Source: an uncultured virus (IMG/VR IMGVR_UViG_3300025018_000106) (taxonomy: Duplodnaviria > Heunggongvirae > Uroviricota > Caudoviricetes). From it: DNA of 64,000 nt. This document shows positions 1 through 64,000 of the stretch, one piece after another. A program made the translations under genes and the position numbers. The DNA lies in IMG/VR virus record IMGVR_UViG_3300025018_000106; one strand, given 5' to 3'. The notes below the pieces were generated by a model. That model saw only the letters and a list, made by a program, of their open reading frames with translations, made no database searches and was not told the origin of the DNA. How positions within the stretch are numbered: position 1 is the first letter of the stretch; every line of letters begins with the position of its first letter.

Positions 1-1425
1 GTGAACACGTCCCGCCAGGCAGGCAAGACGACGACCGCGGTCGCTGTGATTCTACACTACGTCCTATTCAACGACCACAAGACAGTCGCACTACTCGCGA
101 ACAAGGGTGACGCGGCCCGAGAAATCTTGGACCGTATCAAGATCGCCTACGAAGCTTCGCCTAAGTGGTTGCAACAAGGTGTTGTCGAATGGAACAAGGG
201 TTCGGTCGAATTCGAGAACGGTTGCAAAATCCTTGCGGCCGCAACATCATCGTCTGCTATCCGTGGTAAGTCGGTTTCGTTTCTATACATTGACGAAACG
301 GCGTTCGTGGAAAACTGGGACGAATTCTTTGCATCGGTTCTGCCTACTATTTCATCTGGTACCACAACCAAGATGTTGTTCACGTCTACACCAAACGGTC
401 TGAACCACTTCTACAAGACATGTGAAGGCGCAAAAGAGGTGTCTCTGCCGGAGTTTGGCGAAGAACCTACCCGTGTTGGCAAGAACGGTTTCATCTACAT
501 CGAAGTGCCTTGGAAAGAAGTGCCAGGTCGCGACGAAGCGTGGAAGAAAGACACACTTGCATCCATGGACTTCGATGTTCAAAAATTCGCACAAGAATTT
601 GAATGTGAGTTTCTTGGTTCGTCCGGCACGCTTATCGATGGTTCGAAACTCAAGGACCTGGTTATCAAGACGCCTCTTGCGGAACGCGACGGTTTCTCCG
701 TCTACGAGAACGTCAAAGAAGGTCACACCTACGTTTGTGTGGTCGACGTATCTCGCGGCAAAGGTCTTGACTACTCAGCGTTCCAGGTTATTGACGTAAC
801 GAGAATGCCGTATCGTCTGGTCTGTTCTTTCCGTGACAATATGGTGACACCAATCGACTACGCCGAATACATCTATCGAACCATCAAGGAATACAATGAC
901 GCATATGCCTTGATCGAAGTCAACGATATCGGGGAACAGGTCGCAGAACTCTTGCACTTCGACTTTGAGGTTGAGACGCTCATGTTCACCGAGAACGCAG
1001 GTCGGTCCGGCAAGCGAATCTCAGGCGGTTTCGGTCGAAACGTTGACAAGGGTATTCGAACCACCAAATCAGTCAAGGCCATCGGTTGTAACATGCTGAA
1101 GATGATGGTCGAACAAGATCAGCTCATCATCCACGACTTCCACACCATCAACGAACTGTCTACATTCTCGCGAAAGGGCGTCTCATACGAAGCAGAACCT
1201 GGTTGTCATGACGACTTGGTCATGTGTCTTGTGTTGTTCGGTTGGTTGTCTGACCAGAATTTCTTCAAAGAAATTACCGATATCAACACAATGGCGAAAT
1301 TGAAACAGAGAAACGAAGAGCAGATGGAAGAAAGCATGTTGCCTCTCGGATTCTCCGTCAACAACGAAATGTTCGATGAACCAGAGATTCCACAGCGAAT
1401 CGTGGATTCTTGGTTCAACTACTAA
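1..1425 (+). CDS. gp17: Terminase large subunit (5' part outside window)
   Basis: Walker A SRQAGKTT, Walker B LYIDE, STPNG, nuclease DVSRG and HDDLVM; precedes tail sheath. Confidence 0.97.
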   Translation: MNTSRQAGKTTTAVAVILHYVLFNDHKTVALLANKGDAAREILDRIKIAYEASPKWLQQGVVEWNKGSVEFENGCKILAAATSSSAIRGKSVSFLYIDETAFVENWDEFFASVLPTISSGTTTKMLFTSTPNGLNHFYKTCEGAKEVSLPEFGEEPTRVGKNGFIYIEVPWKEVPGRDEAWKKDTLASMDFDVQKFAQEFECEFLGSSGTLIDGSKLKDLVIKTPLAERDGFSVYENVKEGHTYVCVVDVSRGKGLDYSAFQVIDVTRMPYRLVCSFRDNMVTPIDYAEYIYRTIKEYNDAYALIEVNDIGEQVAELLHFDFEVETLMFTENAGRSGKRISGGFGRNVDKGIRTTKSVKAIGCNMLKMMVEQDQLIIHDFHTINELSTFSRKGVSYEAEPGCHDDLVMCLVLFGWLSDQNFFKEITDINTMAKLKQRNEEQMEESMLPLGFSVNNEMFDEPEIPQRIVDSWFNY

Positions 1426-1442
1426 TGCCAAGGTGCCTATTT

Positions 1443-1450
1443 TATAAATA
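1443..1450 (+). promoter_or_regulatory. T4-type late promoter TATAAATA
   Basis: Exact motif upstream of gp18; gp55 is encoded in the window. Confidence 0.85.
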
Positions 1451-1497
1451 GATCAGACAAGATTTGAAATCTGTAATCATAGGCAAGGAGTATTCAA

Positions 1498-3264
1498 ATG
1501 GCTTTTCAACTTAGCCCAGGCGTGAACGTTAGCGAAATTGACCTAACGACCGTTGTGCCGGCAGTGGGCACTACGGAAGGCGCGATTGCAGGTGTGTTCC
1601 GTTGGGGTCCAACACTAGAACGCATCCTGGTTTCTTCCGAAGTAGAACTTGTTTCTCGCTTTGGTGAACCATATGCGAACACGACATGGCAGAACTACGA
1701 GACATGGTTTGCTGCGGCAAACTTCCTGTCTTACAGCGACGCTCTATATGTTGTCCGCGTTGACAACGGCGCAAACACCGCAACAGCAACAAACTTCGAC
1801 GCTGCGTATGCAGGCGCACTCGGTAACTCTCTGAAGGTTTCCTTCTGCGACTCCGCTTCCTTCGCTGAAGCAAACAGCGGCGGAGTATCGCTGTCAATCA
1901 ACGCATCAAGCAATACAGGCACTTTCGCGTCCAACAACGTCACTGTTGAAGTAGGCGATATCGTCAAGATTGGCAACCAAGAACTGCTAGTCACCGAAGC
2001 GACGGTTGATGGAAACACCACAAACGTCTCTTTCGCAACGAAATATATCGCTGCACAAGATTATCAAGACACCACATGGGCCTCTCAGTGGGGTTACGCG
2101 AACCTGTTTGACGCAGCACCAGCAGCAAACACTCTGCACATCGTTGTGTCGGATGAAGGCGGCGAATTCACAGGAACACCAAGAACGGTTCTTGAAGTCT
2201 ACGATGGTGTTTCTACGGCCTCAGGCGCGAAGAACCTTGACGGTTCTACGAACTCCTGGAAAGAAGTGCTTGAACAGCGTTCTAAGTTTGTTCGCGGCGG
2301 TGCAACTGTGCCTACAGGCAATGGTTACCAAACACTTTCAGGTGGTACCGACGGCGACCAGGAAACTTCTAACAACAACATTTCAGCGTTGGCGAACGGA
2401 TACGACATGTTCCGCAACTCTGAGGATGTTGATATTTCTCTTATCATCCTGGGCCACCCGCTGAGTAACACATTGTCTAACTACATCATCGACAACGTGG
2501 CAGAATATCGCAAAGATGCTGTGGCGTTCATCACACCAGAACTCGATTCTGTGAACTCCTACACAGCGCAGAACATTGTAAACAGCGTAACAGGTGTTGA
2601 CTATTCACCTCTATCCGCATCGTCCTACGCAGTCGTTGACTCTGGTTACAAATACCAGTATGACAAGTATGCTGACGTTTACCGTTGGGTGCCGCTGAAC
2701 GGCGATATTGCGGGTCTCTGCGCTCGCACAGACGACATTCGTGACCCATGGTTCTCACCAGCAGGTTACAATCGCGGTTCGATCAAGAACATCGTCAAAC
2801 TGGCTTTGAACCCGAACCGTTCGGAACGTGACCTGCTTTACAAGAACTATGTCAACCCGGTTGTCACACAGCCTGGCCAGGGCACGGTTCTATTTGGCGA
2901 CAAGACGTTCCTCGGTCGCCCGTCCGCGTTTGATCGTATCAACGTTCGCCGTCTGTTCATCGTTCTGGAGAAGGCAATCGCTATCGCTGCGAAGTCTACT
3001 CTGTTCGAATTCAACGACGAATTCACTCGCGCTCAATTCCGTAACCTTGTCGAACCTTTCCTACGAGACGTTCAAGGTCGTCGCGGTATCTTTGACTTCC
3101 GCGTTGTTTGCGACACGACGAACAACACACCTGAAGTCATTGACAGCAACCGCTTCGTTGGTGGTATCTACATCAAACCAGCACGTTCTATCAACTTCAT
3201 CCAGTTGAACTTCGTCGCTGTTCGCACCGGTGTGGAATTCAACGAAATCGTCGGTCAATTCTAA
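1498..3264 (+). CDS. gp18: Tail sheath protein
   Basis: SPGVNVSEIDLT N-terminus, WFSPAG, RINVRRLF, KPARSINFI. Confidence 0.97.
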   Translation: MAFQLSPGVNVSEIDLTTVVPAVGTTEGAIAGVFRWGPTLERILVSSEVELVSRFGEPYANTTWQNYETWFAAANFLSYSDALYVVRVDNGANTATATNFDAAYAGALGNSLKVSFCDSASFAEANSGGVSLSINASSNTGTFASNNVTVEVGDIVKIGNQELLVTEATVDGNTTNVSFATKYIAAQDYQDTTWASQWGYANLFDAAPAANTLHIVVSDEGGEFTGTPRTVLEVYDGVSTASGAKNLDGSTNSWKEVLEQRSKFVRGGATVPTGNGYQTLSGGTDGDQETSNNNISALANGYDMFRNSEDVDISLIILGHPLSNTLSNYIIDNVAEYRKDAVAFITPELDSVNSYTAQNIVNSVTGVDYSPLSASSYAVVDSGYKYQYDKYADVYRWVPLNGDIAGLCARTDDIRDPWFSPAGYNRGSIKNIVKLALNPNRSERDLLYKNYVNPVVTQPGQGTVLFGDKTFLGRPSAFDRINVRRLFIVLEKAIAIAAKSTLFEFNDEFTRAQFRNLVEPFLRDVQGRRGIFDFRVVCDTTNNTPEVIDSNRFVGGIYIKPARSINFIQLNFVAVRTGVEFNEIVGQF

Positions 3265-3280
3265 GACAGACCATAACACC

Positions 3281-3310
3281 AAAAGAAAGGGGGCGCAAGC
3301 CCCCTTTTTT
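3281..3310. terminator. Bidirectional intrinsic terminator
   Basis: GGGGGC-GCAA-GCCCCC hairpin flanked by A and T tracts between convergent genes. Confidence 0.85.
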
Positions 3311-4016
3311 ATGCTTCGTTGGTTGAGATTGGTCGTCCTTTTCGGTCAACCAGAATAGGTCGTCCGTTAGGATTGAACACTGTCTTTGGCCATCGAATAC
3401 CGCCCGTTCTGAGACGACTCTTGGAGATGAAAGTTTCTGTAACGGCGTTGGACTGGTTGCCGCCGAGAACGTGATACTCGGTCGCAGTCTCACCAACATA
3501 GAAACCGACGTGACCTTTCCAAGACGACGGCGAACCGCGCCAGAAAACGAGAACAGCACCGTATTGTGGTGTGCATTCTACACCAAACTTGGTCCAGTTT
3601 GCGGCTAGGTATGGATTCGTCGGAATCGGTTCGTTGTCAAGCGTCAAAGCGATTGCGGTTTGAACGAAGTCGCCACACCAAGGAATCTCGGCCGGGTCGC
3701 CTACGGTCGAACCGTCAGACTTTAACCATTCCTTGATACGAGGATTGCGTTCGTGTAGACCTTTGACGTGATACGCTTGGTCCATCCAAGGCGCGCCTTG
3801 GATCACAGCAGGCGGCGTTGGTTTTGCGCTGCTTAGATTGGTTGCAAACAACTCGGCAGAGGTTTTTGGTCCTACGATGCCGTCAACAGTCAAACCTTTG
3901 TCTGCCTGAAATCTTTTGATCGCTGCGATAGTCAGACGACCCCGAATGCCGTCAATCGGACCGGGATCGTATCCCAGATCGGACAGACGTTTTTGAATTT
4001 CTAGTGTCTTGTTCAT
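3309..4016 (-). CDS. Endolysin-like: PG-binding domain plus TIGR02594/NlpC-P60-like peptidase
   Basis: LGYDPGPIDGIxG..FQ..GLTVDGIVGPKT, PWCG, GHVGFYVG, VLGGNQSNAV; start placed at ATG after GAGGGAG RBS. Confidence 0.85.
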   Translation of the reverse strand: MNKTLEIQKRLSDLGYDPGPIDGIRGRLTIAAIKRFQADKGLTVDGIVGPKTSAELFATNLSSAKPTPPAVIQGAPWMDQAYHVKGLHERNPRIKEWLKSDGSTVGDPAEIPWCGDFVQTAIALTLDNEPIPTNPYLAANWTKFGVECTPQYGAVLVFWRGSPSSWKGHVGFYVGETATEYHVLGGNQSNAVTETFISKSRLRTGGIRWPKTVFNPNGRPILVDRKGRPISTNEA

Positions 4017-4081
4017 AATAGCTCCCTCTTGTCTCGCGGAATGCAAGTGAGGCTATTTATTCAGACGAAGTGTCCGAATCA

Positions 4082-4089
4082 TATAAATA
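4082..4089 (+). promoter_or_regulatory. Late promoter TATAAATA
   Basis: Exact motif upstream of gp19. Confidence 0.8.
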
Positions 4090-4135
4090 CAACGAAGCAG
4101 ATTACCATGAATGGTGTTAACAAGGAGAACAATAA

Positions 4136-4690
4136 ATGGCCTTCAACGTAAACGAAATCAAAAGCCAATTGACTTTCGGCGGTGCCAAGGCGTCTCATTT
4201 CCAGGTTCAGATTACGAACCCTATCAACGGAATTGCAGACCTGAAAACACCGTTTATGGTTCAAGCGGCATCGATCCCTGAATCGACAATGGGTGTTATC
4301 GAAATCCCTTACTTCGGTCGCAAGATCAAGATGGCAGGTGACCGCACGTTCGCAGAATGGACAGTCACAGTCATGAACGACGAGGACTTCCTCATTCGTA
4401 ACGCGATGGAAGAATGGATGGCGGCAATCAACTCGCACCAGGGCAACCTGAGACAACTCGCATCCGCAGCGCCTGCTGAATACAAGTCACAAGCACAGAT
4501 CACGCAATTCTCTAAGACGGGTGTTGAATTGCGCACATACACGTTCAACGGCATCTTTCCTTCTAACGTCGCGCCTATCGTGACAGACTGGGACACGACA
4601 GACGACATTGAGCGTTTTGACGTTACGTTCCAATATGACTGGTGGGAAGTCACCGGCGGCGTTACTGGAAACGCTTCTACAAACGCCTAA
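4136..4690 (+). CDS. gp19: Tail tube protein
   Basis: YFGRKIKMAGDRTFAEWTVTVMNDEDF; synteny. Confidence 0.96.
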   Translation: MAFNVNEIKSQLTFGGAKASHFQVQITNPINGIADLKTPFMVQAASIPESTMGVIEIPYFGRKIKMAGDRTFAEWTVTVMNDEDFLIRNAMEEWMAAINSHQGNLRQLASAAPAEYKSQAQITQFSKTGVELRTYTFNGIFPSNVAPIVTDWDTTDDIERFDVTFQYDWWEVTGGVTGNASTNA

Positions 4691-4753
4691 TGAATGAACG
4701 AATTGAAAGGGGCGCTTAGCCCCTTTCTGTCTTGTGGGTAGAAAGGATATATC

Positions 4754-6292
4754 GTGGAACTGTTTGGTTTTGAAATCAAGAGAAAGAAAGAAGAAAACCA
4801 GAACATCAAGTCGTTTGCAGAACCGCAGACGGATGATGGTGCTGTAACTGTTGCTGCCGCTGGCGGCGCGGTTTCGAGTTTCATTGACCTTGAAGGCACT
4901 GCCAAGACTGAAGCGGAACTTGTCCAGCGTTGTCGCGGTATGTTGCAACAACCCGAAGTCGAAATGGCGGTTGATGATATCGTTAACGAGGCCATCAACA
5001 TCACCGACGACCAGAAAGTGGTCGAGTGTGTGACTGACGACCTCGAATTGTCCGACAACATCAAGAAGCGCATTCGCGAAGAATTCGATATCGTCCTGAA
5101 GCTTCTAGACTTTTCGAACCAGGGCTACGACATTTTCCAGAAGTGGTATGTTGACGGTCGCTTGAACTACCACGTCATGATTGACGAAAAGAACCCGAAG
5201 AAAGGTATTCAAGAACTTAGATACATCGATCCTCGAAAGTTGCGCAAGATTCGTGAATATCACCAAGAAAATGTTCAGAACAACGGCAACGCCGGCTTCG
5301 TCAAGAGAATCAAGAACGAATACTACATCTATAACGACAAAGGTTTCAACAACCTTGGTGTCACACCGCAGACGATGGCACCGACGAATACGAACACGAC
5401 CGGTCTACGCATTGCGAAGGACTCTATCGTGTATTGCAACTCGGGCATCCTAAATGAGAACAACACTCTTGTTCTATCACATTTGCACAAGGCTTACAAG
5501 CCTCTAAACCAGTTGCGAATGATGGAAGATGCGGTTGTGATCTATCGTATCTCACGCGCACCTGAGCGCCGTATCTTCTACATTGACGTTGGTAACCTGC
5601 CTAAGATGAAGGCAGAACAATATCTCCGCGACATGATGGCGAAGCACAAGAACCGTCTTGTCTACAACATGGAGACCGGCGAGGTCAAAGACGACAGACG
5701 CCATATGTCCATGACTGACGACTTCTGGTTGCCACGTCGCGAAGGCGGTAAAGGTACCGAAATCACGACATTGCCAGGCGGTCAGAACTTGGGCGAAATG
5801 GAGGACATCCTCTATTTCCAAAAGCGTCTATACCGCGCGCTGAAAGTGCCTATCACGCGAATGGAAGCGGAAAACGGATTCTCGCTTGGTCGTGCATCCG
5901 AAATCTCACGCGACGAAGTGAAGTTTTCGAAATTCATTCGTCGCCTAAGAGCGCGCTTCTCTATTCTATTTGACAAGTGCCTTGAAAAGCAGTTGATCTT
6001 GAAAGGCGTCATTACACCTGAGGAGTGGCCCTCTATTCAGCAGAACCTGCGTTACAATTTCATGCAGGACAACCACTTCGAAGAACTGAAATTCGCTGAA
6101 ATACTTCAGAACCGAATTACGTTGCTTCGTGATCTTGACGAATACACCGGCAAATACTACTCGAAAGAGTGGGTCCGCAAGAGTGTCCTTTACATGACCG
6201 AGGACGAGATTGATAAAATCAAGAAGCAGATTGAAACCGAGAAAAAAGAAGAGCCCGACGAGGAAGAAATCGAAGGCGGCGGATTCCAGTAA
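4754..6292 (+). CDS. gp20: Portal vertex protein
   Basis: WYVDGR, YRISRAPERRIFYIDVGNLPK, WLPRREGGKGTEITTLPGG. Confidence 0.98.
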   Translation: MELFGFEIKRKKEENQNIKSFAEPQTDDGAVTVAAAGGAVSSFIDLEGTAKTEAELVQRCRGMLQQPEVEMAVDDIVNEAINITDDQKVVECVTDDLELSDNIKKRIREEFDIVLKLLDFSNQGYDIFQKWYVDGRLNYHVMIDEKNPKKGIQELRYIDPRKLRKIREYHQENVQNNGNAGFVKRIKNEYYIYNDKGFNNLGVTPQTMAPTNTNTTGLRIAKDSIVYCNSGILNENNTLVLSHLHKAYKPLNQLRMMEDAVVIYRISRAPERRIFYIDVGNLPKMKAEQYLRDMMAKHKNRLVYNMETGEVKDDRRHMSMTDDFWLPRREGGKGTEITTLPGGQNLGEMEDILYFQKRLYRALKVPITRMEAENGFSLGRASEISRDEVKFSKFIRRLRARFSILFDKCLEKQLILKGVITPEEWPSIQQNLRYNFMQDNHFEELKFAEILQNRITLLRDLDEYTGKYYSKEWVRKSVLYMTEDEIDKIKKQIETEKKEEPDEEEIEGGGFQ

Positions 6293-6343
6293 GGACGCAA
6301 TATTGATAAATAGGACGACAAATTCAACCAAGGAGTATTTCAA

Positions 6344-6571
6344 ATGAGCATCAAAGACCTAATCAACAAGGCATACGAAAAGGACGCTTCTGGCTTTGAA
6401 TCTCTTTTCTCAGACATTATGTCGGAGAAGATGGAAGCAGCAATCGGCGCCAAGTATGACGACATGTTCGAAGCCAAGGAATCCGACGACGAGGAAGATG
6501 AGTCTGACGACGACGAGGATGACGAGGAAGATGAGTCTGACGACGACGAGGATGACGAGGACGAGTGCTAA
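6344..6571 (+). CDS. Small acidic prohead core protein (gp67-like)
   Basis: Position after gp20; D/E-rich tail. Confidence 0.7.
   Translation: MSIKDLINKAYEKDASGFESLFSDIMSEKMEAAIGAKYDDMFEAKESDDEEDESDDDEDDEEDESDDDEDDEDEC
6488..6561 (+). repeat. 33-bp tandem repeat (about 2.2 copies) encoding an acidic tail
   Basis: GACGAGGAAGATGAGTCTGACGACGACGAGGAT twice plus a partial copy. Confidence 0.9.
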
Positions 6572-6594
6572 TCACCAATCGGGGAGCCCGAACA

Positions 6595-7329
6595 ATGAAA
6601 ACGCTGAAGCAAATCATTGCTGAGACAGTGAATCCGCCGAAGTCGCCGGACGAAAGACGTTTTATCGCGAAACATTGCGTGGACGTTATCGACCATCCTG
6701 TTGCGACCGACGCGCAAGAAACTGGCGGCAAAACAGCAAAAGACAGATCGCGTAAGGCCGACCGTGAGAAGCCCGAGGACGAAATCGTTTACGAAGGTTA
6801 CCGCCTAGTCATGGTATCCAAAGACGGTGAACGTTTCAAGTCTGGCATCTATGACGACAAGAAAAAGGCAGACGATGCACATTGGAAGGCAGCCAAGACG
6901 AACAAGTGGAAATCCATCAAGGTCGTCAAAGAAAGCGCATTCCTGGAATCGTTTGAAGAAGCTGATCTAGGCATCGAACTTGACGAAATGTCCGACGCGC
7001 GTATGAAGAAGCGCGAAGAAATCGTGAAGTCGATGAAGAAAAACCAGGCAGACTTCAAGAAGCGTTACGGTGATGATTGGAAGAACGTCATGTATGCGAC
7101 GGCGACCAAGCAGGCGATGAAAGAAGAAATGATTTTCGAAGCCAAGATCGCATCATCCATGAAACTCAAGGACGGATCGTCTGTCAAACTCTCAGAGGAC
7201 GACCAGGCCGCGCTGAAAGAACTATTCAAGGAATTGAATGGTTCTAACCGTAAGCGTATGGAGTCGCGCATGATGGAAAGCGAAAAGGGTTTCAAGGAAA
7301 TCCTACAATTCGCTAAGGAGGCCATGTAA
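6595..7329 (+). CDS. Prohead core/internal head protein
   Basis: Head operon; MKTLKQIIAE N-terminus; KKRYG..WKNVMYATATK motif. Confidence 0.65.
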   Translation: MKTLKQIIAETVNPPKSPDERRFIAKHCVDVIDHPVATDAQETGGKTAKDRSRKADREKPEDEIVYEGYRLVMVSKDGERFKSGIYDDKKKADDAHWKAAKTNKWKSIKVVKESAFLESFEEADLGIELDEMSDARMKKREEIVKSMKKNQADFKKRYGDDWKNVMYATATKQAMKEEMIFEAKIASSMKLKDGSSVKLSEDDQAALKELFKELNGSNRKRMESRMMESEKGFKEILQFAKEAM

Positions 7330-7577
7330 TGTCACGCATCGTCAAACCACTTTCCGTTGAAGCTTCTGTCACGGCCGCTAACACAGTGTCTAGTGCAACT
7401 GTTGTCAGAGCATATGCTGCGTCGGCGGCAGTGGTGACGGTCAAAGACAGCGAAGGCACCACAATCGGTTCTTTCACCATGCCTGCCGCAACGGTCGACT
7501 ACATCAAAAAGGCGCCGACGGACACGATTGAAGCTAATGTCGCCATTCTCTGCACCTCGGTAGCTTATGCAGGATAA
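7329..7577 (+). CDS. Hypothetical head-cluster protein
   Basis: Coupled ORF (TAATG) before gp21. Confidence 0.7.
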   Translation: MSRIVKPLSVEASVTAANTVSSATVVRAYAASAAVVTVKDSEGTTIGSFTMPAATVDYIKKAPTDTIEANVAILCTSVAYAG

Positions 7578-7588
7578 GGAAAAGAAAT

Positions 7589-8269
7589 ATGTCACTACTC
7601 ATTAAAGAACTGGTAGAAGATGTATCTTACCTAACAGAAGCGGACGAGTCTGGCAAGAAGTCTTACTACATCGAAGGTATCATCATGCAAGGTGATATCA
7701 AGAACCGTAACGGCCGTATCTATCCAGGCAACGTTCTGAAACGTGAGGTCGAAAGATACAACGAAAACTATGTTTCCAAGAAACGCGCATATGGCGAACT
7801 AGGCCACCCAAGTGGTCCGACCATCAACCTTGATCGCGTCTCGCACATGTTCACCAATCTGCAAGCCGAGGGTTCGAACATCGTCGGCAAGGCAAAGGTC
7901 ATGGGAACACCTATGGGTGTGATTATCAAGAACCTGATTGATGAAGGTGCGAACCTTGGTATTTCCTCTCGCGGTATGGGTTCTGTTCGTAAGAACTCGG
8001 AAGGCATCATGGAAGTGCAGAACGACTTCATGCTCGCATCAGCGGGCGATATCGTTGCTGATCCATCCGCACCAGACGCTTTCGTGAAAGGTATTCTAGA
8101 AGGTGTTGAATGGGTGTATGACGTTGCATCATCTTCCTGGACTGTTGCAAACACGTTTGACGAAATCGAAGAAGAAGTCAAGCAGGTTGCGAAAGTCTCG
8201 CGCAAGCAATTGGAAGAGCAGGCAGCACGTCACTTTGAAAAATTCTTGAAATCCCTATCGAAATCTTGA
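7589..8269 (+). CDS. gp21: Prohead protease
   Basis: KNRNGRIYP, GELGHP, GISSRGMGS, DIVADPSAPDAFV. Confidence 0.97.
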   Translation: MSLLIKELVEDVSYLTEADESGKKSYYIEGIIMQGDIKNRNGRIYPGNVLKREVERYNENYVSKKRAYGELGHPSGPTINLDRVSHMFTNLQAEGSNIVGKAKVMGTPMGVIIKNLIDEGANLGISSRGMGSVRKNSEGIMEVQNDFMLASAGDIVADPSAPDAFVKGILEGVEWVYDVASSSWTVANTFDEIEEEVKQVAKVSRKQLEEQAARHFEKFLKSLSKS

Positions 8270-8317
8270 ATGTTATAAATAAGTGTAATTGAATATCACT
8301 TCAATAGGAGAAATCAC

Positions 8318-9259
8318 ATGAGCAAAGAGCTAGAAAACCTAGAAGAAAAGAAGGCGACTGGCGAAGCTTCTGTTGCACCAGACGCTGTTACACCAGCTGG
8401 CGGCCCAGTCAAGAAGCGTCGCGCGGACCTGAAAAAGAAGGTTACCGACGGTTCGCCTGAGACCGTTGAAAAGAACGGTGTCAAGACGCCACAGGGTTCC
8501 CATGACGTTGGCATGAAAGAAGAAGCCGAGACAGAAGAATTCAGCCTTGAAGAAGCGTTTGAAGGTCTGTTTGAAGGTACCGATCTTTCTGAGGACTTCA
8601 AGACAAAGACACTCGCAATCTTCGAAGCGGCTGTTCACGAAAAGGTTTCTGCAAAGACCGCAGAACTGGAAGAACAGTTTGAAAACGACCTCGCAGAGCA
8701 AGTTGAAGCAGCGATTGACGAACTGACCGAAAAGGCCGATTCGTATCTTGATTATGTTGTCGAGAACTGGATGGAAGCAAACGAAGTTGCTATCGAAAGC
8801 AACATCAAGATTGAAGTCGCTGAGTCTCTACTTGACGGCATCAAGGGTCTTGTTTCTGAGCACAACATCGAACTTGACGAGGAAGGCGTTGACGCGCTGG
8901 CCGAAGTCGAAGCACAACTTGAGGAGTCCAACAAGAAATACAACGATCTTGTTGAAGAAATGATGGATCTCAAGGAAGAAAAGCAGAAGCTGGAAATCGA
9001 AGCAGCTTTTGACGACATTGCAGAAGGTCTAACAGAGACCCAGGCTGACAAACTTTCCGTTCTTGCTGAAGGCGTTTCTTTCAAGTCTGTCACAGACTAC
9101 AGAAAGAAGGTCGAAGCGCTGAAGGAAAGCCTTTTCACCGAGGCGGCTGCACCTGCAACGGACGAGACAGAGTTTCTTGAGGAAGAAGCGAAAGCGCCCG
9201 TCCTTGACGAATCCATCAAGCACTATGTTTCTGTTCTGGACCGCGCATTCGCGAAATAA
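8318..9259 (+). CDS. gp22: Prohead scaffold protein
   Basis: Acidic coiled coil, IFEAAV, YLDYVVENW; late promoter at 8274. Confidence 0.93.
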   Translation: MSKELENLEEKKATGEASVAPDAVTPAGGPVKKRRADLKKKVTDGSPETVEKNGVKTPQGSHDVGMKEEAETEEFSLEEAFEGLFEGTDLSEDFKTKTLAIFEAAVHEKVSAKTAELEEQFENDLAEQVEAAIDELTEKADSYLDYVVENWMEANEVAIESNIKIEVAESLLDGIKGLVSEHNIELDEEGVDALAEVEAQLEESNKKYNDLVEEMMDLKEEKQKLEIEAAFDDIAEGLTETQADKLSVLAEGVSFKSVTDYRKKVEALKESLFTEAAAPATDETEFLEEEAKAPVLDESIKHYVSVLDRAFAK

Positions 9260-9309
9260 GAGTTTTTATAAATAGTCATTAGATACGTCTCAAAGAGGAG
9301 AAAATTCAA

Positions 9310-10593
9310 ATGAGAAACGAAGAACTGATGAAGAAGTGGGGTCCTATCCTAGAACACTCTGCTCTTCCTGCCATTGGTGATCGTCACCGTGCAGCAGTGA
9401 CCGCAACGCTTCTGGAGAACACGGAAGTCTCTCTCCGTGAGGGTCAATCCTACTCTCCACGCGCGCTTCTTTCCGAAGCACCGCACGTCAACAACACAGG
9501 TGAGGTTCAGAACTACGATCCTGTCCTTATCTCTCTTGTTCGTCGCGCGATGCCGAACCTGGTTGCATACGACATTGCAGGCGTTCAGCCTATGCCAGGC
9601 CCAACCGGTCTGATCTTCGCAATGCGCTCCAACTACGTTGACGCTGCAAACACCGCAGTCAAGACCGAAACCTTCTACAACGAAGTTGACACCGACTTCT
9701 CCGGTACAGGCACACAGGCAGGCACCACAGGTACCGCCGCAACTGCTAACACCGGTACCGGTATGTCCACCGCAGCTGCTGAAGCTCTGGGTGACGGTGT
9801 TGGTGCAGACTTTGCACAGATGAGCTTCCAGATCGACAAGGTCTCCGTTACGGCGAAGTCCCGCGCTCTGAAAGCAGAATACACCACCGAACTCGCACAA
9901 GACTTGAAGGCGATCCACGGCCTTGATGCTGAGACAGAACTGGCGAACATGCTTTCGGCAGAACTGCTCGCAGAAATCAACCGTGAAGTCGTCCGCACAG
10001 TCTACACAACTGCGACAACCGGTTCCCCAGCCACCGCATCTGCTGGTACTTTCGACCTTGACGTTGACTCCAACGGTCGTTGGTCCGTTGAAAAATTCAA
10101 GGGTCTGATGTTCCAGATCGAAAAAGAAGCGAACGCGATTGCGAAAGCAACCCGTCGCGGTAAGGGTAACATCATCCTCTGCTCCTCTGACGTTGCATCC
10201 GCACTTCAGATGGCTGGTGTGCTAGACCACACACCAGCGCTGAACAGCAACAACCTGAACCCAGACGACACGGGTAACACCTTCGTCGGCGTTCTGAACG
10301 GTCGCTTCCGCGTCTACATCGACCCATACTCCGGCGGCAACTACATGGTTGTTGGCTACAAGGGTTCGAACGCGTTCGACGCCGGCCTGTTCTACTGCCC
10401 ATACGTTCCGCTACAGATGGTCCGCGCGGTTGGTGAGAACAGCTTCCAGTCCAAGCTGGGCTTCAAGACCCGCTACGGCATGGTTGCTAACCCATTCGCA
10501 AAAGGCGCAACCCAGTGGGTTGACGGCGACAGCGGTCTGACCGCAAACAGCAACGTCTACTACCGTAGAACGCAGGTCACCAACCTTCTGTAA
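9310..10593 (+). CDS. gp23: Major capsid protein
   Basis: SRALKAEYTTELAQDLKAIHGLDAE, FYCPYVPL, GFKTRYG; late promoter at 9267. Confidence 0.99.
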   Translation: MRNEELMKKWGPILEHSALPAIGDRHRAAVTATLLENTEVSLREGQSYSPRALLSEAPHVNNTGEVQNYDPVLISLVRRAMPNLVAYDIAGVQPMPGPTGLIFAMRSNYVDAANTAVKTETFYNEVDTDFSGTGTQAGTTGTAATANTGTGMSTAAAEALGDGVGADFAQMSFQIDKVSVTAKSRALKAEYTTELAQDLKAIHGLDAETELANMLSAELLAEINREVVRTVYTTATTGSPATASAGTFDLDVDSNGRWSVEKFKGLMFQIEKEANAIAKATRRGKGNIILCSSDVASALQMAGVLDHTPALNSNNLNPDDTGNTFVGVLNGRFRVYIDPYSGGNYMVVGYKGSNAFDAGLFYCPYVPLQMVRAVGENSFQSKLGFKTRYGMVANPFAKGATQWVDGDSGLTANSNVYYRRTQVTNLL

Positions 10594-10620
10594 TCAGAAG
10601 TCGGGTTAACCGAACGAATT

Positions 10621-10646
10621 AGGGCACCTTCGGGTGCCCTTTTTTT
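10621..10646 (+). terminator. Intrinsic terminator with UUCG loop
   Basis: AGGGCACC-TTCG-GGTGCCCT followed by a T tract. Confidence 0.92.
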
Positions 10647-10818
10647 ATGCAGAAGTTTCGGTGATGATCGGATAACCAGTTTCAACATAGATATCCTCGG
10701 CATCTTCCCAGGCTTCATCTTCGCTTTCAAAAACCGTTTCATCGTAACTGTTGTCGGTAACGGACACCTTGTAGGTTTCGGTGATCGGGTTGAAGTAAAT
10801 CACGACATATTCGTTCAT
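10645..10818 (-). CDS. Small acidic early protein, 57 aa (not in ORF track)
   Basis: MNEYVVIYFNPITETYKV...; GAGGT RBS; early promoter upstream. Confidence 0.75.
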   Translation of the reverse strand: MNEYVVIYFNPITETYKVSVTDNSYDETVFESEDEAWEDAEDIYVETGYPIITETSA

Positions 10819-10843
10819 GTGTCACCTCTTTCGTTACAACCTA

Positions 10844-10871
10844 AATATAGAGAATCACCCGCAAATGTCAA
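10844..10871 (-). promoter_or_regulatory. Early sigma70-type promoter with GANTC in spacer
   Basis: TTGACA-tttgcgggtGATTCtc-TATATT-taggttgtaac. Confidence 0.75.
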
Positions 10872-10881
10872 GAGGTAAAAC

Positions 10882-11373
10882 ATGGCAGGCACAAACTTTC
10901 TTTCCAGCGTAGAGTTTCGCTTCACTATCAAGAGACTACCTAACGTGGAGTTTTTCATTCAAGGCGCGAACCTACCTGGCATCAATACAGGTTACACGAC
11001 CCAGCCTTCGCCGTTCAAGAACATCTATCGTCACGGCGACAAACTAGAATACGATGAACTCATTCTGACGTGTATCGTGGATGAACAAATGCAGTCATAC
11101 ATCGAAACATGGAATTGGCTAGAATCACTCGCAAAACCACGTTCGTTCGATCAATACAAGGCGATAAAAGAGAGCGAGGACGGACTATACTCCGACGCTA
11201 CTCTGACCATTCTCAATAGCAGCAAGAATGCGAATATCGAAATCCAGTTTGAGGACCTTTTTCCAACCGCAGTCTCGGGTATCGAATTGGACACGAAACA
11301 GACGGACGTGAATCCACCGACCGTCACACTCACATTCCGATATAACGCTTACCGCATCAATGTTTTGTCTTGA
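10882..11373 (+). CDS. gp3: Tail completion/terminator protein
   Basis: NFLS..F.F...RLPNVEFF.Q.ANLPG, SDATLTILNS; T4-like synteny. Confidence 0.85.
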   Translation: MAGTNFLSSVEFRFTIKRLPNVEFFIQGANLPGINTGYTTQPSPFKNIYRHGDKLEYDELILTCIVDEQMQSYIETWNWLESLAKPRSFDQYKAIKESEDGLYSDATLTILNSSKNANIEIQFEDLFPTAVSGIELDTKQTDVNPPTVTLTFRYNAYRINVLS

Positions 11374-11425
11374 CATTTGAATGATTCTGGTCTATACTGA
11401 CACAGAATAAGTCTAGGAGTTTGGC

Positions 11426-11866
11426 ATGAAAATCGAAGATATCTACAAAGAGTGGGAAAAAGATAACGGTCTAGACCAGACCAATCTGACAGGCGAGACG
11501 CAACGCACGCCGAAACTCCACAACAAATACTTTCGTATCTACCTAGAGGAAGGTATGAAGTTGCGCAAGATGCGCGAAGAATACAAGAAGGTCAAACAGG
11601 ATCGTTTTGACTGGTACATCGGCAAACTCTCGCGTGAAGATATCGAAGAATATTCTTGGGGGCCTGGACCAGATCGAAACTACCTGAAACAAGAAGCGAA
11701 AGAGGCTCTTGATGCCGACAAACTGATGGTCGACATGACGCTCAAGATCGGTATGCAGGAAATGAAGGTCGAATATCTGGAGAGCATCATTCGTATGATA
11801 AACAACCGTGGATTCCAGATCAAGAACATGATTGACTGGGAGCGGTTCCGAACAGGATCGTTGTGA
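11426..11866 (+). CDS. uvsY: Recombination mediator
   Basis: PKLHNKY, RGFQIKNMIDWERF. Confidence 0.92.
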   Translation: MKIEDIYKEWEKDNGLDQTNLTGETQRTPKLHNKYFRIYLEEGMKLRKMREEYKKVKQDRFDWYIGKLSREDIEEYSWGPGPDRNYLKQEAKEALDADKLMVDMTLKIGMQEMKVEYLESIIRMINNRGFQIKNMIDWERFRTGSL

Positions 11867-12351
11867 TGGACGTAGTAGAATTTGCAGGCGATCTAAACAT
11901 AGAACTTCTAGAACCACAGGTCGCCTTTCTCAAAAGACAAGAGAACAAAAATCACCACTTTGAAATCTGGCCTAGACGTTCTGGTAAGACTGCCATGGCC
12001 AAGATCATGATATTGCACGCTCTATCAGAACAAAGCGACGTGCTGCTCTTGTCACCCGAGAATCATAACGGTTGGCAAATTCTCAATAGCATAGCAATAT
12101 CATACAAGAAACTCTATCCCAAGGCAAAGGTCGAACGCAAAGAAAGAGGTCTGTATCATTTCAACAACGGTGTGAACTGGCTCAAACACGCGACATACGA
12201 CACGGCTTCGAAATCGTCATTCTGGAAAGGCGTCCAGCCAGATTATATACATATGGATGAATACAAGCGCGCACCAGAGTCCTTTCGAGACATTTGGTAT
12301 GGCGACTTACAAACAGGATTCGACAAGATTACAGGATTATCTAGTGGCTGA
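11863..12351 (+). CDS. Small terminase-like P-loop ATPase domain protein
   Basis: LLEPQ, PRRSGKT Walker A, YIHMDE Walker B. Confidence 0.6.
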   Translation: MMDVVEFAGDLNIELLEPQVAFLKRQENKNHHFEIWPRRSGKTAMAKIMILHALSEQSDVLLLSPENHNGWQILNSIAISYKKLYPKAKVERKERGLYHFNNGVNWLKHATYDTASKSSFWKGVQPDYIHMDEYKRAPESFRDIWYGDLQTGFDKITGLSSG

Positions 12352-13801
12352 TGTTTACGTTGAAAAGATAAACGAAGTGCATGTGAAGGTTCATGCAGAG
12401 CCATCGATCAAGATGGAAATGTCTGAATACTTCGAATTTCATGTGCCTGGTTACCAGTTTATGCCCGCATACAAAAATCGTATGTGGGATGGTAAAATTC
12501 GTCTGCTCAACACCATGACCGGTATGATCTATGCCGGACTGACAGCCTACGTCAAGAAATTCTGTGACACGCGTGGTTACTCTATCGATATCGATCCCAA
12601 GATGCTTCCCGAAAACCAGTTTTTCGAGAACGCAGGATACGAACTCGCCAAAGACTTTGACACAGCGTTTGAACCGCATTACTACCAGAACGAAGCGGTA
12701 GCACACGGCCTGTATCACAATCGCGCTCTGTTCCTGTCACCTACAGCATCGGGTAAGTCCTTTACGATCTATCTTCTGGCGAGACACTTTGTAGAATCAG
12801 AAGGTCTACGCGTTCTTATCATCGTGCCTACCATATCACTTGTGTCTCAGATGGCAAGCGACTTTTTGGAATACAACAAGGGTCGCCCTCTAAACATTCA
12901 CAAGATCACCTCGGGTGTGGACAAGAACGTTGACGCCGATTACACCATCACGACCTGGCAATCCATCTACAAGATGCCACAGCAATGGTATGACCGTTTC
13001 GGCGTTGTGGTTGGTGACGAAGCGCATTTGTTCAAGGCCAAGTCACTCGCCAAGATTCTCGAAAAAACGCCTGACATTCGGTATCGTTACGGCCTGACAG
13101 GTTCACTTGACGACTCTCAGACACACCGTCTTGTTCTGGAAGGTCTCTTTGGTCCTGTCTACAAGGTGACAAGGACCAAGACGCTCATCGAAGAAGGTAA
13201 GTTGGCAGACTTTGGTATCAAGGTACCGATCCTTCAGTATGACGACGCGTCACGCAAGGTTGTGTCAAAACTGACATACCAAGAGGAGATGGACTGGATC
13301 GTTTCGAACCACAACCGAAACAAGTTTATCCGCAATCTCGCACACTCACTCAAAGGCAACACACTGGTTCTGTTCCAGTATGTCGAAAAACACGGCAAGG
13401 TTCTGTTGCCGATGTTGGAATCGGACGACCACCGTATTCATTACGTTGACGGTTCCGTGGATGCGGAGGCGCGCGAGGAGGTTCGTCGCGTCTGTGAAGC
13501 GACCACAGGTAACATCGTGCTTGCGTCCTATGGCACTTTCTCCACGGGCATAAATATCAAGAGACTGGACAACGTGATCTTCGCGTCACCGTCGAAGTCC
13601 AAGATTCGTAACCTTCAGTCTATCGGCCGCGTCTTGCGTGTTGGCAATGGCAAGACCAAAGCGACCTTGTATGACATTGTGGATGATCTACAGTGGAAAA
13701 GTCGCAAGAACTTCGCAGTCAAGCACTTTCTCGAAAGAGTGAAAATTTACAATGATGAAGGCTTTGAATTCAAGGTCTACAACGTTCCGATGAAAGGATA
13801 A
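12344..13801 (+). CDS. uvsW: SF2 DNA helicase
   Basis: WDGKIRL, SPTASGKS, DEAH, LQSIGRVLR; GTG start inferred. Confidence 0.96.
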   Translation: MADVYVEKINEVHVKVHAEPSIKMEMSEYFEFHVPGYQFMPAYKNRMWDGKIRLLNTMTGMIYAGLTAYVKKFCDTRGYSIDIDPKMLPENQFFENAGYELAKDFDTAFEPHYYQNEAVAHGLYHNRALFLSPTASGKSFTIYLLARHFVESEGLRVLIIVPTISLVSQMASDFLEYNKGRPLNIHKITSGVDKNVDADYTITTWQSIYKMPQQWYDRFGVVVGDEAHLFKAKSLAKILEKTPDIRYRYGLTGSLDDSQTHRLVLEGLFGPVYKVTRTKTLIEEGKLADFGIKVPILQYDDASRKVVSKLTYQEEMDWIVSNHNRNKFIRNLAHSLKGNTLVLFQYVEKHGKVLLPMLESDDHRIHYVDGSVDAEAREEVRRVCEATTGNIVLASYGTFSTGINIKRLDNVIFASPSKSKIRNLQSIGRVLRVGNGKTKATLYDIVDDLQWKSRKNFAVKHFLERVKIYNDEGFEFKVYNVPMKG

Positions 13802-13804
13802 CAC

Positions 13805-14158
13805 ATGGCGAACATGATTTAACTCAAGAACGGCGCAGATATCGTTGGTTACCTCACCGAAGAACACGACAAGTATATTCTGGTCGAGAAGCCGGTTGAA
13901 ATGCAGGTCGATCCTGAGTTTGGTTTCTTTGCGAAATCTTACCTACTGCTAGCGCAGGGCGATACCGCCAGATTCAACAAGAGTGACCTTCTGCTTCTGG
14001 CGCCTGCAAACGACAAGGCAATTCGCTACTACGAGGAGTTTTCTGGTCGCCTGGACGAAATTCAAGCATCGCGCGAGGACTTTGACCCAGAAGAACTTGA
14101 AGATATCGAGGACACGATGCGCGCCTTGCTCGAATCGCGCATGAGCACGAAGCACTGA
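13805..14158 (+). pseudogene. Conserved small protein with in-frame TAA at 13820-13822 (likely error for AAA)
   Basis: MANMI*LKNGADIVG is in frame with the 13901 ORF; RBS upstream of 13805. Confidence 0.65.
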
Positions 14159-14276
14159 GCCTAGGTCTCATGACCGGGCAGTAGCCGATTATACCAAAAA
14201 AAGCCGTCCTGGCAAGCACTTTCTGCTCTTGACAAGTGGTGTGTGAATGTGATAAGAATGGAGAACATGTATCAAT

Positions 14277-14822
14277 ATGGCAAAAAACTACGTTAACAAC
14301 GCTGACTTTCTAGAAGCGATCATCAAATACAAGAAACTGTGCCAAGAGGCAGAAGATTCGGGCGACGAACAACCTATCGTGCCAAACTTCATCGGGACAT
14401 GCTTGTATCAGATTGCTAACAGACTGGCAACCAAACCCAACTTCTCGGGTTACTCTTACAAAGACGAAATGATTGCAGACGGGTTGGAGAACGCGATTCA
14501 AGCGTTGAACAACTTCGATCCCGAAAAGTCGAGCAACCCGTTCGCATACTTTACCCAGATCATCTGGTATGCCTTCCTGAGGCGAATCGAAAAAGAGAAA
14601 AAGCAACTCTACATTCGACATAAGGTGGTCGAGAATTCTATGATCCAAGGCACCATCATCGAAAAGGAAAGTGGTGATGCGGGTGAAGCAGGGTTCGTTG
14701 ACTTGAACAATGATTATATGAACGACTTCGTTGAAGGTTTTGAAAAGAAGATGGAACAGAAACGAGCCAAGTCTGCCAAGACCAAGAAAGGGCTCGAAAA
14801 GTTTGTGGAGGATGATGATTGA
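14277..14822 (+). CDS. gp55: Late transcription sigma factor
   Basis: YVNN, NFSGYSYKDEMIADG, NPFAYFTQIIWYAFLRRI. Confidence 0.97.
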   Translation: MAKNYVNNADFLEAIIKYKKLCQEAEDSGDEQPIVPNFIGTCLYQIANRLATKPNFSGYSYKDEMIADGLENAIQALNNFDPEKSSNPFAYFTQIIWYAFLRRIEKEKKQLYIRHKVVENSMIQGTIIEKESGDAGEAGFVDLNNDYMNDFVEGFEKKMEQKRAKSAKTKKGLEKFVEDDD

Positions 14823-15244
14823 TAAGTGAACGTCTACATGAAATGTTGGAGCGAAACAAACGCTTCAGTGACGATCCCGACACGCAAATTTCTTGCGTGA
14901 TTGTTACGAAAGACGGCCGTGAAATCTGGGGTGCCAACCGTTTGCCTATCGGTCTGCATCCGCACGATGTATCTCTGGAACGTCCCGAGAAGTATGATTG
15001 GATCGAACATGCCGAAAGACATGCGATCTTTGAATGTGCTCTGTCAGGCACTTCCACCTACCGAGCAAAGATGTATCTGACAGGTTTTCCATGTGTCGAA
15101 TGTGCCCGCGCTATTGTCAACTCGGGTATCGCAGAACTGCATTGCAAACCAGCCAAATTTTTTGACGTTGAACGTTACAAGTTTGACAAGTCACGCCGTA
15201 TTCTGGAGGCTGGTGGTGTGACCATCTATGAGGACTATGAATGA
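14819..15244 (+). CDS. cd: dCMP deaminase
   Basis: HAE and PCVECA zinc deaminase motifs. Confidence 0.85.
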   Translation: MISERLHEMLERNKRFSDDPDTQISCVIVTKDGREIWGANRLPIGLHPHDVSLERPEKYDWIEHAERHAIFECALSGTSTYRAKMYLTGFPCVECARAIVNSGIAELHCKPAKFFDVERYKFDKSRRILEAGGVTIYEDYE

Positions 15245-16308
15245 AAATCGCTGTGATTACGGACACTCACTGGGGCGCAAGAAACGACAATGCTGCCTTC
15301 GCTGAGTATTTCAAGAAATTCTACCGTGAAGTGTTCTTTCCCAAACTAGACGAACTGGGCATTCGAACCGTTCTGCACCTTGGTGATCTGGTCGACCGTC
15401 GCAAATATATCAACTATGTGACGGCGAAGAACCTTGAGGACGAGTTTATGCGGCCTCTGGCGGAACGCGGTATCGTTCTGCACCTGGTTCTAGGCAACCA
15501 CGACACCTATTACAAGAACACGAATGAAGTCAACGGACCGATGCAACTATACGGCCGGTCCTCTTACGATAACGTCTTTATCTACGGCAATGAACCTGTT
15601 GAACTGGAACTTGGCAACACCACCGTCATGTTGTCGCCTTGGATTTGTGCCGACAACTCGAAAGTGACCTTCGAAGCGTTCCGAGACACCAAGGCACAAG
15701 TCTTGATGGGTCACTTCGAAATCCAGGGTTTCGAAATGATGAAAGGTCACCTCTGCGATCACGGGATTGAAGTGAAACTATTCGACAAGTTTGACTCGGT
15801 CTACTCGGGCCACTTCCACCACCCATCGTCGCACAACAATATCACCTATCTTGGTGCACCATACGAAATGACATGGACCGACTTCGAAGGCAAGCGAGGA
15901 TTCCATATCTTCGATACTGACGACAGAACCATGACGTTTGTGCCGAACCCTTTCCGCATGTTCCACAAGATCATGTATGACGACAAGGACATGACCATCG
16001 AAGATGTTGCCAACCTTGATACTTCAAGCTTGACAAACACGCATATCAAGGTTATAGTCCGTGAGAAGTCTAATCCATATATCTTCGACCTGTTCCTTGA
16101 CCGTCTGCAACAGTCTGGCGCAGCGGATATCAAGGTCGTTGAAGATCACATGAACCTGGACGCTGTAGACGAAAACGATTTACTGGACGAAGCGCAAGAT
16201 ACACTCACCATCCTGAAACAATACGTTGATGGTCTTGACGTGAAACACGACAAGACCAAGGTCGAGTCTTGCCTTCGCGAGCTTTATCAGGAGGCAATGT
16301 CTCTATGA
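15241..16308 (+). CDS. gp47: Recombination nuclease (Mre11-like)
   Basis: DTHWG, GDLVD, GNHD, SGHFH. Confidence 0.96.
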   Translation: MKIAVITDTHWGARNDNAAFAEYFKKFYREVFFPKLDELGIRTVLHLGDLVDRRKYINYVTAKNLEDEFMRPLAERGIVLHLVLGNHDTYYKNTNEVNGPMQLYGRSSYDNVFIYGNEPVELELGNTTVMLSPWICADNSKVTFEAFRDTKAQVLMGHFEIQGFEMMKGHLCDHGIEVKLFDKFDSVYSGHFHHPSSHNNITYLGAPYEMTWTDFEGKRGFHIFDTDDRTMTFVPNPFRMFHKIMYDDKDMTIEDVANLDTSSLTNTHIKVIVREKSNPYIFDLFLDRLQQSGAADIKVVEDHMNLDAVDENDLLDEAQDTLTILKQYVDGLDVKHDKTKVESCLRELYQEAMSL

Positions 16309-16400
16309 TCTGGGAGGACCTGGATTTAGAAGAACAACTGGTCTGGTTATCTCGGGCAAGATACCTCATAGAAAGAGGTTACTTGCCCGGGCGTCGCTAA
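16305..16400 (+). CDS. Small ORF, 31 aa, possibly truncated by the endonuclease insertion
   Basis: ATGA overlap with gp47; MIWEDLDLEEQLVWLSRARYLIERGY. Confidence 0.45.
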   Translation: MIWEDLDLEEQLVWLSRARYLIERGYLPGRR

Positions 16401-17086
16401 GAGGATGTTTGAACGGCGCGGTAACCCTTATGGCTTCGGTTTTGACCCTTCGCAACCCTGAACATGCAGACATGGTTTAGACCTCTTTCCTTGCAAAATC
16501 TTCGCAGGTTGTGCAATCTAATCTCGCGACCTTCGGGGTCGTCGATAAACGACCACTCCGTAGCGTTCGCATCGCCTATCTTTCGACGGTGTTCTTCCGA
16601 AACGGTCTTGCCTTCGAAATTTTTGTTTCCCTTGAGTCTCTCTGAAATCTTCTTTCTGGTCTCTTTGGAAAACTTACGACCTTTCAAGGATTCGGCTCTC
16701 TTGCACACCGCATCAGGACTTTGTTTCTTACCCAACTTTGCTTCGCGCATCTTCTGCCTGGATTCTTCACTAGGTGAATATCCCGTAGAACCTTGTCCGC
16801 CTTCTGTTAGGTTATAACCAACCGGCATATCGTTGCTGTTGTGTTCTGCGATATATCTTGGTTCTAGAATATCATAGGCTTCGCGTTCGTCTTTCGTCTC
16901 CGCTATGACCTCTTGTTCAAAGGATTCCCAACCATACTTACGAATGGCTTTGGAAATCAGAAAATCATTTGAAGCATAACTGTGTTCTCGCATACGCTTT
17001 TTGAGGTTGTTAGTCACGCCTATATAAACTTTGCCGTTGACTTTGTTCGTCAAACGGTATATACTGTATGTAACTGAATCTTCCAT
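16397..17086 (-). CDS. GIY-YIG homing endonuclease with NUMOD3 repeats (Seg-like)
   Basis: SIY..TNKVNGKVYIG, GYNLTEGG, SEESRQKM/SKETRKKIS repeats; antisense between gp47 and gp46; own late promoter near 17121-17128. Confidence 0.93.
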   Translation of the reverse strand: MEDSVTYSIYRLTNKVNGKVYIGVTNNLKKRMREHSYASNDFLISKAIRKYGWESFEQEVIAETKDEREAYDILEPRYIAEHNSNDMPVGYNLTEGGQGSTGYSPSEESRQKMREAKLGKKQSPDAVCKRAESLKGRKFSKETRKKISERLKGNKNFEGKTVSEEHRRKIGDANATEWSFIDDPEGREIRLHNLRRFCKERGLNHVCMFRVAKGQNRSHKGYRAVQTSS

Positions 17087-17144
17087 CGAATCACCTATTT
17101 ATCTATTGTGGTTCGTTTACTATTTATAAGGAAAGGAATCTTGC

Positions 17145-18854
17145 GTGCTGCATTTTGAGCGTGTAAGGTGGAAAAATATGCTTTCCACTGGCAATAACTG
17201 GACTGAAATCCAATTAGACAAATCTCGCACAACTCTAATTATTGGTGAGAACGGTGCCGGTAAATCGACCATGCTGGATGCTATTTCGTTTGCTCTTTAC
17301 GGCAAACCTTTTAGACCTATACGAAAACCTCAGCTCATGAACAGCATCAACCAGAAGTCGCTTGAGGTCGAGGTGTTCTTTCGCTCGGGTAGTCGGTCAT
17401 ATAAGGTTCGCCGCGGCATCAAACCGAACATCTTTGAAGTCTGGCGCGACGGCGAACTTCTGAACCAAGACGCCGCGTCTCGCGACTATCAGGCATATCT
17501 GGAGGAGAACATCCTGAAATTGAACCACAAGTCATTCGGGCAAGTGGTTGTTCTGGGTTCTTCCACGTTCGTTCCGTTCATGCAATTGCCGGCCGCCGCA
17601 AGACGTTCCGTGATTGAGGACTTGCTTGACATTCAAATTTTCACAATCATGAATACGTTGCTGAAAGAACGTGTCTCCGAGAACAAGTCCGAGATTCAGG
17701 AAATCAAGTATCAGATTGACCTGTTCAAGAACAAGATCGAATCTGCCAAGTCGCATAACGAGTCCATTCGTCGCATGAAGGAGACCGAGGTCGGTCGCCT
17801 GAAAGAAAAGATGAAGGAACAACTAGACTACATCGAAGGCGAGAAAGCGGCAATCGACGTTCTCATGGACGAAGTGGAAGGTCTGGTTCAAAGTATCGCT
17901 GACAAGGCCGCCGTTCAAAAGAAACTGTCTGACCTACAAGAGGTTGAACGCGAACTTCGCGGTCGTCAGCGCACTCTACAGAAAGACATGCAATTCTTTG
18001 AAAGTCACGACAACTGCCCCACCTGCAAGCAGGACATCGAACACGACTTCAAGGAGGAAAAGGTCGCTAAGTCCAAGTCGAAGGTTGAAGAAATCGACAA
18101 GGCGCTGGGTCAACTTACCGAGAGGTTCGAAAAAGTCACGGTTCGCTTGTCTGAAATCGACGCGGTCGAGACTACTATCTCCGCCAAGAACCTTGAAATG
18201 AGCGAACACCGCGCGAACGTCAAACTCGCTATGACGACATGTAAGGGTATCAAAGATGAACTGGTGAACGCGGAGAAAGAGGTCGAAGCAATCGACACAA
18301 CCGAAATCCGCGATCTAGAGGACGAACTGGCCGCCTATCACAACAAGCAGAACCAACTATTTGATACGCGCGAAACCCTTGGCATAGTCAGCACACTGTT
18401 GAAAGACGGCGGCATCAAGACCAAGATCATCAAGCAGTATGTGCCTGTGATGAACAAGCTCATCAACAAGTATCTGGCTGCGATGGACTTCTTTGTGCAA
18501 TTCGAACTGGACGAGAATTTTAACGAGTCGATCAAGTCGCGTTTCCGCGATGAATTTTCTTACGGTTCGTTCTCGGAAGGCGAGAAGCTGCGGATCGACC
18601 TGGCCCTGTTGTTCACATGGCGCACTGTGTCGAAACTCCGCAACTCGGTGTCAACGAACCTGCTCATAATGGACGAGATTATGGACAGCTCACTGGACGC
18701 TGCTGGCACCGAGGAATTCCTCAAGATCATAAATGAGTTGACAAACGACTCGAATGTGTTTATTATCAGTCACAAAGGCGACCAACTATACGACAAGTTT
18801 GAAGAAGTGATCCGTTTCGAGAAAGTCAAGAACTTCTCGCGCATCGCTGCATAA
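17145..18854 (+). CDS. gp46: Recombination ATPase (Rad50-like)
   Basis: GENGAGKST, CPTC zinc hook, FSEGEK, MDE, ISHK. Confidence 0.97.
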   Translation: MLHFERVRWKNMLSTGNNWTEIQLDKSRTTLIIGENGAGKSTMLDAISFALYGKPFRPIRKPQLMNSINQKSLEVEVFFRSGSRSYKVRRGIKPNIFEVWRDGELLNQDAASRDYQAYLEENILKLNHKSFGQVVVLGSSTFVPFMQLPAAARRSVIEDLLDIQIFTIMNTLLKERVSENKSEIQEIKYQIDLFKNKIESAKSHNESIRRMKETEVGRLKEKMKEQLDYIEGEKAAIDVLMDEVEGLVQSIADKAAVQKKLSDLQEVERELRGRQRTLQKDMQFFESHDNCPTCKQDIEHDFKEEKVAKSKSKVEEIDKALGQLTERFEKVTVRLSEIDAVETTISAKNLEMSEHRANVKLAMTTCKGIKDELVNAEKEVEAIDTTEIRDLEDELAAYHNKQNQLFDTRETLGIVSTLLKDGGIKTKIIKQYVPVMNKLINKYLAAMDFFVQFELDENFNESIKSRFRDEFSYGSFSEGEKLRIDLALLFTWRTVSKLRNSVSTNLLIMDEIMDSSLDAAGTEEFLKIINELTNDSNVFIISHKGDQLYDKFEEVIRFEKVKNFSRIAA

Positions 18855-18863
18855 GAGGTGACC

Positions 18864-20177
18864 ATGGATATCGAAGAACAGTGGAAACTATTCCAAGAAC
18901 AATACCCGGTAGAGAATGTGCCGGTTGTGACAGACGAAGAATTGCGTGAAGCGCTCAACCGCGACCTTGGGCGAGTCTCGCAAATGACCGTTGGTGAATA
19001 CACTTTGTATCAGAAGTGGCTTGAGGTCAAGCAGAAATATCCGACCCGGGAGGTTCAGACGCTTTTCGGCACCGAGAAACAATTGGTCGACCTTGAACAA
19101 GAACGCATCTTGAAAGAGGTTCGCGCCAACATGTGGTGTCCGGAGAGTCCTGACGACTATCTGGAACTTCAACCGACAATGGTCTACACCGACGACTCGG
19201 GCACCGAGGCGGTGGCTGCTCTTGGTGGCACGACCGAGATTGAACGCAAGCGCACCAAAGACCTGCCTGAAAAGTGGAACGCACTTCGCACCTTTTCTTC
19301 GACCATGAAGAACAACTCCAACATCGGTCGCAGCCTGAACTTCTTTCTGGAAGACCAGGTGACGGGCAAGTATCTGGGTGTTATCTGTATCTCCAGTGAC
19401 TTTCTTGATCTGACGCCGCGTGACAACTGGATTGGTTGGGAGCGTGAGAAAAAGACGCAAGGTCACATGATTAACTACACGGCCATCGGTTCAACGATTG
19501 TGCCGACACAACCACTCGGCTACAACTATGTTGGTGGTAAACTGCTCGCGCTGTTCTGCCTGTCTGACACCGTGCAAAAACTCTGGAAGCAACAATACGG
19601 CGACGTTCTGGTTGGCGTTACAACGACTTCGCTCTATGGTAAGACCAAGGCGGGCGGTCTGTCTCAGTATGACAACCTGAAGCACTGGAAAAAGATGGGT
19701 TATTCATCGGGTTCTGTCTCATACGAAGCGACCCGAGAAACGCAATACATGATCCGCAACTGGTTGCACCGGAACCACACGCGCAAGTATTTTGAGTGGT
19801 ATGCTGCGAAGAAAGACACAGGTCAACCATACAAGCGCGATCACCGCAACCGTTCATACACGTTCACCTACAACAAACTCGGTATCGACAAGAACCTGAT
19901 TAGCTCCGCGCACCAGCGTGGCATCTACTTCTCGCCGTTGTATGACAACACGCGGGAGTTTCTACGCGGCGAAATCGCCGAAGTCGATCTGGTGAAATCG
20001 TTCGACACGAGTGAAGAATATCTTGCCAACTTGTGGAAAACAAAGTATGCAAGTAAGCGTATCAAGAGTCTGGTGAGTCAGTACCGAGTGAGTGACGAAG
20101 TGTTGTTCTACGATGATCTTATCTATATGTCGTGGGAAGAAGTGAAAGAGAAGTATCTAACACAGGTGGGACGATGA
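18864..20177 (+). CDS. DUF4338 (DruA-like) protein, predicted GNAT/Mom-like fold
   Basis: IVPTQPLGYNYVGGKLLA, TTTSLYG, SQYD, WKKMG; paralog at 27075. Confidence 0.7.
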   Translation: MDIEEQWKLFQEQYPVENVPVVTDEELREALNRDLGRVSQMTVGEYTLYQKWLEVKQKYPTREVQTLFGTEKQLVDLEQERILKEVRANMWCPESPDDYLELQPTMVYTDDSGTEAVAALGGTTEIERKRTKDLPEKWNALRTFSSTMKNNSNIGRSLNFFLEDQVTGKYLGVICISSDFLDLTPRDNWIGWEREKKTQGHMINYTAIGSTIVPTQPLGYNYVGGKLLALFCLSDTVQKLWKQQYGDVLVGVTTTSLYGKTKAGGLSQYDNLKHWKKMGYSSGSVSYEATRETQYMIRNWLHRNHTRKYFEWYAAKKDTGQPYKRDHRNRSYTFTYNKLGIDKNLISSAHQRGIYFSPLYDNTREFLRGEIAEVDLVKSFDTSEEYLANLWKTKYASKRIKSLVSQYRVSDEVLFYDDLIYMSWEEVKEKYLTQVGR

Positions 20178-20729
20178 TTACACTTTATGATGATGAAGTG
20201 ATTTACAAGAGTAAATCGGTTGAAGATTTTCTGGACATATTATATGCGAGAAGTGAACCGTGTTTTGAGTGTCTTGGAAAAAGGCCCGAGATACGTCATT
20301 TTGCCGGAAGGTCCGCACGCTCCCAAGGCTTTTAGAATTCTTGACAGCAAAGGTCAGAAGATCGTGTTGTCAGGAAGGAAAGGCGTCTATCTCTACTGGG
20401 CTAAAGGCGTTCCTCTTTATGTCGGAGAGAGCTCCACCTGCTTGCGCGATAGACTTGGATACTTTATCGCTTCCGTCTGGGACAAATCACATTCGAGTGA
20501 GAATCACCACGGCGGAAACGTATATCGTATGTTGCACGGCACCGGAAATTTTGACGATTTGCTCTATTCATATGTTGAAGTTGATGAAAAGAGGTTTGAC
20601 ACCAAATCACTCGAAGCTATGGCGGTGCAATATTTCAATCCTTCTTACAAACACCACCTAGAAGAATACAAGCGCGAAAAAATGGTCGAAGAATATGATG
20701 GGCATACCTTGGAGTCGTTTTTTTCTTGA
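20174..20729 (+). CDS. GIY-YIG-family nuclease, apparent +1 frameshift at T-run 20227-20230
   Basis: GVYLYW..PLYVGES..LRDRL; MITLYDDEV N-terminus joins if one T is removed. Confidence 0.6.
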
Positions 20730-20756
20730 CACGGTCGCCGGTTTCGTGTATAAATA
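20726..20756 (+). promoter_or_regulatory. Overlapping sigma70 and late promoter
   Basis: TTGACA-17 nt-TATAAATA, about 10 nt upstream of the tRNA-Gly-like gene. Confidence 0.8.
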
Positions 20757-20766
20757 GACTTTAGAT

Positions 20767-20833
20767 GCGGGGTGTTTAGACACAGCACCAGTCCCCCTGG
20801 TGTAAAGCGGTGCGATTCCGCTACCCCGCTCCA
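20767..20833 (+). tRNA. Non-canonical tRNA-Gly(CCC)-like RNA with reduced D-arm, 67 nt
   Basis: GCGGGGT/ACCCCGC acceptor, U73, CCA; CACCA-GTCCCCC-TGGTG anticodon arm; AGCGG-TGCGATT-CCGCT T-arm. Confidence 0.8.
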
Positions 20834-20855
20834 ATTTCCTTAACTATGGTATAAT

Positions 20856-21494
20856 ATGTCACGACACGATTTGGTTATAGACTTCGAGACGATGGGCAGC
20901 CGCGCACTTGACTGTGCCGCCATTGACGCGTCCACATTCGTCTTTACCTGGGACAGGTTCCTGGATAATCCCTACTCATTCGAAGAAATCTTGGACGGCG
21001 CGATCCGCTACAAACTGAGCGTGAAAGATCAGGTTCAGAATTACGGGTTCAAGGTCGAACAAGACACACTTGACTTCTGGATGCGACAGGCACCCGAGGT
21101 GCAAGACAAGATCAAACCCCGAAAAGACGACCTCACGGTGAAAGAATTCACCGAAGCGATCATGCGCGACCTTTCAAACGGTCCGAAGATCGAATACTGG
21201 TGGTCGCGTAACAACACGTTTGATCCGACCGTCCTGTGGCGTCTTGTCTGGACGCAACACTCCAAGTATCGTATCAACGAATACTTGATGTTCTGGCGCG
21301 TCCGCGATGTAAAGACGTGGATCGACGCCAAGTTTGACTTTACAACTCCCAGCGGTTTCGTTCCCGTCGCGGACGAAGATTACTGGAAAAGAACCTTCCG
21401 AGAACATGATAGCACACATGATGTGGCTGCTGACGTTATGCGTTTGCAGGCCATTTGTCGTGCTGAAAATGATATGGAGCAAGTTAGAAAATGA
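20856..21494 (+). CDS. dexA: DEDDh 3'-5' exonuclease (DexA-like)
   Basis: IDFET, WSR..FD, FWRVRDVKT, HDSTHDVAAD. Confidence 0.88.
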   Translation: MSRHDLVIDFETMGSRALDCAAIDASTFVFTWDRFLDNPYSFEEILDGAIRYKLSVKDQVQNYGFKVEQDTLDFWMRQAPEVQDKIKPRKDDLTVKEFTEAIMRDLSNGPKIEYWWSRNNTFDPTVLWRLVWTQHSKYRINEYLMFWRVRDVKTWIDAKFDFTTPSGFVPVADEDYWKRTFREHDSTHDVAADVMRLQAICRAENDMEQVRK

Positions 21495-21988
21495 GAAAAT
21501 ACGGACAAACACCCGCTGAAATAACGGGCCAAGTTTTCGATTATGCCGCAAAAGCGAACGAAAGAGACTCTAAAACCAAGCATCCTGCTGCGAAGTCTGG
21601 CGCAATGCGCGCTGCGCTCGGTGTTCCCTATTTCAAGCAAGTGCCTCTTGAAGCTGTTGGTGCCGGCGCCGCAGCACTCGAATACGGCGCTCGCAAGTAT
21701 GACAACCGAAACTGGGAAAAGGGCCTGCCTTGGCAGCAGATGATTGACAGTCTCAAACGTCACGTTGACGACTTCGAAAGAGGTCATGACTATGACGACG
21801 GCGACGATGGTTCTGGTATGCACCAGGTCTGTATGATTATGGCATCCGCCATGATGCTTTCTGCTTCTGTCATTCGTGGTATTGGTGAAGATGATCGGCT
21901 GCCGCCTGTTGCAAAAGAAGCTCTGACGGCAAAAGAAGTTGGTCGTTGGATGAACGAGCAACTAAAACTGACTGAGGGCAGAGAATGA
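21491..21988 (+). CDS. dATP/dGTP diphosphohydrolase domain protein (DUF5664-like)
   Basis: YGARKY..RNWEKG, RH, D..SG.H pattern. Confidence 0.75.
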   Translation: MRKYGQTPAEITGQVFDYAAKANERDSKTKHPAAKSGAMRAALGVPYFKQVPLEAVGAGAAALEYGARKYDNRNWEKGLPWQQMIDSLKRHVDDFERGHDYDDGDDGSGMHQVCMIMASAMMLSASVIRGIGEDDRLPPVAKEALTAKEVGRWMNEQLKLTEGRE

Positions 21989-22911
21989 AATACGAATTCA
22001 ACATGGAGGAGTTGCGCAAAAAGAGCATCTTCCTCGCAACACCCATGTATGGCGGTCAGTGTGCCGGATACTATACGAAGTCCGTCGCAGACTTGACCAA
22101 AGTGTGCGCTCTCCACGGCATCGAACTGAAGCACTACTTCCTGTTCAATGAGTCGCTGATTACTCGTGCTCGCAACTACTGTGTGGACGAGTTTCTACGT
22201 TCGGACTGCACACATATGATGTTCATCGACTCGGACATTGGCTTCAATCCCGCTGATGTTCTGAAGCTTCTGGAAATCTGCGGGCCAGGTTACGATATCG
22301 TAACTGGTCCCTATCCGAAAAAGACCATCGCGTGGGAAAAGATCAAGAAAGCGGTTGACGCAGGATTCGCAAACGACAATCCTTTTGCTCTTGAACAGTT
22401 TGTCGGTGACTATGTGTTCAATCCTGTGCCTGGCACGACCGAATTCAGGATCAACGAACTGGTCGAAATTCAAGAGGGCGGCACGGGCTTCATGATGATC
22501 CATCGTGGTGCGTTCGAAAAGTATGCCGAGGCATACCCAGAACTTCGTTACCTGCCTGACCATTCTAGAACGGAACACTTCGACGGGTCAAGAGAAATCA
22601 CCGCATTCTTCGATTGTGTGATTGACCCGACGACCAAACGGTACCTGTCAGAAGATTATATGTTCAGTCAGTATGCCCGCAAGATCGGTCTGAAAATCTG
22701 GATGTGCCCGTGGATGCGTATGATCCATATCGGCACTCACGCATTTGGCGGTAGCCTCGCAGCACTTGCTGCGATTCAGGCTTCGCCTACGGCTTCTCGC
22801 GAGTCGAACCGCAAAAACTACTTGACACAGAAGCCAAATCTTGATATAGATGTAGGATCAACTCTGAACCGACAGCAGCGCCGTGCTGCAGCAGCAAAGA
22901 AAGGTAAATGA
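21985..22911 (+). CDS. GT-A fold glycosyltransferase-like protein
   Basis: ATPMYGG, ESLITRARN, FIDSDI (DxD), GTGFMMI, LSEDYMF, HIG. Confidence 0.8.
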   Translation: MKYEFNMEELRKKSIFLATPMYGGQCAGYYTKSVADLTKVCALHGIELKHYFLFNESLITRARNYCVDEFLRSDCTHMMFIDSDIGFNPADVLKLLEICGPGYDIVTGPYPKKTIAWEKIKKAVDAGFANDNPFALEQFVGDYVFNPVPGTTEFRINELVEIQEGGTGFMMIHRGAFEKYAEAYPELRYLPDHSRTEHFDGSREITAFFDCVIDPTTKRYLSEDYMFSQYARKIGLKIWMCPWMRMIHIGTHAFGGSLAALAAIQASPTASRESNRKNYLTQKPNLDIDVGSTLNRQQRRAAAAKKGK

Positions 22912-23561
22912 TGAAACTTAGCAATGAAACGATTGGTGTTCTGAAAAACTTTGCATCCATCAATCCCGGTGTTGTTCTGAGAGAAGGCAACACCATTCGC
23001 ACTATCTCACCTCAAAAGACTGTCATGGCTTCTGCCACGGTCGCTGAGACTTTCGAGAAAGAGGCCGGTATCTTCGATATCAGCCGATTCCTCGCAACGC
23101 TTTCGTTGTTCGATCAGCCCGATATCATCTTTGGCGCAGATCGTTTCACCGTCTCGGGCGGTCGTCGGAAGCTCAACTATACATACACTCCCGAGAACAT
23201 GATTGTCACTCCGCCCGACAAAGATATCACTGTTCCGAGTCCCGAGGCAACCTTTTCGGTCGATTGGAAGGACATTGAAAGCGTGATCCGTGCTGCCGGT
23301 GTTCTGCAACTACCCGAAGTCGCCTTTATCTCAGATGGCACCGACGTGATCTTTTCGGCGGTTGACAGCAAGAACCCGACCGCAGACAACTACAGTGTCA
23401 CGGTCGCCGAAGGCGCAAACGCACCAACTTTCCGCATCGTTATCAAGACCGAAAACCTGAAGCTCATGCCCATCAACTACGAGATTGCGCTTTCATCCAA
23501 GGGCATGGCACATTTCAAATCCGATACCATCCAATATTGGGTGGCCGTAGAAGCAAAGTAA
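22908..23561 (+). CDS. gp45: Sliding clamp
   Basis: MKLS.ET..VLKNFASIN, YWVAVE. Confidence 0.95.
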   Translation: MMKLSNETIGVLKNFASINPGVVLREGNTIRTISPQKTVMASATVAETFEKEAGIFDISRFLATLSLFDQPDIIFGADRFTVSGGRRKLNYTYTPENMIVTPPDKDITVPSPEATFSVDWKDIESVIRAAGVLQLPEVAFISDGTDVIFSAVDSKNPTADNYSVTVAEGANAPTFRIVIKTENLKLMPINYEIALSSKGMAHFKSDTIQYWVAVEAK

Positions 23562-23574
23562 GGAGACCATAGAT

Positions 23575-23802
23575 ATGGCAGAACAAGAACCGAGCATCAC
23601 TCTAAACGACATTGGCGCAGCCGTCCAGATCATCGACCTGGCGTCCGCTCGCGGCGCGATCCGCGGCGAAGAAATGGCTGCCGTAGGCAACGTCCGTCAG
23701 CGCCTCGCTGCGTTCCTCGAATACAGCGAGAAACAGGCGAGAGCCGCCGCTGAGAAAGAAGCGGAGGCAGGAGAAGCCGAGGACGTTCCTACAACTTCGT
23801 AA
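23575..23802 (+). CDS. Conserved hypothetical protein
   Basis: IIDLASARGAIRGEEM; RBS; terminator at 23819-23848. Confidence 0.8.
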   Translation: MAEQEPSITLNDIGAAVQIIDLASARGAIRGEEMAAVGNVRQRLAAFLEYSEKQARAAAEKEAEAGEAEDVPTTS

Positions 23803-23885
23803 ATCCGCACCGGATATGAAAGAGGGCTTGCGGGCCCTCTTTCTTTTTGATATACTGACGAAACAATCTACATCATGGAGCAGAC

Positions 23886-24824
23886 ATGCAAGAATTCATC
23901 TGGTCGCAGAAATACCGCCCTTCTACCGTTCAAGACACGATCCTTCCGAAGGAACTCAAAGACGTGTTCCAAAGGTTCGTTGACGACAAGAATATTCCGA
24001 ACCTGCTGTTGACAGGCCGCGCGGGCATTGGTAAGACCACTATCGCCAAGGCGATGTTGGACGAGATTGGCGCCGATTATATCATCATCAACGGATCGAT
24101 GAACGGCAACATCGACACACTTCGTAACGAAATCGCGAACTTCGCGTCTACCGTCTCTTTCTCGGGCGGCCGCAAGTATGTGATTCTGGACGAAGCGGAC
24201 TATCTTAACCCACAATCGACGCAACCCGCACTTCGTAACTTCATGGAAGAATTTTCGAAGAACTGTGGGTTCATTCTGACCTGCAACTTCAAAAACCGTA
24301 TCATCGAACCTCTGCACTCGCGGTGTTCTGTTGTCGAATTCAAGATCAGCAACAAGGACAAACCGAAGATTGCCATGCAATTCTTCAAGCGCGTATGCAC
24401 CATTTTGGAGACCGAAGGAGTTGAATATGACCAGAAGGCTGTGGCTGAACTTGTGCAACTTTATTTCCCTGATTGGCGCCGAGTCCTTAACGAACTACAG
24501 CGCTATTCTTCTACTGGTAGGATTGACGCTGGCATCCTGACGAACAAGAGCAGCGATAACATCAACACTCTGGTTGACTTGATGAAGGATAAGAACTTCA
24601 CGGCGGTCCGCAAGTGGGTCGCTGATAACTCCGACATTGACTCGGCGGTTCTGTATCGTCAACTCTACGACCTGCTGCCTACTCGGGCAGACAGCACCCA
24701 GTCCGTCGCGGACGCCATCATCATTCTGGCAGAATACCAGTATAAGGAGGCGTTCGTTGCAAACTCTGAAATCAACCGTGTCGCAGCGCTCGCGACGCTC
24801 ATGGCCGAGGTCGGTTGGAAATGA
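23886..24824 (+). CDS. gp44: Clamp loader large subunit
   Basis: KYRP, GRAGIGKTT, LDEADYL, LHSRC. Confidence 0.97.
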   Translation: MQEFIWSQKYRPSTVQDTILPKELKDVFQRFVDDKNIPNLLLTGRAGIGKTTIAKAMLDEIGADYIIINGSMNGNIDTLRNEIANFASTVSFSGGRKYVILDEADYLNPQSTQPALRNFMEEFSKNCGFILTCNFKNRIIEPLHSRCSVVEFKISNKDKPKIAMQFFKRVCTILETEGVEYDQKAVAELVQLYFPDWRRVLNELQRYSSTGRIDAGILTNKSSDNINTLVDLMKDKNFTAVRKWVADNSDIDSAVLYRQLYDLLPTRADSTQSVADAIIILAEYQYKEAFVANSEINRVAALATLMAEVGWK

Positions 24825-25018
24825 GTTGGCTTGATCGGTTCAAAGCAAAGAGACGGTGCGCGTTGTGTGACGCGAAACTCGGCAAAGACCCCGCCGAAGT
24901 CGAAATGCAATGTGCCGACGTACTGCTGAAGATGAAAATTTGTGATGAATGTTTTGTCGTCCTGGACGAACGAAACAAACAAGCGTGGGAGTTATTCAAT
25001 GACGACGATCCTTCCTGA
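24821..25018 (+). CDS. Small zinc-finger protein
   Basis: CALC...ICDEC; overlaps gp44 stop. Confidence 0.55.
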   Translation: MSWLDRFKAKRRCALCDAKLGKDPAEVEMQCADVLLKMKICDECFVVLDERNKQAWELFNDDDPS

Positions 25019-25472
25019 CGTTGGCGAGTCCGAGGCCTTCGAAGAACAAGACTACAAACCCGAGAAGCCTAAGGGTGTTTCGCCGTTCGACTATGTGAAG
25101 AACATCAACGGTCCCGCGTCTCAGAATATGATGCGGGACACCGAAAACGACGAACTGGCAGAAAAGGGTTACAACCCTTGGGTCGTCAATCTCGGTCTGT
25201 CTTTCTATCCCGACACCATTCTACATGTCAATCTGGTGAACATGTATCACCATCTTGACAACCGCCCGCAATACGAATTTTTACTAAATAGCATTAGACC
25301 TAAGAAGCGATACGCGAAATGGGTTAAAAATGCTGGTGATGAAGATTTGGATGCGGTGTGTCGTCATTATGATTGCAATCGCAATGTCGGTCGTGACTAC
25401 CTGTCTTTGTTGTCCAGTGAGCAAATCGAAATGATAAAACAACAACAAAAAATAGGTGGACATGAAAAATGA
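24999..25472 (+). CDS. gp62: Clamp loader small subunit
   Basis: SPFDYV, YNPWVVN.GLS, QYEFLLNSIRPKKR. Confidence 0.9.
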   Translation: MTTILPDVGESEAFEEQDYKPEKPKGVSPFDYVKNINGPASQNMMRDTENDELAEKGYNPWVVNLGLSFYPDTILHVNLVNMYHHLDNRPQYEFLLNSIRPKKRYAKWVKNAGDEDLDAVCRHYDCNRNVGRDYLSLLSSEQIEMIKQQQKIGGHEK

Positions 25473-25861
25473 ATATCGTAGACAAATTGGTAGAAGTCCA
25501 ACTGCCGAGTGATGAAAGCTTTCTAAAGATCAAAGAAACGCTGACGCGTATCGGTATTTCCTCCAAGAAAGACAAGAAGTTGTATCAATCTTGCCACATT
25601 CTGCATAAGCGTGGTAAGTATTACATCGTGCATTTCAAGGAATTGTTCATGCTCGATGGAAAGGCAAGTGACTTCTCTACAGAAGATGAAGCAAGACGCA
25701 ATACGATTGTGAACCTGCTCGAAGAATGGGGTCTTGTCAAGACGGTCAATCCGGCACAAATTGAGGACCCAGTGGCACCACTTTCTCAGATCAAGATTTT
25801 GGCGTTCAAAGAAAAGGACGAGTGGGGACTGGTTGCCAAATACACCATCGGCAAAAAGTAA
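25469..25861 (+). CDS. regA: Translational repressor
   Basis: FLKIKETLTRIGI, LYQSCHILHKRG.YYIVHFKE. Confidence 0.97.
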   Translation: MNIVDKLVEVQLPSDESFLKIKETLTRIGISSKKDKKLYQSCHILHKRGKYYIVHFKELFMLDGKASDFSTEDEARRNTIVNLLEEWGLVKTVNPAQIEDPVAPLSQIKILAFKEKDEWGLVAKYTIGKK

Positions 25862-25872
25862 CAGTAGATATC

Positions 25873-26496
25873 ATGAAAAAATGGCTTGACGATGCAAAGA
25901 CCCGTATGCAACAGGTCTCTGAAAAAGGTGAAGTGATGATTCAGAGCGGCCGCGATACGGTCGTGAATCTGGCAGACCGGCGCGAAAAGCTGCGTGTCTA
26001 CAAACTCTATCCCGAAGCACATATGCCGACTTACGGCAGCCATTGGGCAGCATGTTTCGATCTTCACGCGTCTATCCGCGTTGGCGACACAATCAACACC
26101 TATACGCCGCAGAACAAGAAAACGACGACCTGCATTCTGGAGGACAAAGATGGGCCTACCTTTGTGGTATATCCTGGTCACCGCGCACTGGTACCAACAG
26201 GTCTGGTTTTCGACCTTGAGGAAGATCAATCCATGCGTGTCCACCCCCGGTCGGGACTCGCTGTAAAGAACGGCGTGATGCTCGCGAACTGCGAAGGCAT
26301 CATTGACGCCGACTACGTTCAGCAGACGTATATCACCGTGTTCAACACCTCGGACGTTCCTTTCGCCATTCGTGATGGCGACCGCCTCGCACAGGCAGAA
26401 ATCGTGCGCAGCTTCCAGGTTGCTTTCGAAGAAGTGACGGAAGAACCTGAACCGAAAACCAACCGCAAGGGTGGATTTGGTTCGACCGGCGTTTGA
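25873..26496 (+). CDS. dut: Trimeric dUTPase
   Basis: ACFDL, PRSGL, GIIDADY, GDRLAQ, RKGGFGSTG. Confidence 0.95.
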   Translation: MKKWLDDAKTRMQQVSEKGEVMIQSGRDTVVNLADRREKLRVYKLYPEAHMPTYGSHWAACFDLHASIRVGDTINTYTPQNKKTTTCILEDKDGPTFVVYPGHRALVPTGLVFDLEEDQSMRVHPRSGLAVKNGVMLANCEGIIDADYVQQTYITVFNTSDVPFAIRDGDRLAQAEIVRSFQVAFEEVTEEPEPKTNRKGGFGSTGV

Positions 26497-26563
26497 CGCC
26501 TAAATAAAGGCGGGATGCCTGATAGGGTCCCGCAACATTCTTGCTTAAATAAGGAGAAAACAC

Positions 26564-26992
26564 ATGACTGCACTAGAGAAACAGTTTTTCGACGCCTTCA
26601 ACATCGGGTTCGATCATCTGATGGACCGCGCAACAAAGGCGCCTACTTACCCGCCTTACAACCTTATCAAGACTGGCGAGACGACCTATCTCATTGAAAT
26701 GGCCGTCGCTGGCTTCGGAGAGGACGACCTTGAAATCACGGTCGAGGACTCAAAACTGAAGGTTGTCGGCACGAATTCGGGCGTTGACGAGGACGCTGAA
26801 TACCTGCACAAGGGTATTGCATCGCGCCCGTTTACCCACACTTTCACTCTCGCTGAGCACGTTGAAGTCGAAGATGTTGTCCTTGACAACGGCATTCTGA
26901 CGATCCGTCTACACAAGATCGTGCCTGAGGCGAAGATGCCAAAGAAGATTCCGGTCAACCGACCATACGGTAAATCGTTCCTTCAGGAATAA
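26564..26992 (+). CDS. Small heat shock protein (Hsp20/IbpA-like)
   Basis: YPPYNLIK, MAVAGF, YLHKGIA.R.F, NGIL. Confidence 0.93.
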   Translation: MTALEKQFFDAFNIGFDHLMDRATKAPTYPPYNLIKTGETTYLIEMAVAGFGEDDLEITVEDSKLKVVGTNSGVDEDAEYLHKGIASRPFTHTFTLAEHVEVEDVVLDNGILTIRLHKIVPEAKMPKKIPVNRPYGKSFLQE

Positions 26993-26993
26993 G

Positions 26994-27018
26994 AGAGGGC
27001 GCCTTCGGGCGCCCTTTT
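26994..27018 (+). terminator. Intrinsic terminator
   Basis: AGGGCGCC-TTCG-GGCGCCCT-TTT. Confidence 0.85.
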
Positions 27019-27074
27019 CACTTGACACGGTGGCTAAATATGTGTCATACTGTGTCAAAAAAGGATTCTAAAAC

Positions 27075-28193
27075 ATGATTCTGACTCATGAACAGGCTAT
27101 CTATGCCGCCAAGTTTTTTGAGGACTACTTCGAGTCTTTCGGTCAGATCGAAGATTACATGCGCAAGACAAAACTGGAACGCATCGAAGCAATGCCTCCG
27201 ATGCTGCCTTTTTTCTCATACGAGGACGACTTTTTTACCGAGTTTCACATGCACCCTGACGAAATGGATATTGAGGTTCGTCTTGCCGACAAACGTTTCT
27301 GGTCGCTTTTGGAAGTCACGTCCTCGCATATCAACCAATCATCGTCACCGGGTCGCACACTTGAAATCATGGTGTTCGAACGCAACGTCAACAAGGTTCT
27401 GGGATTCATCAAGGTCGGTTCGCCCGTTCTGAACCTGAGACCAAGAACCGAGTGGCTTGGTTCGCCTCTGGAGACAGGCAATCTAGAGGTCATGCAACGC
27501 TTCAACAACGTTGCTTGTATGGGCCATATCATCGTGCCTGCTCAACCATTCGGATACAACTATCTGGGTGGTAAACTTTTGGCTGCAATTTGTTGTAGTC
27601 ATGAAATAAAACGCCTATTCGACGCAAAATATGCGACGAATATCTGTCACTTCGAAACGACCTCACTCTACGGTTCGACCAAAGGTGCGTCTCAGTATGA
27701 CGGTATGAAACCATACCTGAGATACAAAGGTCTGACCGACAGCGACTTCGTTCCACATCTGACAGACAAGAAATTCCGCCAGATCAAGACATGGTGGGAA
27801 AAAGAGACTGACGTGCCGCTCAAAGTCACCTCTTCCTCGGTCAAAATGACCATGACGCGCGACATGATATCGAAGGTCGCTAAGGCACTCAAAGAACATG
27901 ACGCTGAACAACACCAACACTTCCGTAAAGTGGTCGAGAACGCGAAGGCCATGGTCGAAAAGAAGCGCACCTACATGTGTGACTACGGTTACGCCAACAC
28001 CCGCGAATACATCCTAGGCGAAACCGACACCTTGGTCAAGAAAGACAACTTCGACTCATACTCTTACAAGAGCGCCGTCCAATGGTGGAAGAAAAAGGCG
28101 GGCAAGAGATACAAAAGTCTGAAAAAAGAGAACAGACTGAGAACAGAACTGGAAATCTGGTCCAAAGATGCGGATATTGACATTATCCGCTGA
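27075..28193 (+). CDS. DUF4338-like protein, paralog 2 (predicted GNAT-like fold)
   Basis: IVPAQPFGYNYLGGKLLA, ETTSLYG, SQYDG; directly upstream of gp43. Confidence 0.7.
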   Translation: MILTHEQAIYAAKFFEDYFESFGQIEDYMRKTKLERIEAMPPMLPFFSYEDDFFTEFHMHPDEMDIEVRLADKRFWSLLEVTSSHINQSSSPGRTLEIMVFERNVNKVLGFIKVGSPVLNLRPRTEWLGSPLETGNLEVMQRFNNVACMGHIIVPAQPFGYNYLGGKLLAAICCSHEIKRLFDAKYATNICHFETTSLYGSTKGASQYDGMKPYLRYKGLTDSDFVPHLTDKKFRQIKTWWEKETDVPLKVTSSSVKMTMTRDMISKVAKALKEHDAEQHQHFRKVVENAKAMVEKKRTYMCDYGYANTREYILGETDTLVKKDNFDSYSYKSAVQWWKKKAGKRYKSLKKENRLRTELEIWSKDADIDIIR

Positions 28194-28229
28194 ACCTGTT
28201 ATACTGTCTGAAAAACTACAGGAGAATCA

Positions 28230-30740
28230 ATGTCATTCTATCTAAACGTTCGTCAATATGGCGACCGTATGCTTGTGCGTTCTTTCGAAGATGGGCGCCG
28301 CCAGCAATACGAAGTCAAGTATCGTCCTTACCTGTTTGTCCGTTCGCAGAACGGTTCAGGTGAGTATCGCACCATTCACGGCGATCCTGCGGAGAAGATC
28401 GAATTCGACAGCATCCGTGATGCGAAAGAATTTATCAAGAAGTATGGAGGAGTGTCCGGGTTCGAATTCTACGGCATGACCAACTTTGTCTATCCGTTCA
28501 TCAATGACCGCTTCCCAGGCGAAGTCCATTATGACCGAGACAAGATCAACGTGGTGTCGGTCGATATCGAAACCATGTCTGACGACGGTTTCCCCGATAT
28601 CATGACCGCGAACAAGGCACTGACCGCTATCGCAATTTCCGACGGCAAAGAGATTGTCTTTCTGTCCATCAAGGAATACAAGAAGCACCAAGACAACGTT
28701 CGCGTGATACGTTGCGCGGACGAGAAAGAGCTTATCGCGCGGTTCGTTGAAGTCTGGCGCGAAATGGACCCCGACATTGTGACGGGTTGGAACGTTGAAT
28801 TCTTCGACATGCCTTACCTTATCAACCGTATCAAGCGCGTCTCGGGCGAAGCCATGGCGAAACGTCTGTCACCTTGGAACCTCATTCGTGAAAACGTCCA
28901 GAAGCAACACGGCGAAGAGCAGCTGACCTACGATATCTTCGGTGTGGCCATCATGGACTACATGTTGGTTTACAAGAAATGGACCTTCACGACGCAAGAA
29001 TCTTACCGTCTTGACCACATCGCAAACGTGGAACTGGGCATGGGTAAAATTCACTATGAGGACGAATACGGGTCTCTGCACGGTCTGTATGAGCAGAATT
29101 TCCAACTCTACGCCGAATACAACATTCGAGACACCGAGATTATCAACCAGCTTGACGAAAAACTGAAGCTGATGGACCTTGCGCTCGCGCTGGCGTATGA
29201 CGCGAAACTCAACTACACTGACGCGTTCACTTCGGTTCGTATGTGGGACGTTATCAGTCACAACTATCTGATGGTCCACCGCAAGATCGTGGTGCCACAA
29301 TACAAGTATGATGGCAAGCCGTTCGAATTCCAAGGCGGTCACGTCAAAGAACCTTACACGGGCGAACATCACTGGGTCTGCTCATTCGACTTGAACAGTC
29401 TGTATCCGCACCTTATCATGCAATACAATATCTCGCCTGAATCTTTCGTCGGTCTGGACCCTCACATGGGTCAAGGCGTTGACGCAGCGCTTGATGGTTC
29501 GTATAACGAGATTCGGGACGACCTGATTGCGCAGAACGTCACGGTCACACCGAACGGTTGTGTCTGGTCGCGCGAAGAACAAGGGTTCCTGCCTGCACTC
29601 ATGGAAAAGATGTATCTTGACCGCAAGGCGTTCAAGGGCAAGATGCTTGACATGAAGCAGAAGTATGAGGACACCCACGACGAAACATACTCGAAAGAGG
29701 CGCTGCGTTTCGACATGATCCAGATGGCCAAGAAAATCCAATTGAACTGTGCGTATGGCGCTCTTGGCAATCCGTATTTCCGTTGGTTCAACTTCCGTTA
29801 CGCTGAGTCCGTCACTCTGGGCGGTCAGTTGTCGATTCGTTGGATCGAGCGCGAAATCAACAAATTCTTGAACAAGAAATTCAAGACCGATGGCTACGAC
29901 TATGTGATTGCGTCTGACACCGACTCTATCTACCTGCGTCTTGATAAGGCGGTCAAACTCGCATATGGCGACAAAGTGCCTGACGACGAAAAGGTGGTCA
30001 AGTATCTTGACAAGGTGTGTTCACAGTTGCTTGAGCCGTTCATCGAACAATCATACAACGAGCTCGGTGAATACGTTAACGCCTTCCAGCAAAAGATGGT
30101 CATGAAACGCGAAGCAATCGCGTCAAAGGGCATCTGGCGCGGCAAGAAAATGTATATCTTGAACGTGTATAACAACGAAGGCGTCCAATACGAAAAACCG
30201 AAGCTCAAGATCATGGGAATCGAAGCGGTTCGTTCGTCTACACCGTTCGTCTGCCGGGAGAAGATTAAGGAAGGTCTGAGCATCATCATGAACGGCACAG
30301 AGGACGAGTTGATTAAATTCGTCAAAGACTTCCGTGAGGAGTTTGCAACACTGCCGTTCGAACAGGTCGCGTTTCCCCGGTCGCTCAACGGTATGAATAA
30401 ATATCGTGACGCGGCGAATGGGTGGAGAAAGGGCACGCCAATTCACGTTCGCGGCGCATTCGTCTACAATGACATGATAAAGAAGCACAAACTTCAAAAC
30501 CGTCTGACACCTTTGCGCGATGGCGACAAGATTCGTTTCTCTTACCTAAAAATGCCGAATCTGACGCGCGAAAACGTGATTGCGTCCATGGACGAAATGC
30601 CGAAAGAGTTTGGTTTGGAAGATTACATCGACCGTGAAATGCAATTTGAAAAGTCTTTCGAAGGCGCCCTAAAGAGCATCACCGACGTTATCGGTTGGCA
30701 ACTCGAAAGAACAGCAAGTTTGGAGAGTTTCTTTGGCTAA
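28230..30740 (+). CDS. gp43: Family B DNA polymerase
   Basis: DIET exonuclease, FDLNSLYP, K...N..YG, DTDS. Confidence 0.98.
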   Translation: MSFYLNVRQYGDRMLVRSFEDGRRQQYEVKYRPYLFVRSQNGSGEYRTIHGDPAEKIEFDSIRDAKEFIKKYGGVSGFEFYGMTNFVYPFINDRFPGEVHYDRDKINVVSVDIETMSDDGFPDIMTANKALTAIAISDGKEIVFLSIKEYKKHQDNVRVIRCADEKELIARFVEVWREMDPDIVTGWNVEFFDMPYLINRIKRVSGEAMAKRLSPWNLIRENVQKQHGEEQLTYDIFGVAIMDYMLVYKKWTFTTQESYRLDHIANVELGMGKIHYEDEYGSLHGLYEQNFQLYAEYNIRDTEIINQLDEKLKLMDLALALAYDAKLNYTDAFTSVRMWDVISHNYLMVHRKIVVPQYKYDGKPFEFQGGHVKEPYTGEHHWVCSFDLNSLYPHLIMQYNISPESFVGLDPHMGQGVDAALDGSYNEIRDDLIAQNVTVTPNGCVWSREEQGFLPALMEKMYLDRKAFKGKMLDMKQKYEDTHDETYSKEALRFDMIQMAKKIQLNCAYGALGNPYFRWFNFRYAESVTLGGQLSIRWIEREINKFLNKKFKTDGYDYVIASDTDSIYLRLDKAVKLAYGDKVPDDEKVVKYLDKVCSQLLEPFIEQSYNELGEYVNAFQQKMVMKREAIASKGIWRGKKMYILNVYNNEGVQYEKPKLKIMGIEAVRSSTPFVCREKIKEGLSIIMNGTEDELIKFVKDFREEFATLPFEQVAFPRSLNGMNKYRDAANGWRKGTPIHVRGAFVYNDMIKKHKLQNRLTPLRDGDKIRFSYLKMPNLTRENVIASMDEMPKEFGLEDYIDREMQFEKSFEGALKSITDVIGWQLERTASLESFFG

Positions 30741-31095
30741 GTATGACCATGGCGGAGGCTGCGCCTGCGGCCTCTATAGAGAATGTCCGCCCGATTGCGA
30801 ACACTATCAAGGAGAGAAAAGATTGACCGACGAAATCTTTGACTTCGGTTTCACCGCGGTGACCGAGGAAGAATTGACAACGGCACTACCAGCAGTGCAT
30901 CAGGCAGAATATGACCGAGAACATGTCATCGAAATGGAAAGAAGGCTTGACAAACTACACTCGGCTATTTTACCATTGCTGGATAATCTGAGAAAAAACC
31001 CCGAAAGCGAATACATTCGGTGGCCGAATCGGGACGAAAAGATTGACGCTTTCGAGTCGTATATTGCAAAAATTGTAGACGGAGATATTGAATGA
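30733..31095 (+). CDS. Conserved hypothetical protein
   Basis: FDFGFTAV.EEEL, PLLDNL.KNPE..YI.WPNR; start uncertain. Confidence 0.75.
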   Translation: MAKYDHGGGCACGLYRECPPDCEHYQGEKRLTDEIFDFGFTAVTEEELTTALPAVHQAEYDREHVIEMERRLDKLHSAILPLLDNLRKNPESEYIRWPNRDEKIDAFESYIAKIVDGDIE

Positions 31096-32186
31096 GCTCA
31101 CTAATCGAAAGGTTGACGAAAAACTCAACCATCAAAGAAACGGCTCTACTGAAAGAGTCGAAGGTCTTTGGTAAGAAAGACATGATCCAGACCGCGGTTC
31201 CGATGTTGAACGTGGCATGTTCTGGTCGTGTTGACGGCGGCCTGTTGCCGGGTCTGTTGACCATCGCAGGTCCTTCCAAACACTTCAAGTCCGCATTCGC
31301 ACTCATTCTGGCGTCTGCATTCCAGAAGAAGCATCCTGACGGCGTAATCCTGTTCTATGACTCTGAATTTGGTTCGCCTGAGTCCTACTTTGAAAGCGCA
31401 GGCCTGGATACGGACCGCGTTCTGCACTCACCTCTGACGAATATCGAAGAGCTGAAACACGATATCATGCAACAACTTGAAGGTATCGAAAAAGGCGATA
31501 AGATTTTCATCCTTATCGACTCCATCGGTAACCTGGCATCCAAGAAAGAGGTTGACGATGCGCTAGACGGTAAGTCTGTTGCAGATATGACACGCGCAAA
31601 GCAACTAAAGTCGCTTTGGCGCATGGTGACACCGCACCTGAACCTGAAAGACATTCCTCTTGTGAACGTGAACCACACTTACAAAGAAATCGGCATGTTT
31701 CCGAAAGATATCGTCTCGGGCGGCACCGGCGGCGTATATTCGTCTGACGCTATCTGGATCGTCGGCCGTGCGCAAGAGAAAGACAAGGCATCCGACAAGG
31801 ATATCTCGGGTTACAAGTTTACCATCAACATCGAAAAATCGCGCCGCGTCAAAGAGAAGTCGAAGATTCCGATCACGGTCAACTTCGAAGGCGGCGTTCT
31901 GATTTGGTCTGGTCTACTCGAATTGGCTCTTGAAGGCGGTTACGCCCGCAAGCCAAAGGTCGGTTGGTATGAATTGGTTGATCCCGACACAGGCGAGGTT
32001 CTGACTGACAAACTCTACCGAGAGAAAGAACTTGAACGTGCCGGCAGCCTGTGGAAGATGATGCTGTCGGAGACTTCGCTTGCCTCCTTTATCTCCAAGA
32101 AGTATACTATCGCAAGCGGAGAATTGATTCAATCGAACGATGATGATTCGGTTGAAGTAGAAGAACAGGAGATTGACGAAGTATGA
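31092..32186 (+). CDS. uvsX: RecA-like recombinase
   Basis: AGPSKHFKS, FYDSEFG, DSIGNLAS, VSGGTG. Confidence 0.97.
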   Translation: MSSLIERLTKNSTIKETALLKESKVFGKKDMIQTAVPMLNVACSGRVDGGLLPGLLTIAGPSKHFKSAFALILASAFQKKHPDGVILFYDSEFGSPESYFESAGLDTDRVLHSPLTNIEELKHDIMQQLEGIEKGDKIFILIDSIGNLASKKEVDDALDGKSVADMTRAKQLKSLWRMVTPHLNLKDIPLVNVNHTYKEIGMFPKDIVSGGTGGVYSSDAIWIVGRAQEKDKASDKDISGYKFTINIEKSRRVKEKSKIPITVNFEGGVLIWSGLLELALEGGYARKPKVGWYELVDPDTGEVLTDKLYREKELERAGSLWKMMLSETSLASFISKKYTIASGELIQSNDDDSVEVEEQEIDEV

Positions 32187-33601
32187 TTGAGAATACAATC
32201 CTTTCTGGGTTGTTGTTCAATGAAGGTTATACTCGCAAGGTTCTGCCGTTTCTGAAACCCGAATACTTTGACGATATGTCCTATCGTCGGGTATTCGGGG
32301 AAATCAACGAATACGTTAGCAAATACAACGGGCTTCCTACCAAGGAAGCCCTCCGTATTTCTATTGATGAACGAACGGACCTGAACCAAGAGCAGCACAA
32401 AGAGATAACCAGCATTATCAACGCTCTTGAATATGACCAAAAGACCGACCAGGATTGGCTTGAAGAAAAGACGGAGAAATTCTGTCAAGACAAGGCAATC
32501 TATAACGCGGTCCGCAAGTCTATTCTTGTCCTTGACGGGAAAGAAAAGAACCTAGACAAGGGTTCTATTCCTCAGTTGCTTTCTGACGCTCTGGGTGTAT
32601 CATTCGACACACACATTGGCCACGACTTTTTAGACGATTACGACGAACGGTATTCTTTCTACCATACAAAGGAGAAGAAAATTCCGTTCGACCTGGAACT
32701 TTTCAACAAGATCACCAAAGGTGGTATCCCCCGCAAGTCTCTGTCTATCGCGCTCGCGGGCACGGGCGTAGGTAAGACGTTGTTCATGACACATTGCGCC
32801 GCTGCGAACATGATGGCGGGATACAACGTTCTATATATAACCATGGAGATGGCGGAAGAAAAGATCGCCGAGCGTATCGACGCAAATCTGCTTGACTTGA
32901 CTTTGGATGAACTCGAAACGATTCCGAAGGACGTTTATGTAAAGCGTATCAATCGGGTCAAGGGAAAAACGACCGGTAAGCTTATCATCAAAGAGTATCC
33001 AACGGCCAGCGCCGGCTCAGCACACTTCCGCCATCTTGTCAACGAACTGCGGTTGAAGAAAAACTTCCACCCTGATATCATCTACATCGATTACCTGAAC
33101 ATCTGTATGTCGTCGCGCCTGAGATTCGGCGCCAATGTCAACTCTTACACCTACATCAAGACTATCGCTGAAGAACTTCGCGGCCTTGCCGTGGAGCTTA
33201 ATGTGCCAATTGTCAGTGCGACCCAAACGACGCGTTCGGGTTACTCTAACTCCGATGTTGGTCTGGAGGACACCTCCGAATCGTTCGGTCTGCCTGCGAC
33301 CGCCGACTTCATGTTTGCGCTTATCTCTAGTGAAGAACTGGAAGCACTCGGACAGATCATGGTCAAGCAGCTCAAGAACCGATGGGGCGACACGAATTAC
33401 CTGAAACGGTTTGTGGTCGGCATCGAAAGACCTAAGATGCGTCTGTTTGACGCCGAGTTGTCAGCACAGGAAGATATCATGGACGACACGCCTGCTATGG
33501 ACCGCGGTGATGTTGGCAGCAGACTTGAAGCAGAACGGAAAGATACGTTTGTGACAGGTCGCAGAAAAGACAAGAAACCGAAATTTGATGGGTTCAAGTA
33601 A
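32183..33601 (+). CDS. gp41: Replicative DnaB-like helicase
   Basis: LAGTGVGKT, IDYLNIC, SESFGLPATAD, KQLKNR. Confidence 0.97.
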   Translation: MIENTILSGLLFNEGYTRKVLPFLKPEYFDDMSYRRVFGEINEYVSKYNGLPTKEALRISIDERTDLNQEQHKEITSIINALEYDQKTDQDWLEEKTEKFCQDKAIYNAVRKSILVLDGKEKNLDKGSIPQLLSDALGVSFDTHIGHDFLDDYDERYSFYHTKEKKIPFDLELFNKITKGGIPRKSLSIALAGTGVGKTLFMTHCAAANMMAGYNVLYITMEMAEEKIAERIDANLLDLTLDELETIPKDVYVKRINRVKGKTTGKLIIKEYPTASAGSAHFRHLVNELRLKKNFHPDIIYIDYLNICMSSRLRFGANVNSYTYIKTIAEELRGLAVELNVPIVSATQTTRSGYSNSDVGLEDTSESFGLPATADFMFALISSEELEALGQIMVKQLKNRWGDTNYLKRFVVGIERPKMRLFDAELSAQEDIMDDTPAMDRGDVGSRLEAERKDTFVTGRRKDKKPKFDGFK

Positions 33602-33796
33602 ATGTCATACCAAGTCAAGAAAGATAAGACGTATCAGGTGGTCGAGAAAGATACCGACCTGGTCGTATTCGAAGCAAACTCCGAGAGAACGGCGCGGTCT
33701 ATGTGCCGTTCACTCAACCTAGGCTCAGGATTTGCAGGGTTCACTCCGACGTTTTTCGCGTTACCACAAAAAGAAACGGCGCCATCCAAAGGATAG
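33602..33796 (+). CDS. Conserved small protein
   Basis: LNLGSGFAGFTPTFF; directly after gp41. Confidence 0.75.
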   Translation: MSYQVKKDKTYQVVEKDTDLVVFEANSERTARSMCRSLNLGSGFAGFTPTFFALPQKETAPSKG

Positions 33797-33806
33797 ACGC
33801 CGTTTC
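33768..33806 (-). terminator. Intrinsic terminator (T tract on minus strand)
   Basis: GAAACGGCG...CGCCGTTTC stem followed by TTTTT on minus strand. Confidence 0.75.
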
Positions 33807-33812
33807 AAGTTT

Positions 33813-33925
33813 GCGTGACTGGACCGAACCCCACGGGCATACTTGATGCTACTCCAGTTTTTCCTGTAGTGATAGATAACTTCACACTTGCCTCTTACGC
33901 TAAACGTATTAACACGCACCCACGC
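33813..33925 (-). ncRNA. Candidate late antisense structured ncRNA (about 113 nt)
   Basis: TATAAATA at 33929-33936 (minus), GCGTGG/TCACGC closing stem, terminator downstream, no credible ORF. Confidence 0.6.
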
Positions 33926-34022
33926 TCCTATTTATACCGAAAGAATCTTGCGCCGCGAAAAAAAGTGGTTGACAAGACGCTTTTTTGCGACTATATGTGA
34001 GTCGTAAGCGAGAGAAGCAAGT

Positions 34023-34418
34023 ATGTTCTACGAAATCGAAGGCAAGACCGCCGAAGAAATCGACGCGGTGATTGCGTTTGCTGTTGACTATCTCGATATC
34101 AGTGACGATGTTGAACTGACGGTCATTTTCGACTGGTCGATGATCGGCGGCGAGACTGCTGGGTATGCTGACGAGGTTGACGCTGACGAAGGTCTGTTCG
34201 AAATCTCGGTCAAGCCCGACTTGCCGAAACAAGACATGATTGCGACGATCTTGCATGAAATGGTTCACGTTGCACAGATGGCCCGGGGCGACCTGGTTCA
34301 AGGTATGCCTTCAACTTGGAAAGGAGAGAAATTCGATGGGCAGTATATGGAACTTCCTTGGGAGATCGAAGCCTACCGAGTCGAGTCAGATATGGTCGCA
34401 CAATTTCACAATCACTGA
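34023..34418 (+). CDS. Zinc metallopeptidase-like early protein
   Basis: HEMVH, LPWEIEAY; early promoter near 33969. Confidence 0.8.
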   Translation: MFYEIEGKTAEEIDAVIAFAVDYLDISDDVELTVIFDWSMIGGETAGYADEVDADEGLFEISVKPDLPKQDMIATILHEMVHVAQMARGDLVQGMPSTWKGEKFDGQYMELPWEIEAYRVESDMVAQFHNH

Positions 34419-34446
34419 CGGCACGCTTGACAAACCTTGCCTTGAT

Positions 34447-34707
34447 ATGATAGGTTCAGACCTCAACAAGACGGTGCCATGGTACATCATGGCACGATAC
34501 GCGATTCAGGTCGAGAACGATCCGGTGGTCTCCGACGGCATGTTCGAAAAGATTCGGCGCCGTCTCATAGAACACTGGGACGAAATCGAGCACGAATTGA
34601 AGCCGATGTTGGCATACGAGGACGTTCTGGAAAGAACGTTCACGGGTGAGTTTCCAAAGTCCGTTGCGATGGCAACACAACAAATGAGGAGAGACTGGAT
34701 TGCCTGA
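34447..34707 (+). CDS. Small protein resembling the NAD-dependent ligase N-terminal (Ia) helical domain
   Basis: PWYIMA.YA..VENDPVVSD.MFE; start uncertain. Confidence 0.5.
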   Translation: MIGSDLNKTVPWYIMARYAIQVENDPVVSDGMFEKIRRRLIEHWDEIEHELKPMLAYEDVLERTFTGEFPKSVAMATQQMRRDWIA

Positions 34708-34879
34708 GAAGAACCTGTATGAGCTGATCTGCGAAGCCATCGAAGAAGCGATGTATCTCGAAATGGGTATGCCTACGGAAAGCCGAGACCGCATCCTGCT
34801 GAACGCAATGCGCCTGTCTGGTGCTCCTTTCTCTTTTGTGGAGCAAATTTACGAAGAAAAAATGCGGGAAGCCGCTTGA
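34700..34879 (+). CDS. Hypothetical, 59 aa (TTG start)
   Basis: GAGGAG RBS, open frame MPEKNLYELIC... Confidence 0.55.
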   Translation: MPEKNLYELICEAIEEAMYLEMGMPTESRDRILLNAMRLSGAPFSFVEQIYEEKMREAA

Positions 34880-34935
34880 CAAATCAACTTGAAATCACTA
34901 TATGTGATTCGTAAGAAGAAGTGAGAGAAAAAGGA

Positions 34936-35148
34936 ATGGAAACCACTCGGAAAAGTATGCTGACCGGCATTGAACGGACGATGAACATCGATGTAACCTT
35001 CGAACAACTACACCAATGGGAAGTCGGAGGCAAACCTATCCAACAAGTCATGCCACACCTGACCGACGACGAACGTGAATTTCTCATGACCGGTATCACC
35101 GCCGAAGAATGGGAACAGATGTGCCCCGAAGAGGAGGAAGATGTTTAA
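34936..35148 (+). CDS. Hypothetical early protein
   Basis: IQQVMPHLTDDEREFLMTG; promoter at 34877. Confidence 0.75.
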   Translation: METTRKSMLTGIERTMNIDVTFEQLHQWEVGGKPIQQVMPHLTDDEREFLMTGITAEEWEQMCPEEEEDV

Positions 35149-35400
35149 CTGGTTCAAACCTCTGAACCCGCGCCGCGTTATCAAATTCGCAAGGTGCCGG
35201 ATGGTTATATCGCAGTCTACCGAGACAACGCAGACATGTTCTGGATGATCGACGGTAGTGGCGGTGATGGTGTTTCGCCCTCCAGTCTTGACAAGACTTG
35301 GTATGGAAAGTATGTTGTGGAGACAGAGAAAGAAGCCGGCCGCCGTGTCAACCTACATTCTTCGCTTCAAGGCGGCGAAATTGTGTGGGAAGGTGGTTGA
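35141..35400 (+). CDS. Hypothetical, apparent frameshift at A-run 35156-35158
   Basis: GAGGAGG RBS; MFNWFK joins the downstream frame if one A is added. Confidence 0.5.
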
Positions 35401-35424
35401 CATTCGCCACGAATCGCCTATATT
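35397..35424 (+). promoter_or_regulatory. Early promoter with GAATC
   Basis: TTGACA-ttcgccacGAATCgcc-TATATT-agagttgtaac. Confidence 0.8.
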
Positions 35425-35457
35425 AGAGTTGTAACAGCGAGACAGAAAGGCATCATC

Positions 35458-35884
35458 ATGTATACCGAAGAAACTCTCCGCGCTCTCGGCACTCCGTTCG
35501 AAATTCAGCCGGAGGTTCTCGCCACAACTCAGCGTTTCGACGTTGAAATCTACTCCGACCTCTACAAGGGACACCTATGGGTTCCGTCCTCGCCAGGGTC
35601 TCGGTTACATGACCGCCGAGCAGCTCGATGCCATGTGGGATCGGCTTGTCGAAGCACACGCCGAAGAAATGGCGGCAGAAGATCGGCGTGAAGCCAAAGC
35701 GATGGCCGACTGGGATCGTCTGGTCGAAGAAACGATACAACTCGGCGCCGGCGACTACGCGACCGCCGTTCGGTGGCTCATGTCGGGTGGTGACGAAACT
35801 GACCTGGAATACTTCCTGTGGCAGCACGGCGTCACCTCTTTCACCAACACTCGCTGGGTCCGTCAACTCGCAAACATGGAGTGA
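35458..35884 (+). CDS. Conserved early protein, apparent +1 frameshift at G-run 35568-35570
   Basis: Removing one G restores SDLYKDTYGFRPR and joins the two ORFs. Confidence 0.7.
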
Positions 35885-35886
35885 AC

Positions 35887-36096
35887 ATGCAACGACCAGG
35901 AAAAACTCACCGCGCGGCGATGCCGAGCGACATGCGCGACATGCAGCTTCGCAATTTCTTTCGCAGTTGTCGCCAGATTTTGGAGAACGAGGATTCTGAC
36001 GCTGCGTTCTACTTCGAACAGATCGAAGAACACATGAACGCCGGCAAACCCCTGCCGACGGACAACCGTGAAATCGCAAGACTACTGGGTATCTGA
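35887..36096 (+). CDS. Hypothetical protein
   Basis: GGAG RBS, tight packing. Confidence 0.65.
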   Translation: MQRPGKTHRAAMPSDMRDMQLRNFFRSCRQILENEDSDAAFYFEQIEEHMNAGKPLPTDNREIARLLGI

Positions 36097-36097
36097 T

Positions 36098-36391
36098 ATG
36101 CCACAAAAAGGTCAACTCAAAGACATGGACGCATGGGAACAAGAGATTCGGGACAACGCCGAATACTACACGACCATTGCGTTCCAGCCTCGCCGCGGAC
36201 AGATTCCTTTGACCAGTTTCGAACGTCTGGATATGGCAATCGCTTACGCACAGGCGACGATGCAAGAGGTGACTAACCGATACCGATGTGTGATGGTTTA
36301 CGCGATCAATGAAGATGGGCGCCATGCACTCTGCGGCACTGTCAACCAGTTTGACAAAGCGTGGAAGCCCGTTGTGCCGCAGACATACTAA
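36098..36391 (+). CDS. Hypothetical protein
   Basis: Tight packing; terminator at 36408-36433. Confidence 0.65.
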   Translation: MPQKGQLKDMDAWEQEIRDNAEYYTTIAFQPRRGQIPLTSFERLDMAIAYAQATMQEVTNRYRCVMVYAINEDGRHALCGTVNQFDKAWKPVVPQTY

Positions 36392-36484
36392 GTCTCCTTT
36401 CACAGACTGGGCGCCTTCGGGCGCCATTTTTTTGGTCTATAATTGGTCTATAAATAGCCATGTAGATTTTCCTAGGAGCATAAC

Positions 36485-37432
36485 ATGGCTGTTACATTTG
36501 CAGAATTTCTAAACAAATCTGAAAAACTGACCATTGACGATATCGAAGATCGTCTAAAGAAACTCGGTTACACCAACTTCAAGAGAGCATCATCAAGATC
36601 GACCGCGGTGTTGACAGACGACAACCGCGTAAAGGTGTTGGAACGTATCGAAAAAGAATTTTCCGACCTTGGCGCCAAATACGATCCTGACAAAGGTTCT
36701 TCCTCGGTCGGCGCGGTCGTGATCGGCATTTTCACCGTCGGCGCGAAACCAGCATCGAAACAAGGCAAGAAGTCTGCTGGCCTTGACAACGAAGATGCGA
36801 TGATTGACGGCATCAAGCAGTTTACCAAAGGCGGCCCTATGACCGTTCGTATCACTGACGGCCGCAAGAAATACGAATACAAGGACGTGGTCGACATTGA
36901 AGAAGTCGGACGAGACACGTCTAACCGTAAGAAAGCAGACGTTCGACTGTTGCTTGAGAACGGCAAGAAAATTCCTATCTCCATCAAGAAAGACAACGCC
37001 GAAATGTGGGAGTCCGCAGATAGTTACTGGTCTGCCGAAGCGAAGAAAATCGTTGACAAGATGGTGATGGACGGCCAGGTCAAGCTCAACAAAGTCGGTT
37101 CTATCTACAAGATGTTGCCGAACCTTGGTGTATATGCGACAGACGAAGAAAAGAAGAACGTGGTTTTCGGTTCGGACCTATTGAACAAGGGTTTCGTGGT
37201 CGTAAGAACATTCCGCGGCAGCGACTTCGTGCTTGACAAGACAGGCGACGTTCTAGAGGTTCATGTTACGAAGATCATCGATTCGATGAACGACCTCAAA
37301 GGCGAGAACGATATTTTCTTCCTGATTCGTAACGACATCTCCCGTAAGGGTTCAAAGATTTATCCGGGTCTGAGAACGTTGGCAGTTAGCGCAACGCGTA
37401 TCAACCGTAACGTCAAGAAGGTTCGCAGATAA
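36485..37432 (+). CDS. Late protein with PD-(D/E)xK-like nuclease motif
   Basis: Late promoter 36449-36456; NED, KADV, PISIKK pattern. Confidence 0.6.
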   Translation: MAVTFAEFLNKSEKLTIDDIEDRLKKLGYTNFKRASSRSTAVLTDDNRVKVLERIEKEFSDLGAKYDPDKGSSSVGAVVIGIFTVGAKPASKQGKKSAGLDNEDAMIDGIKQFTKGGPMTVRITDGRKKYEYKDVVDIEEVGRDTSNRKKADVRLLLENGKKIPISIKKDNAEMWESADSYWSAEAKKIVDKMVMDGQVKLNKVGSIYKMLPNLGVYATDEEKKNVVFGSDLLNKGFVVVRTFRGSDFVLDKTGDVLEVHVTKIIDSMNDLKGENDIFFLIRNDISRKGSKIYPGLRTLAVSATRINRNVKKVRR

Positions 37433-38661
37433 TGTTGAGATTCACACAATATCTAGAAGAAGCCAAAAACACACACATGACTCACCTGGAAGACCTGGTG
37501 ATCGATGGCAACGTTGAAGGCACAAGACAGGCGATCAACTACCTACGCGCTCTGAGAGACATGCTTGCAGGCGACTCGAAAGCGCCTGTCAACCTGACCG
37601 TGAAATGGGACGGCGCGCCCGCGATCTTCGCTGGCACAGACCCATCCGACGGCAAGTTTTTCGTCGCAAAGAAAGGCATCTTCAACAAGAATCCGAAGGT
37701 CTACAAGACGCCGGCCGACATTGATGCGGACATCGAAGGTGATTTGAACAAGAAATTGAAGCTGGCACTGAAACACCTGCCGGCCTTGGGTATTAAGGGA
37801 GTGATACAAGGTGACTTTCTCTATTCGAAAGATGATCTACGAAAAGAAACTATTGATGGAGAACCGCATATTACTTTTCATCCTAACACGATTGTTTACG
37901 CGGTACCGGCAAAAAGCGAACTTGCTTCACGCATACTTGCCTCCGAATTCGGAGTGGTCTGGCACACTACATACTCAGGAAGTGACTTTGAATCAATGTC
38001 AGCAAGTTTTGGAAAGACGATTGCAGGGCGTCTCAAAGAAACGAAAGCAGTCTGGTCGGTAGACGCGGTCTATAAGGACGTGTCGGGCACCGCGACCATG
38101 ACGAAGAAAGAGACCGAAGAAGTCACACGCGTTCTGTCTGACGCTGGCCGTATCTTCCAGAAACTCAAGCGTTCGACCTTCGAAGGCATCGCGAACAACG
38201 ATGAACTGAATATGCGAATCAACACGTTCATCAACTCTAAGGTTCGCGAAGGCACAGAAATCAAGAATGTCAAGCGTTTTGTGTCGGAACTGTTCGACTA
38301 CATCTATGAGTGGTATCAGAAGAAAATCGACGGCATGAAGTCTGAGAAAGGCAAGGCCGGATGGGAAGAAAAGCGCAAGAATGTCATTTCATACTTCTCG
38401 AATACACCAACCTCCGAAGTCGAAGCGCTGTTCACACTCTATGTCCTGATTCGTCAGGCCAAGATGATAATTACGAAGAAGCTCGACCAAGCGGGTCGTA
38501 TCGGCACCTTCCTCAAGACCAAGAACGGTTTCGAAGTAACAGGTCAGGAAGGATTCGTCGCGATTGACCACATGGGCAAGAACGCGGTGAAACTGGTCGA
38601 CCGTATGCAATTCTCACGCGCGAACTTCTCGCCCGAATACGTCAAAGGCTGGCAGCGTTGA
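37432..38661 (+). CDS. Conserved T4-like protein with ligase-type KxDG motif
   Basis: NTHMTHLED, TVKWDGAPA, IQGDFL, EGFV, VKLVDR resemble nucleotidyltransferase motifs. Confidence 0.7.
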   Translation: MLRFTQYLEEAKNTHMTHLEDLVIDGNVEGTRQAINYLRALRDMLAGDSKAPVNLTVKWDGAPAIFAGTDPSDGKFFVAKKGIFNKNPKVYKTPADIDADIEGDLNKKLKLALKHLPALGIKGVIQGDFLYSKDDLRKETIDGEPHITFHPNTIVYAVPAKSELASRILASEFGVVWHTTYSGSDFESMSASFGKTIAGRLKETKAVWSVDAVYKDVSGTATMTKKETEEVTRVLSDAGRIFQKLKRSTFEGIANNDELNMRINTFINSKVREGTEIKNVKRFVSELFDYIYEWYQKKIDGMKSEKGKAGWEEKRKNVISYFSNTPTSEVEALFTLYVLIRQAKMIITKKLDQAGRIGTFLKTKNGFEVTGQEGFVAIDHMGKNAVKLVDRMQFSRANFSPEYVKGWQR

Positions 38662-38758
38662 ACTAGGTGCATATCGCCTATGACTCGATAATGCTTGCGG
38701 AAACGCGCTCCTTGTGATAAATATTCTGCGATGCAGAAACTTACAAGGAGCGCACACT

Positions 38759-38902
38759 ATGTTTAGACGTATGTTCGAAGCGCTGATTGAAGCGCGCCAG
38801 AAATCCGTAAACCGCGAAATCGCACGTTATCTTCAGCGAGAATACCCCCACGAAACCCAGGACTGGATCATCCAAAACGTTCTGAGAGGTGACCATGCTT
38901 AA
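38759..38902 (+). CDS. Small hypothetical protein
   Basis: AGGAG RBS. Confidence 0.6.
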   Translation: MFRRMFEALIEARQKSVNREIARYLQREYPHETQDWIIQNVLRGDHA

Positions 38903-39047
38903 ACGTATCTGGGACGCCATTCGACCAAGAACACAACGCGAAGTGATCGAAGATTACCTATCGAACGCGCAAGACCATGCGGACCTCGAAAGACGACTGA
39001 AAACGGTTGACCGCATTTACGGGTATCACTGGAACCACCGACTCTAA
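38895..39047 (+). CDS. Small DUF3563-like protein, 50 aa
   Basis: EDYLSNAQDHADLERRL; GAGG RBS. Confidence 0.55.
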   Translation: MLKRIWDAIRPRTQREVIEDYLSNAQDHADLERRLKTVDRIYGYHWNHRL

Positions 39048-39103
39048 ATAGACCGAGAGGTCTATGTGACGGCCTACGGACCGTCTTTTTTTTGGAGGAA
39101 ACA

Positions 39104-39682
39104 ATGAAGAAAGTGTTGCTTGTCGCGAGTGGTCTATCCGCAAATCAGTATCGCGATTACGACTACAAGAAAAAAGGATGGACCGTTGTCGGCGTCAATA
39201 ACGGTTGGATGGCAACCAATGGCGAATGGGACCACTGGGTCCGCGCTGGCGACTTTCGAGGACAGCACGCTACACCGACAGGCAACCAAAGAGTGTGTTA
39301 TCAGTATGTCAAGATACTGAACCAATACGGCGGTCCACGGAAATGTGGTTATTCAATCACGGTCTGTGCCGGTTACTACGCGTTACACACCTTCGATCCT
39401 GACATAATCGGCTTCCTCGGTGCAGACATGAATTACACACCGGCCACCGACGGTTCAACTCACATTTACGGCGTTGGTCGCGACATTCTTCGAAACGACA
39501 TACCCGATCCTGATAGAATGGGAGCGATTCATGGTCCAAAGATGAACATAAATACCGACCAATACATAACCAGATTAGAGACCATGGCAAGCGAAAGACA
39601 TGGTTGCAAACTCTACAATCTGTCAACTGTAACTGACACAAGACTGCCTTACACAAAGGCGAGACCGGAGGATTTTGAATGA
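39104..39682 (+). CDS. Hypothetical, DUF115/GT29-like Rossmann pattern
   Basis: VLLVASGLS, VVGVNN, IGFLGADM. Confidence 0.6.
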   Translation: MKKVLLVASGLSANQYRDYDYKKKGWTVVGVNNGWMATNGEWDHWVRAGDFRGQHATPTGNQRVCYQYVKILNQYGGPRKCGYSITVCAGYYALHTFDPDIIGFLGADMNYTPATDGSTHIYGVGRDILRNDIPDPDRMGAIHGPKMNINTDQYITRLETMASERHGCKLYNLSTVTDTRLPYTKARPEDFE

Positions 39683-40317
39683 GTCAATATGAACAAGAAA
39701 CGTCAATGCGTCGAGTGGACGAGGAAGGCGTTGAAGAACTGCTATGGGTAACGAGTGACCGAGGCGCATTCGGCAGTAAGAAAGACGGACCCCTTTACGA
39801 CTGGATATCGTGCAAAGAACACTTTATGTCACAGGTCAAAGACTTCGACACGGTGATCCAGGCAGGCGGCAACTGTGGCATGTATGCACGGTTCTACGCG
39901 AACTACTTCCGCAACGTGATTACATTCGAACCTGATCCTCTGAACTTCTACTGTCTGGACCGTAACTGTGTCGGACCTCAATACACGAAGTATCAAGGCG
40001 GCCTAGGCAACACGACCGAGAACCTATCCTTGCAAAGAGTCAGTATGCGCAACGTCGGTATGCACAAGATCAAGAACCTACCGGGCGACATTCGTATGTA
40101 TCGACTGGACGACATGAACATTGAACGTTGTGACCTTCTACACCTTGACATTGAAGGTTACGAAGAATATGCACTACGCGGCGCAACCCAGATGATTGAG
40201 AGATTGCGTCCTGTTATCATCACGGAGCGTTCGTCTGGCGAAAAATACCTGTTCGAACTCGGTTATCGTCTCTATCGGAAGATGCCATGGGATACGGTGT
40301 ATGTTTTTGATAAATAA
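39679..40317 (+). CDS. FkbM-family SAM methyltransferase
   Basis: IQAGGNCG, TFEPD, LDIEGYE..ALRGA, RPVI. Confidence 0.88.
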   Translation: MSQYEQETSMRRVDEEGVEELLWVTSDRGAFGSKKDGPLYDWISCKEHFMSQVKDFDTVIQAGGNCGMYARFYANYFRNVITFEPDPLNFYCLDRNCVGPQYTKYQGGLGNTTENLSLQRVSMRNVGMHKIKNLPGDIRMYRLDDMNIERCDLLHLDIEGYEEYALRGATQMIERLRPVIITERSSGEKYLFELGYRLYRKMPWDTVYVFDK

Positions 40318-40346
40318 GCAGACAACTACATTTCCGCGAGGCAACC

Positions 40347-42794
40347 ATGGCTGACAAGAAAAAGAAAAAGTACGACAAGATGGACGCCGAGAACAAGGCA
40401 CTGGTCAAGAACAACATCGAAATGAACCCTACACTGAAAGAAGCGAAAGGCAAGACTGTTGTGTTTGGTTGGGGTCGTATGAACCCGGTCACAATTGGTC
40501 ACGAAAAACTCGCTGACAAACTGAAGTCTGTTGCACAGAAAGAACGCGCGACTCCGCTTCTCTATCTGTCTCACTCTACAGACCCTAAGAAGAATCCACT
40601 TTCGTATGACGACAAGATTATGCTGGCTCGCAAGGCGTTCGGCGACATGGTTCAGAAGTCGAACGCAAAGACGATCATCCAGGCGATGAAGGAACTTGAC
40701 AAGAAATTTGATTCGGTCATTCTAATCGTCGGGCAAGACCGCGTCCAAGAATTTGACACACTGTTGAACAAATACAACGGCAAGGAATACAACTTCGACT
40801 CCATCAACGTTGTCTCGGCTGGTGACCGCGATCCGGATGCAGACGATGTTACAGGTATGTCCGCGTCCAAGATGCGAGCACTCGCCGCACAAGGCGTCAT
40901 GAAGCAATTCGCCAAGGGTCTGCCGAAAAAGCTCAAGGGTGATGCGCAGGCAGTATATGACATGGTTCGCGCTGGTATGAAACTCGCGGAAGAACTCGAA
41001 GCATACGAGAACCTAGACGAAGCACTTTCTCTACAGCAGCGCCGCCAGCGCGCAATCACGATGCGCCGTTACAAAGCGAAAATCGCGGCAGCACGCAAGC
41101 GCATGGCACGACGCCCAGCAGATCAAGAGCGTCTAGAGAAACGTGCCGAAAAGAAAGCGCGTTCCATGGTTCGCGCGAAGATTGCAGGTTCGAAAGGCAA
41201 GAACTACGACGACCTATCGCCCGCTGAAAAGTCCCAAATCGAAGATAGAGTCAAGAAGCGTTCTGTAATGGTCGCACGAATCGCAAAGAGACTGTTGCCG
41301 AAGTTGAAACGCGCTGACACGGTCCGTATCGCAGGCAAGAGTGTCGAACCGATCAAAGAAGCGACCTCGGAAGTCGAACGCCTGAGGGCAAAGCAGGCGG
41401 CAGACCGTCGCAAACTGAGAGACACGCAGGAACGCGGAATGGACAGTCTACGCAGCCGTCAGATGCGCCGCAAGATTCGCAGTATCAACGTGAACGAGCA
41501 TATCGAAGTCGAGAACGACCTAGAGGCACTCCAGATCATCGAACAAGTCGCGTCTCTATACGAAGCGAAGCGCGTCAAGGGTGGTGATCCGTGCTGGGAC
41601 GGTTACGAAATGGTCGGCAAGAAAAAGAAGAATGGCAAGGAAGTCCCGAACTGTGTGCCGAAAGAAGAAGTCGAAGTCTATTTCACGAAGGACGACCTTT
41701 TCGAAATGAGACTGGACGAAGCGGTCGCACTTGACAAAATTCTTGACGCGGTTCACCGTAACGTCAAGGCAGGCAAAAACCTGATGGATATCGCGTTTGA
41801 TATCTCACGGGCAGCTGGCGTCACCATGTCTGGACAAGAAATCAGACGAGCTTACGTCGCCAAATTTGGCGAACCAAAGACGGGTAAGGAATCGAACCCA
41901 GAAATCCGCGCAAAGCTTCTGAAAAAGTATGGTCTGGTTAAGGAATCCGTTGAACTGTCAGAAGGCAAAGTTGTCAAGAAAGTCAATGGTTATGACATTC
42001 ACGACATGGGCGCCGACTTTCCATACAAGCACAAGAGATTCATGGTCAAAGACCTGAGACTGGATGTGTGGCAAGCCGGCGATGCGACCTTAAAGGGCGC
42101 AGAAGCTAAGGCGAAGTCTCTGAAGCCCAGCCAAGGTCCTGATGCGAAGAAAACTCAAGCGCAGATCGATCATGACGATTGGCGCGACAAGCAAAAGGCG
42201 CGCATTGCTTCTGGTGAAGTCAGAAGAGCGGTAATGTCACGTCGCGGCATGAAAGAGGGATACGATCCAGATGGTTACGATCCTGCCAAGTCGGCGGGTG
42301 CAGGCCTACAGGGCACCGACCGTCTACAGAAACGTTACAAGAAAGACACACCTGGCGAAGTCGTTGACGGCGCGAAGCGCAAGGATATCAATGAAGCTTT
42401 CTCAGAAATGATGGAACAAAAGTCGTCTTGTGACCTGGTCGGCATAAAGCAGATCAAGGAATTCGAGAAGGTCGTGGACAAGTTGTTCGAAAAGTTTGGC
42501 ATCGACTTCCAGTTTACCAAACACTTCGCTGACCGTATGGGCGACGAACGCAACGATCCTTGCATCACACTCAAGGAACTGGCTGACTTCATCAAGAAAA
42601 TCTACAAGAACCAAGGCAAGTCTCTAAAGGGTGTTGCCGGCGCAGAAGCGGTGGTTCGCGATCTTCAACGTGACCTGAACATTCCTGTAGTCGTTAAGTA
42701 TGACCAGAAGAATGACGAATTCGATGTTGTGATGAAAACCATCATGCGCAAGAAGAACTTCAAGACTCCGAACAAGGTGATTGACTACAAATGA
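40347..42794 (+). CDS. Multidomain late protein with N-terminal HIGH-fold cytidylyltransferase-like domain
   Basis: GRMNPVTIGH, VGQDRV, SAGDRDPD, MSASKMR; PCWDGY..VPNCVP module; C-terminal FTKHFADR domain. Confidence 0.8.
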   Translation: MADKKKKKYDKMDAENKALVKNNIEMNPTLKEAKGKTVVFGWGRMNPVTIGHEKLADKLKSVAQKERATPLLYLSHSTDPKKNPLSYDDKIMLARKAFGDMVQKSNAKTIIQAMKELDKKFDSVILIVGQDRVQEFDTLLNKYNGKEYNFDSINVVSAGDRDPDADDVTGMSASKMRALAAQGVMKQFAKGLPKKLKGDAQAVYDMVRAGMKLAEELEAYENLDEALSLQQRRQRAITMRRYKAKIAAARKRMARRPADQERLEKRAEKKARSMVRAKIAGSKGKNYDDLSPAEKSQIEDRVKKRSVMVARIAKRLLPKLKRADTVRIAGKSVEPIKEATSEVERLRAKQAADRRKLRDTQERGMDSLRSRQMRRKIRSINVNEHIEVENDLEALQIIEQVASLYEAKRVKGGDPCWDGYEMVGKKKKNGKEVPNCVPKEEVEVYFTKDDLFEMRLDEAVALDKILDAVHRNVKAGKNLMDIAFDISRAAGVTMSGQEIRRAYVAKFGEPKTGKESNPEIRAKLLKKYGLVKESVELSEGKVVKKVNGYDIHDMGADFPYKHKRFMVKDLRLDVWQAGDATLKGAEAKAKSLKPSQGPDAKKTQAQIDHDDWRDKQKARIASGEVRRAVMSRRGMKEGYDPDGYDPAKSAGAGLQGTDRLQKRYKKDTPGEVVDGAKRKDINEAFSEMMEQKSSCDLVGIKQIKEFEKVVDKLFEKFGIDFQFTKHFADRMGDERNDPCITLKELADFIKKIYKNQGKSLKGVAGAEAVVRDLQRDLNIPVVVKYDQKNDEFDVVMKTIMRKKNFKTPNKVIDYK

Positions 42795-43249
42795 TAAGCT
42801 TTCGTGACTATCTTGCGGAACTCAAAATCGAAATGCCCAAGGAAACCGAAACCTTGGGCATCGAACGCGAGGACATGCCTCAAATTGAAGGCAAAGACTA
42901 TGACCACTTTCTAGCGTATCTCAAAAAGAAGGGCGCGTCTAACAAGAGGGAAAAAGTCGCTGCAAGATCGTTGAAGCCTATTCAGAAAGAGTTTTCAAAG
43001 AAGGGTGTCGAGAAATCTCTTTCGCGACTTCTTTCGCCTAAGGTCGATCCAAGACCGCCTGTAATCGTGTCGTCTGACAGTTACATCAACGATGGTCACC
43101 ACCGTTGGTTGGCCGCAAAGAACGCGGGTGTCAAAGACTTTGAAATCACACGAGTCAATGCACCTATGAAAGAACTGCTGAAGATGGCACATGACTATCC
43201 GAGAGTAACATACAAACAACTAGGAAGCAACAAGGTAATTCGAAAATGA
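42791..43249 (+). CDS. ParB/Srx-like domain protein
   Basis: MPQI, LKPIQ, DGHHRW. Confidence 0.75.
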   Translation: MISFRDYLAELKIEMPKETETLGIEREDMPQIEGKDYDHFLAYLKKKGASNKREKVAARSLKPIQKEFSKKGVEKSLSRLLSPKVDPRPPVIVSSDSYINDGHHRWLAAKNAGVKDFEITRVNAPMKELLKMAHDYPRVTYKQLGSNKVIRK

Positions 43250-44163
43250 CAGACTTCATTCTAACGAAGGAAGAACTCGGCAAACTCATTCGTAACCGCG
43301 AGATTGACTATTGGCACGAAGCGATGGCGAAGGTTCTACCTAAGGTCGGCATCAACACAAAGAACCGCGTTGCTGGTTTCATCGCGCAATGCGCGGTCGA
43401 GAGTGGCGACTTCAACGTTCTGGAAGAAAACTTGAACTACTCCGAAGCGGCTCTGAAACGCACGTTTGGTCGATATTTCAAGGATCGTGATCCGAAAGAT
43501 TATGCGGGTCGACCTGAGAAGCTTGCCAACTACGTCTACATGGACAAGAACCGCACCAAGCGCGGCGCACTCGGTAACGTGAACGAAGGTGACGGTTGGA
43601 AATTCCGTGGCCGCGGTATCATGCAGATCACAGGCCGCAATAACTATGAGGCTTTCGGTCATTCTGTTGGTATGTCAGCAGAAGAAGCGGTTGATTACAT
43701 CGAAACGAAGGAAGGCGCGCTCATGTCCGCCGTCTGGTTCTGGAACAAGGCGAACTGCAATCGTTTCGCAGACAGAGGCGACATTGAAGGTCTGTCTAAG
43801 GCGATCAACGGCGGCACAATCGGTTTGAACAAGCGCAAGGCAAAGTGGGAACTCGCACTTGAAGTAATCGATGAAAGTAACACACATTACGTTCCCGAAG
43901 AAGTCGTAGAAATGAAACCAGAACCTGCTCCCGCGCCTGCGCCGGCACACAAGCCCGAGAAAAAGAAGGGGCGCACCGACGTTTACTTGAACGCTGGTGA
44001 CCGAGGCGAAGAAGTCAAGAAAATGCAGAGAGCACTAGGCATTCCTGCTGACGGCATCTTTGGTCCGCAGACACGACGCGCAGTCAAGAGATTCCAGATG
44101 GCAAACGGCCTACAGGCCGATGGTGTCGCGGGACCTCAAACGTTGACGGCGCTGTATCGATAA
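43246..44163 (+). CDS. Endolysin: GH19 domain plus C-terminal PG-binding domain
   Basis: AQC.VES, EENLNYS, FRGRGIMQITGRNNY, INGG; ADGIFGPQT..FQ..DGVAGPQT. Confidence 0.92.
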   Translation: MTDFILTKEELGKLIRNREIDYWHEAMAKVLPKVGINTKNRVAGFIAQCAVESGDFNVLEENLNYSEAALKRTFGRYFKDRDPKDYAGRPEKLANYVYMDKNRTKRGALGNVNEGDGWKFRGRGIMQITGRNNYEAFGHSVGMSAEEAVDYIETKEGALMSAVWFWNKANCNRFADRGDIEGLSKAINGGTIGLNKRKAKWELALEVIDESNTHYVPEEVVEMKPEPAPAPAPAHKPEKKKGRTDVYLNAGDRGEEVKKMQRALGIPADGIFGPQTRRAVKRFQMANGLQADGVAGPQTLTALYR

Positions 44164-44195
44164 ATACCATTGACAATCTAATCGGGAGACACTAG

Positions 44196-45095
44196 ATGTT
44201 TAAGAGAGAAATCACGCCGCTTCCAGAGGGCATGGCAGAAGCAATCGGCAAGGCGATCAACCGTCTGGAATACGTTGACGAAGCCGCAGGTAACAAGAAC
44301 CGTCCTGCTGACCAAGATCAAGGCGACAAAAAGCCGATCAAGTCAGCGACGCCTGATGAGTCGAAGCTTTCAAAAGCGATGAAAGAAGAACTAGGCGAGG
44401 CAAAGCAGGGTTCGGCTGAACACCTGAAGCGTCTGCTTGACATGCTACACAAGACGAAGCCGGGCTCATCTGACGCGTCTCAGATCAAGCACGCAATCGA
44501 AAAGATGCACGGCGCCGACAAGATTCCTGCGAAATACAAGAACGCGAAGCCTGACATGTATGAAGAAACCGATCTAGAGGAAGGTTCTTACAAAGACGGC
44601 GACACGACGATGGGTACCATCACTGTCAACTCCGACGAAGAACGCAAGAAGCGCGCGGCCATGTATCGTGCCAAGAAAGCAGAAAAGAAGGTCAAGACCG
44701 AAGAAACCGATCTTGAAGAAAAGTATGCGAAGGCAACTGACAAAGAGGACGACGGCGAAGGTCTTGATCCGGTCGGCAAAGGCGATTCTGATATCGACAA
44801 CGACGGTGACTCCGATTCTTCTGACCGTTATCTGAAAGCACGCCGCAAGGCAATCGCTAAGGCAATGAAGAAAGAGGAAGTCGAACCTCTTGACGAATTG
44901 TCGCAAGAGACGATCAAGAGCTACTATGCAAAGGCTGGTTCGCAAATGCAGAAAGACAGAAAGACTGTCCAGAAGCATATGGACCGTAAGTCTGCACCTA
45001 CGGCATCATCTGTTAAGAAAGCTTCCGACGCATACAAGCGTTACCAGAAAAGAGTCAAAGGTTTGAATAGAGCCGCTGACAAGATGCACGACTGA
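44196..45095 (+). CDS. Charged late/internal head protein
   Basis: LDPVGKGDSDIDNDGD motif, repeated TDLEE. Confidence 0.7.
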   Translation: MFKREITPLPEGMAEAIGKAINRLEYVDEAAGNKNRPADQDQGDKKPIKSATPDESKLSKAMKEELGEAKQGSAEHLKRLLDMLHKTKPGSSDASQIKHAIEKMHGADKIPAKYKNAKPDMYEETDLEEGSYKDGDTTMGTITVNSDEERKKRAAMYRAKKAEKKVKTEETDLEEKYAKATDKEDDGEGLDPVGKGDSDIDNDGDSDSSDRYLKARRKAIAKAMKKEEVEPLDELSQETIKSYYAKAGSQMQKDRKTVQKHMDRKSAPTASSVKKASDAYKRYQKRVKGLNRAADKMHD

Positions 45096-45108
45096 TAGAG
45101 GACGAGAC

Positions 45109-45606
45109 ATGAAATCGTTTCTAGAATACATCGGTGAAGCCGCTTACGTTATCAAGCACAAAAAGACCAAGAAGGTCCTTGACAGTTTCGATGATTACGA
45201 GACAGCGAAGGACAACTTCGAAGGTCTGGGCGATGCGAAGAAAGACCACATGTTGCTCAAGACCCGTTCGGCCGGCGCACTGAAAAACCGTGTCGGCGGC
45301 GGATGGAGAATGAACGAGGAAATGGTGACAGAAGCGCGATCTGCCTCGGGTTACGAACTCTATCACAGCACGATGGCAGGCGCCTTGCAACATGCGAAGG
45401 CACAGGCCGAGAAGCGCGGTTACGAGGTCGACATGAATGACTGGGACCAGAAGGTCGCAATGGGACCTCGCAAGCCAAGCAAAGACGGCGAGTATAACGC
45501 CTACAGTCTCAGACTGACGAAAAAAGGCAAACCGTCGCGTGAAGCTCTACATATCCAGGTGACCAACATCGGAAACCGTTTCGAACTAAATATGTATATC
45601 CAATAA
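45109..45606 (+). CDS. Putative internal head protein
   Basis: MKSFLEYIGE N-terminus. Confidence 0.7.
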   Translation: MKSFLEYIGEAAYVIKHKKTKKVLDSFDDYETAKDNFEGLGDAKKDHMLLKTRSAGALKNRVGGGWRMNEEMVTEARSASGYELYHSTMAGALQHAKAQAEKRGYEVDMNDWDQKVAMGPRKPSKDGEYNAYSLRLTKKGKPSREALHIQVTNIGNRFELNMYIQ

Positions 45607-45628
45607 CGCCAACATAAGGAGAACGATA

Positions 45629-45937
45629 ATGGCACTTTGGGGAGACACAGACGACGCGAACAGCGCACCGAAGTATCTGGTAAACGACGCGGCGAATCCC
45701 GACGCTGCAAACAACGTTTACTTTGTTGACACAGACGAAGCACAGGTCGCGAACAACATCGCCATCGGTCTCAACACTCCCGGTTGGAACCTGTATGAAA
45801 CATACACGACGAATGGTGGCGCTGTCACTCGCCGTCGCGTAGAAAACCTGGTCGCTATGAAACGCACTGCTGTTGAAGCAGGTGACCTTGGTATTACAGG
45901 CAACACCGCTGTTGAAGATACTGTGGTCGAGGACTAA
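45629..45937 (+). CDS. Putative virion protein
   Basis: MALWG, PKYL, TPGW, RVE.LVAM. Confidence 0.7.
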   Translation: MALWGDTDDANSAPKYLVNDAANPDAANNVYFVDTDEAQVANNIAIGLNTPGWNLYETYTTNGGAVTRRRVENLVAMKRTAVEAGDLGITGNTAVEDTVVED

Positions 45938-46003
45938 TCTGATTTTCGTCTAGGGGCGGCTTCTGGTCGCCCCTATTCTATGTAAACAACAGGTGATAAG
46001 AGA

Positions 46004-46378
46004 ATGATTTTAACCGAGGACAATTTTCTACTCTATGCTGCGAAGCACTACGACATGAAACGCGCGGCATCGATAGAAGAATTTCACGACGACCTGAAAC
46101 GGATACAGTATATCAAGAGACTGTTCAAGAGATACGAGGATAGCGGCGAACTAAAAACCCGCCTGATTCTGAACCATTTGATTATTCTCTACAACTGTTT
46201 CGGCGCCTCGGCAACACCTATTCTCTTTATGAAGCTCGAAGAATATCACGCGTATCTGAAACCGTTTGTGATATTTCTCAACTTCATGACCGAACGGATC
46301 ACCTACGACAACAAAAACATCATCACCTCTGACATACCCCTAGATCAGAGAATCGTTCAAGAACTGAGAAAAATATGA
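46004..46378 (+). CDS. Conserved T4-like hypothetical protein
   Basis: FLLYAAKHYD, DLKRIQYIKRL, RLILNH. Confidence 0.8.
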   Translation: MILTEDNFLLYAAKHYDMKRAASIEEFHDDLKRIQYIKRLFKRYEDSGELKTRLILNHLIILYNCFGASATPILFMKLEEYHAYLKPFVIFLNFMTERITYDNKNIITSDIPLDQRIVQELRKI

Positions 46379-46890
46379 TTGTTGACCTATTCTTAGTCTA
46401 TCAATTTATCAAACGTCTGGCAACACCTTTCAACGAATGGAAGGCGTATGAGCTTGGTATTATCGATGAAAAAGGCAACATTCTGAAAAAGCGACGCGAA
46501 CTGAGAACCATCGAAGAACGCAACGCATGGGGTAAGTTTGACGTGATGATATCAAAACTCAAACGCATTATCGAAAAGGCGCCCGGAGGTCAAAGCAGAC
46601 TTGCATCCTACGCAGCGGCCTTGTATCTAATCAAGGAAGGTGCAGAGATAAATAGCAACGTGGAGTTGATGACCGAGGAAGAAATTTCACAAGGTCTAGA
46701 CCCGTATTTGGAATATGTGCAAGAGAACTTCTATCTAATTGAGGAAGTCCCTGTCAATAACGCGGGAGGCGGTGCAATTGCAGGCATTGGTGTAGGACCC
46801 AAAGAGAAAGCCGAACCAGGTTTCACTCCAGGGCAAATGAGAAAATACAAGAAAAAGAAACCTATTCTCAGACGCTTTAAGGTGAATTAA
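46375..46890 (+). CDS. Conserved T4-like hypothetical protein
   Basis: YQFIKRLATPF..WKAYELGIID. Confidence 0.8.
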   Translation: MIVDLFLVYQFIKRLATPFNEWKAYELGIIDEKGNILKKRRELRTIEERNAWGKFDVMISKLKRIIEKAPGGQSRLASYAAALYLIKEGAEINSNVELMTEEEISQGLDPYLEYVQENFYLIEEVPVNNAGGGAIAGIGVGPKEKAEPGFTPGQMRKYKKKKPILRRFKVN

Positions 46891-46891
46891 C

Positions 46892-47380
46892 ATGCTACTC
46901 GCATCACTAATCGGAACACTTTCAGGAAGCCTGGTATCTATTCTGCCGGGTATTCTTTCATTTCTACAGAAACGCGAAGAGCTGAGATATGAAGCAAAAC
47001 TTTTTGAGCTCCGTGCAAAATATCAGCAAGTCGCTACACAGGCGGAAATCGATCTTATCAACGCTCGAGCTGATGCTGTCGAGGGAGACAGCCTTCGCCG
47101 TCATGATGCTTCTCTTACTGAGCCAGGCTTCATCGGCGCACTTAGACGCTCTGTCCGCCCAGTTATCACCTACCTATTTTTCTTTCTTTTCGTTTTTGTC
47201 AAAGTTGTGGCTCTGGTAGCAGCATATCAGGCTTCAGGAGAACAAGATTGGGTCGGTAATTCGATCCTATGGACAGACTTGCTGCCTATCATCTGGGACG
47301 AGCAAACGTCTGCGATCTTTGGCGCTATCATTGGTTTTTGGTTTGGTTCTCGCACGATTGAAAAATTGATGCGGAGGTAA
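46892..47380 (+). CDS. Holin-like 3TM membrane protein
   Basis: SVRPVITY plus TM, IIGFWFGSR. Confidence 0.7.
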   Translation: MLLASLIGTLSGSLVSILPGILSFLQKREELRYEAKLFELRAKYQQVATQAEIDLINARADAVEGDSLRRHDASLTEPGFIGALRRSVRPVITYLFFFLFVFVKVVALVAAYQASGEQDWVGNSILWTDLLPIIWDEQTSAIFGAIIGFWFGSRTIEKLMRR

Positions 47381-47382
47381 CC

Positions 47383-47979
47383 ATGGCCTGGAAAGATAAG
47401 GTAGACAGTATCAGAGACGGTATATGGCTTGCTTCTCTGATAAGCGTTCCTTTGACGACCATCCTGACGTTCGTATTCTTCGGAATGTGGGCGATGTATG
47501 GTGACGAAATCGTTGCAAAGGCACGCGAAGAACTCGGCATCGACCGCAACTACGAACTCATTCTCCAAGCACTAGGCGAGGACCGTGCCATTCGTCAACC
47601 ACCTGGTCTGTCATACGTTCAAGAACCTGTATATGTTGGTGAAACGATTGTCGTCAATCTGGTAATCCAAAGAACAGAGTGGGGCTCAGCCTGCATATTC
47701 GAAGACGGCCACGCTGTGTTCGTTCAACCAAACGGCATCATCATCGGCGGTTCATCAATTCCCACACAGAGACAGGTTAGCACAGACCTAACTCGGTTCC
47801 AAATTCCTGTTAACACACCCGACACACGCTTCATACAACGAAGCGAACTGAATCAACGTTGGGCAGTCTACTTCGCGCTTGACTATGAGTGCTACGGTCA
47901 TACAGTGATTGAAGAAACGGACCTGATTCCGTTCATCATGCGCGACCGTCCAAGAAACGAAGGGATGGGCGCAGAATAA
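47383..47979 (+). CDS. Membrane-anchored hypothetical protein
   Basis: N-terminal TM segment. Confidence 0.65.
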   Translation: MAWKDKVDSIRDGIWLASLISVPLTTILTFVFFGMWAMYGDEIVAKAREELGIDRNYELILQALGEDRAIRQPPGLSYVQEPVYVGETIVVNLVIQRTEWGSACIFEDGHAVFVQPNGIIIGGSSIPTQRQVSTDLTRFQIPVNTPDTRFIQRSELNQRWAVYFALDYECYGHTVIEETDLIPFIMRDRPRNEGMGAE

Positions 47980-48044
47980 GCTTGACAGGAGGGTTCCTCT
48001 CGGTATAATTGGTTCTTAACACGATGAAAGACCAGGAGGAACCC

Positions 48045-49079
48045 TTGAACCTGATTGATCTAAAGTATGCGGGCATCCTATCCACGCGACTTCAGCGATT
48101 CGTTATCAAGTCACACAGCCCATACCGCGCGAACATGCGGTGTCCGATCTGTGGTGACAGTCAAAAATCCAAGAGAAAAGCTCGGGGATGGATCCTCGAA
48201 AAAGACAACGCCGCAATCTTCTACTGTCACAATTGCGGCGCATCCTTACCCATGCGCAAATTCCTGGAACAGATCGACCCGCCTCTCGCCAAGGACTATG
48301 TGATCGACATGGCCATGGAGAACAAGTATGCGAAGAAAGAGCCCGAGAAGCCTCTTGACACTCTACAACAGAAGAAGCCAAAGTTTCAGCTCACGGGTTC
48401 ACCTCTCCGAAAGATTCGCAAGATCAGTCAACTACCAGCAGGTCATGGCGGCCGTGACTACGTTCTGAGACGCAAGATTCCGACGAAGGAGCACTACCGT
48501 CTCTACTACGTTCCAAAATTCGTCACATGGGTCAACAGTCTGATTCCGGGCAAGATGAAGATGCCCGAGAAAGACAAACCTAGACTGATTCTACCATTTC
48601 TTGACAAATCTGGCAACCTCTTTGGTTTCCAGGGTCGCGCGTTTGATCCGAAAGACGAACTACGATACATCACCATCATGTTGGACGAGAACATGCCGAA
48701 AATCTTCGGTCTGGAGAAGGTCGACTTCACGAAACCTTACCGTGTGGTCGAAGGTCCGATTGATGCGTTGTTTCTAGACAACACCGTTGCGATGGCTGGC
48801 GCAGACGGTAACGCGAACGGACTGGATCACCTAAGTAACGCAACATTCATCTTTGATGCAGAACCAAGAAATAAAGAAATAGTCCGTCGCATGGAGAGAG
48901 TGGTAGAAAATGGTTACAAAGTTTGTATCTGGCCACAACATATGATGGAACGCGGTAAAGACATAAACGACTTCATCTTATCTGGACTCAAAGCCGCTGA
49001 TATCCAACTAATCATTGACCAAAACTCTTATCGCGGCCTACAGGCTAAACTAGAACTTGCCACATGGAAAAAAGTGTAG
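48045..49079 (+). CDS. gp61: DNA primase
   Basis: CPICGDS..CHNC zinc finger, QGR, EGPID, KDIND; TTG start after AGGAGG. Confidence 0.96.
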   Translation: MNLIDLKYAGILSTRLQRFVIKSHSPYRANMRCPICGDSQKSKRKARGWILEKDNAAIFYCHNCGASLPMRKFLEQIDPPLAKDYVIDMAMENKYAKKEPEKPLDTLQQKKPKFQLTGSPLRKIRKISQLPAGHGGRDYVLRRKIPTKEHYRLYYVPKFVTWVNSLIPGKMKMPEKDKPRLILPFLDKSGNLFGFQGRAFDPKDELRYITIMLDENMPKIFGLEKVDFTKPYRVVEGPIDALFLDNTVAMAGADGNANGLDHLSNATFIFDAEPRNKEIVRRMERVVENGYKVCIWPQHMMERGKDINDFILSGLKAADIQLIIDQNSYRGLQAKLELATWKKV

Positions 49080-49088
49080 AATGAATGT

Positions 49089-49694
49089 TTAGTTTATCTT
49101 ACGACCCCTAACCCATCCTTCACCCGGACATTCTACAGACTTCTTTGTTTCTTTGCCGTTTGTCCACCAACCCTTTCCCTTGTTCTTTTTCGCAGACAAA
49201 GCGGCAGAACGCAAAATGTCTTTGCGCGATCTTTTTTTAACCCATTCCTTCACACCTTCTGATATGTTCTTTTGTCGTTCTTCTTTATCGGTTTCCGAGT
49301 ATGACGACCATATTTCTATGTTTTTCTCAGACACAAAATAGGAATGATCGGGCCGTTTCTTGCCCAAAAAAGGATGGACTCTCGAACGATTGTATTCTGA
49401 CAACCAAGGTTTAGGTGCGCCATTACCCTCTCCGCCTGAGGTTCTATTTCTTAGGCATCCGCCTTGGTCGATTCTTCCCCACCATTCTATCATACGTCTT
49501 TCCAATGCGATGGCGCCGATATTTGTCAAACCTGTTTCTAAGAAAACGATTCTGTTCTTGTCTGGAACAGGCACCGAGTGGTCTGGATGATACGCTCTCT
49601 GTTTCCTACCTTTGCCTATATAATAAGGCGTTCCTGCTTTTCCGTGTTTCGAGTTGTTCTTCCTCAGATATGCGTAAACGTAATAGTCAGTCAT
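49089..49694 (-). CDS. GIY-YIG-like homing endonuclease
   Basis: YVYAYLR..PYYIGKG, LRN.T.GGEG, WWTNG..GWVRGR; antisense, late promoter near 49713-49720. Confidence 0.85.
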
Positions 49695-49812
49695 TTTGTC
49701 CTCCTTTACGTCTATTTATAGAAATGACGATCTTGACAACGAACCTAGTAACAAAAATCTTGACACAGACGATACCATGTGTTAATGTGAACCTTAAACA
49801 TTGGAGAAAAGT

Positions 49813-50016
49813 GTGATACGAACACCCTTTGCAAACTACAATCGCGCTCATCTAGAACGTCTTGTTCACGAAGGTTTCGAACGTATCGAATACCAGGCAG
49901 ATATCATGATGAAAAGCGCCACACATTGGGGCACACCTTCGGGTCTGCCTATGGACCCGTTCGACTTTCAGGTGCTGATGGCTGCGAAACATTATTTGGA
50001 GACAACGAAAGAATGA
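49813..50016 (+). CDS. Hypothetical protein
   Basis: GGAG RBS; promoter-like TTGACA upstream. Confidence 0.55.
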   Translation: MIRTPFANYNRAHLERLVHEGFERIEYQADIMMKSATHWGTPSGLPMDPFDFQVLMAAKHYLETTKE

Positions 50017-50228
50017 CAGGATACAATTACGGCGAACCTGTGCCTGATATCAAATGTCCTTACTGTGGTGGTCCGACCTATGCAGAATATGTTGATATTG
50101 GTGTTGGAATGCAACAGGTAACAGGACATATGTGTGAGGGATGCCAAGCGGTCGAAGCAGGTCCTTACTGTGATATTACAAAAGACGATTACGACAACAA
50201 CACAGGATGGTTTCGAAATGAGCATTAA
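50013..50228 (+). CDS. Small zinc-ribbon protein
   Basis: CPYC..EYVDIGVG..CEGC. Confidence 0.65.
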   Translation: MTGYNYGEPVPDIKCPYCGGPTYAEYVDIGVGMQQVTGHMCEGCQAVEAGPYCDITKDDYDNNTGWFRNEH

Positions 50229-50709
50229 CATCATATTGGCAACCGATTTGAACTTCGGCATCGGTAACGAGAACAAACTACCTTGGCCGCGAAATAAGAA
50301 AGATATGGACTGGTTCCGCAAATGCACCATCGGTCACGCGGTCGTGATGGGTCGCAAGACGTGGGAAAGCATCGGTTCGAAACCACTGAAACATCGTTTC
50401 AACTTTGTTGTCACGTCAACACAAATCCAACGGGCACACACTCGCCATGGTGATATGGGTGTGATCCTTCGCAACATCGATGAAGATCGTTTTCCCGGCA
50501 GCCCACCGCATGACGTGTTTGTGATGGGCGGTGCAGAAATCTATGGGCAGGCCGTGCCCTATGCCGACAAACTGTATCTGACGACATTCAATCAAGAATA
50601 TGAATGTGACACTTACGTTCAGGATGATATCGTCAGTCATTTTCCGAATGTTGAATATCTTGATGATAGTGATCCTGAAATTACGTTTCAGATTAGGACA
50701 AAGAAATGA
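50218..50709 (+). CDS. frd: Dihydrofolate reductase
   Basis: IG.ENKLPW, MGRKTWES, MGGAEIY, CDT. Confidence 0.95.
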   Translation: MSINIILATDLNFGIGNENKLPWPRNKKDMDWFRKCTIGHAVVMGRKTWESIGSKPLKHRFNFVVTSTQIQRAHTRHGDMGVILRNIDEDRFPGSPPHDVFVMGGAEIYGQAVPYADKLYLTTFNQEYECDTYVQDDIVSHFPNVEYLDDSDPEITFQIRTKK

Positions 50710-50957
50710 GTGAAATCCACGAAAGCCATACTCTGCAATCCAGCGACTCTTCCCATTACGACTTCTATTGCACCAAATGCAATATGGCAGACCGTCCTTG
50801 GGAATATCTTTCTTGGCCGTGTCCTGAAAGAGAATTGACTAGGACAGAATTTGCCGAATGGAAGAAGCAGATGGTCGAACAAGAGCTCGGCAAAATCCTA
50901 CAAGAGGAATTTGATCTGGAGGTTCTAAGAGAAGTGAAAAGGAAAGCGAACCTATGA
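50706..50957 (+). CDS. Hypothetical protein
   Basis: Coupled ORF with CTKC. Confidence 0.6.
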   Translation: MSEIHESHTLQSSDSSHYDFYCTKCNMADRPWEYLSWPCPERELTRTEFAEWKKQMVEQELGKILQEEFDLEVLREVKRKANL

Positions 50958-51829
50958 GACAATATCACGATGCACTACAGCATGTGCTGGACAATGGCAC
51001 AGACAAAGACGACCGCACGGGCGTAGGCACCCGCGCGGTATTTGGTTACCAGATGCGGTTTGACCTGAGAGAAGGATTCCCCGCAGTCACAACGAAAAAA
51101 CTCGCATGGAAGGCGGTCGTGTCCGAACTTCTGTGGTTTCTAGAAGGATCGACCGATGAAAGACGACTTGCAGAAATTCGTTATGGAGCAGATCGAAAAG
51201 ACCTTGTTGGAAAACGCACTATTTGGACAGACAACGCCGACAAGCAAGGGCGCGATCTTGGCTGGCGGAACGACGCTTACTACAAAGGCCTTGGACCGGT
51301 GTATGGAGCTCAATGGCGCGGTTTCAACAAGGACGAGACAGGTTACGGAGGCGTCGACCAGGTTGCAAGACTTCTTAATGATCTACAGAACACCCCCGAT
51401 TCTAGACGACACATCCTTACGGCGTGGAATCCTTCACAATTACACCTCATGGCACTACCTCCCTGTCACCTACTCGCACAGTTTGATGTTACAAACGGTC
51501 GCCTGAGTTGTCAACTCTATCAGCGCTCTTGTGATATGTTCCTGGGTGTGCCTTTTAACATAGCTTCATACAGCCTCCTCACACATATCTTTGCAAAAAT
51601 TTGTGATCTGGAAGTCGCAGATTTTGTGTGGACCGGAGGCGACGTTCATATATATAGGAACCACATGAGCCAAGTAAGAGAACAACTTACGCGAACCCCA
51701 AAGGCTCTACCAACATTGAAGATGCCAAATTTCACCTCACTGCAAGATGTTCTGTCTGCCAGTGTGGACGATTTTGTGTTGCAAAATTACAACCCTATGG
51801 ACTCCATCAAAGCACCGATGGCCGTCTAA
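50954..51829 (+). CDS. td: Thymidylate synthase (ThyA type)
   Basis: DRTGVGT, LPPCH, YQRSCDMFLGVPFNIASY, HIY.NH. Confidence 0.97.
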   Translation: MRQYHDALQHVLDNGTDKDDRTGVGTRAVFGYQMRFDLREGFPAVTTKKLAWKAVVSELLWFLEGSTDERRLAEIRYGADRKDLVGKRTIWTDNADKQGRDLGWRNDAYYKGLGPVYGAQWRGFNKDETGYGGVDQVARLLNDLQNTPDSRRHILTAWNPSQLHLMALPPCHLLAQFDVTNGRLSCQLYQRSCDMFLGVPFNIASYSLLTHIFAKICDLEVADFVWTGGDVHIYRNHMSQVREQLTRTPKALPTLKMPNFTSLQDVLSASVDDFVLQNYNPMDSIKAPMAV

Positions 51830-51855
51830 TAACTATAACAAAAAGAGGTAGATAC

Positions 51856-54084
51856 ATGCTCAAGCTAGTCAGACCCGCGACAAAGGACGTTGATGCGAAA
51901 AGTCTTATGTCGCAGTCCAAATTCTATGAGTCCTATTCCCGTTGGGACGAATCACTAGGCCGATATGAGACCTGGGAAGAGTCTGTTTCTCGCGTCATGA
52001 ACATGCACCGAGAATACTACAAAGACAAAATGACACCTGAATTGTCGCGATTGATTGACGAAGCAGAGTCGCTCTACAAACTGAAATACGCCCTCGGCGC
52101 ACAGCGCGCCCTCCAGTTTGGTGGCGACCAGTTGCTGAAGCACCAGATGCGTATGTATAACTGCACCAGCTCTTATGCAGACCGCCCCGCCTTCTTTGGC
52201 GAACTGTTCTATATTCTGCTTTGTGGCGCTGGCGCCGGTTTCTCGGTTCAGAAGCATCACGTCGCGAAACTGCCTGATATCGCAGAAAGAAAGAAGCAGG
52301 CGAAAGAATTTACACCAGACGACAGCATTGAAGGTTGGGCCGACGCGGCCTCGGTTCTGCTATCGTCTTTTTTCGTTGGAGGTGGCACCCACCCAGAATA
52401 CGAGGGTCGTAAGGTCTATTTCAACCTGAACAAGATTCGTCCGAAAGGTTCGATGATTAGCGGCGGTTTCAAGGCGCCTGGTCCTGAACCTCTCCGTCGC
52501 GCACTTGACAAGGCCGAACATTTGTTGCAAGGTCTGGTTCTGGCAGGCGAAACACGTCTACGTCCGATCCACGTTTATGATATCGCGATGTTCCTCGCTG
52601 ATGCGGTTCTGGCTGGTGGTGTTCGCCGTTCTGCAACGATCTGCCTGTTTTCCGTTGACGACCAGGAAATGATCGAAGCAAAGACGGGTGACTGGTACAT
52701 CAAGAACCCTCAGCGCGGTCGTTCCAACAACTCTGCTGTGGTCGTTCGCGACGAAGTGACCAAAGAACAATTTGCAAACCTGATGAAGTCGATTCGCGAA
52801 TTTGGCGAACCAGGTTTCTACTTCGTCAACTCGAAAGAACACACCACCAACCCATGTGTTGAAATCGGCATGTTTCCACAAATCGACGGTGTGTCCGGTT
52901 GGCAGGGTTGTAACCTGACCGAAATCAACGGTTCGAAGTGTGTCAGCCGTGAAGAATTCTTCAAGGCATGTCGCGCTGCTGCAATCATGGGCACTCTACA
53001 GGCCGGTTACACCAACTTCAAGTATATCTCGGACGCGTCTCGCCGTATCTTCGAACGCGAAGCGCTTCTTGGTGTGTCTATCACCGGTTGGATGAACAAC
53101 CCGTCGGTTCTGTTTGACGCGGATATCCAACGCGAAGGCGCTGAGATTGTCAAGGCGGTCAACCGTGAAGTCGTAGCGATGATCGGCATCAATCCTGCTG
53201 CTCGCACGACCTGTGTGAAGCCTTCGGGCAACGCGTCTGTTCTGCTTATGACCGCTTCTGGTATTCACGCTGAACACTCGCCGCGTTACCTACGTCACGT
53301 CCAGATGAACAAGGAATCCGAAGTTGCTCAGTTGATTGCAGACACCAATCCTTACATGGTCGAAGAATCGGTTTGGTCGTCCGGCAAGACTGATTACTCC
53401 ATCGCGTTCCCTGTTATCTCCAAGGAAGGTTCTATCTATAAGAACGAAGCGAAGGTCACCGACTTCCTCGAAAAGGTGAAACTTGTTCAACAGAACTGGG
53501 TGGAAGCAGGCACGAATGAAGAACTGTGCGCAGACCCGACGGTTCGCCATAACGTCTCCAACACCGTGACTGTGCCACAGCGCGATTGGACGAAGATCGA
53601 AGATTACCTTTACGAGAACCGTTGGTACTTTGCAGGCGTTTCGTTCTTGCCAGACTCGGGTGATAAGGACTTCACGCAAGCACCTTTTGCACAAGTCTTG
53701 ACGGAAGAACAAATCGTGGCCCGCTACGGCGTTGCATCGTTGTTCGCTTCTGGTCTAATCGTTGACACGACTAAGGGTTTCAACAACCTCTGGGATGCTA
53801 CGTTCATCGCACAACAACCCGACGAGCACCGTGGTGAATTGTCTGACCTGAGAGCAGACTGGATTCGTCGCTTCCGCAAGTTTGCTGACAACTACTTTGA
53901 AGGTGACATGAAAGAGGCCGAATACTGCCTCAAGGACGTTTACTACCTTCACAAGTGGACCAAGATTCAGCAGAACCTGCAACCAATCGACTTTGTGTCT
54001 CAGCTTCAGACGAAGAAATTCACCGACGTTGACACAATGGGCGCGGTTGCTTGCCACGGCAACGCATGTGAAATCACTTTCTAA
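51856..54084 (+). CDS. nrdJ: Class II (B12-dependent) ribonucleotide reductase, monomeric type
   Basis: YNC, GGVRRSA, NPCVEI, CNL, VKPSG, GVSFLP, QAPF, C-terminal CHGNAC. Confidence 0.85.
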   Translation: MLKLVRPATKDVDAKSLMSQSKFYESYSRWDESLGRYETWEESVSRVMNMHREYYKDKMTPELSRLIDEAESLYKLKYALGAQRALQFGGDQLLKHQMRMYNCTSSYADRPAFFGELFYILLCGAGAGFSVQKHHVAKLPDIAERKKQAKEFTPDDSIEGWADAASVLLSSFFVGGGTHPEYEGRKVYFNLNKIRPKGSMISGGFKAPGPEPLRRALDKAEHLLQGLVLAGETRLRPIHVYDIAMFLADAVLAGGVRRSATICLFSVDDQEMIEAKTGDWYIKNPQRGRSNNSAVVVRDEVTKEQFANLMKSIREFGEPGFYFVNSKEHTTNPCVEIGMFPQIDGVSGWQGCNLTEINGSKCVSREEFFKACRAAAIMGTLQAGYTNFKYISDASRRIFEREALLGVSITGWMNNPSVLFDADIQREGAEIVKAVNREVVAMIGINPAARTTCVKPSGNASVLLMTASGIHAEHSPRYLRHVQMNKESEVAQLIADTNPYMVEESVWSSGKTDYSIAFPVISKEGSIYKNEAKVTDFLEKVKLVQQNWVEAGTNEELCADPTVRHNVSNTVTVPQRDWTKIEDYLYENRWYFAGVSFLPDSGDKDFTQAPFAQVLTEEQIVARYGVASLFASGLIVDTTKGFNNLWDATFIAQQPDEHRGELSDLRADWIRRFRKFADNYFEGDMKEAEYCLKDVYYLHKWTKIQQNLQPIDFVSQLQTKKFTDVDTMGAVACHGNACEITF

Positions 54085-54093
54085 GGAGCGCAT

Positions 54094-54258
54094 ATGACGA
54101 CAACAGAAATCGTATGTTCTCACTGTGAAGCTGAGTTTTACATCGAAACCGAGTTTGATATTCTGTTCTGCCCGTCCTGCGGAGAATCACTTCCGCAGGG
54201 CGAGTGGAACGGGTATCGCGACGAAGAATATGACTATGATCTAGAGGATGACGAATGA
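54094..54258 (+). CDS. Small zinc-ribbon protein
   Basis: CSHC..FCPSCG; AAGGAG RBS. Confidence 0.7.
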   Translation: MTTTEIVCSHCEAEFYIETEFDILFCPSCGESLPQGEWNGYRDEEYDYDLEDDE

Positions 54259-54404
54259 GCAAACAAGGTAAAATCGTAATCTTGGCTGAAAACTCTTGCG
54301 GCGGCACATTCGCCACGGTCAAAGATCGAAAAGACGTTGATCTGTCCAAGATGAAGAAACTACCAGAACAAATGCACGGCATGGACGTGTATATCGAAGT
54401 CTGA
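54255..54404 (+). CDS. Small hypothetical protein
   Basis: ATGA overlap, 49 aa. Confidence 0.5.
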   Translation: MSKQGKIVILAENSCGGTFATVKDRKDVDLSKMKKLPEQMHGMDVYIEV

Positions 54405-54436
54405 ATAAATACCCTCCGCAAGGAGGGTATTTTTCT

Positions 54437-54856
54437 ATGTGGTACTATGAAGGTAAAGAATTCACCAGTGACATGATTGGTGACAACATCGGTTTCGTCT
54501 ACATCATCACAAACAAGCAGAACGGCATGAAATATGTCGGCAAGAAATTGTTTCGGTCAACTCGAAAGTTACCGCCTCTAAAGGGTCAGAAGCGCAGACG
54601 CACCAAGATCGTAGAGTCAGACTGGCAAACTTACTACGGATCATCCGAAGAAACTCAAGCAATCGTTGAAGAACACGGCGGCGAAATTTTCCATCGTGAA
54701 ATCTTACATCTGTGTAAGACCAAGGGCGTCATGTCGTATCTGGAACTGGTAGAGCAGGTCGAACGTCGCGTGCTTCTCCGCGACGACTACTACAACCGTA
54801 TAATCCAGGTCAAGATACACGCGTCCCATGTGAACTCTTTGCGTGGCGACAATTAG
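54437..54856 (+). CDS. GIY-YIG family nuclease
   Basis: GFVYIITN..KYVGKK, YYGSS, YYN. Confidence 0.85.
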   Translation: MWYYEGKEFTSDMIGDNIGFVYIITNKQNGMKYVGKKLFRSTRKLPPLKGQKRRRTKIVESDWQTYYGSSEETQAIVEEHGGEIFHREILHLCKTKGVMSYLELVEQVERRVLLRDDYYNRIIQVKIHASHVNSLRGDN

Positions 54857-55393
54857 CGAAATGCCATCTTCTCATAATAAAGTCAGCGCCTTCTTTGCCA
54901 CAATGCGGGCAAGTTACGATAGGTCTTTTCTTGCCCGTCCAAGCCTGTCTTTTTCGTCTCTTGGCGGCCTCTGACTTTTTCTTGTTACAACCGATCACGC
55001 GACCTTTGAGTGTCGCAGAAATTTTGGCATCACGTTCGGTGGAATCAAACGATTCCCAGAATTTTTTGATACTTTCCGACTGTTTTCTTCTGTGTTCTTC
55101 TGTGACGATACAAGCGCCGCCATCTCCCATCTCAGGTTCAGATTCGCGAAATTGTCGGATTCTACGATGTTCCATAGGTGACTGTAATACAGACCCTTTT
55201 CGCGAATCGCGTTTTCGTCTGTGGTCTCTAATAACACCTCGGTCTTTACATCGTAACCGTGTTTCTGTATGTGGCGGCGCCACAATTTACCAGACCCTCT
55301 ATAATCATAGGGGTCTTGAACCGTCTTGCCAAGATACTTCAAGCCGGTCTTGTTGTGTGTTTTCAGATAAAGATAAATAGTCTCGCTGGACAT
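54810..55393 (-). CDS. GIY-YIG-like homing endonuclease, apparent frameshift at 55137-55138
   Basis: IYLYLKTHNKTGLKYLGKT, YRGSG; adding one A restores ANLKPEMGDGG and joins the CPHCGK..RWHF.NC C-terminus. Confidence 0.8.
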
Positions 55394-55459
55394 AATAACC
55401 TCCTCAGGTTGTCTAGAGTTAGTGGGTGTTGGCGCACCGCGACTAACGATCTATTTATA
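55386..55459 (-). promoter_or_regulatory. Late promoter plus structured leader and RBS-sequestering hairpin
   Basis: TATAAATA 55452-55459; GTTAGT/ACTAAC stem; CTAGACA-ACCT..AGGT-TGTCCAG hairpin over RBS and ATG. Confidence 0.65.
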
Positions 55460-55574
55460 AGGAGGCATATGATGAATGTTACGATAAGGCGTTACAAGCG
55501 CACGAAATGGGTCTCATACCCTGGTCGAAGGTTGAAGAATACGCCAAATATCTCCACAATCTTTATGGAGCTGG

Positions 55575-55602
55575 TTGACACCTCGGACGAATCAACTATA
55601 TT
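55575..55602 (+). promoter_or_regulatory. Early promoter with GAATC
   Basis: TTGACA-cctcggacGAATCaac-TATATT. Confidence 0.8.
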
Positions 55603-55632
55603 AGAGTTGTGAGAAACGAAAGAGGTTACATT

Positions 55633-55911
55633 ATGAAAGTCAACGATCTGAATGCTGTCGTCGCTCTGATTCGCAACATGAACAACGATGATCTGAACAC
55701 GGTCATCCAGGCAATCAAAGACCAACGCGACTATCTCGCGAAACAGACGGCGGTTACTTTCCGTCGGGGCGATATGGTCCAGTTTGATCGCGGTCCGCGT
55801 CGGGGCGGCCTCGCGACCGGCGAAGTCGTCAAGGTCAACACGAAGTCCGTCGCCGTCATGGTCGGCAACGTCAAGTGGCGCGTCGCCCCCGGGCTTCTGA
55901 AAAAAGTTTGA
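55633..55911 (+). CDS. Early protein, SH3/KOW-like C-terminus
   Basis: GDMVQF..GEVVKVNTK..WRV. Confidence 0.75.
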   Translation: MKVNDLNAVVALIRNMNNDDLNTVIQAIKDQRDYLAKQTAVTFRRGDMVQFDRGPRRGGLATGEVVKVNTKSVAVMVGNVKWRVAPGLLKKV

Positions 55912-55930
55912 AAAAAGCGCCGAAAGGCGC

Positions 55931-55958
55931 TTGCAATCTCTCCCGAATCGCTTATATT
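55931..55958 (+). promoter_or_regulatory. Early promoter with GAATC
   Basis: TTGCAA-tctctcccGAATCgct-TATATT. Confidence 0.75.
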
Positions 55959-55990
55959 AGACTTGTAACGAGACAGAAAGAGAGACAAAA

Positions 55991-56248
55991 ATGATCGATG
56001 AAATCCTCCAGCTGATCGAAGAATTCAACGAGAGCATCAGCTACTCCGTCGGTCAGAAATACATCAAGATCGTCAAAGGCGGTTCGGTCTGGGGTTTTGT
56101 CGTCAACACCGACAAAGACAAGAAGTTTCGCAAGGGCGACATTCTCAAGGCCGCTTCGTGGGCCGCTCCCGCCCGCAACGCCACTCGCGGCAACGTCCTT
56201 GACGGCGGCTACAGCATCGCCTGTACTGGCCCCCACTACCTGAAGTAA
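55991..56248 (+). CDS. Conserved early phage protein
   Basis: KYIKI, GDILKAASWAAPA, RGNV. Confidence 0.8.
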   Translation: MIDEILQLIEEFNESISYSVGQKYIKIVKGGSVWGFVVNTDKDKKFRKGDILKAASWAAPARNATRGNVLDGGYSIACTGPHYLK

Positions 56249-56258
56249 GGAGAAAAAC

Positions 56259-56471
56259 ATGTTCACCACCATCGTAGCCTGGGGGGTGTTCGTCTTGACA
56301 AGTCTGATCTTTCTGATCGCGATGGCAGAACCGCTTCTGAAATCGCAGGCAGAGAAAGACCTTGAAGAGCTTCGCGCTCGCATCACAGGTGTCCGACGAA
56401 CGACTTCTTGGAACCGGGTTCTTGTCCTGTTCCTTTTCTGGTTCGCCGCCGGGTGGTACCTCTTCGGTTGA
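56259..56471 (+). CDS. Small 2-TM membrane protein
   Basis: Two hydrophobic segments, AAGGAG RBS. Confidence 0.7.
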   Translation: MFTTIVAWGVFVLTSLIFLIAMAEPLLKSQAEKDLEELRARITGVRRTTSWNRVLVLFLFWFAAGWYLFG

Positions 56472-56788
56472 TCCGGCATAACTGAGTGTGTTAGGAGAGA
56501 AATAATGAACGCTCGAGACTCGCCCTAAGAGGGTGTAGATAGATAGTTAGATTGAGATTTGGTTTGGAACCTGGGTAGGTTCGAAAACTGCCCATAGAGT
56601 GTAGCAACGACCTGAGCAAGTCAATAAACTGCTCACTAACATCGTTCTGCATGGTAACATCGCCTGTGTTAGCATTCAAAACCATGTTAGCGAGGAGAAA
56701 AACATGCTGTTGGTCGCAACAATGTTTGCCATGACGACAACACTCCTGTATAAACAACCACAACTGGTTTACCTGGAGGTGAAAGCAA

Positions 56789-56941
56789 ATGATGAGCGAG
56801 TTTGAACAGATGGTCATGCGAGACGCCATGGAATGGGCGGCCAAGACCGGCCAGACGTTTCGCACCGAACAATCGCTTTACGAAGCGTTCTGGGCTGAAA
56901 AACTTTCGAACGCCGGCAAACGACCGCTGGTCGCAATCTGA
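56789..56941 (+). CDS. Small hypothetical protein, 50 aa
   Basis: GGAGGT RBS. Confidence 0.55.
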   Translation: MMSEFEQMVMRDAMEWAAKTGQTFRTEQSLYEAFWAEKLSNAGKRPLVAI

Positions 56942-56954
56942 TAAATAGGAACAT

Positions 56955-57031
56955 GCGCCCGTAGCTCAACTGGACAGAGCAAGTGACTTCTAATCACTAG
57001 GTCGAGGGTTCGAATCCTTCCGGGCGCGCCA
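56955..57031 (+). tRNA. tRNA-Arg(TCT)
   Basis: Cloverleaf, AGTGA-CTTCTAA-TCACT, CCA. Confidence 0.95.
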
Positions 57032-57048
57032 TATCATGGAGAAATATC

Positions 57049-57260
57049 ATGGTTGATCTTGACCAAATCGCAATCGACTTAATCGAAGCAGCACGCGACA
57101 ACGAAGAAGTAACGCAAGCGCGCAAGCGCGCATTTCTTTGATGGTCCAGAACGATGAAGGTTTCGTGACGGAACAAGTCTACACCATCCGGTATTACGAG
57201 GACCGAGACGGTCGACCGGACTATCAGTGGACCATTTCGTCCAATCCGATCACGCGCTAA
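57049..57260 (+). pseudogene. Small ORF broken by an 8-bp duplication (57113-57128)
   Basis: CGCAAGCG twice; removing one copy gives an open frame to TAA 57260. Confidence 0.55.
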
Positions 57261-57261
57261 A

Positions 57262-57347
57262 GCGGGCGTGGCGAAACGGCAGACGCAGGAGGCTTAAACC
57301 CTCTGGTCAGAAATGGCGTGCGGGTTCAAATCCCGCCGCCCGCACCA
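57262..57347 (+). tRNA. tRNA-Leu(TAA)
   Basis: Long V-arm, CTTAAAC loop, CCA. Confidence 0.93.
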
Positions 57348-57362
57348 AACAAGGAGTATATC

Positions 57363-57500
57363 ATGGGTATCTTGAAAGGCGCCGCGGTGATCTTCATGGG
57401 AATGATTATCTTTTCGTTCGCCATCACCGCATGGGACCTTTTCGTGACTGATCCGTGTCAGTCTTTCAATCGTGGTTACGCCGAAGGATGCGAACAATGA
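57363..57500 (+). CDS. Small membrane protein
   Basis: AAGGAG RBS, one TM. Confidence 0.6.
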   Translation: MGILKGAAVIFMGMIIFSFAITAWDLFVTDPCQSFNRGYAEGCEQ

Positions 57501-57676
57501 GCAAACGCGAAGATATCATCCGCATGGTCATGGAAGCGCCTGACCACAAGATCGAACAACTGTTCCGTGACATGGGCATCGAATTGGACCTGAGTGGTCA
57601 GCATCCCGTCGTGGACATTGAAACCCAAACCTCCGAGGACATGATGTTCACACATTTGTATGGAGATACACGATGA
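57497..57676 (+). CDS. Hypothetical protein
   Basis: ATGA coupling. Confidence 0.6.
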   Translation: MSKREDIIRMVMEAPDHKIEQLFRDMGIELDLSGQHPVVDIETQTSEDMMFTHLYGDTR

Positions 57677-57918
57677 ATTTCGACCAAACTCTATGGCTAG
57701 GCTTAGACAGCATTCAAGCTCTCTATCTGGCCATACCTTTTGCAATCGTATCAGCACTCATTGCCAGATACACAAACAGAAACGCGACGTTTTGGTTTTT
57801 GGCTTCTTTCCCCTTTTCGATTCTAGCCTTTGGTTATCTTGTGATAACATGGATGTTCGGCAAGGCAGCGAAAGACTCTTCTGATCTTGTCAAAATGGCG
57901 AAAGGAGAAGAAGTATGA
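57673..57918 (+). CDS. Small membrane protein
   Basis: Two hydrophobic segments. Confidence 0.65.
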   Translation: MNFDQTLWLGLDSIQALYLAIPFAIVSALIARYTNRNATFWFLASFPFSILAFGYLVITWMFGKAAKDSSDLVKMAKGEEV

Positions 57919-58094
57919 CGCACGAAACCGCTTTCCTGATTCTTTCTTCTATGTCTGTTTTGTGGGTTGTTTATGCACTCCATCTGACAGCAAAAAGAAA
58001 GGAAAAGTCCTTTCTGGCTTATTTGGTGATCTACTTCGGCGTTCTTTTTCCGCCTCTCTGGATCGCTTATTTCTACATGAAAAATCGCGCCTGA
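57915..58094 (+). CDS. Small membrane protein, 59 aa
   Basis: AGGAG RBS, two hydrophobic segments. Confidence 0.6.
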   Translation: MTHETAFLILSSMSVLWVVYALHLTAKRKEKSFLAYLVIYFGVLFPPLWIAYFYMKNRA

Positions 58095-58098
58095 TATC

Positions 58099-58190
58099 GG
58101 TCCTGTAGCTCAATGGTAGAGCGGTGTCCTTATAAGACATGAGCGCCTGATTAGCGCACGATGTAGGTTCGATTCCTACCGGGACTACCA
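58099..58190 (+). tRNA. tRNA-Ile(TAT) with long variable arm
   Basis: GTGTC-CTTATAA-GACAT; V-arm GCGC-ctgatta-GCGC; A73 CCA. Confidence 0.88.
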
Positions 58191-58192
58191 TT

Positions 58193-58268
58193 GCTCCTGT
58201 AGCTCAGCGGTTAGAGCTGCCCGCTCATAACGGGTAGGTCGCAGGTTCGAATCCTGCCGGGAGCACCA
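58193..58268 (+). tRNA. tRNA with CAT anticodon (probably Ile2)
   Basis: CTCATAA loop; body resembles Ile2. Confidence 0.85.
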
Positions 58269-58297
58269 AAAAAATTCGAAAAAACTGAAAAAAGTGC

Positions 58298-58546
58298 TTG
58301 ACGAATCAGACCAAATCATATAAATATGGTCACATCAAGACACAGACTTTACTAAGGAACTAGCCCAATGACAACCCATTATTGCAAAAAGCAGATGCAA
58401 ACGCTCGCGAACCCCATTCGCGTCACCGCTCTGATTGCGCGTAATGAGGGCTTTGGAAATGGACATATGGAGGGCTACATGGGATAACAAGTGATCCCAG
58501 TAACGAGTAGCACAAGGCCCTCCGCTAAAACGGAGGGTCTTTTTTT
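58298..58546 (+). promoter_or_regulatory. Promoter, 39-aa leader peptide (58368-58487) and attenuator
   Basis: TTGACG..TATAAATA; terminator GGCCCTCCG/CGGAGGGTC plus T7; GGAGGGCT in leader can pair with the terminator 5' arm. Confidence 0.7.
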
Positions 58547-58858
58547 ATGGATGACAAAGAGGCAAAGATACGAGATTTTTTACAAGAACTTGCGAAGGCT
58601 TGGCCATACAAACGCATTGTGATACCGAAACATCTTCTGAAAAGATGGGACGAAGAACGCGGCGACGGTATGGTGACGAAAGAAATGGCCTTGACTGTTG
58701 ACAAAGACTTCGATATCTCAGATGATGAACAACTCTGGGAGCTGATGTTGAAACTGAGAGAGTCCACGAAGAATGCAAAACCTCTCCGCTTCAATGATCT
58801 GAAGCTGAGAGAGTCCAACCCACCGAAAACCGGTGTGGAAAAGACGAAACTGATATAG
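58547..58858 (+). CDS. Hypothetical protein
   Basis: 103-aa ORF; GGAGG RBS lies in the terminator 3' arm. Confidence 0.6.
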   Translation: MDDKEAKIRDFLQELAKAWPYKRIVIPKHLLKRWDEERGDGMVTKEMALTVDKDFDISDDEQLWELMLKLRESTKNAKPLRFNDLKLRESNPPKTGVEKTKLI

Positions 58859-58860
58859 AC

Positions 58861-58934
58861 GGGGCACGTCTATGGGTAGCGGGCGATCCTTGCAAGATTG
58901 CTGTCAAAGGGTTCGATTCCCTTGTGTTCCACCA
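58861..58934 (+). tRNA. tRNA-Ala(TGC)
   Basis: G3-U70, CTTGCAA loop, A73 CCA. Confidence 0.9.
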
Positions 58935-58939
58935 ACAAC

Positions 58940-59016
58940 GGTGCTGTAGCTCAGTTGGCCAGAGCGCGCCGCTCATAACGGCGAGGTCGGTGGTTCGATG
59001 CCACCCAGCACCACCA
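58940..59016 (+). tRNA. tRNA-Met(CAT), elongator-type
   Basis: Cloverleaf, CTCATAA loop; Met versus Ile2 uncertain. Confidence 0.85.
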
Positions 59017-59224
59017 AAAAAGTGACAGATAGTGGTTGACACGCAAAGCGAATCGCACTATATGTAACATGTAACGAAAGAGATTGCGGCGTTGGGAGAC
59101 TGGCCCGCCTGAGCAGAAACCCCCTGCGAGAAACTAACCAATACGGTTCTCACAAATAGGGTAAAAAAAGGTCTTGACATTGTGAACGAATCACGATAGA
59201 AAGATCAAGTCTTGAAAGAGACAC

Positions 59225-59236
59225 GCTCTTTGAAAA
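59225..59236 (+). promoter_or_regulatory. rrn-type boxA-like antitermination element
   Basis: GCTCTTTGAAAA shortly downstream of promoter TTGACA at 59174. Confidence 0.55.
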
Positions 59237-59407
59237 TTTAGTCTTTGACTTAGGGGAAACCCGATGATAGTCTGAAAACAGAGACCGAGACGCGAATGTG
59301 CGTAAGGTCAAAGTTAGTATCTGTTTTCACATGTTGACATTCGGTGGACGACCAGGCTGAAAAACCTGGCTGACGAAAACTTTGTGTCAACAGTTGAAAA
59401 CAGATAC

Positions 59408-59494
59408 GGGGGTGCGCCAGAGTTGGAGAGCTGGGGCGGTCTGTAAAACCGTTGCTGAAAAGCTGAGTAGGTTCGAATCCCACCACCCCCACCA
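59408..59494 (+). tRNA. tRNA-Tyr(GTA)
   Basis: CTGTAAA loop, V-arm, A73 CCA. Confidence 0.92.
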
Positions 59495-59633
59495 AATACA
59501 GGATCGTTGTTCCTACCTAGGCGCTAACGGACCAGAGACGAAATCTCACTACGGTCGCCGCCCGCCCAAACAAGTATAGGTTAACAACACACACTGGCGC
59601 GGGACGCTGAGTCCGTAAGACGCGAGAATTCAT

Positions 59634-59708
59634 TCCCCGGAACGCACAAGGCGTGCGGCCTGACTGTTAATCAGTGTGAGGGTGGTTCGATTCCACCTCG
59701 GGGAGCCA
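59634..59708 (+). tRNA. tRNA-Asn(GTT)
   Basis: CTGTTAA loop, G73 CCA. Confidence 0.92.
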
Positions 59709-59750
59709 ATACGAGCGCAGGACGACGAGTCCGTAAGACGCACGAAATAC

Positions 59751-59849
59751 CGGGGCGTTGGAAAGCGGTATACGATGATGCACATGTTGGCAGAAAGGGT
59801 AGCTCCCGGGCGCATGTGTTGTGGGTTCAAGTCCCGCCGACCCCGACCA
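59751..59849 (+). ncRNA. tRNA-Pro-like RNA with expanded anticodon loop
   Basis: C1-G72, A73 CCA, normal T-arm; CACATG/CATGTG stem enclosing 26 nt beginning TTGG. Confidence 0.6.
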
Positions 59850-59853
59850 ATTC

Positions 59854-59929
59854 GCTAGTGACTGTCTAATGGAAAGGCAGGCGGCCGATAACCGTCCACG
59901 AGGATGTTCGATTCATCCCACTAGCACCA
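59854..59929 (+). tRNA. tRNA-Ile(GAT), with C33
   Basis: GGCGG-CCGATAA-CCGTC, A73 CCA. Confidence 0.85.
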
Positions 59930-59931
59930 AG

Positions 59932-60108
59932 TTTGCGGTAGCTTAACAATCGCGCCTCGCGAACGCGATAAAGTGACCATGTATATGGCATGGTAGATGG
60001 GTGACAGTAGAGGAAAGTGGTCGACCTACACCCACTGTCTTTAGAGACGAAGTGTCAGCGCACAGAACTTAGAATTCTGAGACACATCGGACTCACCCCG
60101 CAAAGCCA
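59932..60108 (+). ncRNA. 177-nt cloverleaf RNA with inserted D- and T-loop domains
   Basis: TTTGCGG/CCGCAAA plus G-CCA; GCTT/AAGT; ACCATG/CATGGT; GGTGA/TCACC. Confidence 0.7.
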
Positions 60109-60181
60109 ACACGGTACCCCACGGGGTGGGGCTAAGACGCTCGGGGAGTAGTGCCTACCACATACGCAACAGAGGAGACCC

Positions 60182-60358
60182 ATGATGTTGACACGTTACC
60201 AAAGAGTGATGGTTGGTTTTTGTGAAATCGCAGATGGGCTTCTGGCTGTCTTGACACTCGGAAGCAAGCGAAGAAACTATGCCTTCCACATGACAGCAAA
60301 ATACGAATTGCGCAATCTGAAACGATGCGCCAAAGAGAGAAATGCCCGCGCGACGTAA
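60182..60358 (+). CDS. Small hypothetical protein, 58 aa
   Basis: GAGGAG RBS; 3' end overlaps tRNA-Leu. Confidence 0.55.
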   Translation: MMLTRYQRVMVGFCEIADGLLAVLTLGSKRRNYAFHMTAKYELRNLKRCAKERNARAT

Positions 60359-60421
60359 TTGGCATAGCGTACCACCCTTAGAAGGTGGGTTTTGGGGGTT
60401 CGAGTCCCTCCGCGGGTACCA
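60344..60421 (+). tRNA. tRNA-Leu(TAG) with short variable loop
   Basis: CCACC-CTTAGAA-GGTGG, 5-nt variable region, A73 CCA. Confidence 0.85.
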
Positions 60422-60438
60422 TATTTCAAACGGAGACG

Positions 60439-60588
60439 ATGATGAAAATCACGATCAAACGGGAGGACTTGCCGAAACGGCGTAATCCCGAGTTTCTTGC
60501 CGCTCGAAAGCGCAAGGCGGGCGCTCACGAAAAACCTTACAATGAACGTCGAAACAACAAGGCTGCACTCCGAAAGGAGTGGGCATGA
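60439..60588 (+). CDS. Small basic protein
   Basis: RNP..ARKRKAGAH motif, GGAG RBS. Confidence 0.65.
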   Translation: MMKITIKREDLPKRRNPEFLAARKRKAGAHEKPYNERRNNKAALRKEWA

Positions 60589-60599
60589 ATGGACGGGTA

Positions 60600-60682
60600 G
60601 GACGGGTAGACGAAAAGCGGTGTGGACTGCTAGTGGGCTTTTAATCCACGGTCAAGGGGTTCGACTCCCCACCCGTTCTCCA
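60600..60682 (+). tRNA. Atypical tRNA-Lys(TTT)
   Basis: GTGGG-CTTTTAA-TCCAC; 8/4-type stems; U73 CCA. Confidence 0.7.
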
Positions 60683-60889
60683 ATACTTCAATGATACGTC
60701 AAGCCCAAAGAGACGGAAGGACGTTGTTAGGATACAAGGCTTGAGGGACTGTTGCAACCTTGACGTATCTTTCAAGTATTGAGATTAGGCAGACCTAGGC
60801 GGTAGAGTAGGGTGATCCCTGACACTCCGAAAAATGGGAAACAGGTTCAGGGGCCCGGTGCAAATCCTCCCGCTGCCTATTGAAATCAC

Positions 60890-60964
60890 GCGGCCGTAGC
60901 TCAGGGGTAGAGCGGCAGACTGAAAATCTGCGCGTCGGAGGTTCGATTCCTCCCGGTCGCACCA
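60890..60964 (+). tRNA. tRNA-Phe(GAA)
   Basis: GCAGA-CTGAAAA-TCTGC, CCA. Confidence 0.95.
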
Positions 60965-60970
60965 AAATAT

Positions 60971-61044
60971 TGCCCGGTCGTCTAATGGCAGGATAACAGA
61001 CTTTGAATCTGGAGACGCTGGTTCGACCCCAGCCCGGGCAACCA
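60971..61044 (+). tRNA. tRNA-Gln(TTG)
   Basis: U1-A72, CTTTGAA loop, CCA. Confidence 0.93.
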
Positions 61045-61057
61045 ATAGGAGAGTAAG

Positions 61058-61267
61058 ATGGCAAAGATCAAGAACGAGGACTTTCCGAGAGACGCACAAG
61101 CGATTGTGGATCGGCTTTCGAAGGTCGAAGATTTGAACAAGTCGTCTGCCGCTTACCTAAAGATCATTCCCACCTTCATCGAAGATGGTGACGGTAGGTT
61201 CGCGTTCACTCTTGCGAGTCGCGCAGCTTTCATGCACGAATATTGTGAGTCCCAGAAGTCTAAATAG
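61058..61267 (+). CDS. Hypothetical protein
   Basis: AGGAG RBS. Confidence 0.65.
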   Translation: MAKIKNEDFPRDAQAIVDRLSKVEDLNKSSAAYLKIIPTFIEDGDGRFAFTLASRAAFMHEYCESQKSK

Positions 61268-61291
61268 GGTGTAACAATAAGGAAAACACCC

Positions 61292-61645
61292 ATGACACCG
61301 AGACTGAAAAGGAACCTTACCATGATTGGTCTTGTCGCAGGCACCATTGTATCCGTAGCAGGCGCGTTGGCAGTGTTCGATATCGAACCGCCAAGACCTG
61401 TGTTCAAAAGCCAACTTGTTCAAGTCCAGATGCAAGTCCTAGAGTTGGACAGCATTATCACTTCACAACAGTTGAACGACCAGAGATTGCGGTTGTATCA
61501 GAACGAACGCGAATCGCAACAGTGGTTAACAGAGGAAGGTTTCGTGCCTGACTGGCTTCTAGAGGAGCGCGTCCTGTTGGAGAGTGAGATTGACGCTCTG
61601 AGAAATCGACTTGACGTTATTCGCCAACAGGCGGTTGACAACTAA
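61292..61645 (+). CDS. Membrane-anchored coiled-coil protein
   Basis: N-terminal TM; TAAATA late-like motif upstream. Confidence 0.65.
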   Translation: MTPRLKRNLTMIGLVAGTIVSVAGALAVFDIEPPRPVFKSQLVQVQMQVLELDSIITSQQLNDQRLRLYQNERESQQWLTEEGFVPDWLLEERVLLESEIDALRNRLDVIRQQAVDN

Positions 61646-61746
61646 AACGAATCATGATACAAAGATCATGTAACAAACGAGGTAACACGATGTTTTACTA
61701 TGAGGACGACCAAGCCTTCTAAGCTACTACAGCGAAAGGAGGAAAA

Positions 61747-62265
61747 ATGTCCAGAACGCACCGTAAACCGCGTTGGTATGTTGAACACACCGACGCATCC
61801 TACATAAACCGCGAGTTGGAATACCACACTCGCCGTCCCTATCGTCTTGTCAAGGTTCGTAAGACCGACGAAGAATTCGATAAAGAAATGGCCGCTGCGA
61901 TCCGTGAATACGAAGCAGCAGTCAAAAAGAACGGCGGCAGCACGACCTACGTTGAATGGTCTCGCTGGTGTGAATGCTATGTGACCCGCGAAATTCGTAA
62001 ACCTTGGGTCAGTCGTCACCGTTACGAGCGTGTCCCTTACTCGGTTGACGAATGTATCGAAGATGCGAAGAAAGAACGCGCGAAACTGACCCGCGACGGC
62101 AACATGTCCGAAAGCGGTCGCCGCAAGTATTTCAAGTATCTCGCAAAGAAAGAAGTGCGCTCTGAGTGGCGCAACATGAAACAGAAAATTCTCAAAGGCG
62201 AGGATTACGATGAATATTGCCCACACGACCGTCTTGGTAAAAAGCACGTCTGGTCTGTGTGGTGA
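61747..62265 (+). CDS. Hypothetical basic protein
   Basis: AGGAGG RBS; MSRTHRK start. Confidence 0.75.
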   Translation: MSRTHRKPRWYVEHTDASYINRELEYHTRRPYRLVKVRKTDEEFDKEMAAAIREYEAAVKKNGGSTTYVEWSRWCECYVTREIRKPWVSRHRYERVPYSVDECIEDAKKERAKLTRDGNMSESGRRKYFKYLAKKEVRSEWRNMKQKILKGEDYDEYCPHDRLGKKHVWSVW

Positions 62266-62271
62266 GAATAT

Positions 62272-62347
62272 GCCGCTTGAGTGTTGATGGCTAGCACGCT
62301 TGGTTGTGGACCAGGAAGATCGGGATCGTAACCCGAGGGCGGTACCA
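62272..62347 (+). tRNA. tRNA-His(GTG), alphaproteobacterial type (no G-1, A73)
   Basis: TTGTGGA loop; preceded by T; G1-U72; A73. Confidence 0.9.
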
Positions 62348-62353
62348 AACAAC

Positions 62354-62429
62354 GGACCGGTAGCTGAGAGGCGTAGCGGCGGGCTCTTACCCCGCGTCAA
62401 CGTGGGTTCGAATCCCACCCGGTTCACCA
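62354..62429 (+). tRNA. tRNA-Lys(CTT)
   Basis: GCGGG-CTCTTAC-CCCGC, CCA. Confidence 0.92.
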
Positions 62430-62436
62430 AACACAT

Positions 62437-62510
62437 CTGGGTGTGTTGTAGTGGTAACTTATCCGGCTTGGACCCGGAAGTCGCAGGTTCGATTCCTGCC
62501 ACCCAGACCA
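62437..62510 (+). tRNA. tRNA-Pro(TGG), with A37
   Basis: C1-G72, TCCGG-CTTGGAC-CCGGA, A73 CCA. Confidence 0.9.
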
Positions 62511-62573
62511 AAATAAGCGGCTGACATTCTCTGACGAATCACTTATATAGGTGATGTAACAAGAGAGGTTCAC

Positions 62574-62894
62574 ATGGAACTCACGAAAGAGAACATCGTC
62601 CGCCTGCTTGAGAGTAATGACAAAGCTGTTGGTCGAGCGCTTCTGGTTCTGAAACGAAACCAGACGCTCGATGAACAGACTTCAAAGAATACGAAGCACC
62701 ACAACGGCAAGGGCTTTCGTCCCGCTCATGCGTTCATGGGCACCGAAATGGCGGTGTTTTTCGAGACGAAAGGTTACCTGTCTCCGAAGCAAGTCGCCTA
62801 CTGGCGCAAGCGAGACAAGAACGGTAACATGCGGATTGGTATCTACTGGCGACAGTTGATCGAAGCCGCGAAAGAGAAACAAACGGTAGGGTGA
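62574..62894 (+). CDS. Conserved early phage protein
   Basis: QTLDEQ..T..HNG.GF, LSPKQ, YWRQL; promoter at 62521. Confidence 0.8.
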   Translation: MELTKENIVRLLESNDKAVGRALLVLKRNQTLDEQTSKNTKHHNGKGFRPAHAFMGTEMAVFFETKGYLSPKQVAYWRKRDKNGNMRIGIYWRQLIEAAKEKQTVG

Positions 62895-62968
62895 CGGAAC
62901 GGTAACGTGCCGGATTGCAAATCCGAGGCCGCGAAAGCGAGTGGGTTCAATTCCCACCCCTACCTCCA
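62885..62968 (+). tRNA. tRNA-Cys(GCA) with variable arm
   Basis: TTGCAAA loop, U73 CCA, CGC-GAAA-GCG V-arm. Confidence 0.85.
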
Positions 62969-62976
62969 AAGGTGAT

Positions 62977-63291
62977 ATGATGAATTTGCGATGGTATCTT
63001 TGGTCCAAGTGGGTCTACAAAGTGAACATGGCGAAAAAGCGCGTTCGATTGGTCATGGGCGGCGTCAAAAGGTTCCCTCAAGACTACACGCAGCAAGAAC
63101 TCGCCGCTCTGGTTACACATCATCACGAAAAACATGTTGAAGCAGCAACGAAGCTGATGGAGACAAGAGACAAGCTGATACAGGCGCAAAAAGAGCTGTC
63201 TGTTTACAAACGAGGCAAGAACGACCTTGCAAAAGAAATAATCAAACTCCAGAAGGAGTTAAAAGAAGCCCAGAACATAAGCTGGGATTGA
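62977..63291 (+). CDS. Hypothetical coiled-coil protein
   Basis: AGGTG RBS, open frame between tRNAs. Confidence 0.65.
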   Translation: MMNLRWYLWSKWVYKVNMAKKRVRLVMGGVKRFPQDYTQQELAALVTHHHEKHVEAATKLMETRDKLIQAQKELSVYKRGKNDLAKEIIKLQKELKEAQNISWD

Positions 63292-63296
63292 AATAT

Positions 63297-63371
63297 GACT
63301 CGGGAACTGTCTGGGACAGGGTGCGTCTGCAAAACGTTATCTTACGGGTTCGATTCCCGCCCGGGTCTCCA
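63297..63371 (+). tRNA. tRNA-Cys(GCA), second copy
   Basis: CTGCAAA loop, U73 CCA. Confidence 0.8.
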
Positions 63372-63381
63372 AAATTACTAT

Positions 63382-63460
63382 GCACCCATGGTCTAGTTGG
63401 TCCAGGACGCCGGATTTTCACTCCGGAGGACGCAGGGTTCGAATCCCGCTGGGTGTACCA
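63382..63460 (+). tRNA. tRNA-Glu(TTC), A73
   Basis: CCGGA-TTTTCAC-TCCGG, CCA. Confidence 0.92.
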
Positions 63461-63465
63461 ATCAC

Positions 63466-63539
63466 TGTCCCGTAGCTCAAAGGTAGAGCACTCCCCTGAT
63501 AAGGGAAAGACGCAGGATCGTTACCTGCCGGGACAACCA
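63466..63539 (+). tRNA. tRNA-Ile(GAT), second copy
   Basis: CTGATAA loop, A73 CCA. Confidence 0.88.
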
Positions 63540-63566
63540 ATCAACCTTAGTGAAAAGGACTATATC

Positions 63567-63989
63567 ATGGGAACTCGGTCGCTGACCCACATCAAGGACG
63601 ACAACGACAACACTCTGGTGACCATCTATCGGCAATACGATGGATATCCGACCGGAATGGGCCAAGACTTGAAAGATATTCTGGCACCGAAGCGACTCGG
63701 CAATGGCGTCGGAGGCGGTGCTACGCTTGAGAACTTCGCAAACGGAATGGGTTGTGCCGCAGCAGCCGTGATCGCCGCGTTGAAAGACGATGTAGGCAAC
63801 GTCTACATTCAAACACCAGATGCAACAGACTGTTGGGAAGAATACGTTTACACGATCCGGCCGATGGACGAGACGTTCAGCATCACCGTCTATTCCGTCT
63901 ATGGCGAACGCGTCCTTTACGAAGGTTCGATCATCGACTTCGATCCTGAGGCAGCAGAACGCGACCCAGACGAGGACGACGAAGAATAA
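63567..63989 (+). CDS. Conserved phage hypothetical protein
   Basis: MGTRS, IYRQYDGYP, NGMGC.AA, EEYVY; ORF-track start overlaps tRNAs, so ATG 63567 used. Confidence 0.8.
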   Translation: MGTRSLTHIKDDNDNTLVTIYRQYDGYPTGMGQDLKDILAPKRLGNGVGGGATLENFANGMGCAAAAVIAALKDDVGNVYIQTPDATDCWEEYVYTIRPMDETFSITVYSVYGERVLYEGSIIDFDPEAAERDPDEDDEE

Positions 63990-64000
63990 ATAAGAGACAC

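What the first reader, a model, noticed from the sequence alone, without database searches (positions are those of the whole stretch)
18864..20833. Dedicated non-proteinogenic tRNA-Gly near a GNAT-like DUF4338 gene: candidate tRNA-dependent DNA hypermodification system
Seen: a 67-nt RNA at 20767-20833, about 36 kb from the tRNA cluster, with its own TTGACA-17-TATAAATA promoter. It keeps the bacterial GlyRS identity elements (G1-C72, C2-G71, G3-C70, U73, C35, C36). It has only 12 nt where the D-arm should be (no G18G19), UGC instead of TΨC, and A49-U65 and C51-G63 in the T-stem. Established: staphylococcal tRNA-Gly species reserved for the GNAT-fold FemXAB enzymes also lose the D-loop GG and TΨC and bind EF-Tu weakly. 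Phage Mu Mom is a GNAT-fold adenine hypermodifier that, as I recall, was recently reported to use Gly-tRNA-Gly as donor. Seen: the upstream DUF4338-like protein has IVPxQPxGYNYxGGKLL...TTSLYG...SQY...WKKMG, spaced like GNAT motif A, strand 5 and the final motif. Inference: the phage makes a ribosome-excluded glycyl carrier for a DUF4338 enzyme that modifies DNA or another target.
Basis: partly seen in the sequence, partly recalled or inferred. Interest (0 to 1): 0.92.

Follow-up and report, generated by a model that had tools for sequence, protein, structure and literature searches.

The report
Phage D-armless glycine tRNA beside GNAT
An uncultured T4-like phage, like dozens of its relatives, encodes a stripped-down glycine-type tRNA that lacks one arm and sits just after an enzyme gene whose fold most resembles phage Mu's tRNA-dependent DNA modifier, which suggests a private glycine carrier for that enzyme rather than for making protein.

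Summary
Window 20767-20833 encodes a 67-nt RNA with an acceptor stem, a 12-nt linker in place of the D arm, an anticodon-like hairpin (CCC), a T-like arm, U73 and an encoded CCA. ARAGORN and Rfam's tRNA model both miss it.

It belongs to a family of 43 distinct sequences in uncultured viral contigs. Fourteen of 17 base pairs show compensatory change. G1-C72, C2-G71, G3-C70, G4-C69, U73 and CCA are almost invariant. Nineteen members have a central hairpin too short for a 7-nt anticodon loop.

A pattern scan blind to proteins gave 46 true members in 80 loci. Thirty-four of the 43 with usable upstream flank lie downstream of a DruA/DUF4338 gene on the same strand, 32 within 68 nt.

Both DUF4338 paralogs in the window fold as GNATs. 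Mu Mom (Gly-tRNA-dependent) is the top structural match for each, but only within the tie margin of ordinary GNATs, and there is no sequence-level link.

Charging, exclusion from the ribosome, the donor role and the target are all untested. The adjacency is largely inherited within one DruA clade. This scan had already noted an odd tRNA-Gly beside DUF4338 paralogs on other DNA (e1-5742174).

First reading: partly supported. Best model, confidence 0.45: a dedicated glycyl carrier RNA for a Mom-like transferase.

The parts
18864..20177 (+). DruA1: DUF4338/DruA-family GNAT-fold protein, 437 aa (ATG 18864; an in-frame GTG lies at 18858)
   Evidence: Pfam PF14236 E 2.2e-20. PADLOC DruA 1.1e-18. AF2 model pLDDT 93.7. 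GNAT fold with Mu Mom 8bv8_B on top: Z 9.8, rmsd 3.9, 169 of 202 residues aligned; Z 9.6 in the second look.
20220..20729 (+). ORF of 169 aa inserted between DruA1 and the RNA. No family match. Its tail TLESFFS resembles the polymerase tail SLESFFG. Probably not part of the system.
   Evidence: No Pfam, PADLOC or PHROG match. Only this ORF and gp43 end in LESFF[SG]. The relative L014 has a different 460-aa ORF in this slot. In 32 of 34 related loci the RNA follows DruA within 68 nt.
20726..20756 (+). Promoter-like site: TTGACA, 17 nt, TATAAATA. The second element also fits the T4 late-promoter word, which I recall rather than tested.
   Evidence: Sequence. 11 of 12 matches, with the -10 hexamer ending 12 nt before the RNA. 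9 of 44 distinct upstream regions of family members pass the same strict test, against 3 of 880 random positions.
20767..20833 (+). D-armless tRNA-Gly-like RNA, 67 nt with encoded CCA (type B: linker GUUUAGACACAG, T loop UGCGAUU, loop GUCCCCC)
   Evidence: Fold z -4.11. CM R2 84.3 bits. Family covariation: 14 of 17 pairs compensatory, 0 of 500 shuffles as high. Missed by ARAGORN and Rfam.
27075..28193 (+). DruA2: second DUF4338 paralog, 372 aa, directly upstream of the gp43 DNA polymerase gene (28230-30740)
   Evidence: PF14236 8.6e-13. phrog_19197 1.9e-139. AF2 pLDDT 88.0. Mom 8bv8_B on top: Z 9.9, rmsd 4.0, 169 of 202 aligned.

Best explanation
The 67-nt RNA is a phage-encoded glycine-acceptor RNA that does not decode. 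It derives from a phage tRNA-Gly by loss of the D arm, and in many relatives by shortening of the anticodon loop. It is transcribed from its own promoter. Inferred steps: its short leader is trimmed, the host GlyRS charges it through the retained acceptor elements, U73 and C35/C36, and the remodelled elbow keeps it off the ribosome. The neighbouring DruA/DUF4338 GNAT-fold enzyme, and possibly the paralog next to the polymerase gene, then uses the glycyl-RNA as its aminoacyl donor, as Mom and the Fem transferases use Gly-tRNA. The most likely acceptor is phage DNA at or behind the replication fork. Shown here: the RNA family, its structure and conserved positions, its linkage to DruA, and the GNAT fold. 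Inferred: charging, exclusion from translation, the donor role and the target.
For: 1. RNA family. A CM built from the window RNA finds D-armless relatives in 8 of 79 loci that were chosen only by DruA similarity. It also finds them in 46 of 80 loci from a DNA pattern scan of viral contigs that was blind to proteins. The same pattern in bacterial and archaeal genomes gives 0 of 80 loci at comparable score; the best are 26.1 and 23.9 bits, against 37 bits or more in viral loci.

2. Structure. On 43 distinct sequences 90.4% of cells pair, 14 of 17 pairs have compensatory changes, 0 of 500 shuffles reach this, and slid controls give 42-53%.

3. Glycine features under selection. G1-C72 43/43, C2-G71 42/43, G3-C70 43/43 and G4-C69 42/43, while the other stem pairs covary. 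Every listed member ends in UCCA. The hairpin loop holds CCC in 31 of 43 and UCC in 6. G1-C72, C2-G71 (the passage as held prints G70), U73, C35 and C36 are the GlyRS determinants named in PMC7826273 (passage).

4. Unfit for decoding. There is no D arm. Nineteen of 43 members have a central hairpin with a 4-nt loop; these are the 14-nt arms of the 63-nt class. Others have G33 or C37. Canonical tRNA-Gly genes sit beside the D-armless one in L115, L117, L122 and L151, so it is an extra paralog and not a replacement.

5. Linkage. Of 43 pattern-scan loci with at least 870 nt of upstream flank, 34 have a DruA-like ORF upstream on the same strand. Thirty-two of those have a gap of 6-68 nt. Other arrangements also keep them together: two RNA copies upstream of DruA (L005), and a canonical tRNA-Gly between DruA2-like and DruA1-like genes (L059, L061).

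6. Own transcription unit. Nine of 44 distinct upstream regions pass a strict two-hexamer promoter test, against 3 of 880 random positions. Hairpin-plus-T-run sequences follow many copies, judged by eye.

7. Enzyme. Both paralogs are confident GNAT folds, and Mom, which takes glycine from Gly-tRNA(Gly) (PMC13219725, abstract), ranks first of 48,161 chains for each: Z 9.8 and 9.9, with 169 of 202 residues aligned. So two lines of evidence, the fold and the identity of the neighbouring RNA, point separately to glycyl-tRNA.

8. DNA-centred context. The genes lie among gp46, gp45, gp44/62 and gp43. DUF4338 is described as a GNAT domain fused to DndF (PMC10853773, passage).
Against: 1. Mom's lead is within the tool's tie margin: 9.8 against 8.9, 9.9 against 9.2, and 9.6 against 9.1. 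Foldseek finds no PDB match at E<=0.001.

2. Profile-profile comparison of DruA with Mom is not significant, with probability 0.1-1.5%. Pfam assigns DruA only to PF14236.

3. Adjacency is clustered on the tree. One clade holds 20 of the 24 RNA-positive representatives, and the label needs only 5 changes. At 70% single linkage all cases within 100 nt fall into one cluster. Much of the linkage may therefore be inherited gene order.

4. Many DruA genes have no such RNA nearby. Fifty-six of 79 RNA-blind loci have no tRNA-like gene at all. A 94%-complete 164-kb record with DruA has no R2 match. Pelagiphages and cyanophages with DruA-like genes have none.

5. Nine loci with flank carry the RNA without an adjacent DruA. 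Of 5 whole contigs checked, 3 have no DruA at all, one of them 56 kb long.

6. Other tRNAs also abut DruA in some clades: tRNA-Ala 1 nt downstream in 3 loci and tRNA-Ser 6 nt downstream in 1.

7. There is no evidence of expression or charging. Metatranscriptome contigs do not cover the RNA.

8. It is unknown whether GlyRS would read C35/C36 in a 4-nt loop.
Confidence: 0.45

Rival explanations
1. The RNA is a real tRNA-Gly mimic that does not decode, but it works independently of DruA. It could be a decoy or sponge for a host factor that recognises tRNA-Gly or Gly-tRNA-Gly (a defence nuclease, a GNAT toxin of the TacT type, or GlyRS itself), or a regulator. On this view its place after DruA is inherited gene order.
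For: Adjacency is largely confined to one DruA clade. The RNA occurs without an adjacent DruA in 9 loci and sits inside tRNA clusters in L115, L117, L122 and L151. DruA occurs without the RNA in most loci and in cultured phages. The RNA has its own promoter and so needs no co-transcription with DruA.
Against: Thirty-two of 34 linked cases keep a gap of 68 nt or less while the DruA protein and the RNA stems both diverge. Different arrangements keep Gly-type RNAs next to DruA paralogs (L005, L059/L061). The closest solved fold to DruA uses exactly Gly-tRNA(Gly). No tRNA-Gly-targeting defence of the unknown host is in evidence.
Confidence: 0.25
2. DruA acts on the RNA rather than with it. The GNAT would acylate the RNA or its glycyl group with acetyl-CoA, either N-acetylating the aminoacyl end as TacT does, or acetylating a loop cytidine as TmcA/NAT10 does. 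The RNA would then be a substrate, product or regulator.
For: Foldseek and VIA lists include the tRNA-directed GNATs TmcA (2zpa_A), TacT (5fvj_A) and Kre33/NAT10. The last aligns over more residues than simple GNATs: 5jpq_i Z 8.9 with 225 aligned; 7mq8_NJ Z 8.0 with 189 aligned. The loop cytidines (CCC) are the most conserved loop feature. The Q-x-x-G...GGK stretch after strand 4 (residues 216-226) could still bind a pyrophosphate; this is by eye.
Against: These matches rank below Mom and within the general GNAT background, and 5jpq_i has rmsd 8.4. It is unclear what a phage would gain from making an RNA only to acetylate it. The strict conservation of the GlyRS acceptor elements, U73 and CCA argues that the aminoacyl end is what matters.
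Confidence: 0.12
3. The RNA is an unusual but working translational tRNA-Gly that reads GGG or GGN for phage genes.
For: It keeps glycine identity elements, CCC/UCC triplets and an encoded CCA, as all 10 canonical tRNAs of the window listed do. The window's tRNA cluster shows no tRNA-Gly. D-armless tRNAs do translate in some mitochondria (recalled).
Against: Nineteen of 43 members cannot form a 7-nt anticodon loop, and others carry G33 or C37. Four relatives keep a canonical tRNA-Gly next to it. Bacterial EF-Tu and ribosomes are not known to accept D-armless tRNAs (recalled). The window ends at 64000, so a canonical tRNA-Gly may lie beyond it.
Confidence: 0.08
4. The RNA is a decaying tRNA pseudogene, or merely a processing or termination signal (an RNase P site or 3'-end protector) for the DruA transcript.
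For: It lies at the 3' end of the DruA gene in most cases. tRNA finders reject it.
Against: Forty-three distinct sequences keep three helices through compensatory change, with invariant acceptor positions, U73 and CCA. The linker motif is conserved (GUCCGAGACAG or GUUUAGAACAG). Promoters lie between DruA and the RNA. Tandem copies of two subtypes occur. A pseudogene would not show this pattern.
Confidence: 0.05

Closest known systems
Phage Mu Mom with host Gly-tRNA(Gly) (Pfam PF25680; PDB 8bv8; PMC13219725)
   Same: A phage GNAT-fold enzyme. It is the best structural match for both DruA paralogs (Z 9.8 and 9.9, 169 of 202 residues aligned). Its co-substrate is glycyl-tRNA(Gly), the identity that the neighbouring RNA mimics.
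   Different: No detectable sequence relationship (hhalign probability 0.1-1.5%). DruA is larger, with an extra N-terminal domain (residues 1-96) and C-terminal helices. Mom uses the host's ordinary tRNA, and no dedicated RNA is reported for it; the paper has no occurrence of DruA or D-arm. DruA's substrate and product are unknown.
Staphylococcus aureus FmhB/FemA/FemB with non-proteogenic tRNA-Gly isoacceptors (PMC7826273)
   Same: The logic is the same: extra tRNA-Gly paralogs keep the GlyRS determinants but have altered D and T regions, interact poorly with EF-Tu and the ribosome, and feed a GNAT-related aminoacyl transferase. FemA appears among the fold matches (Z 7.9 and 8.5).
   Different: The staphylococcal species keep a full cloverleaf, whereas here the D arm is gone and the anticodon loop is often shortened. 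The paper says those tRNAs belong to a lineage found only in staphylococci, so this would be convergence. The acceptor there is a peptidoglycan precursor; here it is unknown, and a phage replication module suggests nucleic acid.
DruA of type I Druantia (Pfam PF14236 / DUF4338)
   Same: Sequence-family membership of both window proteins.
   Different: No DruB-E partners here. The neighbours are T4-type replication genes. The function of bacterial DruA is itself unknown, and I found no paper linking it to tRNA.
Canonical phage and bacterial tRNA-Gly (Rfam RF00005)
   Same: Acceptor stem, U73, CCA, a T-like arm with a 7-nt loop, and CCC/UCC in the central loop. The R2 model cross-hits canonical phage tRNA-Gly at 25-36 bits.
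   Different: No D arm and no G18G19. The T loop is UGCGAAU or UUUAACU rather than UUCGAAU. ARAGORN and RF00005 do not detect it.
tRNA-directed GNATs (TacT, TmcA/NAT10)
   Same: GNAT fold acting on tRNA; both appear in the fold lists.
   Different: They use acetyl-CoA and modify the tRNA itself. They rank below Mom, and nothing here shows CoA use.

Membership tests
Canonical tRNA (Rfam RF00005 / ARAGORN) | Cloverleaf with a D arm (D stem, G18G19) | tested here: not met
   A 12-nt unpaired linker replaces the D arm. The family-wide linker is 7-13 nt.
Canonical tRNA (Rfam RF00005 / ARAGORN) | Detected by the tRNA covariance model or ARAGORN | tested here: not met
   No ARAGORN call. No RF00005 match at E<=10 in the window or at gathering score for 7 relatives, while 13 canonical tRNAs in the same loci are found.
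Canonical tRNA (Rfam RF00005 / ARAGORN) | 7-bp acceptor stem, discriminator base, 3' CCA, T arm with a 7-nt loop | tested here: met
   The T-arm pairs are 95.3% paired across 43 sequences.
Glycine-specific tRNA (bacterial GlyRS substrate) | G1-C72, C2-G71, (G3-C70), U73, C35, C36 | tested here: met
   Present in the window RNA. Invariant or nearly so in 43 sequences. CCC or UCC in 37 of 43 loops. The determinant list is from PMC7826273; G3-C70 is recalled.
Glycine-specific tRNA (bacterial GlyRS substrate) | Actually aminoacylated with glycine | not testable with these tools
   Needs a charging assay.
Non-proteogenic tRNA-Gly (staphylococcal type) | Keeps GlyRS determinants but has altered D/T regions, with weak EF-Tu and ribosome use | tested here: inconclusive
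   The sequence features are met in a more extreme form. EF-Tu and ribosome behaviour are untested.
Non-proteogenic tRNA-Gly (staphylococcal type) | Member of the staphylococcal lineage, used by Fem transferases | tested here: not met
   Found only in viral contigs here. PMC7826273 says that lineage is present only in staphylococci. No FemAB-family match for the neighbouring proteins.
DruA / DUF4338 (Pfam PF14236) | Match above Pfam's gathering score | tested here: met
   73.4 and 48.5 bits against a cut-off of 27. PADLOC DruA models also match.
Type I Druantia defence system | DruA together with DruB, DruC, DruD and the DruE helicase | tested here: not met
   The neighbours are gp46-, gp45-, gp44-, gp62-, RegA- and gp43-type proteins. 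Four flanking ORFs have no PADLOC match. Only these neighbours were scanned, not the whole window.
Mom family (Pfam PF25680) | Sequence-profile membership | tested here: not met
   Pfam lists only PF14236 at E<=0.01. hhalign of the DruA profile against Mom and against a 30-sequence Mom profile gives probability 1.5% and 0.1%.
Mom family (Pfam PF25680) | Mom-like GNAT fold | tested here: inconclusive
   8bv8_B ranks first for both paralogs (Z 9.8 and 9.9; 169 of 202 aligned), but within 1 Z of ordinary GNATs.
Mom family (Pfam PF25680) | Catalytic residues R111, S124, R151; glycyl transfer to adenine N6 in dsDNA | not testable with these tools
   No residue-level structural alignment is available, and activity needs biochemistry.
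GNAT superfamily fold | Mixed beta sheet with the beta4-beta5 splay and flanking helices | tested here: met
   235 and 242 chains score Z>=5, and the top 50 rows are almost all GNATs. PMC10853773 calls DUF4338 a GNAT domain.

The most novel reading that the evidence does not exclude
DUF4338/DruA enzymes are aminoacyl-tRNA-dependent transferases that glycylate nucleic acid, as Mom does. One lineage of T4-like phages has evolved the first known virus-encoded non-proteinogenic tRNA: a minimal 63-70-nt glycyl carrier without a D arm. The ribosome cannot use it, and it feeds a DNA hypermodification coupled to the replisome without draining the translational Gly-tRNA pool. If so, DruA of Druantia and the DUF4338 modules reported on other mobile elements would also be tRNA-dependent.
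Probability: 0.3. Interest if true: 0.92.

Novelty: new variant of a known kind. Interest (0 to 1): 0.82.

Why it matters
If the model holds, this would be the second route, after Mom, by which a virus uses charged tRNA to modify something other than a nascent protein. It would also be the first case of a virus encoding its own dedicated carrier RNA that does not decode.

It would give a testable biochemical function to DUF4338/DruA. The literature I searched does not link this family to tRNA; the paper passages I read describe its fold or structural similarity, and PHROGs lists phrog_19197 as function unknown.

It defines an RNA family that current tRNA finders and Rfam miss, so these genes are absent from phage annotations.

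A 63-nt RNA that keeps only the acceptor end, a CCC hairpin and a T-like arm would also be a natural experiment on the minimal requirements of GlyRS and RNase P.

Even if the donor model fails, a conserved tRNA-Gly mimic unfit for translation, with its own promoter in many phages, still needs an explanation.

Tried and rejected
- **Short-word blastn of the RNA against the first 80 loci** found only one 15-nt match. MAFFT misaligned the four first relatives. I therefore used structure descriptors and covariance models.
- **Sequence search of DruA1 against PDB chains:** one row at E 0.68.
- **Foldseek against PDB:** nothing at E<=0.001.
- **hhalign of DruA against Mom:** three settings, all not significant. 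An apparent shared RGVY motif and a Q-x-F-[GA]-x4-G resemblance after strand 4 were seen by eye only, and I dropped both as evidence.
- **Expression:** the window occurs in aquifer and groundwater metagenome runs. Two metatranscriptome runs hold contigs only at 19424-19688 (inside DruA1) and 21776-21982, not over the RNA. They are contigs, so they say nothing about RNA ends, and ordinary libraries lose 67-nt RNAs. This is no evidence either way.
- **Cultured phages:**
  - R2 finds nothing in pelagiphages Mosig and HTVC008M.
  - It finds only 20-21-bit hits far from DruA in cyanophages S-PRM1 and S-CAM9.
  - blastn of two family members against 50,697 phage records gives no real match.
  - No isolate carrying the RNA was found.
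- **The window's own assembly is not held**. The nearest record, G001, is a near-identical 14.9-kb fragment and therefore not independent.
- **Bacterial and archaeal genomes:** the pattern matches are chance hits.
- **Not attempted:** a DruA-RNA complex prediction, because the complex tool takes proteins only. Its possible winged-helix nature is untested.
- **Supplements of PMC13219725** were not opened. They may hold Mom-homologue networks that bear on DUF4338.
Full report
**What is in the window.** The stretch lies in the replication module of an uncultured T4-like phage. The gene order is:
- a gp46-type SMC ATPase (17145-18854);
- DruA1 (18864-20177);
- a 169-aa ORF with no family match (20220-20729);
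- the RNA (20767-20833);
- an Rv2179c-like exonuclease;
- a dATP/dGTP diphosphohydrolase-like protein;
- a 308-aa protein (phrog_1574);
- gp45, gp44, gp62 and RegA;
- a dUTPase/dCTP-deaminase-like protein;
- Hsp20;
- DruA2 (27075-28193);
- the gp43 polymerase.

The DNA occurs in aquifer and groundwater metagenome runs.

**The RNA, checked.**
- a 7-bp acceptor stem;
- 12 unpaired nucleotides where the D arm should be;
- a 5-bp stem with loop GUCCCCC;
- a T-like arm with loop UGCGAUU;
- U73 and an encoded CCA.

The fold is well below shuffles (z -4.11; 0 of 200 shuffles fold as well). ARAGORN lists 17 tRNAs 36 kb downstream, none of them tRNA-Gly, and does not call this RNA. Rfam gives no tRNA match even at E<=10. 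All 10 canonical tRNAs of the window that my descriptor found also encode CCA and have 16-21-nt D regions.

TTGACA, 17 nt and TATAAATA end 10 nt before the RNA. The built-in promoter scanner skipped this site because the -10 hexamer ends in A.

**It is a family.**

RNA-blind set. A covariance model from the window RNA alone (R1) found relatives in loci that had been fetched only because they encode DruA homologues. A second model from five members (R2) found D-armless RNAs in 8 of these 79 loci: L005 (two copies), L014, L041, L042, L044, L046, L047 and L048. Six more loci hold ARAGORN-detectable tRNA-Gly(UCC); the one in L006 has a UGC T loop.

Protein-blind set. I scanned viral contigs with a DNA pattern for the conserved ends and linker. 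R2 confirms a D-armless RNA at 37 bits or more in 46 of the 80. The rest are chance matches, except L108, a 74-nt tRNA-like match at 29.1 bits. One locus, L166, is the same contig as L014.

Negative control. The best are 26.1 and 23.9 bits.

Rfam. At gathering score Rfam finds 13 canonical tRNAs in two of eight test loci and none of the seven D-armless RNAs tested.

**Structure and conserved positions.** These counts are on 43 distinct sequences. The window is represented by the near-identical L081, and the alignment is fitted to the model, which favours the structure.
- 90.4% of cells pair.
- 14 of 17 pairs show changes on both sides.
- No shuffle of 500 reaches any of the five measures.
- Slid controls pair at 42-53%.
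- The first four acceptor pairs are fixed: GC 43/43, CG 42/43, GC 43/43, GC 42/43. Pairs 5-7 and both hairpins covary. Pairs 6-67 and 7-66 are unpaired in 17 and 18 sequences.

Every member listed ends in UCCA. The linker is conserved, and two subtypes appear:
- Type A has linker GUCCGAGACAG and T loop UUUAACU.
- Type B has linker GUUUAGAACAG and T loop UGCGAAU. The window RNA is type B.

Five loci carry A and B in tandem: L140, L145, L159, L169 and L179.

The central hairpin keeps CCC (31 of 43) or UCC (6 of 43). Its predicted loop is 4 nt in 19 sequences and 5 nt in 18. In the 63-nt class the whole arm is 14 nt, too short for a 5-bp stem with a 7-nt loop. Several 7-nt-loop versions have G33 or C37.

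In L115, L117, L122 and L151 a canonical tRNA-Gly lies beside the D-armless one.

Together this argues for an extra glycine-type acceptor RNA that is not built for decoding. The GlyRS determinants G1-C72, C2-G71 (the passage as held prints G70), U73, C35 and C36 are as listed in PMC7826273 (passages read). G3-C70 is from memory.

**Linkage to DruA.**

Counts in the protein-blind set:
- 43 of the 46 loci have at least 870 nt upstream of the RNA.
- 34 of these have a DruA-like ORF on the same strand upstream (hmmsearch with a profile of alignment A7, E<1e-5).
- The gap from the stop codon to the RNA is 6-68 nt in 32, and 762 and 1501 nt in the other two.
- Three loci have too little flank: L137, L159 and L175.
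- Nine have flank but no adjacent DruA: L106, L115, L117, L122, L125, L139, L151, L161 and L172.
- Of five whole contigs checked, two have DruA 7-8 kb away and three have none, one of them 56 kb long.

Promoters and terminators. The spacers often hold promoters. Nine of 44 distinct upstream regions pass a strict two-hexamer test, against 3 of 880 random positions. Twenty-three of 44 have a -10 hexamer of at least 5/6 ending 5-14 nt upstream. By eye, a hairpin with a T run and the next gene's TTGACA follow many copies.

The window arrangement. In the window and in L014 an unrelated ORF is inserted between DruA and the RNA. It is a 169-aa ORF here and a 460-aa ORF there. The window arrangement is therefore a derived form of DruA-then-RNA.

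**How independent is the linkage?** Less than the raw counts suggest.
- I took 114 DruA-like ORFs of at least 330 aa; 4 of 118 hits were dropped as short, and L001 was left out as identical to the window. Single linkage at 80% identity gives 28 clusters. Eight have the RNA within 100 nt and 12 have it anywhere in the locus. At 70% identity all cases within 100 nt fall into one cluster.
- On a FastTree of 55 representatives, one clade with support 100 holds 22 rows, 20 of them with the RNA. The window's DruA1 sits in a second small group with L014 and L005 (RNA), L006 (tRNA-Gly) and three rows without. The label needs 5 changes, against 18.1 when shuffled.

So the adjacency is mainly inherited, with a few rearrangements that keep the two together:
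- RNA copies upstream in L005;
- a canonical tRNA-Gly 78 nt upstream of DruA1 and just after a DruA2-like gene in L059 and L061, and 78 nt upstream of DruA1 in L055.

In the RNA-blind set, the nearest tRNA-like gene is glycine-type in 14 loci, Ala in 7, Ser in 1 and Arg in 1, and there is none in 56. Within 100 nt the counts are 9 glycine-type, 3 Ala and 1 Ser.

DruA without the RNA is common. A 164-kb record rated 94% complete has no R2 match. The cultured pelagiphages and cyanophages tested have none.

**The enzymes.** DruA1 is modelled with pLDDT 93.7 from 68 sequences, and DruA2 with pLDDT 88.0 from 61.

| Search | Top match | Next best |
|---|---|---|
| DruA1, VIA against 48,161 chains | Mom 8bv8_B, Z 9.8, rmsd 3.9, 169 of 202 aligned | 8.9 |
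| DruA2, VIA against 48,161 chains | Mom 8bv8_B, Z 9.9, rmsd 4.0, 169 of 202 aligned | 9.2 |
| DruA1, second look at 995 Foldseek-ranked chains | Mom 8bv8_B, Z 9.6 | 9.1 |

- These leads are inside the tool's stated tie margin.
- FemA scores 7.9 and 8.5.
- Kre33/NAT10 chains align over more residues but at high rmsd.
- Foldseek alone gives only weak GNAT rows.
- In the viral library the significant matches are uncharacterised proteins, and a Mom entry ranks 13th at E 0.031.
- At sequence level there is no link to Mom.

**Literature.**
- PMC10853773 (one passage read) calls DUF4338 a GNAT domain fused to some DndF proteins.
- PMC13219725 (abstract and passages read) shows that Mom transfers glycine from Gly-tRNA(Gly) to adenine N6 in dsDNA. 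It does not mention DruA or a dedicated tRNA.
- Its 2023 preprint was seen only in the search listing.

**Reading.** Two separate lines point to glycyl-tRNA: the best fold match of the enzyme and the identity of the RNA next to it. This makes the donor model the best single explanation, but no step of the chemistry has been shown. The target is inferred only from context, namely the replication module and the DNA-centred settings of DUF4338. Rival readings, in order of weight, are:
1. an RNA that acts on its own as a decoy or regulator;
2. an RNA that is DruA's substrate;
3. an odd translational tRNA;
4. a relic or processing signal.

**Novelty.** I ran four searches:
- DUF4338: 4 papers.
- DruA/Druantia/GNAT.
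- D-armless/bacteriophage/tRNA-Gly: none of the 15 papers listed (of 120 that held two of the three terms) contains 'D-armless'.
- DruA plus tRNA: 5 papers, 4 listed.

None gave a paper that links DruA-family proteins to tRNA or describes D-armless tRNAs in phages. A Phold preprint notes DruA-like folds in six Synechococcus phages without proposing a function (two passages read).

This scan had already noted, on other DNA, two DUF4338 paralogs with an 'oddly shaped glycine tRNA', and stated that nothing yet tied them together (e1-5742174). The new part here is the family-wide definition of the RNA and its measured linkage to DruA.

Noticed in passing
window 20220-20729 (+) and 28230-30740 (+): The 169-aa ORF between DruA1 and the RNA ends in TLESFFS. 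The gp43 polymerase ends in SLESFFG. These are the only two ORFs of the window with this tail, which suggests a shared sliding-clamp-binding end peptide. By eye, the ORF also has a GIY-YIG-like stretch (GVYLYW...LYVGES). It has no Pfam, PADLOC or PHROG match.
   Followed up: partly
L014 5385-6767: In the closest relative that has the RNA, the slot between DruA and the RNA holds a different 460-aa ORF. This spot looks like an insertion hot spot, perhaps for mobile nuclease genes.
   Followed up: no
L140, L145, L159, L169, L179: Two different D-armless subtypes lie in tandem a few nucleotides apart after DruA: type A (linker GUCCGAGACAG, T loop UUUAACU) and type B (linker GUUUAGAACAG, T loop UGCGAAU). 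I did not test whether the two RNAs serve the two DruA paralogs.
   Followed up: no
L059 1454-3994; L061: A canonical tRNA-Gly(UCC) sits between a DruA2-like gene and a DruA1-like gene. This is a different arrangement that still keeps a glycine tRNA with the paralogs.
   Followed up: partly
L101 (G011:41001-41070) and L097 (G012:3385-3454, minus strand): A 70-nt tRNA-Gly(UCC)-like RNA that ARAGORN does not call lies about 11.6 kb downstream of DruA in two related contigs. L094 holds another aberrant one. Odd tRNA-Gly genes appear to be common in this phage group.
   Followed up: no
window 21491-21988, 21985-22911, 25822-26496: A dATP/dGTP diphosphohydrolase-like protein (PF18909), a 308-aa protein (phrog_1574, with a weak Anp1 glycosyltransferase-like hit) and a dUTPase/dCTP-deaminase-like protein lie between the two DruA genes. 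This context fits nucleotide-pool editing or DNA modification.
   Followed up: no
L068, L070, L071 (tRNA-Ala 1 nt after DruA); L054 (tRNA-Ser 6 nt after DruA): In another DruA clade a tRNA cluster (Ala, Ser, Asp) starts right after the DruA stop codon. The site downstream of DruA is therefore a tRNA-gene site in more than one lineage.
   Followed up: partly
L102 4024-5908 (Pelagibacter phage Mosig): In the pelagiphage the DUF4338 gene directly follows a putative peptide deformylase and 2OG-Fe(II) oxygenase genes, and precedes a MazG-like gene. No D-armless RNA was found there.
   Followed up: no
window 16397-17086 (-): A GIY-YIG plus NUMOD3 homing-endonuclease-like gene lies on the opposite strand just upstream of the gp46-like gene.
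   Followed up: no
window 19424-19688: Contigs from two metatranscriptome runs cover only this part of DruA1, and 21776-21982 in one of the two. This is a weak hint of transcription or of carried-over DNA.
   Followed up: partly
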